This document shows positions 1-41,588 of a DNA stretch of 41,588 bases, piece after piece. The translations under genes and the position numbers were made by a program. The notes under the pieces were generated by a model. It was not told where the DNA came from. It did no database searches and was given only the letters and a program-made list of their open reading frames with translations. The stretch lies in assembly GCA_965644295.1 (NCBI GenBank), contig CBFFRP010000420.1:1-41588 (forward strand), read 5' to 3'. How positions within the stretch are numbered: position 1 is the stretch's first letter; the number at the start of each line of letters is the position of its first letter. This stretch comes from Paraphysomonas bandaiensis. Lineage: Eukaryota; Protista; Chrysophyceae.

Positions 1-119
1 CATAGACGGGACTATCACCTCCATGGTGCAATTTTCCTTAGAGACTTTGCCCGGTACGTTGAGCTGACTTAAGCTTCTTGGACTACAATTCCGAAGATTT
101 TCAGTCAGAGCTCTTCCCG

Positions 120-173
<54 letters not shown>

Positions 174-216
174 TATATGCTTAAATTCAGCGGGTAATCT
201 TGACTGATTGGAGGTC
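1..216 (-). rRNA. 28S (LSU) rRNA, 5' end, continues off the left edge
   Basis: ITS4-primer-like site TCCTCCGCTTAGTTATATGC at 161-180; reverse complement reads GACCTCCAATCAG...ACCCGCTGAATTTAAGCAT, the conserved LSU 5' end. Confidence 0.97.
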
Positions 217-420
217 CGAACGGATACTCACCGGGGCTCCTTTTACGCTAGAGATGATGAAAGCGCGGTGCTTCAGAACCATAAGGTACCTGTCACGTCG
301 CGCCACCTAACTCAAGCAGAGCAGGGGGCGAGTTCGGATTAGTGTCTCATCTAAGCACATTGACTGGCAAAGCCAAAGGCCGACCCAGCTAAGCCAACAA
401 GGATTAACTGTGGGGATGAA
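217..420 (-). other. ITS2
   Basis: Lies between 5.8S and 28S; boundaries approximate. Confidence 0.85.
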
Positions 421-575
421 CGACACTCTCAGCCAGACATACTCCCGAGTAACCGGAAGTGCAAGTTGCGTTCAAAATTTTGATGACTCACTAAGATTTG
501 CAATTCGCATTACGTATCGCATTTCGCTGCGTTCTTCATCGTTGTGGGAGCCAAGACGTCCGTTTGCTGAAAGTG
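421..575 (-). rRNA. 5.8S rRNA
   Basis: Reverse complement contains GGCTCCCACAACGATGAAGAACGCAGCGAAATGCGATACGTAATGCGAATTGCA and TTTGAACGCA (stramenopile-type 5.8S). Confidence 0.96.
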
Positions 576-791
576 GACTTAACGTTACTTCATATTCTCT
601 TCCAGACCAAAGCCTTTCGAGTACAATGAGTTTCACGGTCAGGATAGTTGATCATCACACTTCTAGGAAGTGGATAAAATGTTGTTGGGCTCTCACTCTT
701 CGGCCGAAACCGAAAAGGATTGCCAAAATAGTTTAGTTCACGGGTCATACCAAGTAACTCCCGAAGGAGTCACAAGGCAGTTGAGGTGTGG
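576..791 (-). other. ITS1
   Basis: Lies between the 18S 3' end (GGATCATTA) and 5.8S. Confidence 0.85.
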
Positions 792-838
<47 letters not shown>

Positions 839-943
839 ACCTTCCTCTAAATGATGAGGTTTAAACAACTTTCCACAGTTCGGTTGCCCGAAAGCATCCG
901 ATCCGCGGTCCGAAATTTTCACCGAACCATTCAATCGGTAGGT

Positions 944-977
<34 letters not shown>

Positions 978-978
978 A

Positions 979-1021
<43 letters not shown>

Positions 1022-1149
1022 CAAGATTCGCAGAATTGCAAAAATCTATCCCTAATACGATACACATTTACAAGATTACCCAGGACCTTTCGGACAAGGT
1101 GGACTCGTTGCGTGTATCATTGTAGCGCGCGTGCGGCCCAGGACATCTA
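792..1149 (-). rRNA. 18S (SSU) rRNA, 3' ~360 nt only, 5'-truncated at a transposon junction
   Basis: TGATCCTTCCGCAGGTTCACCTAC, GGGCGGTGTGTACAAAGGGCAGGGAC and GTGCGGCCCAGGACATCTA are present; the expected continuation AGGGCATCACAGACC is absent after 1149. Confidence 0.96.
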
Positions 1150-1274
1150 CACTACGAATTGTTCTTATCAAATAAGGTTTGGTACTCATTATTATTGTTT
1201 GTTATAAAATGAATCAACAGGAACCACACATCTATGAGTTTTCGGAGGAAGAATCCTTCAGAGAGGAGTTTCAG
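1150..1274 (+). repeat. Left TIR of the MULE
   Basis: Inverted match to 5479-5605; the outermost ~20 nt align weakly. Confidence 0.8.
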
Positions 1275-1674
1275 GAAAGGGGAAATGCGAGAGTTGTGAT
1301 TTCTCTCATAACAGGGGAATCTTTGGAGGAAGAACCCCTCAAGGAAGAGTCAGAGGAAAGGGGAGATTCTTCCATTAGTAAGTTTCCTATACTACGATTT
1401 AAATCTAACTATATATGCATGTTTCAAAGAAGAATCCACTGATAAGAAAAGGAAAAGAGACGCGGTGGAGAGCGAAAGCTCATCCTCCTCATCCGAGCCA
1501 TCCAAGGAGGACCCCCTAAATAAATTCGTCATATGCACACACTGTAAAAATAAAGTCTACGCAACGCCCTATAGTAGCAGAGTAGGCATTTTTTTCTCGT
1601 GTAGCTGTAAGCCTCGCAACGGGAAAGGCGAGAATGCACGCTTCTTCAGGCGAGATACCTCCGAGAGAGCATAA
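1209..1674 (+). CDS. MULE accessory protein (~137 aa): acidic N-terminus, KKRKR NLS, C-terminal CxxC...CxC zinc-finger-like segment; exons 1209-1377, 1430-1674
   Basis: A GTAAG...CTAAC...AAG intron (1378-1429) joins the two ORF-track pieces in frame: MNQQEPHIYEFSEEESFREEFQ...KESTDKKRKRDAVES...CTHCKNK...FFSCSCK...FFRRD. Confidence 0.65.
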
Positions 1675-2721
1675 TGGAAAATGCTGATCACTATTCTATG
1701 TAATTGAGAGTTCAGTGAATCACCTTATCTGAAATAAAAGTGACTCGTAATACGAAGCATCATTTACTCAATAAACATAAGAGGTCCCAATCTAAATTCC
1801 ATTACACTATATATCTCTTTACTTAGCAATATGTATGTCATGCCTTTCGATAGTTGATAAATGTCTCACTTAAAACACATTCATTATAGTTCTACAATAT
1901 AAAAATTGTAACATTTGCTCCAATGCCCCCCCCTATGCCCCCTGTCTGTGTGGCTGTGTATCTCCATTTGTTCCTATGTCTGCATGAATCACCTCATTCA
2001 TCAACCTAGTCACCGTATCTACATAAGTTGTGTTCCTAGTGCTTTAAATTTGCACAAAACATACACAGGTTTACACCCCCATCTCACGTAGAATATGTGG
2101 TATAGTAATCATGTGTGGGTCACACAATTATTGTGTGGGTAATATATAATATATATATAGTTAGGGCTTGGTTGCTGGCCACGCACAAGAGATACACATG
2201 TGTTGGGTTCTGCAGTATGATGTGATACCTATTGTGCAATTAAAGTGAGTTAATAGTATGCACTACAGGTAAAATCTACCCATAGTTTACTTTAATATAG
2301 CGGGTATATATAGTTATAAAGAAAGTAAATTCAGGTACTGATGTGTGACTATATAAGATTTAGGTTATTGACAGTGAACATATTATGATAAACAGATAGA
2401 TATTAATGGTAACAGATGTTTTCCAGATGCTACATGAATATGATGTGAAGTGTTCATATAAATAATTATAATTATTTCTTGAAAATACGTTATGTGTGCA
2501 ACTAAGCAAGTTTAAGGTTTACGTCTAGAACAAAAAGTCAACTTCAGTACGAGTTATTATACTCCAACAACATCATATATGCATTGCATAATAAAATAAG
2601 TAGTAAAATAACCAAAATCAATCTATTTACATATTTTCCAACATTTTCCAACAATATAATAATGCTACAATTTACGTTAATGATACATATATATACAGTA
2701 GTACGATATGTATAGCTAGCC

Positions 2722-5538
2722 CTAATAGCCTTGTCTCGCCTTTCGACTCTTGTCCTTATTTCTAACAGGGGCATTACAGCAAACTTCACCTACCTCTGGG
2801 CTGTTGTTGTGGTGGACAGACACGCTATTTTCACTCTCCAATACATTTTTCCACTTGTCACCAACCAAAGACGAAATGTATGACCGCATGTGTCTCATTT
2901 CTGATCGCGCGTATACAACAGCCAACCAATGACGACAAGGTACAAGCCACCGTCCACTGTAGCCGCAGGTGCAGGATATCTTGTACTTTCCATTGGACAT
3001 GCACTGTGTTCTAACTCGCCTTGGCATTGATGTCCACAGATCGTCAGTGGTTTTTCTGTGAAATGGATCCAGAGTTACTTCGAATTCATCTCCTGATTCT
3101 ATCACGGCCACGTCATACCTGATGAGTTAGGGTCAGAGAAATTTGTAAAAAGCTAGGTAATTATAATTACGCACTTACTTTTGTGATAATAGAGCTTGTC
3201 TCTCAATTCGTAGATAGACTGGCCTATACAATTGACTCTCCAAACGCATGACATCTGGTAGCAATACTAGATGGGTGGTGAGTTTATTCAACGCGCTTTT
3301 CTCATTTTGCATGTGCAATTTTTTCTGGTGGTTACTGAGTTTCAGTAATTCATTTCCCAAATCGACCAATGTCGTCGCATGTGTAGTTCTAGTTGCCAAT
3401 ATTGAATTGATGCTTTCATTTCGTTGGGATGAATGCCAACCAAATGTTGGTAACTCCTCTATCAGTATATATCTATGTACAAATCTCGGCCATATGGAGC
3501 GTAATGTGTTCACCCAAGGGATTCGGCAGTGCAATGGATCAGCGGAGACAGGGTGAGGGTCACGTAGAGAAGTAGTAGTAGCAGGGAGAGGAACATCAGT
3601 GCAGACAACAGCAGGCACAGAGGCACAGTACACCTGGTAATTTTTGGTACACACATTACATCTACATAAATTCATGTTTGCATCTTTCCTCGTATTAGTA
3701 ATAGTAATTCGGTTCATTATGTTGCTGTTGATTGCGTCATTTATTTTCCCCACAATTACTGTCCACTGTTGATCAGCTCTGTCTCCAACTGAACGAATAC
3801 AATCAATTTTGCAAAAGCGCCAGAGCATATTGATAACTTCATCTACATCTTCGCTTTTCAAATGACGGCGTAAGTGCTTAGGACCATTCCGGTCAATTAC
3901 ATGCCATTCACAAAATAGGTGTCTGGTAGTTTGACCATTAATAGAAGTACTGGTCTCAAAATCTTCATACGCTGGAAGCGTATATCCTTGTATCGCATGG
4001 TTCACACGGTCAATCAACACATCTTTGGCCCCAGAAACTTGGACCCCATAAGCTACTAAGATTTGTTTGAGCTCCTTAATAGTTAGAATACTCGGCTGTG
4101 CAATAAATTCTTGTATGAGGATTTCAACATTGGAAGGTAGAGAGGGGTGACTACTATCCACAGAACCAGACGAACCAGCATCGCACGCATTTTTGTCGCT
4201 CTTCAGTGCCCGGCAACATTCTCTAAAACCTTGGGCCATGTGGGGATCCTGGTCTGTCATTAATATCTTAGCAAACCGGTTGCCGCATATCTCATAATAG
4301 CACGTCCACACAAATTTAAAGCTGCGCACCGTCGAATAGAGTTGCAGAACGTGGCCTAACATGAAAGTCTTATCATGTGCATCTACTCCAGTAAACGTTC
4401 CCACCTTATAACCGTATTTAGTTACATCATGGCTGTCGTCATAACCATGAACATCATGCCAACCTCTCGCCATCGAAATTTCCCAAGAATATGCAAACAC
4501 AGCAGTAGTCACATATCCGTTCCCATTTCCCTCGCTAGTCTCGCATTTGAAGTAATTCTTCGGATCACTTCTAATTTCACGAATGAAGGCTTGTGTGTCC
4601 TCAGACATCACACGATCATATCCAGTCAAACGAATTATTCGTATATAAAGTGAATGCTCCGTGATTTCGTTTAGTGCTATAATTGAACTATTTGTTGATG
4701 ACATAGCCATTAAAGATTCCATAAGCTCTCTCCGATTATACTGGTTTGTTCTAAATAGTTTTATAGCATGATCCCAAAACGATTCCACGTCATGATGACT
4801 ATATGTGGCAAGTTCTACTTGAGGGGACGAGGTGAGATCATGGTTATGGTCACACTCCGGAAAGGCAATAATATACACCCCTGGATTTACAACAACTGAG
4901 TTATGATTATCGTCCTCGTAGTGGATCGTCTTCAGGACATTCACACAAGTCAGGGATACTTGACAGCCTGTAAGTTTTGTTGTAGTTCTTTTCACAGGTA
5001 CATGCAGCTCAGTTTCTTTGGATTTGTAGTTACCACTCCTTTCACATAACAATTTAAAAGTATTGGAGTCATAATCAAGATTGTTCTTCTTGAACTATAG
5101 TATGTATGTGACAATGAGTAATATATTTGACTATTATTAATTGCACCTTCACTCCACGAGGATATCCAATCACATTTACATTCGTCAAACAATCAGCCAT
5201 ATCTTTCTTTTTCTCACTCGCATCGTAAATATTGATAGCTCGCTCCAAAATCGGCACACCAACAAAGATGGTCAACCATCCCGGCGTTCCTGTTGGGTTG
5301 AATATTTTCTTTATCGTAGCAATCTGCGGGCCACGCTTCCTTTTATTCCCAGACACTGATTGCTCTAAAACATATACATAACAACAACCATATATATCAA
5401 TTATTTTTTACCTTCGGAAACAGATACATCAGCAGCAGTTTCCGGAATCGCATCTCTCTCATCACTCTTCTGCTCCCACTGAAACTCTTCTCTGAAGGAT
5501 TCTTCCTCCAAATATTCCTCTATGATCTCCTGATTCAT
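2722..5538 (-). CDS. MULE/FAR1-type transposase (~885 aa); exons 5538-5412, 5364-5147, 5094-3179, 3118-2722
   Basis: FAR1/WRKY-GCM1-like CER...GC...HNH; MULE core YDDSH...GVDAH...MTDQD; HLFCEWH (CxxH); SSQRNES (catalytic E); SWIM finger CTC...PCRH; three GT-AG introns (47, 52, 60 nt) restore one frame. Confidence 0.9.
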
Positions 5539-5605
5539 TCTTTATATATCAGTCACAATAATAATGAGTAACAAACCTTATTTCATATGAGCTATCATAT
5601 CAGTG
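5479..5605 (-). repeat. Right TIR of the MULE, contains the transposase ATG
   Basis: Inverted match to 1150-1274. Confidence 0.8.
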
Positions 5606-6235
5606 TATATGGACTGATATAAGGTAACACTTGAATTGGACTGATTACATGAATGTATATATATGTAGCTAGAGTAGTATATGTCCTGTTCTAGGTGCTG
5701 TATATGATTGTGTAGTGTATGGAGTATACATATGTGTACTCTGCTGTATATATGGTAGAGTGTGAGACAGTGTGAAATCAAGTAATCGAAATGTTGGAGT
5801 AGGAAGATTCATTTTTTTACGTATTTCACGGTATTACTGGTATTACGTTTCCAGGTCAGATTCCATTCCCTGGTTTCCTGTACGCCACCCGACAGTGTAT
5901 GGTGTATTGTAGACATCACGTATAATACAGCAGTATACTTGAGAAGATATGGACATCTAGGTAACCCGTATAACCGGGTATACCGGTACACTGCGGTATG
6001 TATGTGGCCTCTCTCCGTGCGTCCACAGCCCAGCCTGCTGTGTGTCCATATATCCAGGCAGTTAGATATGGAACATGCATCAGCTCAGGGTAAAGAGCAA
6101 AGCCGTGTTCTAGAAATATCACTAGTATTCAGGGATAGATAACTGCCTTAACACTTTGACAATGCATAAAAATAACTCATAAGGCTCTATTGATGCATCA
6201 ATGAGGGGTCTTTCATTCAGTGGAATTTATAGGCA

Positions 6236-6506
6236 AGTAGTGAATGTCTTATTGTTAGCAATAGGCATTTAAGACGCAGTGGTTAACTCTGATATCCTCA
6301 TATTTAACGCTACGAAAGCGGCTTGTGTGTCACCACAAGCACCAAGTGCAACCACTTTCGCTCTAACGCAGTGAGCAAGCAGATTGTTGATATACCTGAC
6401 ATCTGCTGACCTCAAGGTGAACAGCCCGGATGCTTGACTGCAGTAGACAGCCCAATACCCCGGATGTCCTCGAGGTGGGCCCATTCCAGATGCGAGTCCG
6501 ACTTTG
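6236..6506. repeat. Dispersed non-coding repeat, copy 1 (internally deleted)
   Basis: Shares GTCTTATT.TTAGCAATAGGC, GCTTGTG.GTCACC.CAAGCACC, CCCGGATGCTTGACT and AGTCCGACTTTG with copies at ~13.0, 17.3, 29.9 and 30.5/38.9 kb. Confidence 0.9.
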
Positions 6507-6929
6507 AACATCTCGTACCACCATATCTACATACTACTTAGATCATAGATAGTTGTACAAAGTACAAAGATACATCTATAGGCTAACCAAGTATAGTAGC
6601 ATACTAATGTAGTAGAGGTGTATGACGTAATCATATCTAGTGATAGCGATATCGACCAAGTGCCAGTAAGTAACTGAATTTTAATATTTGTTACTTGTTA
6701 CTTCATCTATACACATCACTAAGTTTTGTAAAATATCGCTTCTTACATTGTTTAATATATAATACAATATCAGATTTCACTAGAAATGCGCGCAAAAATT
6801 GCTTCATTCTAACTACCATGAATCATGTCAAAGATACACGGTGTTTCACATTCCAAGCATTTTACACAAACACAAGCACTGGATGTACAGATCGATATGA
6901 TGTACACTACATACTAAATCCGCTTCATA

Positions 6930-8592
6930 CTAATGAATTGTAAACTTTGCATTAAACTGCTTCGCATGTTTGAAGTAAATAGAATTCCCTTCTAGTGCTT
7001 TCTTCGATTCTGTTACCGCAAATACGAAGCGCTTCGCTTCGATAACTGTATCAAAGTCAAAAGACCATTTTCTTCTGTCCGGAAAAGAGATGACGATGGA
7101 ATTTCCACTTGGGCTTTCTTTAGTAATATAAGTGCTAGCCTCAATTATGCTGACCGCATGACGGGGCTTTGTATCCCCACAGTACTGATAAAAGAGCATG
7201 TTAAGCTCCACAAGACACACCCACCACTTAGTCTTTCGCTCTGGCACCCCGGTTCCTTTGCTGCGCCCATTGTGCATCACATACTGGTCGGCGACTCTAC
7301 GCAACACGTCCAATGGCGGTCCATGCATATTTGCGCATAAAGAAGTAACGGTGCTGAGGGCGTTGTACCGTATCTGGCAGGTTCTATTTTGCACAGGAAT
7401 GTCTGGGGTTGTTGGCCTGGGAGCGATGCCAGCTGCACTAGCAGGTCGAGCTGCATGAGGCAAGTGAAATACTGTTCTCTCCACTCGCGTCTCCTGTGGC
7501 ATCCACTGCAAAAAAGAGTCACTTCACACAACAAGCACGTTATCTAAACATACTTGGATATTCTCACTCATTGTGAGGGTATGAACTTGGTTCTCCTCAA
7601 ATGGATCGACATCACGGAGTGCGAGTTGTGCTTGTGCTGCAATGATCATATTTTGACCTTCAGACCTTATCACTGACAAATATAAGGAGACATTTGAAGA
7701 GCATCCCGGGATAAGAAACCCTAAACAATACGTCAAATTAGTAATTGGAATTTGCATAGTTGTGACAGACACCTTCAAGAAGAGCTTTTCCGTATTCTTT
7801 GTCCATTCTGAATAATTGGTAGTTTTTGAACTTGTCCACCACAGTCCATACAACCATGCAACAGTTATCAATCTTTGGCAAGTTCAATATATCTAACAGC
7901 AGTACTCTAATTTGATTCCGTCGCAGCTGGTTAAATTTGGTTCTAATTATATGTCGCCTCAGTACGGACTGCATGGTAATAGCCAATCGACGCTGTTTCT
8001 TGAAGCGGAGCCTGGCGATGTGAGTTCGCATTGACGACACAATTCTTGCAACAAGCTTTCTCATTTTCCTCTCCTTTTTCAGTCGTCGAAGTTCCTGGTG
8101 ATAATACTGCAATTCTTCTTTCTCGAATTCCTGACAGTAAGCACAGTTATACTCAAGGAATGCGGCTTCATCTTCTGTTTCATCATGACGAATGATAGTG
8201 TGAGCAGTGGGGTTGTTATCAACACAAGGTATATGGACAATTGTATCGCATGTTCGGCAAACAATGGACTCATATATAGCCGGCGCTTCACATATATCGC
8301 ACATCAGCTGTGATCCCCAGTGTCTTTCCCATTCAGTGGTAGGTTCCGGGTATTGCAAATTGAGAAGAGACTTCTTGCAGGAATGTGACTTATTTCTGAT
8401 CTTATCCTTTATCTTTTTCGTTAACTTCTTGGCGACAACCGTACGAGCCCACACACTCTTAAAGAAATCTCCAATATCTTCCGTATCTGCTATCTCGACG
8501 TTCCCCTCGGGAGACACATCCTTTGCCGTCTTCTCGCAATATATAGTGGACCATTTCTTCGTTCGAACTTTTCTTTTATCCGCCAACGACAT
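6930..8592 (-). CDS. Uncharacterised ~520-aa protein with PHD/RING-like zinc finger, IQ-like motifs and a possible C-terminal PH-like region; exons 8592-7773, 7720-7554, 7505-6930
   Basis: CDIC...CRTC...HIPC...CAYC (C4HC3 pattern); TMQSVLRRHIIR (IQ-like); two GT-AG introns of 52 and 48 nt join three ORF-track pieces in frame. Confidence 0.75.
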
Positions 8593-9329
8593 AATAGATA
8601 CTGATTATGAATTAATCCAATAACAAACGCAGTAAACACAGTAACAATACTGGGAGTAAGTACAGTCTGGGCGCTACTACGTCGTAGTTATCAATAACTA
8701 GTTCATAAGGATTTACAGTAGCATTCACTAATCTAAAAGGAAATAAAATAACGATGATATGGATGAGCTAAATTCCATGGTCTTTGCAATGAAGGAGATC
8801 GTAATGTCTGTGGTGTAGTATATGAGTCTACCATATATATCATGTATGGAAATAGAAGCACAGTGCATGAGACCATGTGCATGATGAGATGTAACTGTAA
8901 TATACTGCTGTACATGAGCGTATGTGGTTAGTATACCGTATACTGCGTATAATATAGTAATACAGTGTATTGTAACTGTATTTTGCTTGTATTAAGCAAA
9001 GTGAAACTGATACAAGTGAGAAGTTACACTTATTTTTTTGTGTATGACTCCTCTACACAACTCTTCATACATACATAGTCGTACACTACACACACCCTCC
9101 CTACATAAGATCATCATACAGTGAAGTGAGAGGAAGTGAAGGTCACATGCAGCTGTGTGAGTGTGATATGCAGGCGGATCTCTCTCTATATATGTATATG
9201 CATGTACATGTGCCGTATATAGAGTCCTTATCACAGTAATCTAATCACAGTGTGATCTATCAGTCTATACAGAGAGGTGACCTCTATTCAATCGAACCAC
9301 CCACTGCGTTGCATTCTTAAGAATTAACC

Positions 9330-12062
9330 ATGTCCAAAGCACCAGATGGGATATTCCCTCTCTTTCTTCGAGGCGCCACATGCGAGAAATTTGGATTTAA
9401 AACAGGAGAGGGTGTTATGGATCTTGTGGACTATAAGCTCATACCTAAAGAGGATTTAGTGAAAGAAGTACAAGGACTCGGAGTGATGAGTGATTTTGAA
9501 CCAGCCAAGAAACAGTTAGAAGGGTTTGGAGGTGAAGAGGTGTTGATAGTGGTTGATAAGGATCAGAAATATGGAGAAGTGTTTCTGCTATGCTACACAG
9601 AGGAGTCTAAAGAGGAATTCATGGCTGAAGTGAGGGCGAAACAGGCAGCGATAGAGGCACAGAGAAAAGCTGAAGAGGAAGCAGAGGAAGCGAGAAAGGC
9701 TGAGGAATGGGCGAGGTTAAATGTTGTGTATGAAGACAAGCCGCTCTCTCCTCGTGTGTGGGAATCCTCTACGTCGAATGATACTGATAGTGAAGTTAAA
9801 GCGCTTACTCACCGCCCAATACGGGAGAGACTAGTTCTCGAAGTAACACGACCAAAGGCCTCTCTGAACCAGAAATACACATTTCTCGACAGGGACTCTG
9901 ATGTTGGAGGTATCCAAGAATTCAGGTCCCATAAGGATCCACATTTTGTAGGTATCAAACAGGGAGAGATGGGCATTCAAGCAGCGCCTCTATTTACGGA
10001 CCATCATGCGCAGACTACATGGTACCGTCCAGTGAACAAGGCCATCCAGTATACAGCTGCGGTGCAAGCAGATGAACCAACTGGCGTAGAGGAACGCGAA
10101 GAGTTATGTTCTGCACTGGAGCGCGCAACTATTAAAATAGAACGAGCGCTGCAGCAGAATGAAACTCTCGACATTTTCCACGAAACTTTCCAAATGGCTG
10201 GGGACGAGGAAATGCTGGACGGGGCACAGGCAGAAAATGAACTACGTGAGCTTAAAAACTTTGCTGACCCCACATATTCAAAGTTCAAAGTGCTTCCAGC
10301 TGTGGACTGGATGCCCCGTGCTCAGGGAATGGTTGCAGTCAGTGCTGTCAGAAACATGTCGTTCGATCAACGAGTACTCATTGCAGGGCAAACAAGTGTT
10401 GCATATCTACTCCTCTGGGACTTCCGCCAGCTTGTGCGCCCTCAGGTGCTCATGCAGTGTCCCCACGAAATCCTGGCATTTCGATTTAACGCCCAAAATT
10501 CTAACCTGATTGCGGGTGGTTGCATATCTGGTCAGGTGGTGCTGTGGGATATATCTGACTCACTTCAGTCGAACACCCGGAAGGGGCGAAGAGGTTCAAC
10601 TATGGGTGCGATGGAGGCACAGCTCGCTCCTGGACTGGATCTAGGGGATAGTGAAGCGGCTTCTTCTGATGATCCCGTTTGTCTCCCCAAATATGTGTCT
10701 AATGTGGACCACAGTCACAAGAAGTCAGTGTCCGATCTCTTCTGGCTGCCGCCTAGCACTCAAATCAACTACAGGGGGCAGCTAGTTGCTGAGGAATTCC
10801 TTGATGGGCAGTCGTATCAGTTCATAACTGTCGCAGGTGACGGACAACTGCTTGTTTGGGACACCAGATTTGAGCAGATCGCGAACGATGAGCTACGGCA
10901 CGTTGGAAGAGCGAAACATGTACCGTTCGAGAAGACTTCAAATAAAGAGGGTGGTGCTTTCAAATTGCTCTGGACGCCCATATATCGTGCACATTTGAAG
11001 CGCATGGAGGGAGTTGGTGAGCTCAGCATATGCCGCGCGGCCTATTCGACGCAATCTGCTACTAGATCACAGGTGCTTTTGAGCACCGAAGAGGGTGATA
11101 TTCTTGGTGCAGACCTCAGTTGCAGGAAAAATGAGGGTGGGAACAAGGACGACAATGACGACGAGGACGGATCGGATTCTAATGATTTCGTACGCTGGAT
11201 GGCCGTGGACCATTCTCGACCTTGTGTTAGTCTGCAAATATCTCCATTTTTCCCCAATATTGTTTTGTCTGTGGGTGATTGGAAGTTCCACATTTGGAAG
11301 GTAGGTCTTAAAAAGGTCAACAATTATTACTAACAATATATTTAGATTGGCGAAGACCGTCCTCTGTTCATATCGCCAATGTCATCGTCATACATGACGG
11401 CAGGTGCATGGTCCCCAACTAGGCCTGCTGTGCTTGTCGTTGCATGCGCTGACGGATCCCTGATGGCATGGGACTTTACGGACTCGAGCTACCGTCCCTC
11501 TATAGAAATGAAGGCGACGCATACCAGAATTACTTCAATGGAGTTCTTGTCATCTAACGTGGCCTCGAGACAACAGTTACTTGCCGTTGGAGATGAATCC
11601 GGAACTCTTCATATCTTTGATTTGCCCAGGAATATAACCCGTACTGTTCACCGCGAAGAAGCTATTATGAGCAATTTCCTTGACCGTGAACTTAAGGTAT
11701 GTTATTATCGCTGATTAGATGGAAGTTTAATTTGGCTTGCTTTATAGCGCTTGAACTATCTCAAAGAGTCAACAGTTGAGCAGAGTGGCGAAGTGAAGGA
11801 TGAGTGGGGCGGTCATAAAGATACGGAGTCGCTTCAGCGCACAGGTGGAGCTGATGCCAAGCATGATGGCGATTCGAAGGATGAAGCCAAGAAGCCCTCT
11901 GCAGAGGCCCTTGCGAAGGAGGAGGAAGAGTTTGCTAAACTGGAAGCCCAATTTATTGCTGAGTTAGGACTCACAAGTGAGGAGCTTCCAGATTATGCAA
12001 AGGATATTCCCCTGAATAATGCCACTACTGAAGACTCTCGTGGTGGGATTAAAGCCCGATAG
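9330..12062 (+). CDS. WDR63: Axonemal inner-arm dynein intermediate chain, WDR63/DNAI3 (IC140)-like WD40 protein (~878 aa); exons 9330-11300, 11346-11696, 11748-12062
   Basis: QTTWYRPVNKAIQY, ALQQNETLDIF, GGCISGQVVLWDI, SPFFPNIVLSVGDW and WSPTRPAVL...WDF motifs of dynein intermediate chains; two short GT-AG introns. Confidence 0.85.
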
Positions 12063-12643
12063 GAATACGATTGAATATGTGCATTTTTTGTGATGTGTTA
12101 ATTGCACTCTGCCTTAAATTGTTTTAATATTACATTAGGGCTGGGTGTAGGATATAGTAGCGGATTAGATATAACTTGGTACCTAAATAATGAGTGTAGT
12201 CCGAATCGGTGTGTCCTGTTTGATCGTGACTAGAATTACTCTATCTTGTGGTGTGGTATATGGTATAGGCATAGTTCCAATAAGACATACGAGTATAAAC
12301 TTTGAAATCAAATTCTTAGGCTATCAGTGTTTGATATTATGATGGCTGAAACTTAAGTAACCGAACGTTGAACTCACCCAATAAGTGCAGATTAAAACTT
12401 TTAGTAAGAGAATGTTGTGATTATTAATTATTAGAATGTAAAGTGATGAACACAGTAATGAAGAAAAGTGAATAATAATGCAGAACATATCTACCACACA
12501 CAATGGAGTAGTTAGAAGTATAATGGCGATCATTATAAAGACGATCAAGTTGAAGATGCTTCCTTTAATTCAGGTAACGATATATTTCATCGAACATTAT
12601 ATTTCACATATACTATCTTATTCTAGCCACTAATTGATGCAAG

Positions 12644-12684
12644 GTCTCAACGCCTATTGCTAAATAATCAGACATTCACTACTA
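12644..12684. repeat. Inverted terminal fragment of the dispersed repeat family
   Basis: AACGCCTATTGCTAAATAATCAGACATTCACTACTA is the reverse complement of the family end TAGTAGTGAATGTC.TATTATTAGCAATAGGCGTT. Confidence 0.75.
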
Positions 12685-12986
12685 TACTATCTTATATTAA
12701 GATGAATTCTAATACAAAAATAAATTAGAACAAATTGTAATCAATATCTCTTATAATTAGAACAATTTATAATATTCTCACTATTATAAATCCATCTTAT
12801 CAGGCAGATCTTAGATAGACACGACCTTATATCATATCATTAATTCACGTGCTAAAGTTGTTAACTACCGTGTTCTTAAACTAGCAGTCCTAATTTTTAC
12901 ACCTTAAAGTATGTTGAGTTTTTCTTATCAGAAATATTATTCAATCTAGTGAATTACCTAGTCACACCAATTTTGGTGTGAAAATC

Positions 12987-13368
12987 TAGTAGTGAATGTC
13001 CGATTATTAGCAATAGCTTTACTCTGATATCCTACTACGCCACGAAAGCTGCTTGTTGTGCGTCACCGCAAGCGCCAAGGTGCAACCACTTTCGCTCTCT
13101 GCCCTTAAGGTGAACTAGCCCGGATGCTTGACTTCAGCAGGCAGCCCAATACTCCCGTTACCTTCTAGGTGGGCCCATTCCAGAAGGCCTGTTTATTCGT
13201 CTACGCAAGTGATACTTATTGGTGTCCCTTGTACCACACCAGCATCGGGCTATAAGTGGGCAGAACAATATCTGCTGTCTACGTTTATACCTCACGTTCG
13301 TTTAGCAGGAGATATATCTCCGGTACTTATTCCCCAAAACACCACGAAAAGTCCGACTTTGTTGAGGG
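12987..13368. repeat. Dispersed non-coding repeat, copy 2
   Basis: Same conserved blocks as copy 1 plus CAAGTGATACTTATTGGTGTCCCTTGTACCACACCAGCATCGGGCTAT shared with copy 3. Confidence 0.9.
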
Positions 13369-14817
13369 TGTAAAAAACTAATCTATGTAAGAAACACTTC
13401 AAAATCTACATTTATTAAGAGATGACTGAGTTTTACACTATTTTAGGTATGAATAGCCCAAGTTGACTTGGCTAAATAACAGACCCCTTTCCATATTTCT
13501 AAGCAATTAAAAGCTGTATTTCTAAGATTTTGAATAATAGAACAGGCTGAGATACTTTGACAGTATCAGATCTAATTATATGGATTGGTAGTAGCAAGAA
13601 TTTTAATATAGTGAATGACAACAAATGAAGAAAGGTGTCGATTATAATTTCACTCATTGATAATTGATATTTAAGGTGGTCTCAACGTTCAGTTTTAACC
13701 GTCCTAAAATCTAAAATTAATATTGGAAGCAAATTCCGATACACAGTGGATACTGTATGGTTTTCAGCATGTTGCTAATATCTTTCGTCACACCTGCGTA
13801 GTAAGGTATAAGGTATGTGTAACACTAAACTTTCAAAAGATTATGCCGCATCAACGTCACTATATATCAGCTTCACCAAGAGAACATCAAGTGAAATGTC
13901 TTGAATATACCTCATTCATATAATTTGCGAAAAGCTATTTTCTTATAGCCACCGCAATTTTCAATTAACAAAATTATATATGACACAACGAAGAAATTCC
14001 ATACTGTTTCTCTTTGTCGAATGAATCAAACACACAAGATTACTATTAATTATCATCAGTTTCTGCACTCACAGCACTCTTTACAGCTGCTTCACAATAC
14101 TCCAAAGAGCGCTCGAGTCTATTCAACTTCTCATTCAAACTCGCCAGTCTATATCTCATCGTCATATCAAACCTGCCAACATACAGTGTTAGACATACAT
14201 ACATGCAAGCACACAACAGCACTGTGACTACAGTTAAATTACACTCAATTGAAAGAATATATCAGATAGCATGATAGTTTAATGCATGGACAGATGCAGC
14301 CATACGCACTGGTTGAGGAAGTTCACAGTGTGCTGGATATTTAGCTGAATAACCTCCACTAGCTCTCTGTTCTGCCAGTCCTTTTGAATCGCTGCGGAGT
14401 TTGCAGACATAATGGAGGGGAAGAATGGTTGTCGGGCGGGTATCGAGATCAGGGTATGATATTTGGGTATGGAGCAGTGACATACATCTCAGTACATACA
14501 TATACACAGACATGATCCACACCGCTGTAGATGTATGTATGCAGAGAGGTACTGTATACGGAGGTACACTATGTATCATTGTCCGGGAATACAGCGCTGT
14601 AGTCTCTATCAACCCACAGAGTGCAGTGCAGTGTAGATGTACAGGTCTGTATGTACAGTGTGTTCTATTGTATGGATGGACCTCTACGCTCATATATATA
14701 TATATATGCATGTACATGAGTGACATACACTGCTAAGAACCAACACAACTAACCACACCTCCACCAACAGTCCCCTCCACCCCTCCTGAACATTCACCTT
14801 CTCCCTTACCCTTTCCA

Positions 14818-16973
14818 ATGTTCTCAGTAGAGCGGTTTCAAGCCCCTATCAGCGATAGCAAGTCCTCATCTATAGAGGACATATTAGCCGACTCTACTCT
14901 AAGAGCTAAGCGCAAATATGAGGAGGAAATGATGCATACTATTGTTCAGGGGCCACGTGGAGAGACAGTCGAAGAGAGACAGGCCAGAAAACGGCAAGCA
15001 AAGGAGGAGAAGAAGGCGAGGAAGGAGTTGATGCGTGCGCAGGCTCTCAGTCAGACGTCATCAGCAGCAGATAGTGATCAGGGTACTGTGAAGGTGGATG
15101 GCATGAAGGCGGATACTAATAATGCGGCTGATACTGTTGAAAAACAGCCGGCTGAAACATGTGAAGGTGTAACTGGCGCTGAGGACGATCACAAAGAAGG
15201 CTTGAATGAGGATGATAGTATGATAGGTGGTGATAGAGATGGTGATGAAGCAAACCTTGATGACCTATCCAAAGATGAAATATCTGAAGCGCAACCTGAT
15301 ACTTCTGATGAATCGGTGTACGTAGCACCTTCTCCACCTATGGGGGTCATTGAGGCTGTGGATGCATGGGGACTAGACAGTGACTTGGCCAGCGCGGTAA
15401 TAGAGGATGGCATTGACGAGTTTTTTCCCGTACAGACCGCAGTTATTCCCCTACTCCTCGCCCATAGTGCTACTCACCCTTTTGCTCGGCCGCGAGATAT
15501 GTGCGTCTCTGCTCCAACTGGAAGTGGTAAGACTCTCGCCTATGCCCTTCCGGTGGTACAAAGTCTGAGCAGAGGAGGTCGTGCCTCCCGATGGTCTCAC
15601 CGCAGATTGCGGGCCCTCATCATCCTTCCTAGCAGAGAGCTTGTCACACAGGTTCGAAATCATTCTATTCTTTTATGTCGACTAACTGCTGGAATAGGTA
15701 CTGCGCGTTTTTTGTCGTCTATGCCGCAAGAAGGATTGGATCAGGGTTGGTTCCGCATCAGGGCAAGTCGACTTGAAGACCGAACAGAGTATGCTGGTAT
15801 CAGATTGCGGAGAAAGTCTACTGGATGCGCTTGTGTGTACTCCCGGTAGACTATTGGATCACCTTCAGTACACTTCTGGATTTACTCTGCAGCACCTTCG
15901 ATTTTTGGTTATGGTGAGTGCTATTCGATTTTTTATGCGTTTGTCTGATGCTCTACCAGGACGAAGCAGACAGACTGCTTGGCAATGCCTATGATCACTG
16001 GGTACGTGCCTTGGTGAGCTCCGTCTCTGCGGAGAAGGATCATTCCAACTTTTTACGCCTCCGAGGCGAAGAAAAAGGTCGGGCTCATCTTCCTGTACAC
16101 ATTCAAAGATTGCTTTTCTCTGCAACTCTTACAGACAATCCACGCAAGCTCTCACTCTCTGGTATTCACAACCCGCTCGTTATCCGATCAACCCCAGCTT
16201 TGCAATCCCCAACAATTGATAAGACCTCGGGTTACATTCTCCCTCGAAAACTCAGCGAGTTCTTATGTGTGTGCGACACCTCCAAACGGCCATTACTGCT
16301 GCTAGCAATGCTCATGCAAGCGTTTGGTCTTTCTGGAGCCCCCACCTCGGGCGACATATCTGGGATTGCTAACTGCTGTAGCTCGCCCTCAGATGTTGTA
16401 CTTATATTCTCATCTTCAGTGGAATCTACCCATAGATTGTGTCGGTTACTACAGGTATTCAACAATCAGCTAATAGTAGGCGACAGAAGAGATGGAAAAG
16501 TGGATCCAGGTGCTTTAGTGTTTGGTGGGGAAGTTCGCGAAATGAGTAGCGCGGTACGGTCGTCGGACAGAGCTTCAGCTATGGAGTATGCACGGGCAGG
16601 GTACACATGCAGCCATCCTGTGAAGGTGATAGTTGCCTCCGATCAGTTGGCCCGAGGCATTGATTTAAGCAGTATTCGACTAGTCATCAACTACGACCCA
16701 CCGGCTCATCCCAGGACATACGTTCATCGTGTGGGAAGAACTGCACGCGCTAATAGGGATGGGTACAGTGTCACTATGCTGAAGATTGGTAGGATAGGAG
16801 AGTTTAAGAAGATTAGATCAAGTATAGACGACGGATTCGATAGGATGAAAAAAGCAAAAGTGAGTCCAGAAGCTGTTGAATTTGTAACGGATATGTACCA
16901 GTCCTCTCTTAAAGGATTGAGAGATGTAATTGATCTAGAGTCCAAAGGCGCGCTCAATGCTGGTGAATATTAG
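14818..16973 (+). CDS. DDX51: DEAD-box RNA helicase, DDX51/Dbp6 family (~687 aa); exons 14818-15651, 15698-15913, 15960-16973
   Basis: FFPVQTAVIP, RDMCVSAPTGSGKTLAYALP, PSRELV, TPGRLLDHL, DEADRLL, FSATLT, ARGID, HRVGRTAR; SSVESTHRL is typical of Dbp6. Confidence 0.9.
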
Positions 16974-17294
16974 TAATGTTATATGAAATACGTGTAGTAG
17001 AATGTAGAATGAAATAATAATAGATTGTTATTATAATTTCTGAGTCTGTGATTGTAGGATTACGGATTACTACTTAGTGACATATATCGGAAATAGGAAA
17101 TATATATTCAACGTAATCATTGTCACAAAAACATTGGTCTTTGAAGATATTTTTCATTCGATTCTATATTATTTATTATAAGTATGATGAAGGCATGTAG
17201 ACAAACTATAGTTAATATTTGAATATCTAGTATGTTCACTCTGCGCCTAGTATTCAATGAAAAGAATATTGAAAGCCTATATTCTATATTGAGA

Positions 17295-17807
17295 GTCTTA
17301 TTATTAGCAATAGGCGTTAAGAAACAGCACCAGTTTAGTAGCTAGATAAAAACTAGTCAAGCTAGATAGACGTGTACCTGTAACAAACTAGCACAAATTC
17401 TATTATTCTAATATTGAACGTTACGGAAGCTGCTTGTGCGTCTCCGCAAGAACCAAGGTGCAACCATCTCCGCATTACCACTCAAACGCCGTGAGAAAGC
17501 GGAATGTTGATATACCTGACATCTGCTGACTCTATGTGAACTAGTCCGGATGCTTTACTTCAGTAGGTAGCCCTAATTCCCCCGTTACCCTCTAGGTGGG
17601 TCCATTCCCGGATGCCTGTTTATTCGTCAAGGCCCAAAGACGTCTACAGTCTACAGTCTACAGTCTACACAAGTGATACTTATTGGTGTCCCTTGTACCA
17701 CACCAGCATCGGGCTATGAGTGGGCAGAACATTATCTCCTGTCTATGTTTATACCTCACGTTAGTTTCTCGAAATATCTCGGGCACTGAGTCCGACTTTG
17801 TGGAGGG
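17295..17807. repeat. Dispersed non-coding repeat, copy 3 (contains a short GTCTACA tandem expansion)
   Basis: Full set of family blocks from GTCTTATTATTAGCAATAGG to GAGTCCGACTTTG. Confidence 0.9.
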
Positions 17808-18531
17808 AATGAAAAGAAGCTCAATATTGACAATATGTTTCAGGTTTCAGTAAGGTATTGTAAGGCTTAGAATATGAAATATTAACACCAAGAAGCAGTA
17901 AACCGAAATTAAACACAGCACACCCTCCATTAATTGAAATTGTGATAAGCATTTTTGTATTTTAAATCATTCATTGTCAATCACTATATGTACTGATGTC
18001 AATTCTACCAGTCAACACATATCGCATTTACTAACGTAATTCTTGTAATTTTATTACTAAATACTAAACAGTGTCTTACAAAACTTGAGCCTAAGTTGTC
18101 ATTCTTCAAATGTGGAGCCCCACCTAGTAGTATCTTGTTTGAATATTTAATATTTCGTCACTATAGCTTTCTAACCTGCAGCCCGGCGGAATAGTACTTA
18201 GTAACACTTACTTCTATTCACGCTTACTTAGTAGCATTTATATATAGTATATAATAACCGTGTACTCTGTGCTTCTTATAAATATATGCGTAACCAACAA
18301 TATAATAATTGCTCAACGTCCGAGCAAACACATAACAACGATAGAACATACCCGTTTTGTAGGTAAAGTGCACTATAGTTTCAATCATGTTTACCTAAGT
18401 ATAATCTAATACAGGTATCACAACTACAAAGCAAAGACTGCAACTTGGTTATGAGACGACAGCAGCTTAATTAGATAAGAGAATGGTAATGTTCCTAAAA
18501 TCTACTATTGAATTCAGAACATGGATCCGAT

Positions 18532-19857
18532 CTACTTCTTCTTGGCACCCTTGCCGGCAGCGTACTCCTTCTTCACAACAGTCTTGATGACACCGACAGC
18601 AACAGTCTGTCTCATGTCACGAACAGCGAAACGTCCGAGGGGTGGGTAGTTAGCGAACTCCTCAACAACCATAGGCTTGGTGGGCTCCATGGTAACCATG
18701 CAGGCGTCACCGTTCTTGACGAACTTGGGGTTGGCCTCGAGGGTCTTACCAGTACGGCGGTCCATCTTCTCGTCGATGTTCTTGAACTTGGTGGCAATGT
18801 GGGCAGTGTGGCAATCGAGGACGGGGCAGTAGCCGTTCTGGATCTGACCGGGGTGAGACATGATGATGACCTGAGCCTGGAAAGACTCGCATCCCTTGGC
18901 GGGATCGTCAGCATTGTTGGAAGCAACGTAGCCTCTCTTGATCTCCTTAACGGAAACGTTCTTACAGTTGAATCCAACGTTGTCACCAGGGACGGCCTCC
19001 TTGAGGGACTCGTGGTGCATCTCGACGGACTTAACCTCAGTGGTGAGGCCGGAAGGAGCAAAGCAGCAGGTCATGCCAGGCTTGATGATACCAGTCTCAA
19101 CACGTCCGACAGGTACAGTTCCGATACCACCGATCTTGTACACGTCCTGAAGAGGAAGACGGAGGGGCTTGTCAGTAGGGCGCTTGGGGGCGTTGACGTT
19201 GTCGAGGGCGTCAAGGAGGGTGGGTCCCTTGTACCAGGGCATGTTGTCGGACTTCTCGATCATGTTGTCACCAACCCAACCAGAGATGGGGACAAAGGCA
19301 ATCTTGGCGGGCTTGTATCCGACCTTCTTAAGGTACTGAGACACCTCCTCCTTGATGTCGTTGTAACGAGACTCGGAGTACTGGCAGGAGTCCATCTTGT
19401 TGAGGGCAACAACCATCTGCTTGACACCAAGGGTGAAGGCAAGAAGGGCGTGCTCTCTGGTCTGACCCTCAGCAGCCCATCCACCCTCGAATCCACCAGG
19501 GGCGGAGTCGATGACAAGGACGGCAACATCGGCCTGGGAGGTACCGGTAATCATGTTCTTGATGAAATCACGATGGCCGGGGGCATCAATGACGGTGAAG
19601 GAGTACTTGGGGGACTCGAACTTCCAGAGAGCAATATCGATAGTGATACCACGCTCACGCTCGGCCTTGAGGTTATCAAGGACCCAGGCGTACTTGAAAG
19701 ACTGCTTGCCGAGCTCGGCAGCCTCCTTCTCGAACTTCTCAATAGTTCTCTTGTCGATTCCACCGCACTTGTAGATCAAGTGACCAGTGGTGGTAGACTT
19801 ACCGGCATCGACGTGACCGATAACAACAATACTAACGTGAATCTTTTCCTTTGGCAT
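18532..19857 (-). CDS. EEF1A: Translation elongation factor 1-alpha, intronless, 441 aa
   Basis: [75 protein letters not shown]. Confidence 0.99.
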
Positions 19858-20451
19858 GTTGACTTAAGTATCTCTTATCTGCTGTCAAATTATGAACTCA
19901 GAGGAGCGTTGCAATAATTCCAACAAAAATCAGTATGTCCGCACCACCACTAGAATTCTTCATATCTTAGAGAGATGTGTGGCTCTTATTCATACTTCTG
20001 TATCTTGAATAGACATTTCGAACATTCTATTTTCAGTGAATGGTTCCGAAGGGATTTTAATTGGATGGTTTGTATACGAGGTACGATGTTGTACTCCTCC
20101 TGTATACCATGAATGCATGTTGTCGATAATACAACTGTAGTTCAGAATACACTCTTTGAGGTCTCTGGAAATACAATTGTATTTAGTCTGTATAATCCGA
20201 GTACAGAGTCTGTATAACGCGCGTGTATTCACGAGGTCTTTTAAATGAGAGCGGAGCATTCCATAACTAAGCAGAACTCCTCTATATGCATAGATATAAA
20301 GTCACTGGGGTTTCTTCAACCATCAGTATTGACTCTGATATGCATGTAGAGTTCCATGGAATGGGATGCTTTTGTTTCGAGTGAATTTCATCAGTAAACT
20401 GGACAGAAAGAAGTGAAATTATTTTTATTTTGCTTTTGACTGTTTCCAAAT

Positions 20452-23400
20452 ATGGAAACTGAACTAGAGGCTGTCGATGAAGAGGAAAACCCAGAGAGGA
20501 GCTTCCTCGAAAAAAAGCAGGACATGGAATATGAAAAATATAACACTATTAATTATGCTCGTGCCAAAGAGGGCGTGGCTCAAATAAAGAGCGGTGTTAT
20601 GCATGAGATCGGAGGGCTTGTTTCATCCCTAGTGGAAGGATTAACACCTGAGTTTGTTACTCGGATGAAGTATAAAAAGAAATACCCCGCCAAAATTGCA
20701 GCTGCTGAAGAGTGAGCGTGTTATTATTATCTCTGTGAATGTGTGATTTTCTATTTTGCAGGGTTCCTGAGGGATTAGCAAGTCGTGTAGAGACCACTAT
20801 TGAGGAAGAGAAGAAACTCCACGATCTACGAGTTAAGGAACAAGCTAATAGGAAGAAGAAGATTAAGAAGGGTCGGGCACATGATAATGTGCAGCAGAGG
20901 CATCATCGAGAAGCCCGAAAGGTCGAGGTTAAGATGGATTTCCATGCAGCTCGTGCGCGGCTTAGGGCACAAGCGAAAGAGAAGGCGGTATGTAGAAAAT
21001 TTCTTGACAAAATTGGGACTGTGTTTAACCCAGTTTATGTTGTGTTTACAGGAGGCAGAGGCGGCTGCCAAACGTGAACAAGAGGAGCGCATGGACAGGG
21101 ACAAGAAACGCCTGCGCCAATGGCGTCAAGACCACTGGACCAAGGAGCGGGGAGAACGCTACGAAGAAGCCAAAGAGGCTAAAGCAAAACAAATCAAAGC
21201 AGTGGAAACGGCATTTAACCAGAGCATTACCAGTACTTATGATGAATGGGCAGACCGCGACGTTTCCAGGACTCGCATGCAGGTAGAAGCCCCCATCCTG
21301 TCAGGTAGCACAGACTTTCCCTCTGGCAAAAACCTCGGGATATTCGGGATTCCGAAGCATCCAGGTGCTTTCCACGCTATTGATGGTGGAAAGAATCCAG
21401 CGCTAGATCAGGCGGATATACACGTGTTTAGCTCGAGCCCACAGACTGAGTACGAAGAGGGTGCCATTGAGACCCTAGAAGTACAAGCGGAGGTGGCAAG
21501 GAACCAAACTCTTTATGACGCCCTATTGGAGGATGGGAAGGAGTTGGATAGGGCAATGGAACGGGTATGCAACTTGCGAGACACTCTTGAGAGGGAACTG
21601 AGGCAGATTGAGAACGAGCAGGCTATTACTGACAGGGAGCTCATCGGGCCTCCCAGACGTTTCCCAACACCGAACGAAGCTGTTGCTATCAATATACGCA
21701 AAACCAGGATAGTAGACATCCGTAACGAAATAGAAAAACTGCAGCACACGATAGATGTGTCTGACAAGAAGAAAAGGCGAATTGACGCTCAAATGCTAGC
21801 CATTGCGAAGAAACTGGCGACTTCTCGAGAGTTACTCAAACGCAAGGAAGCGGCTCTGTCAGACGTGAACGGTGGTATGGGGATGCTCCCTGTAGTGGTC
21901 GGTAGAAACATATCTAAAGTTCAAGGCATGGACGCCACTGCAAACCCTCGTGATACCCTGAATGCGATTTCCCATCAATCTAGACTAGTGGACTACCAGG
22001 ACCAAAGCAACACCGCTCTAAAGGTACACCGCGAAGGGGTTATTATAGACAGGAACCTTTGGCTTAAAAAGCAGGGTTCATCTGAGGTCCGAGTGGATGT
22101 GGAACGCACTCTGAATAAACTAGCTCATTTATCAGAGCGGTTAAGAGTGGCTCACGTTGAAAACTGTAAATTGAGTATGATTGACGCTTTACGGGCATTC
22201 CACCACAATCGTATGCGTCTTAACCAGACCACTAAGAAATTAGTCGGTCCTCTTTGCTGGTGGCGCAACAGGAAGCCTGCCTTGTGTAACGCTGTACATG
22301 CTTATGACTCCCAGGCCAGCACTCTGGGCGGAATTACATTCGATGATCCCATTCCTGAAGAGGAAGAGAAAGAATGGATGGGCTCTGATGGAAGTCAGAC
22401 TGAAAGTGAGAGTGAAGGCGAAGAGCAGCCTCTGGAGACAGATAAGACTTATGGGGTCAGCCTTAAGGGTGGGAAAAACAAAGGTTTCTGTGTAGGAACT
22501 ATAGACTTGCCTCGTCCGGGTATGTGGAATATATGCTTCATTGTCTGCCGACGAGGAACGGAGCCTAAGTACGCGCATACAGACCCCAAGGATCATGTTG
22601 TCGTGCGAATGGGACACAATCACCAAAACCTAAAGGAGGTCGGCACTTTCTACAATGTCATCAACCCGGAGACCGGAGCTGTGCTATATGATGTAAAATA
22701 CTTGGTGCGAGGAAATACAGTGTCCTACCGGTTTGAGTTCTCCTCATCTTCCATGGATGCCAATCATCATATGATAGTTAGCTCGGCAATGTACGAGGAG
22801 TTTGAGTTACTCCCTCTGGAAACTGTTAGCACGGAGTCGGGAAGAGAACGAGTCCTCTCCTCATATGTCAAGATGTTAAAATTGGAAGAGTCACAGGGTA
22901 AAATGAGGCTCACTAAGCTTATAGAAGAATTATTATTGTGCGAAGAAGCCGAGTGTCCTGCTTGGGATTCTGAGGTTATCCAGAACTACCCTCAGCGGTA
23001 CACTAGAGAATATTTTTTGCGCATCCTTCGCGCGGAGATATTAGTGGAGCGTGAAAAGGAGAAGCGGACTGCTGAATCTGCTATTGATCGGTACAAAGAT
23101 CCATTTGGTGGGGCAGCATCAAATAAGGTTGGTATGACACAGGACTTGTATGAAAAGCTGGAGCGCTCAGAGGAGAGATTCGTGAAACGCAAACAGGAGA
23201 CACAGTATCCACTCATACGCGCAGCCAGAGAACTTGTTGGTAAACGTATGGATATATATGACAAGATACAAAATATCTGGAGAACTGTGGTTGTGCACAA
23301 CTGTGTGGTAAAATGGGTGGAAGGAGGGCACGTAGTGCGCATACGTCATCGAGTTCAAGAGGTCAATAAATATGACGAGAAAATAGGACAGATATTTGAG

Positions 23401-26400
23401 GCAGACCTCCTGAAAATGCGTGCTGTAGAGTCACCGGTTCAAACTGTGGATAAGGAAGCCGTGGAGAAACTTTTGGAGTTTAGAGTAAGTGTAGTGTCAT
23501 ATTCTGTTTATGTCCGGTAATATTGTCTGGTAGGCATGGGAAGGTAGACTGGCACAGATTGATCAGGAAGCAAAAGAAAAGATGAAACAGGCAAAGAAAC
23601 TATATAAGAAGCAGTATAGCCGCGGTACATCTACGATACGGTCATTAGAGTCAAGCTCGGTGGCATCATTCGAGAGCCGATTGGACGAACAGCAGGATGC
23701 TTATATTGCCAGTGAGGCTTTTCAGGATGCCGTCAAATCAAAGATACCTGACATCACTGATGCCATTAAGCACGGTCGTATCAAGGCTGACATTACCCAG
23801 TCTCCAGAGGAACAGGCGCTAGAAATTGCCAAGCAGCGCGTGATATCTGACTGGAGAGATGATCAGCGAAACATTCTTGAAAGGCAAATAACCCGACAGA
23901 CTAGTCGAATTAAGCAAGATGTAGGAGCAGTGGCACGATCCTATCAACTTGCCATTGAGGAAATAAAGGCTGAAGCAGCGAAGGAGAAAGCTAAACTGGA
24001 GAAGTTGATGAGCAATGCCATAAAAGAAAGGAAAGAAGCTCTTTTGAAGCGAGTACGCTTCAAACCCAAAGAATTTGCGAAAGCGGTTCCTAAGGCTCCT
24101 ATGTGCGAGCACATTCGAGCTAAAGCTTGGGGAAATGAGTACGCGACAGGTACCGTGCTTTCGTAGTATGTAGTTCAGTTGATTTGATCTCTGCGGTCAT
24201 GTTGTAGGAGTACGTTGTCTGGTGTGTGGCAGAGAATTGACGGAGCTTTACAAGGATGAGTCTCAATCCCTGGGGTATGGCTCAGGCGCTGACCCGTGGA
24301 TGGTAGACGCGTTGAAGCGCCATCGTGAGAACGAGGCGGCGTTTCGGTTCAAAGAGTCTAAAGAAATAACCGCAGTTGAGAATGAACGACTTAGATTAGA
24401 GAAGGAGAGACGAGAAATGGCATTGCAGGAAGAATACTTCTACGACTTTCAGGATTTGAAAGCCGTGTATGAATTTGACAGAAGGCATGCTAAAGAGCTT
24501 AAGGCGAGTGGAATATTCCGGCAGGGTCTGCAATGGACTAAGACCGAGTTGGAGTATTTTGAACGTACAAAGACTATTCAAGAGTTGGCTCGACTTGAGC
24601 GGGAGGGCATATATAGTGGGTCAGTTATGAAAGACTTCGACCCACTTAGTCACATTGAAGATCCACCACCGACTTTCCGAGCAACTGATGAACGACACAA
24701 GGCACAATATAGAGAGTTAATGTACACAATGGGACGCATGAATAACTTTAGCAAGCGGGTTATTGGACTTAAACGAGAGCGTATCGACCTTCTTAGCGAC
24801 AGGGCGCTATATAGCCACGTTCTATGCGCGTTACACAAAGAATCATTCGTTCGCGAGCACGAACTAGTTCTGTTGGAGGCTGACCTCGATAGAACAGGCA
24901 AAATGCTCGCCACTTATCAGAAGATGTATAAGCTCTGGGCCCGAGCGAATGAGATTCTTGTGAATGCCCAGAGGGATAAAAAACGTGCGGAAATGCGACA
25001 GTGTGGTCTCTGGGATGAAATCAAAGAGCTGAAGGAAGAACACACTGTTCTTCATGAAGAAACTCGAGATCTTCTGAAAATTAAATTCACCCATGAGCTT
25101 GAGATTCAGAGTCTAGTCGATGCACTAAACAATGGGAGGACCATGTCGGCAAAGTTGAAGGCGTTGTGGGAGGAGGAAGAGCAGCATGCGGAAGCTTTCC
25201 AATACTGTATGCCAGGCAGTAAAATCCAGACCAGATATGGCCTCTGCGAGATTGTAATGTACCGCCACGAGGACCAGATGCTGATGATTCTCCTGCCCTT
25301 TTGCTCGCCACCCGCCCGTGCTTGGATACCTGCGAGGCAGGTCATCAACGCTGAGCGCAACAGGCAGAACGGCGAGCTGAAACTGATGGCTTTAGAAGAC
25401 GAGCGTTTAAAGCTTTTTTACCGCACGGAGCGCATAGAGTGTTTAAAGGAGCTGTATCAAATGCGTCTAGAGGAGAGAGCGTGTAGAAAGCGCTGGGAGA
25501 TCGAAGATCTTCAGGCTACCGAAGAGGGGATATTGGCGGAGCGATTAGAGAAATCGTTGTACGAAAACTATGTAGTTACCAACACCGATCAGTTTAATGC
25601 GGACGCTGCGGAAAGAGTCAAAAAGGAATTTGCGAAGCGTATGAAGGACTTAGATTTGAAAATAAAAAATTATAAAGGAGGGAAGTCTGGGCAACCCAGA
25701 AAGCTGTCGGCTTGGAAAAAGTGGAAATTGAAGCGTCGAATTGACAGTGAGATCAGAAAAGAGTTTATTCTTAAGGTTCGTTTACTTTAGCTTCGAGGTG
25801 GAGGCACTAATTCATGTATTTTAGGGAGCTTCTCGTGATAGACGTCAGGCACTTGAAGATATCAAATCTGAGAGAAAGGTTTATATGGGAAACAAGTGTG
25901 TTGAAGACGTGATAGACGCTGCCGTGTTGGAGATGCTGAACGAAATCGCCGCTGAATCTATTCGCGAGGGCAATGTCGCTAAAGTGTCCGCTGAGATTGT
26001 ATCGGGAATATTCTTTCCTACTCCTGTTTGGATGCAGTATACGACGTACTGCTTACTCAGAGATATTTGGAAAACTAGAAAGAAGGAACTCAAGAACAAT
26101 ATTCAAATAGGTAGATGTATTCGTAGAGGCCGAATTACTGTACTCACTATGCGAGTAGGATTGGGGTCGAAGCAGAAGTTTGAAATGGAAACAAAGGAGG
26201 AGGACCCGAATGACGACAATGCACTAAAAGCAGCTGAGCGGAGAAGGCAGATTGAAATGGAATTGCAGCGTCAGAGGGCCCTTTGCGAGGAAATGGACAA
26301 AGAGGAGAAGTGAGTCACTATCTAATTTGGAGAGTATGTGTTTAGTGTATCCTTGTAGGTGGGCCCGTGCGTTCTACCATTGGGAAATGAAAGAGAATTT

Positions 26401-28255
26401 ACGGGAGCGTCGTCTTATGAAGGAAGAGGAAGCTATGATGAGAAAATTCATAAAAGAGCAGGAGGTTATTCAACAATCAATGCAGAGTAAGTATGCTGGT
26501 GTGAGTACAAAGATGGCAAAGCAACAGGAGAGAAAGGCGGGGGTAACCGATAAGATCAGGCGTCGAAACGACCTAAAAGATCTAACGATGGAGAGGAGAA
26601 AGATACGAGAGGAGCTGGCACTGATGCGGATAGAGGATGCTCTCAGTGCACCTTTACGGGATATAGACAAGCGAGAAAGACAGAAAAAATTGTTGGCCAA
26701 GCAGCTCGGACTTGAGGACGCCAAAGAGGAGAGAAACGAACCGCTTTCGGAGGTGGCCCAACCACAGCCAGAAGGAAAAGTTGAGGCTAAATCTGAATCG
26801 AAGGTGCGTGGAAGGGCAGTTGTGGTAGCTATGGAAGTACCGGAGTGGATGCCTCTTCCTCGCAACTGGGACAAAATGAACACCTCCATGCAAAACAGGT
26901 ATATCATGATGCAGCAGTCTCTTAAGACATACGAGGTTCAGACGAAGGAAAAGCTTGCGAGTGATAAGAAACTTCTGGAAGTGGTGAAACGGAAAAACCT
27001 GGTGGAGTGGAAGGACCGAAGTAATGCTCTCAAAATGAGCACATGGAACGCGGAGCTCGCCTATATGGTGGCGGACGAAGATTGCAAAGAGGCTGAAAAC
27101 AACTTAATAAAGCTAAAGGAGAATGTGCGCCGGTTGACCACCTTCTGTCAGCAGAAAGGTGAAGAGGAGCTTAAAATTATGACAATTATGCGCGAAAAAG
27201 AAGAAATTGCGCGGAAGCGCGACCGTGAATTGGAGGCGGCTACTGCGTGGCTTGAAGTGTGTGAAGCGCGAGCAAAGAAAAGAGGGAAACTGAAACGTCG
27301 TGTTGAGTCAGACTGTCTTTGGGTGGACACTGACTCTGTGACAGGGTTTCTGCAGAGATTTCGTACGGAAAGGTTGAGAGAGCGTCTCTACTGGTCGTTC
27401 TTTCGAGAGGTCATATATTCTGTGATAACCCGGGCAGAAATTATTACGACTGAGCGGAAGTTAATGTTGGCTCAAGAGGGCCTTTCTCAGAATAGAAAGC
27501 TGCTTATAACGAAGACTACGTTGATGAAAGATTTGTGGCGGGAATACCAGCGAGAGGAATTGATGAGACTGAAGCGGTCTGCACTGAACAAAAAGTTCTT
27601 TCCAAAGATTAGGCGACAGACCCTGAAGGAGACATTTAGTAGCTGGGTGAGGTTCTACTGCTGGAATAGAGGCCACAGAGAAGCGTTTGAGTTGAAGTAT
27701 GAAGTATTGAAGCGGAAATTGGACGTGGAGAGACAATTCAAGAAGCAGCTGAGCAAGGAGCCGGAGAAGAAGGAGGATGATACCTTCGCGACTGCAATCC
27801 AGCGTCACAGAGACCGGCCAGTGGAGTGCAAGAGGTGCCATACATTCTACCTTGAGTCGCAGAATACTTCTATTTCGTGCCACTATCATCCGGAAACTTT
27901 CTCCATTGCCTGTCCAAGGTCATGCACTAATCCTGGTCTGTCGGAAGTATGTATCGCGCACAAGAAGCGCCGTTGGACCTGCTGTGACTCAGGTGATCAT
28001 AAAGCCGACGGATGTGCGCGACGATACCACTGCCCTGTAGATTCGGACCCAGTTTATGACGCAGTGATGGAGAAGGTGGTTGAACGCGATAGAGACATGC
28101 TGGACACTCTCAACACGAAGTTGAGTGCAGCAAATGAAGAGAATTGGGTCAGACGGGCGATGGATATGAAACGGGCTCAGGTAGTTGCTGTCGAAAAGGA
28201 ATTAGGAGATGCTCGTGCAACTGCGGAAAGATTCAAAAACCTGAAGTTTGATTAA
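20452..28255 (+). CDS. Very large uncharacterised coiled-coil protein (~2478 aa, 8 exons: 20452-20711, 20762-20987, 21052-23484, 23534-24149, 24208-25775, 25825-26110, 26159-26309, 26359-28255) with a C-terminal Cys/His finger
   Basis: Seven GT-AG introns of 48-64 nt join the ORF-track pieces into a 7437-nt frame; E/K/R-rich heptads; C-terminal CKRC...CHYHP...RWTCC...GC..YH. Confidence 0.8.
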
Positions 28256-29032
28256 AGGATAGACAATTTTGCGACAACAACTGTGTATAATTATCTTATC
28301 GTGGCAACTGGTCATTGGTGTTTTAAATGTAGAATATTTTGTGAGATAGGAATGACGCTACAATGGCTTGTCGTATATATGTTTAAGAGTCTGTTGTGGA
28401 TGTGTTTGATTGTCATTGAAAATATGTAATTATAAATTACTTACTTTGAAGTATTGAATTATGTAGCTGACTTTTTCCCTACCATATTCGAGTATCGCGA
28501 TCCTGTCGACAAATGATACAGTGTGAAGAGTGAAGCATAGTATTGATTATTGATGGAATTACACAGGGACTGTGACCGAATAAATTAGCAATGTTGCCTT
28601 ATTCAACCTAACATAGTGATAAGAGTTATATATAGCTGAAATGAAACCATATCAATTTCAAATGAAAAAATATACTTGCCAAAGAATGCTTGGTATATTT
28701 TACAATTGAATTGCCATGGTGATTACTATCTACTAATGCCATTACCATTAACGGTTACCAGGCCATGGTCCATTGTCTACTCTGATTAACCGCTTAATAT
28801 ATAATGACTTCCAATTAATTGATGATAAGCCACGACTACATAATATCCCAGATCCCAGATATGAAGAAGAGGGTTTACACCCTCATTGTTTTAATAACTT
28901 ACGCAAACAATAATGTAGCAAATGAGTTCGTAATGAGTCACTAAGGGGTAGGAATAAAAGGAGCACAAGGTAGATGATATGATAAGACTTGAAATAGCTA
29001 GTGTAGAGAACGATTTCCATTATTTAAGCTAG

Positions 29033-29906
29033 AAGTCGAGGTAATACCAAAACCTGGTAAAGCAATTTCACCAGGTTTCATATATAAGTATTGAGTTATT
29101 ATTTTACTGTAATTTGTATCTGAGAGGTTAAAGATAAAGAAAAAGTCGCAAGTATAGTTGTTATTAGCAGTATTTATTGCGTTAAAAGTTGGCCCTGCTA
29201 TTATTACTTGTGTTTTGTAATATCATATTCTCATATAGCTACACCTGCTTCGCTTGAGACTGCAAACGCTCCAACCGAATAGCCTGATTTCGGATACATT
29301 GCATACGCATATAGCCATCTTTACCACTACTACTTACAGTAGTATTAGTACCTATGCTCGGAAACGACGCGGCAACAGCCGCTGGGGGCACATTGCTAGT
29401 AGGTGGTATATAGTAATATGGTATGGGTGTATAGTGAGATGGTATATGGGTGTATAGTGAGATGGTATATGGGTGTATAGTGAGATAGTGTAGTGATGTA
29501 TAGTTAGGTGGTATAGTGGCATACAGTAGATGGTATAGTGGTATAATATAGTGGGATGGTATAGTGATGCATAGTAATATGGTATGGGTGTATAGTGAGA
29601 TGGTATATGGGTGTATAGTGAGATGGTATGTGGGTGTATTCTGAGATGGTGTAGTGGTGTTTAGTGAGATGGTTATAGTTCATACTTGTGAACTGTATGT
29701 AATATATATGTGTAGTCGGTGACTTTTATTGCTGTAAAACTGAAGTAATATGGAAGAAATTAGTAAAAAATATTATAAATAATACTCTTCACACTGTTAT
29801 TAACTTCATAGTTACTTATTGTGCATAGTTATACCCTTTTCCGACCATCACCAAAAATTTCACCAGGTTTTACATCAAAACCCAGGTTTTGGTATTACCT
29901 CGACTT
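29033..29906. mobile_element. Non-autonomous DNA transposon (MITE-like), 874 bp, 25-bp perfect TIRs
   Basis: AAGTCGAGGTAATACCAAAACCTGG (29033-29057) and CCAGGTTTTGGTATTACCTCGACTT (29882-29906); flanked by TAG on both sides; no transposase. Confidence 0.85.
29400..29680 (+). repeat. G/T-rich minisatellite (~23-bp unit GATGGTATATGGGTGTATAGTGA) inside the MITE
   Basis: Tandem units arranged as two ~160-bp blocks starting near 29411 and 29572. Confidence 0.9.
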
Positions 29907-29932
29907 TAGACATGGGACAGTGGAAGTAAAAC

Positions 29933-30487
29933 GTCTTATTATTAGCAATAGGTGATTAAGAGCCTAAACAAATTTAACATTGCAATCTAACTAACAATAG
30001 TACAAACTCTGATATCCTACTACTATATTGAACGCTACGAAAGACGCTTGTGCGTCAACGCAAGCACCAAGGTGCAAGGTGCAACCATTTTTACTCAAAT
30101 AAAACACAGTGAGCAGCAGAAAGTTGATATAATATCTGACATCTTTCTGCTGACGAGAGGATTTTTGAGTTCTCAATAATGTGAACATCCCGGATGCTTG
30201 ACTTCAGCAGGTAGCCCAATACCCCTAATGCCCTTGAGTCTTGAGGTAGGCCCATTCCTGGATGCCTGTTTAATCGTCAAGGCTCAAAGATGTCTACACA
30301 AGAGTGAGACTTATTTTATTAGCCCTTGTACCACACAAGCATTTTAGGCTATTATATATGAGTGGGCAGAACAATACCTGCTGACTATAATTGCGTCTCA
30401 CGCTAGTTTCTCGGGGTAATAATATCTTCGGTATTTATCCCCCTATCCCCCACGAATAGGAGCAAGTCCGACTTTGTTGTGGGGATG
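29933..30487. repeat. Dispersed non-coding repeat, copy 4
   Basis: Family blocks present; shares GATTTTTGAGTTCTCAA and ACCCCTAATGCCCTTGAGTCTTGAGG with copy 5. Confidence 0.9.
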
Positions 30488-30544
30488 TGGCAGTGACAGT
30501 ATTTCCTGAGATATATACGTGTATTTTCTTTTTAAAGATCTAAT

Positions 30545-30746
30545 TCTTATTCTTAGCAATAGGCGTTTAAGAGTAACTCTGGTACCCTACCATTGAACGC
30601 TACGAAAGACGCTTGTGCGTCACCACAAGCACCAAAGTGCAACCACTTTTGCTCTGTCACTCAAATAAAACACAGTTAGCAAGCAGAATGTTGATATATA
30701 TATACCTGACTTCTGCTGACTTAAAGATTTTTGAGTTCTCAAGGTG
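30545..30746. repeat. Dispersed non-coding repeat, copy 5, left part (interrupted by a nested insertion)
   Basis: Ends ...TTCTCAAGGTG and resumes AGGTGAACATCCCGGATGC at 38879. Confidence 0.88.
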
Positions 30747-30919
30747 TGTTGGAAAATGTTCATTCTTTAACTAGATCTCAGAGAGAATTTTTGTCGTTAG
30801 GATAGAAGATAGATAGATAGAATTAATATCGTTTACACGACATGTGACAAACTACACAATCTCATTTTGCTCCACCCATAATCTACTACACGTGTAAACC
30901 TCTCGCTACTGTATTGAAA

Positions 30920-32063
30920 TATGCACAAACCAGACTTGCGGGTTTGCTCCCAACAAAATATATAATAAGGTGTGAGTAAACACTTATTATTACTGTTAAA
31001 TCACCCAACACGGTCAACGATATCCGCTAGATAACGCCGCGCAGTATTCCCTCTAAGAATAAAGATCGCTGTTAAGACAGTGTCAAGTAACTTAAAACAA
31101 TGACATGCAAGGAATAACATATAGAATGGTACGCATCTACAGAATGAACCAAGTTCATTTTATATCACACACACCACACCGCATGCATTCTTGCATACAC
31201 CGTGTATACCACACGTATTATGACAATAAAACAAAACTGAATAACAGCGTATGAAACTGAATAACTGCGCATAAAACTGAAACTACGCATAAAACTGAAA
31301 TAAAACCATAGTGATAAAACTGAAAAACAGCTAACTAAAATGAGTAACGTGATACCGTATTCGCTGATAGTCTACTGCTCTTATCATACTCCCTAAACTC
31401 ATATAAAACTTATTGCATCTTTACTCTCTCCATATATTCCTCTTTAAGCCACACGCTTGCCATAATAGCCACCCACTATGCCTGCTTAGCAGCATCACCA
31501 TGCATAGCGTCTATAGTATGCTCTTGAATGGTCCTAACTCCTGCTCATCTCCACATCCAGAGCACCATCATGAAAATGCAGCTCACAGAGGTATTGGGCT
31601 GTGTACATCCATAGTTCTGCACTTAACTTGAGACATTTATGTTCAGGATGTACTAGCAACATCTGAAGATCCCTTCTTATGCTGTTCTGAGGATGATGCA
31701 GAGAGAATTGTGTGTACATCACGTTGATGCTACCTAAGTCTCTCTCCATTGCCCTTATTGCCTCTACGTCGTAAAACAACAGGTGCAGTCGGCTGGCTTC
31801 ACATGTATTGCAAGTAGTAGAGATACTGGGTAACGTGTTTTGAGTGTCGTGATATTAATAACTGCCTAGAGTAGCCGCAAGTATGCACTTCAGTGTGAAT
31901 GGCTTGTTGTAATTCCGTGACTCGTGGCTAGATGTTTGCACTTCCTTCGTAAATAATTATCTTGTACTGTTTGCTGTCCTTCTTCTGTTGTTGACTCTCT
32001 TCTTGTTGTTGAATACCCTATTTCACTACTACACTTGCTACTATATAAACCCCCAGGGTTACA
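30920..32063 (-). repeat. 3' LTR of the gypsy element
   Basis: Direct repeat of 37259-38402 (offset 6339); begins TGTAACCC on the minus strand. Confidence 0.95.
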
Positions 32064-32096
32064 CTACCTTTTTCCCTCTCTTTTTTTTTTTTTTTT
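32064..32096 (-). promoter_or_regulatory. Polypurine tract
   Basis: Minus strand A-run followed by GAGAGGGAAAAAGGTAG immediately before the 3' LTR. Confidence 0.85.
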
Positions 32097-32135
32097 CGAT
32101 AATAATATATAACTCAGTATAAAACTAAGTCAAAA

Positions 32136-34721
32136 TTAATGTTGATGGACTTGGGGAAAACGTAGCGCAAAGTCGGAATCTATCAGTACCATAGTTGTCG
32201 GATCGAAGTCGCGATGTACAAAACATTTCACATGGTAGTTATCAAATCTGTATGTGGCTTTGGTCATGGGATTCTTGACAGAAATTAGCTTCTTGCTGGT
32301 TTTATGATACCAGTGAGTGAGCATAAATTGCATCACATATGTAACAGTGGGCGAATCTGGTAGTTGTAGGGCATCATACCAGTCATCTCCGAATACTCTG
32401 ATATCTACATACACCTCGTCACCCGGTTGAACCGTAGTTATTGACTGCTTCCTCTTCTCACTGATATATTTGGCGGCCCCATCCGTGGTATAAATAAGAT
32501 GATGTAGATAAGGCTTGCTGCTACAGAATTCCTCATAGGCTATGGAATCAAATAAATCCTGGCTGTAAGGTAGCTCTCTGATATCTCCATCCTTGAAACG
32601 TACTGTAAACAACATTGTTGAACGCCGTTCTCTGTCTCCAGTGTAATATAAAATAGTGTCGATCTCATGCTGATCATGATCTCGCATAGCCATTTTATAG
32701 GCTTGTTCCCTGTCTCCGGGATATAATTTTACATCCCGTACATCTACTTTTGTTACAACTCCGGTCACCAAATGTTTGCAGTCAATATCATTCTTATATT
32801 GCGATATAACCTGAAATGGTCCTAGGTATCTATGAGACATTTTAGGGTAAACCTTGGCCCCTTTGTCAAATAAAACAAAGTCGCCCGGCTGATACTGATT
32901 CTGTCGCTGAGGAGATATGCCTTTACTGAAACGTTTGGCCTTCAACTTATCTTGATATTCTCTCGAACTGCGTTGCAACAGAGCTAGATTATCATTGAGT
33001 TTATGTAGTCTAGCATGGGCTTTCTCTGGTACTTCATCCCTTCCCATATTGTTATACCTCTCACTCTCAGAACCAAATGTTAACTCAAAAGGCGAATACC
33101 CCGTTTCAGATGATACTTCAGAATTCAATACATGTGCCACTGTAGGAATCCAGCTGGGGTCTTCAAATACATCTCGCTTCTCTTCTTTCTCGCTGTAATC
33201 GAATACTAATGCTCTTAAATGCCGCACTACCTCTCCTATGATCCTCTCGCATCCGTTGGCATGTCTATCCGCTATGCTGAATGTGTGTTTGACACCAATA
33301 TATGAGCAAAGTTGGTCAAATAACTGGGATTTTAGATCAGGTCCTTGATCCGATATGATCACATCAGTATGACCAAATTGACTCCAATACTTCCATACAG
33401 TATTAGCAAGATTTATGGCAGTGACTCCCTTCACTGGTTCGAGGAAGACATGTTTTGTAAACAGATTTACCACCACGTTAATATGCGTGTAGCCTTCTTT
33501 ACCGTGGGGTGTAATTTCCACTGCATCGATACCGATGGCACTACGAGCTGAAGGTGGTTTTAAACTGCGAGGTATAGCTATCAAAGCTTCTTGCATTCCG
33601 AGTCGTGTCTTAGCACAGTTGGGACATTTATTGATCATCTCGGTGACTTCTTCAAAAGATATCCTGTGTCCCGGGCATTTCTTATTCAATTTTACCCACG
33701 TGGCATAAGCTCCTTTGTGACCTTGTCTGGCATTATGAACTGCTTGAAAACATTCCTCTTTGGATAAATACAACGGTTCCAACTCTTCTTCCTTGTCATC
33801 CGGATCCATAAAATTGTTAAGATAGATGTCTAAGTTGCCAAACATAGTTTCATCAATGTATTCCTTAATGTCCATATCAGGAAATATACCAGCCAAATGT
33901 TGCAACTTATGTGCTCTGGAGAGCCAATCTGCTAACCAATTTTGAGAACCTGGAATGTGCCGAATCATAAAGTTAAACGATTGCAGGTATATACGCCATC
34001 TCACAATTTTCGGTACTTCAGATGCCTCCATCCACACTAAATTGTTATGATCGGTCTCAATAATAAACTCCTTGCCCACTAAATAATATGCGAGGTTTCT
34101 GACAGCATAATAGGTACCGTAGCCTTCCTGCTCTATCGTAGCCCATCGTTGTGCTTGCGTTGAGAATTTTTTCGATATAAATGCTATTGGTTGTAACTGA
34201 ACAGTACCATCCTCTAAAATTTTCTTCTGTAATAATACTGCTCCTACTCCTAGCTCGCTAGCATCAGTTCTTAGGATCCATTCTAACGAATAGTCGGGAT
34301 AAAATAACTCACAGGCCTCTTGTAGACCCTTTATGAATCTTCGATACTCCTCTTCGTAATCATGCTTCCATGTAGATTTATCCCAGTTGAAAGTTTTCTT
34401 GGTCATGTCCGGAAGATGACCTACCAAGTCAGAATATCTAGGTGTGAACCCTGAGAAGAAAACTCCTTTTCCTAGTAAGCTTCTGGCCGTCTTAGTACTC
34501 GTAGGCATTGGAATGTTAGCCAAAGCTTCCTTCTTATCAGGACTGACCTCATACGATTTGTGTCTGCACACGTAGCCAAAGAAATTCACTTCCCGGAATC
34601 CCAGCCAACTCTTAGGCATCTTGAGTTTTTCATTACGTTCAATACACCGGTCAATTATCATTTCAAACTTTTTGTATGCATCAGCGGGGTCTTCAGCTAA
34701 GATCAACATGTTGTCAAACAT
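32136..34721 (-). CDS. Truncated Pol: C-terminal RT, RNase H, integrase (HHCC, DDE, GPF), chromodomain-like and extra C-terminal region, 861 aa
   Basis: FDN at the YxDD position, VNFFGY; TDASELGVGAVL, EQEGY, ETDHNNL, NWLADWLSR; H..GH..CPNC, IDAV, SDQG, NGCER; YLGPFQV; EIDTILYY...FTVRFKD. Confidence 0.9.
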   Translation of the reverse strand: MFDNMLILAEDPADAYKKFEMIIDRCIERNEKLKMPKSWLGFREVNFFGYVCRHKSYEVSPDKKEALANIPMPTSTKTARSLLGKGVFFSGFTPRYSDLVGHLPDMTKKTFNWDKSTWKHDYEEEYRRFIKGLQEACELFYPDYSLEWILRTDASELGVGAVLLQKKILEDGTVQLQPIAFISKKFSTQAQRWATIEQEGYGTYYAVRNLAYYLVGKEFIIETDHNNLVWMEASEVPKIVRWRIYLQSFNFMIRHIPGSQNWLADWLSRAHKLQHLAGIFPDMDIKEYIDETMFGNLDIYLNNFMDPDDKEEELEPLYLSKEECFQAVHNARQGHKGAYATWVKLNKKCPGHRISFEEVTEMINKCPNCAKTRLGMQEALIAIPRSLKPPSARSAIGIDAVEITPHGKEGYTHINVVVNLFTKHVFLEPVKGVTAINLANTVWKYWSQFGHTDVIISDQGPDLKSQLFDQLCSYIGVKHTFSIADRHANGCERIIGEVVRHLRALVFDYSEKEEKRDVFEDPSWIPTVAHVLNSEVSSETGYSPFELTFGSESERYNNMGRDEVPEKAHARLHKLNDNLALLQRSSREYQDKLKAKRFSKGISPQRQNQYQPGDFVLFDKGAKVYPKMSHRYLGPFQVISQYKNDIDCKHLVTGVVTKVDVRDVKLYPGDREQAYKMAMRDHDQHEIDTILYYTGDRERRSTMLFTVRFKDGDIRELPYSQDLFDSIAYEEFCSSKPYLHHLIYTTDGAAKYISEKRKQSITTVQPGDEVYVDIRVFGDDWYDALQLPDSPTVTYVMQFMLTHWYHKTSKKLISVKNPMTKATYRFDNYHVKCFVHRDFDPTTMVLIDSDFALRFPQVHQH

Positions 34722-36086
34722 GACTATATATATGTCTCAATCACTGAATTCATTGGAATCCGTAACAACTCCGTATTGAGAAACATCACACTCCACTTGC
34801 TTAAATCGAATATATGTTGAAAGATATTCGAATACAACGCTCGACAAAATAGATTATAGGCATATAGGAGGTATACTCACAAGCTCCTTCCTTTAGCGTA
34901 CAAGGTTTTATTACTCGTATCACTTTCTGAATTCCAACCGTATATCCCACCCATCAATGACGAGCAACGTAATTGTTGATAATTCCTGATGAAAATGATG
35001 AATGTTCAAATCACTCTCTCTCACACAGAAAACCGACTACTCTCAGTTTATCCCAGTTTGCAACTCACAACAATAGATAATCCAACTCAGTCAATACAAA
35101 CTGCACAACAGAAGATCCATATGTACGTAACTGACCGTAGATTGAATTATATAAATCGAACAAGTGATGGCAACTCAGAATGATTCATTTTAATGATGTC
35201 ACCAGAACATTCGTACGAGACTGACAAGACTCGCATTTTGATCCGTAACACGTTTGAAACATTTTCAACAAACTCCAGAATCAAATTCCTCTTGTAGCAA
35301 TCATTGAAAGAAACTAAACAGTATGGCAGTACATCATTGAGCCCATTGACCACTCTGATATCAATATTTAAACAGAATTCTCAAAATAACTCTGGAAGAC
35401 TTTCTCAAAATCAAATAACAACAACTGATCCTCAATTTGCAATAATCACTGGCATTGACGATGCATTCTCAATGATCAAAATATTAGATATAAGTATGAT
35501 AAATAATAGCTTCTGGAATATATATACACATTCAAACTTCTCAAAACTCAATCCAATCTTATATATATTTCGGATGAATCACCAAGCCATTTAGCAGTCT
35601 TCACACCATAATATATACAAAGATTGTATACAACAGTTGTCCTTGAGTCCATATAGCCTTTGATAATATTGTTCTGAGACATGAACTGCACACATTCACT
35701 ACCGACTCCCGTATCTACATTGATCAACGAATCATGAATTACACAATGGACATCCAGCGAAGAAACATCTTTCCTCAATGCTACATTGAAAATGTAACCG
35801 CGTGTAGACACTCCTCTCCTCAAGCATATAATATAATAATGACTGAATTTTAACTGACATTATATTGAATAAAATATTTACGATATACGATACAACATTT
35901 CCCTCACAAGCATTGAATAACGAATCCTTTGATTTAGAAACTGATGAACCCGTTCGTCACAAACAATACTATCACCTTCTCATCAAAAGAAATGAATTGG
36001 CACCCTGATGGTAACGTGTCTCCAATAACAACAATAATACAACATCAACATCGGGTACGGCCAATCTTCATCCCAATAGGTTCTCT

Positions 36087-37001
36087 TTAAAATTGAAATA
36101 GATTCACCGAAGTGACAAAAGGCGGTCCAGGGCCATGCTCATCGCGCTGTACAAGTTCTTTAAAACACAAGCATGGTTCCTCAAACATCATTTTGGTGTA
36201 AAGAAGATTAACCACTTCAAGATGACTCAACAATGTCAAATGCTTTCCCATAACTCGTCCAGGCATAACCAGAAGATAGCTTAAGGGAGTAACAACAGCC
36301 TTCGATGGCAGGGCTGATTGATGTGTTGACATGACAATTGTGTCACCGTCAATATCGTCGTTGACAGTATGGTTTTCAACTGAAAGCTGATTCACTGAAA
36401 TGACCTTTACAGTCTTAACAACAGAACACCCTGCATCTTTTGAGTCATTTTGTTGAGTAGACTTGGACTTCTCAGAAAGAAATTCTGGATGTCTAAGTTC
36501 TTCAATCAAAGTTTCACCCAGTGGAGTAACCTGAGAATCAATAACCGCAATCAAAGCTTCCTTTTCGGCATATTCCGAATCCTCATTATGAATTTCAGAA
36601 GACTTTTCGGTCATCTCTTTATCCTCAGTACAAACGACAGTTTCTTGTTCCAACATGCACTCCACACTGGTAGAATTTAAATTTTCAATATTAATGTTCA
36701 AGGGCTCTTTTGCAGCACAAACATCTTGTCCTGCAGAAGCATCATTCACTGACTTCGAAACTGCAGCTGGAGAATTTTCAAGGGGTTGTGGAAATGAGTA
36801 CGATCCTTCCAAGACAGCTATTCTTACTCTCAATTCCTTGAGCTCATCGCTGACCTCAGCTACGTCGTGCTTGAGCCCAGCTACGTCATCTTTTACCCCA
36901 GCTACTGTCTCAGTTAGAGTATTTACCATGCCTGTAATTTGCTCTACGAATCCCTGCATTAGACGCTGCAGGTCTGTGGCTTCGTCTTGATTGACATCCA
37001 T
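36087..37001 (-). CDS. 304-aa ORF in the gag position with an N-terminal coiled coil; no recognisable capsid or zinc knuckle
   Basis: ATG ~260 nt downstream of the 5' LTR; heptads LTETVAGVKDDVAGLKHDVAEVSDELKEL. Confidence 0.55.
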   Translation of the reverse strand: MDVNQDEATDLQRLMQGFVEQITGMVNTLTETVAGVKDDVAGLKHDVAEVSDELKELRVRIAVLEGSYSFPQPLENSPAAVSKSVNDASAGQDVCAAKEPLNINIENLNSTSVECMLEQETVVCTEDKEMTEKSSEIHNEDSEYAEKEALIAVIDSQVTPLGETLIEELRHPEFLSEKSKSTQQNDSKDAGCSVVKTVKVISVNQLSVENHTVNDDIDGDTIVMSTHQSALPSKAVVTPLSYLLVMPGRVMGKHLTLLSHLEVVNLLYTKMMFEEPCLCFKELVQRDEHGPGPPFVTSVNLFQF

Positions 37002-37258
37002 TACTGTCTATATGCTAAGACAATTGTATCTTACTATCAGACTAGCTACTGGTGGTTGTCTTTGTCCTATGTGAATGCTAAGCTCTCTGTAACAAATCTA
37101 CTGTCTTGACGTGCTTGTCCGCAGGCACAGTACAAGATGAGATATTGTTGCTTCAAACTTCGCCCCCACAATGGTCAATGACTTCCAATATAAATGATAA
37201 TTATCTAGTACACTACTACGCAATATAAAAGGCCTTATGGGACTAGTAGTAATATTAC

Positions 37259-38402
37259 TATGCACAAACCAGACTTGCGGGTTTGCTCCCAACAAAATGT
37301 ATAATAAGGTGTGAGTAAACACTTATTATTACTGTTAAATCACCCAACACGGTCAACGATATCCGCTAGATAACGCCGCGCAGTATTCCCTCTAAGAATA
37401 AAGATCGCTGTTAAGACAGTGTCAAGTAACTTAAAACAATGACATGCAAGGAATAACATATAGAATGGTACGCATCTACAGAATGAACCAAGTTCATTTT
37501 ATATCACACACACCACACCGCATGCATTCTTGCATACACCGTGTATACCACACGTATTATGACAATAAAACAAAACTGAATAACAGCGTATGAAACTGAA
37601 TAACTGCGCATAAAACTGAAACTACGCATAAAACTGAAATAAAACCATAGTGATAAAACTGAAAAACAGCTAACTAAAATGAGTAACGTGATACCGTATT
37701 CGCTGATAGTCTACTGCTCTTATCATACTCCCTAAACTCATATAAAACTTATTGCATCTTTACTCTCTCCATATATTCCTCTTTAAGCCACACGCTTGCC
37801 ATAATAGCCACCCACTATGCCTGCTTAGCAGCATCACCATGCATAGCGTCTATAGTATGCTCTTGAATGGTCCTAACTCCTGCTCATCTCCACATCCAGA
37901 GCACCATCATGAAAATGCAGCTCACAGAGGTATTGGGCTGTGTACATCCATAGTTCTGCACTTAACTTGAGACATTTATGTTCAGGATGTACTAGCAACA
38001 TCTGAAGATCCCTTCTTATGCTGTTCTGAGGATGATGCAGAGAGAATTGTGTGTACATCACGTTGATGCTACCTAAGTCTCTCTCCATTGCCCTTATTGC
38101 TTCTACGTCGTAAAACAACAGGTGCAGTCGGCTGGCTTCACGTGTATTGCAAGTAGTAGAGATACTGGGTAACGTGTTTTGAGTGTCGTGATATTAATAA
38201 CTGCCTAGAGTAGCCGCAAGTATGCACTTCAGTGTGAATGGCTTGTTGTAATTCCGTGACTCGTGGCTAGATGTTTGCACTTCCTTCGTAAATAATTATC
38301 TTGTACTGTTTGCTGTCCTTCTTCTGTTGTTGACTCTCTTCTTGTTGTTGAATTCCCTATTTCACTACTACACTTGCTACTATATAAACCCCCAGGGTTA
38401 CA
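37259..38402 (-). repeat. 5' LTR of the gypsy element
   Basis: Direct repeat of 30920-32063. Confidence 0.95.
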
Positions 38403-38878
38403 GAAAGAGAGCAAACTATTTCAGCTTCTCAGTATCATTACAGCACATACTTATACATCACTATACTTTACTGCATTCTCGTACATACTGTCTTCAAGTG
38501 TCACACTGAATATACTAAAATATAATATTATCCATATATATTATTCCAATACTCCCACTCAATGTAGAATGCAGTGATACAAAACAACTATAACTATATC
38601 TAGTCCCATAGAGGTAAAATAGATGTGAAATCTTATAAAGATACATGTATAAAACTAACTGTCAACTAGATAATATACAGTAATGTGTGATTTTCATCCA
38701 CCTTAAACCTTTTCGGGGTCGCTTCTTCTGCTTCTCCTCCACACTGGTTGACACGCTTCTCTTAACCCCGGTAATCGTTCTCTCATGACGGCTTGAAATG
38801 CCTTAGGGTTAGGGTTAGAGTATGTTTTCTTCTAGTGCCACACTGAATATATACTAGAATATGATCCATATTCTAATA

Positions 38879-39154
38879 AGGTGAACATCCCGGATGCTTG
38901 ACTTCAGCAGGTAGCCCAATACCCCTAATGCCCTTGAGTCTTGAGGTGGGCTCGTTCCTGGATGCCTGTTTCATCGTCAAGACTCAAAGGCGTCTACACA
39001 AGAGTGAGACTTATTTGTGTCTCTTTAAGCAATTAGGCTAAATATGAGTGGGCAGAACAATATCTGCTGAATATATATGCCGATCACGTTAATTTCCCGG
39101 AGAAATATTTCCGGGACTTATCCCCCACGAAAAGGTGTGAGTCCGCCTTTGTTG
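38879..39154. repeat. Dispersed non-coding repeat, copy 5, right part
   Basis: GTGAACATCCCGGATGCTTGACTTCAGCAGGTAGCCCAATACCCC closely matches copy 4; ends GAGTCCGCCTTTGTTG. Confidence 0.9.
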
Positions 39155-39600
39155 ATAGAACAAAATGTTCAAAAGCCAATAACTCACACCATTATACTGC
39201 TCCTTAATTTCATTATATGTAACCGAATCCAGCTGAGCTCAGCCGAAAGAGAGTGTTTTAAAATAATTTAGACCCTTAAGTAGAACTCTGCTAATACTAT
39301 TATTAATGAGTAGGAGTAGAATGCACCATTTACTACATAGAAGTCGAATTCAGTGGCCAAAGAACTGTACCAAACAACTTCTAAATTAATTTCGTCAACA
39401 TGTGTTGCAGTGCGTTCTCATCATCACAACCCGATCAACTGACGTAAATCATATATACTCCCGGCTAATACCATTTCAACGTAAATAATTTGAATACAAT
39501 TATATCCTAACGTCAGCGACGCATGCCATCACGACTGTCTGCAACTAATCTACGTTAACCTCACTAGTAGCTTCCATACAACATTACTCCTATCTTGTCA

Positions 39601-41029
39601 CTAAGCCCACTCTGCTGCATTTTGCTTCCGTGATGTTGAACTAACGGCAGGGGGAGTTCTCGATAGGAACCATCGACGGACAAAGAATATCTGACGTACA
39701 ATTTAAATATACATATCTATAATTTTGCAAAAAATACCTGGAATAGTGATGCCACTATAAACACCAAAGTTTCAACAATAGAACCCATAACTACGCCATT
39801 ATGAGTGCTTTTGTTCGTCTCGCTGTTGAGGCTTAGCCGGTTGCGGTCCCTGCGCTGTTGTTTTTGAATGGTCAGGAGGCCATCTCTGATCTTATCAATT
39901 GACTCCCGTAGACGATCATTTATGTCCTCATTCTCGTTTAGAACCATTGCCGTCTTGCTCTCGGTGACCTTGTCATCATCCTCAGTTGCTATACTCCTCA
40001 CATCGATCTATTTAAATATTTAAATAAGAGTACAACCCATCATGTCGACAACACACTGCACCTGCACTCGTCGAGATACAAAGCGCGATCTGCTATTATC
40101 CACGCAGAAAGCATATGTCCCCGGTACCTGTAATTCGTCCAGGAGGTAGGTTAGAAATACAGGCAGGGTGCAGCACGAAACAACTACGTAGCGAGGAGGT
40201 GATACTGTCAGATAGTGATAGATGGTACAGAGAGAGCAATATGTAGAGCAGATGGAACAGCGAAGTTAGAAGGGTGCTATTATATAGACTCATAAGGTGA
40301 CAGTGTGACGAGAGGTGACAGGCGCCAAAACAGCGGTACAGAGACAGTATGAGAGAAAGGTCAGATATAAAGATAACGAGAGGAAGATTTCAGAGATAGC
40401 AGCAGATCTATACATATAAATACACATCGAGATAAAGATATACCGAGAAGTACTCACATCGGGTTCAAACTCTTGAATTAAACTCTGGGACTCGGAATGC
40501 TCCTGCAGCCTGCCACTGATGGTCTCGGTGGCAATAGGCTCGGGAAGAGATCCCTGAGAAAACAGTACGAATAAACAAATCTACACAAATACATACATAC
40601 ATAGATGTGTACAGCATATATATTTATATATACGTCGATATATTTCAATATGAGACCCACCGATAAAACCTGATGAGAGGTGAGAGGGCCGATGATCTGC
40701 ACAGAGGCGATTAGAGAGGACTGTGACATACATGCACACCACCCTCATGAACACACACATACAGAGCTACTCATACAGTCTGCTGCACACACGACACGAG
40801 ACACACACAACACACAGTGGTATCATATGAGTGTATGCACCTGTAGAAGCACATCGATATTAGCGCTCGAAGGGACGAATACTTCCACAGCTCTCGCAGT
40901 GTCTGGGCTGCTGAGGTCCTCGTAGAAACACTCTCTCCCTCCAGGAGGAACAACCACATTCAGACTGTCTCTGGCGCCATAGGAGACCACTGCACCACAT
41001 AGTAATAATACCAGCTTCATACTCCGCAT
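39601..41029 (-). CDS. emp24/gp25L/p24 family (GOLD domain) cargo receptor; exons 41029(or 41020)-40841, 40696-40661, 40553-40458, 40127-40062, 40007-39738, 39690-39601
   Basis: Signal peptide MKLVLLLCGAVVSYG; GOLD cysteines RECFYE and GTYAFCVDN; coiled coil; TM SIVETLVFIVASLFQIFFVRRWF; all introns GT-AG and in frame. Confidence 0.9.
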
Positions 41030-41088
41030 AGTCACAGAGTGGTGTGATGAGGACTGAGCTCTCTATGTACATGTATATATGACTGGCG

Positions 41089-41588
41089 TAAGATAAATCG
41101 GGGGCCTCGTCGTGGATGAACTGATACGGTGATATGAATCCCTTTGCAGTGGCGCATGGCAGGCGATTTTTCATATGCGTGACGGTGGACATAGCCTGTT
41201 CCCAGAAGTTGGGTGGTAGGCCCGAGTTGCAAATGGATGCAAGCGTTCTTTCCTTGGTCGTGCGCCATGGTCGTTCTTGTATGGGGTTGTCTTCTGGCGT
41301 GTACGGAGCGTTGAAGGTCCAGGTTGATCCTAATTTTCTCAGCAAGTTCAGTACACGATGTGATACTAGCTCACGGCCACCATCAGCATGATAGTGTATT
41401 AGCCGTTTGCCTTTCGAATGCAGATAATCCACAATTTTCTGAATGCACTCAATGACAAAATCCTCGGTTCTGTGTTTTCCATAGAATGTCCAACTGTATC
41501 TTGAAGCTGCATCGGTAGCTCCAAAGACTACGGTGTTTCCTGTGACTATTGCTGGAGGTGAAAATGGTCCAGTAAAATCAACTGCTAT
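41089..41588 (-). mobile_element. Ty1/copia integrase core fragment (runs off the right edge; truncated after PDLSY)
   Basis: AVDFTGP, DAASRYSW, HADGGRE, YTPEDNPIQERPWRT, GLPPNFW..A...NRLP, SPY....PDLS. Confidence 0.85.

Follow-up and report, generated by a model that had tools for sequence, protein, structure and literature searches.

Paraphysomonas bandaiensis is a marine protist, a stramenopile, and the stretch of its DNA that we analyzed (41,588 nucleotides of contig CBFFRP010000420.1, hereafter the window) carries a transposon that raises the question of how far one pair of inverted repeats reaches into two convergent genes. The first-pass annotation had proposed that the termini of the element, placed at 1150 and 5605, supply the ATG and a shared N-terminal peptide both to a transposase and to a small spliced gene. 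We addressed the limits of the element by comparison with the C134 copy, the sole intact member of the family (5,031 bp, flanked by the 8-bp target site duplication (TSD) CCTAAGCC). The window copy spans 1150-5890, with its right tip at 5890; its left end has lost the outermost 300 bp, comprising the perfect terminal inverted repeat (TIR) and the spacer. At 1149/1150 the element is fused to the 3' portion of an 18S rRNA gene. That gene breaks off at 1149, where the match to other rDNA copies also stops, the native 18S runs on as ...CATCTAAGGGCATC on C196, and homology to the intact copy begins at window 1144-1150. A fragment on C398 that covers element positions 1-305 is a candidate for the lost half, and the 18S junction may be either genuine or a chimera of the assembly. 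Positions 1150 and 5605 are not termini, because the left end lost its outer 300 bp at the 18S junction and the right tip is 5890. The claim of a common start survives for inner blocks of the two ends, over ~20 codons. Read from its DNA, the window copy is dead, left-truncated and fused to 18S rDNA, unable to move and unfit as a reference copy. The features to which we refer below are as follows.

1-1149, minus strand: rDNA flank, with the LSU 5' end at 1-217, 5.8S at 423-575 and ~350 nt of the 18S 3' part at 800-1149 (Rfam matches)
1150-1274, plus strand: left inner block remnant, with a 59-nt leader, ATG at 1209 and 22 codons (homology to C134 and end alignment)
1209-1377, plus strand: small gene exon 1, an open frame of 56 codons and 1 nt, with a GTAAGT donor at 1378
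1236-1286, plus strand: 51-nt in-frame segment (YEFSEEESFREEFQERG) of the active lineage only, missing at the same place in relics C72 and C253
1308-1350, plus strand: older copy of the shared motif (ESLEEEPLKEES), inverted pair I3, 81% identical to 5484-5526, aligning with the single motif of C72 and C253
1378-1429, plus strand: predicted small gene intron, 52 nt, phase 1, GTAAGT...CTAAC...AG
1430-1674, plus strand: small gene exon 2, with KKRKR, a Ser/Glu-rich stretch and a CX2C-X18-CXC tail, stop-free up to its stop at 1672-1674
2198-2552, no strand assigned: dispersed repeat of ~350 bp, unrelated to the element, between the 3' ends of the two genes and present in both element copies
2722-3118, minus strand: transposase exon 4, an ORF with SWIM-type CxC...CxH at 2905-3009 and the stop at 2722-2724
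3119-3178, minus strand: predicted transposase intron between exons 3 and 4, 60 nt, phase 2, GT-AG
3179-5094, minus strand: transposase exon 3, encoding a FAR1/WRKY-like C...C...HNH part followed by the MULE DDE core, into which SAP is inserted
5095-5146, minus strand: predicted transposase intron between exons 2 and 3, 52 nt, phase 0, GT-AG
5147-5364, minus strand: transposase exon 2, starting ...NKRKRG, stop-free
5365-5411, minus strand: predicted transposase intron between exons 1 and 2, 47 nt, phase 1, GT-AG
5412-5538, minus strand: transposase exon 1, ATG at 5538, first 20 codons (5479-5538) inside the right inner block
5479-5640, minus strand: right inner inverted block, holding the leader, the ATG and 20 codons, with 80-93% identity to its left counterpart in C134
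5641-5709, no strand assigned: right spacer, 30-43% identical to the left spacer in the end-to-end alignment
5710-5890, minus strand: right TIR proper, a perfect match over 181 bp (100%) to the left tip of C134, with the element end at 5890

In the intact copy, each end consists of three parts, namely a perfect 181-bp TIR, a spacer of ~85-100 bp that has no homology between left and right, and an inner inverted block of ~165 bp; the entire inverted repeat comes to ~431 bp (BLAST E 6e-109). The inner block is ~85% identical between the ends (range 80-93%) and at both contains a 5' leader, the ATG and ~20 codons, the last of which read ...EEFQ at window 1274 and 5479. The end-to-end alignment places the two ATGs 366 and 353 nt from the tips. 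The inverted homology thus runs through the ATG and the ~20 first codons of two convergent frames, with MNQQEPHIYEFSEEESFREEFQ as the left peptide and MNQEIIEEYLEEESFREEFQ as the right. Relic C72, which like relic C253 is an older copy of the element, likewise has ATGAATCAG... followed by an in-frame EEESFREE, so we take the common start and the motif to be ancestral. The non-autonomous derivative on C298 (2.75 kb) retains the inner block at just one of its ends and is nonetheless flanked by a clean 8-bp TSD, TGGGTCTA, so movement probably does not require the block at both ends.

The element is a Mutator-like (MULE) DNA transposon and, in the account that we favor, an autonomous two-gene one of the cut-and-paste type. 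Elements of the Mutator superfamily generate TSDs of 8-11 bp, and their TIRs are often long, 100-600 bp. The TSD here is 8 bp at two independent insertions, C134 and C298 (the window copy is without its left end), and the TIR is 181 bp where perfect and ~431 bp overall, at 84% identity with indels. The superfamily follows from the relatives of the transposase (E 2e-25 to 1e-3), which carry the MULE domain (PF10551) at up to 105 bits and in which D219, D281 and the QRxE glutamate align. The end alignment and the convergent frames bear out the earlier description of a MuDR-like two-gene Mutator element whose inverted repeats carry both translation starts. Besides the intact copy and the left-truncated window copy, which are identical in the small gene, the family is represented by the relics and the C298 derivative; because the window and C134 copies are 99.56% identical overall, it has probably been active recently. 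Among other MULE families of the genome, one of 2,561 bp and an ORF of 974 aa on C461 have neither long TIRs nor a second gene. The dispersed repeat at 2198-2552 has >40 matches at ~77% identity, often as direct pairs ~3.83 kb apart, and no long ORF was found between the members of one such pair.

The transposase model comprises 885 aa with FAR1-like, MULE (DDE, with the SAP insert) and SWIM parts. Direct Pfam scores are low: MULE reaches E 0.052 and 14.4 bits against a cut-off of 27.6, SWIM reaches E 0.0033 and 17.4 bits (cut-off 19.6), its CxC...CxH being visible, and FAR1 is not called, although relatives in which FAR1 does score can be aligned to the protein in the C...C...HNH columns. The SAP insert (Pfam SAP, 7.6e-7) lies at 3991-4086, after the second D and ahead of the CxxH motif. 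A HMMER (phmmer) search of 1.84 billion representative proteins returned 36 matches at E <= 1e-3, and all 10 of those that we scanned carry Pfam MULE, FAR1, SWIM or ZSWIM RNaseH-like domains; the SAP domain and a second Cys-containing stretch in the core occur in none of the aligned relatives. The N-terminal exon has no significant match among the relatives. Only one of these, P0040, is full-length, and since its N-terminus is unrelated, the layout may, on sequence grounds, be confined to one lineage. No related locus was found among viral, genome or metagenome contigs, and no relative with the same layout; all of the relatives sit on contigs of 4.1 kb or less. We considered P0001 and P0002 (ENA) as transcript evidence and rejected them: both stop at the unspliced stop after ...LLSQK and are ORF calls on unspliced DNA, so they are silent on splicing.

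The small gene at the left end is modeled with one intron and 137 aa. Its exon 1 product is acidic and has two copies of an EEES/PxxEE motif. The older copy, at 1308-1350, shares its reading frame with the motif of the transposase, and the 51-nt segment at 1236-1286 includes a block nearly identical to transposase exon 1. For this protein, we found no detectable homologue (word search; nothing below E 0.3 in a PDB sequence search), no Pfam family above threshold and no Foldseek match of the model to the PDB at E <= 0.001; searches and folds were run exon by exon rather than on full-length spliced sequences. The tail scores 16.7 bits against Pfam Zn_ribbon_recom (PF13408), below the cut-off of 25.3, and a single-sequence AF2 model (pLDDT 63.6) contains a beta-hairpin at residues 33-61 (pLDDT ~78). 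The CX2C-X18-CXC spacing and this predicted hairpin would fit a zinc-ribbon-like protein, as a fold class only. Two other candidates were set aside: Sgf11, an Atlas lead with a score of 0.85, under the useful range, and a GRF-type zinc finger, for which Pfam gives no support even at E <= 10.

How far are the two genes homologous? Both predicted first introns are canonical GT-AG introns of phase 1 (52 and 47 nt), and the frames continue stop-free into KKRKR and NKRKR, as the first-pass annotation had described. As sequence features these stand; as signs of homology we reject them, because similarity past the inner block is at chance level in local and anchored alignments. The Smith-Waterman score there is 19, against 17.7 +/- 2.3 in shuffles, 306 of 1000 of which reach it, and the intron and KRKR regions compared between the genes give P = 0.31 and 0.87. 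The proposal that the accessory gene arose by inverted duplication of the 5' end of the transposase gene accordingly holds for the leader, the ATG and ~20 codons but not for the intron and KRKR. Likewise, EEESFREEFQ, previously singled out as one of the two best-conserved TIR blocks, is indeed near-identical at the two ends, but its left copy is part of the 51-nt addition; because the two older relics lack that segment, its high identity reflects a recent event and not long-term conservation.

Does the small frame do anything for the element? It could be a by-product, in which the inverted repeat grew inward and recruited the leader and start of the transposase gene, leaving a duplicated promoter and ATG to run into any DNA at the other end and yield an ORF without function for the element. 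Galileo, in which a 69-bp ORF piece is repeated in the opposite TIR (PMC4168063), is a precedent, and the missing homologues and the end of homology between the two genes after ~20 codons are in line with this reading, as are the absence of a selection signal in exon 1 against the relic (P = 0.33) and the decay of the relic itself, whose ATG has changed to AGG and which has gained one TAA. Exon 2, however, tells against it. Compared with the 85% relic, this exon has 12 synonymous and 13 non-synonymous changes (pN/pS 0.29), with differences of 9/2/14 at the three codon positions (simulated P ~0.015). None of the coding indels of the small gene (51, 6 and 3 nt) shifts the frame, and the relic keeps all four Cys and KKRKR. 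In this AT-rich DNA, the frame of exon 2 runs for 120 codons without a stop, whereas the next 1 kb has no ORF >60 aa, and the intron signals are intact and conserved, with 49 of 52 positions kept in relic C253, including the donor, CTAAC and the acceptor. We regard a by-product as unlikely. These data suggest purifying selection on the small gene, as a modest sequence-level signal from 25 substitutions and one decayed relic; the test rests on a single relic because the intact and truncated copies are identical in this gene.

The inner block could alternatively be kept for a role in DNA or RNA, as a subterminal transposase-binding site or a promoter-proximal or translation-control element, the likeness of the peptides being incidental and the shared peptide lacking any separate role. 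Over the 100 nt upstream of the ATGs, identity between the ends is 87-93%, at least matching the coding part, and the motif copies differ by synonymous and non-synonymous changes without a clear pattern; binding sites and promoters are known from MULE TIRs (PMC3310237; PMC10401008). Set against this are the identical motif frame in both genes despite a 36-nt difference in the distance from ATG to motif, the in-frame length of the 51-nt addition that brought the extra motif copy, and the C298 derivative with its single block and clean TSD. A purely nucleic acid role strikes us as quite improbable.

The account that we favor, with somewhat better than even confidence, is a two-gene MULE with an inverted expression module, whose ends start the transposase and an accessory gene; for promoters, splicing, nuclear import and the accessory role, this is what we infer. 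The perfect 181-bp repeat would presumably be the end that the transposase binds and cleaves. Inside it, past the variable spacer, lies the inverted module of ~165 bp, with the leader, the ATG and ~20 codons of acidic peptide. Transcription would begin within each end and read inward, as in maize MuDR, from which it would follow that each end makes one of the two proteins, the 885-aa FAR1-MULE(SAP)-SWIM transposase in one case and, in the other, an accessory protein of 137 aa that would be nuclear and zinc-ribbon-like. An acidic peptide of one kind (EExLEEESFREE) opens both. The inverted duplication of the module would predate the divergence of the known relics, and the left copy in the active lineage would later have gained its second in-frame 51-nt motif copy, through tandem duplication or conversion from the opposite end.

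We advance a further reading as speculation only: the transposon could have copied the inner block to its far end as a portable start module, made up of promoter-proximal leader, ATG and acidic tag, and so have seeded a second gene there. A common N-terminal peptide would then link the two proteins, by way of co-regulation, dosage coupling or binding to shared partners, and occasional exchange between the ends would keep the copies alike. If this were true, the small zinc-ribbon protein would represent a new class among MULE accessory factors, derived partly from the transposase's own 5' end and not captured from the host. The leader, ATG and first codons of the accessory gene as an inverted copy of those of the transposase gene show how a TIR that grows inward can seed a second gene and couple its expression to that of the transposase. 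The two-gene MULE is compact and, being of stramenopile origin and probably recently active, is a candidate for a heterologous transposition assay. The scope of the case is narrow, one lineage and one intact copy known from DNA alone.

Several known systems share parts of this design. FAR1/FHY3-Jittery-type transposases have the domain order predicted here, an N-terminal C...C...HNH part, a DDE MULE core and a C-terminal SWIM; the transposase here differs in being very divergent, with only 36 matches at E <= 1e-3 among the 1.84 billion representatives, and in the SAP domain and second Cys-containing stretch of its core. Accessory ORFs beside the transposase are also known from other Mutator elements (mutB of Mutyl in Yarrowia, vanB and vanC of Hiun/VANDAL21 in Arabidopsis, and antisense PMD ORFs) and are usually assumed to be host-derived (PMC6446971). 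Those elements have short TIRs (22 bp in Mutyl), whereas here the 5' end of the accessory gene is an inverted copy of that of the transposase gene; an accessory ORF that starts within a TIR or shares transposase sequence is not reported in that review of MULE extra ORFs (PMC6446971). In Galileo, a 69-bp ORF piece is duplicated in the opposite TIR and so is part of both TIRs (PMC4168063). As here, coding internal sequence was recruited into inverted repeats, with a piece of an ORF inverted at the other end, but Galileo belongs to the P superfamily, what was recruited is the ORF's 3' end, and a second gene with its start in that piece is not described. A TIR-borne start codon common to two genes was not found in the literature that we searched, which is weak evidence of absence because the search was lexical.

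The closest parallel is maize MuDR (mudrA/mudrB), also an autonomous MULE with long TIRs, whose two genes are read convergently from its ends, as gene order, orientation and the starts inside the inverted repeats would predict here; in both elements the second gene encodes a small protein without a known domain. To our knowledge, MURA and MURB have no common N-terminal peptide. The TIRs of MuDR hold promoters and transcription starts (PMC10401008; bioRxiv 10.1101/2020.01.09.900282), and since its 5' UTR extends beyond the ~215-bp TIR into internal sequence (bioRxiv 10.1101/2020.01.09.900282), its ATGs lie outside the TIR, whereas the 431-bp inverted repeat here carries the ATG and ~20 codons of both genes. 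The two-gene convergent design is thus already known from maize MuDR, and what is new is the presence of the start codon and ~20 codons of both genes inside the inverted repeats, a modest twist on that design.

The element was compared with the rest of the host genome assembly (62.5 Mb, 669 contigs), where a whole-genome search turned up a single further full copy, located on contig C134. This copy is 99.56% identical to that in the window; five substitutions, a 1-nt indel, and an in-frame 15-nt indel separate the two, with zero differences in the small gene. Homology between them spans window 1144-1150 to 5890. The intact C134 element is 5,031 bp long, both of its tips start GGGTGGCGTACAGG, and it is bordered by the 8-bp direct repeat CCTAAGCC.

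Features of the window copy and its flank
1-1149, minus strand: rDNA (LSU 5' end, 5.8S, and ∼350 nt from the 3' end of 18S), from Rfam
1150-5890: transposon, window copy, by homology to the C134 copy
1209-1377 and 1430-1674, plus strand: predicted exons of the small gene, 137-aa protein
2198-2552: unrelated dispersed repeat, ∼350 bp, between the two stop codons in both element copies
5538-5412, 5364-5147, 5094-3179, and 3118-2722, minus strand: predicted exons 1-4 of the transposase, 885-aa protein

The first-pass annotation had placed the element termini at 1150 and 5605, and neither position marks a true end. The C134 copy continues 300 bp outward from the position matching 1150, which is a break point where the window copy, missing the outer 300 bp of its left end, is joined to 18S; 5605 falls near the transition between inner block and spacer of the right end, and homology runs on to 5890. 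The 1149/1150 join crosses a CAT.TA microhomology of 5-6 nt and fuses 18S, cut near model position 1450, to an internal transposon position. Native 18S continues ...CATCTAAGGGCATC, and the match of the window to further rDNA copies ends at 1149. Either the rDNA array really ends at this junction, or the join is a chimera. The contig itself begins inside an rDNA unit, and an 18S fragment also lies outside the recognized rDNA contigs, beside apparent coding sequence (L068, G000:C196:105300-106200).

A fragment on C398 (L059 1496-1804; G000:C398:40724-41027) consists of element positions 1-305 only, at 97% identity. It breaks within 5 nt of position 301, where the window copy starts, and is joined to DNA other than the window's, with a ∼28-nt tandem repeat; it could reflect a break hot spot or be the second half of a copy that broke. 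The family analysis draws on one intact copy, one truncated copy, and one nonautonomous derivative. The last, on C298 (L069 471-3218), is 2.75 kb long with unrelated internal DNA, and carries the 8-bp target site duplication TGGGTCTA. Its two tips match each other at 99% identity, and one of them has lost ∼16 nt internally.

Taken as a whole, the inverted repeat of the element is highly significant (E 6e-109), and in the intact copy it resolves into three parts.

Parts of each end, intact copy
1-181 from the tip: terminal inverted repeat, 100% identity between ends
about 85-100 nt: spacer, microsatellite-like on the left, ends not homologous
about 165 nt: inner inverted block, 80-93% identity between ends

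The inner block contains ∼100 nt of leader, the ATG, and about 20 codons, and stops immediately after ...GAGTTTCAG, at window 1274 and 5479. Counted from the tips, the two ATGs are at 366 and 353 nt. Small foldback-like relics on C72 (L070, about 1700-2150) and C284 (L071 1810-1913) are two facing inner blocks of this family at 77-92% identity, and the former retains the ATG and motif.

The history of the shared start is layered. A four-way alignment shows that left exon 1 of the active lineage contains a segment of 51 nt, in frame (window 1236-1286, YEFSEEESFREEFQERG), that is missing at the same place from the decayed relics on C72 and C253; the segment is thus an addition specific to that lineage. 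It holds the block nearly identical to transposase exon 1, so the coding stretch first singled out as among the best conserved in the repeat does match the transposase closely, but its left copy is this addition, a product either of tandem duplication inside the left end or of conversion with the right end as template. An older homologous motif at 1308-1350 (ESLEEEPLKEES) matches the right end at 81% identity and is read in the same frame. Relic C72 reads ATGAATCAG... followed by in-frame EEESFREE, which argues that the shared ATG and motif are older than the divergence of the element copies and relics. The proposed homology of the two genes stands for the ATG and motif, which are ancestral. 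It is not supported for the common intron phase (a 1-in-3 chance) or the KRKR, which we reject as evidence since alignment tests detect no relatedness between the genes past the motif.

Comparison material for selection on the small gene comprises decayed relics only: C253 (85% identical), C72 (77-89%), and fragments on C284 and C398. Relic C253 is dead, with ATG changed to AGG, one TAA, and its 3' part rearranged as a palindrome. Over the 68 codons of exon 2 it differs by 12 synonymous and 13 nonsynonymous changes (pN/pS 0.29; 9/2/14 differences by codon position), and at least as many synonymous changes arose in only 1.5% of 20,000 simulations run with the same total of changes and the same transition/transversion mix. 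Its coding indels (51, 6, and 3 nt) are each in frame, and the four Cys and KKRKR are retained. No selection signal is seen in the alignable part of exon 1 (P = 0.33). These comparisons provide moderate evidence for past selection on the small gene in the active lineage.

The predicted small-gene intron is 52 nt long and phase 1; it opens with GTAAGT, closes with AG, and contains a CTAAC that resembles a branch site. From an acidic N-terminus the protein continues through KKRKR and a stretch rich in Ser and Glu to a CX2C-X18-CXC tail, which resembles the recombinase zinc beta-ribbon below threshold (16.7 bits vs the 25.3 cutoff); a structure model predicts a beta-hairpin with moderate confidence. 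No homologues were found in the genome beyond the element family or in a word search of 5.8 billion proteins, nor did the PDB yield one. Most likely, the protein binds zinc and serves in the nucleus as an accessory factor.

The transposase introns, predicted from sequence, are GT-AG and 47, 52, and 60 nt long. With the exon pieces of both genes searched and folded one by one, SAP is recovered (Pfam 7.6e-7), and MULE (0.052) and SWIM (0.0033) both fall under the Pfam threshold. Among 1.84 billion representative proteins, HMMER finds only 36 relatives at E <= 1e-3, all on contigs of 4.1 kb or less; the 10 scanned bear MULE, FAR1, SWIM, or ZSWIM RNaseH-like domains. Alignment with relatives shows both aspartates and the QRxE glutamate at their expected positions, and the N-terminal C...C...HNH part aligns to FAR1 domains. 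These relatives' domains and aligned catalytic residues, with the 8-bp target duplications and long TIRs, place the element in the Mutator superfamily. SAP (window 3991-4086, minus strand) lies within a ∼95-aa insert in the MULE core, placed after the second catalytic D and before the CxxH motif; none of the eight aligned relatives has it. P0040, a library protein and the only full-length relative, lacks the SAP insert and has an unrelated N-terminus. A second lineage-specific insert, with CRCNVC, follows the SAP insert and precedes the catalytic Glu. No related loci with DNA context were found among viral, genome, and metagenome contigs.

The stop codons of the two genes are 1,047 nt apart. 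The ∼350-bp repeat between them has >40 copies elsewhere in the genome at ∼77% identity, many of them paired on one strand at a spacing of about 3.83 kb, with the DNA in between free of long ORFs; these pairs look LTR-like and nonautonomous. A separate MULE family of 2,561 bp, with a ∼612-aa open frame, occurs at L046 3216-5776 and at least six other loci (C134, C360, two on C363, C457, and C192). Among its copies, at least five show 99.96-100% identity; long TIRs were not detected, and the family seems to have been active very recently.

If the element works as MuDR does, transcription would be driven inward from each of its ends. The duplicated region spans leader and ATG and reaches into coding sequence, and the two proteins would therefore share a starting cassette and with it a similar acidic peptide. 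Lexical literature matching found no published layout of this kind, and a review of MULE diversity names accessory ORFs, none starting in a TIR or sharing transposase sequence (PMC6446971). The TIRs of MuDR hold promoters and alternative transcription starts (PMC10401008; bioRxiv 10.1101/2020.01.09.900282). The MuDR 5' UTR extends past the TIR (bioRxiv 10.1101/2020.01.09.900282), whereas here leader, ATG, and coding sequence all lie within the duplicated region. Galileo offers a precedent for inward growth of inverted repeats by recruitment of internal coding sequence (PMC4168063). The element is a real architectural variant of the MuDR-type two-gene MULE.
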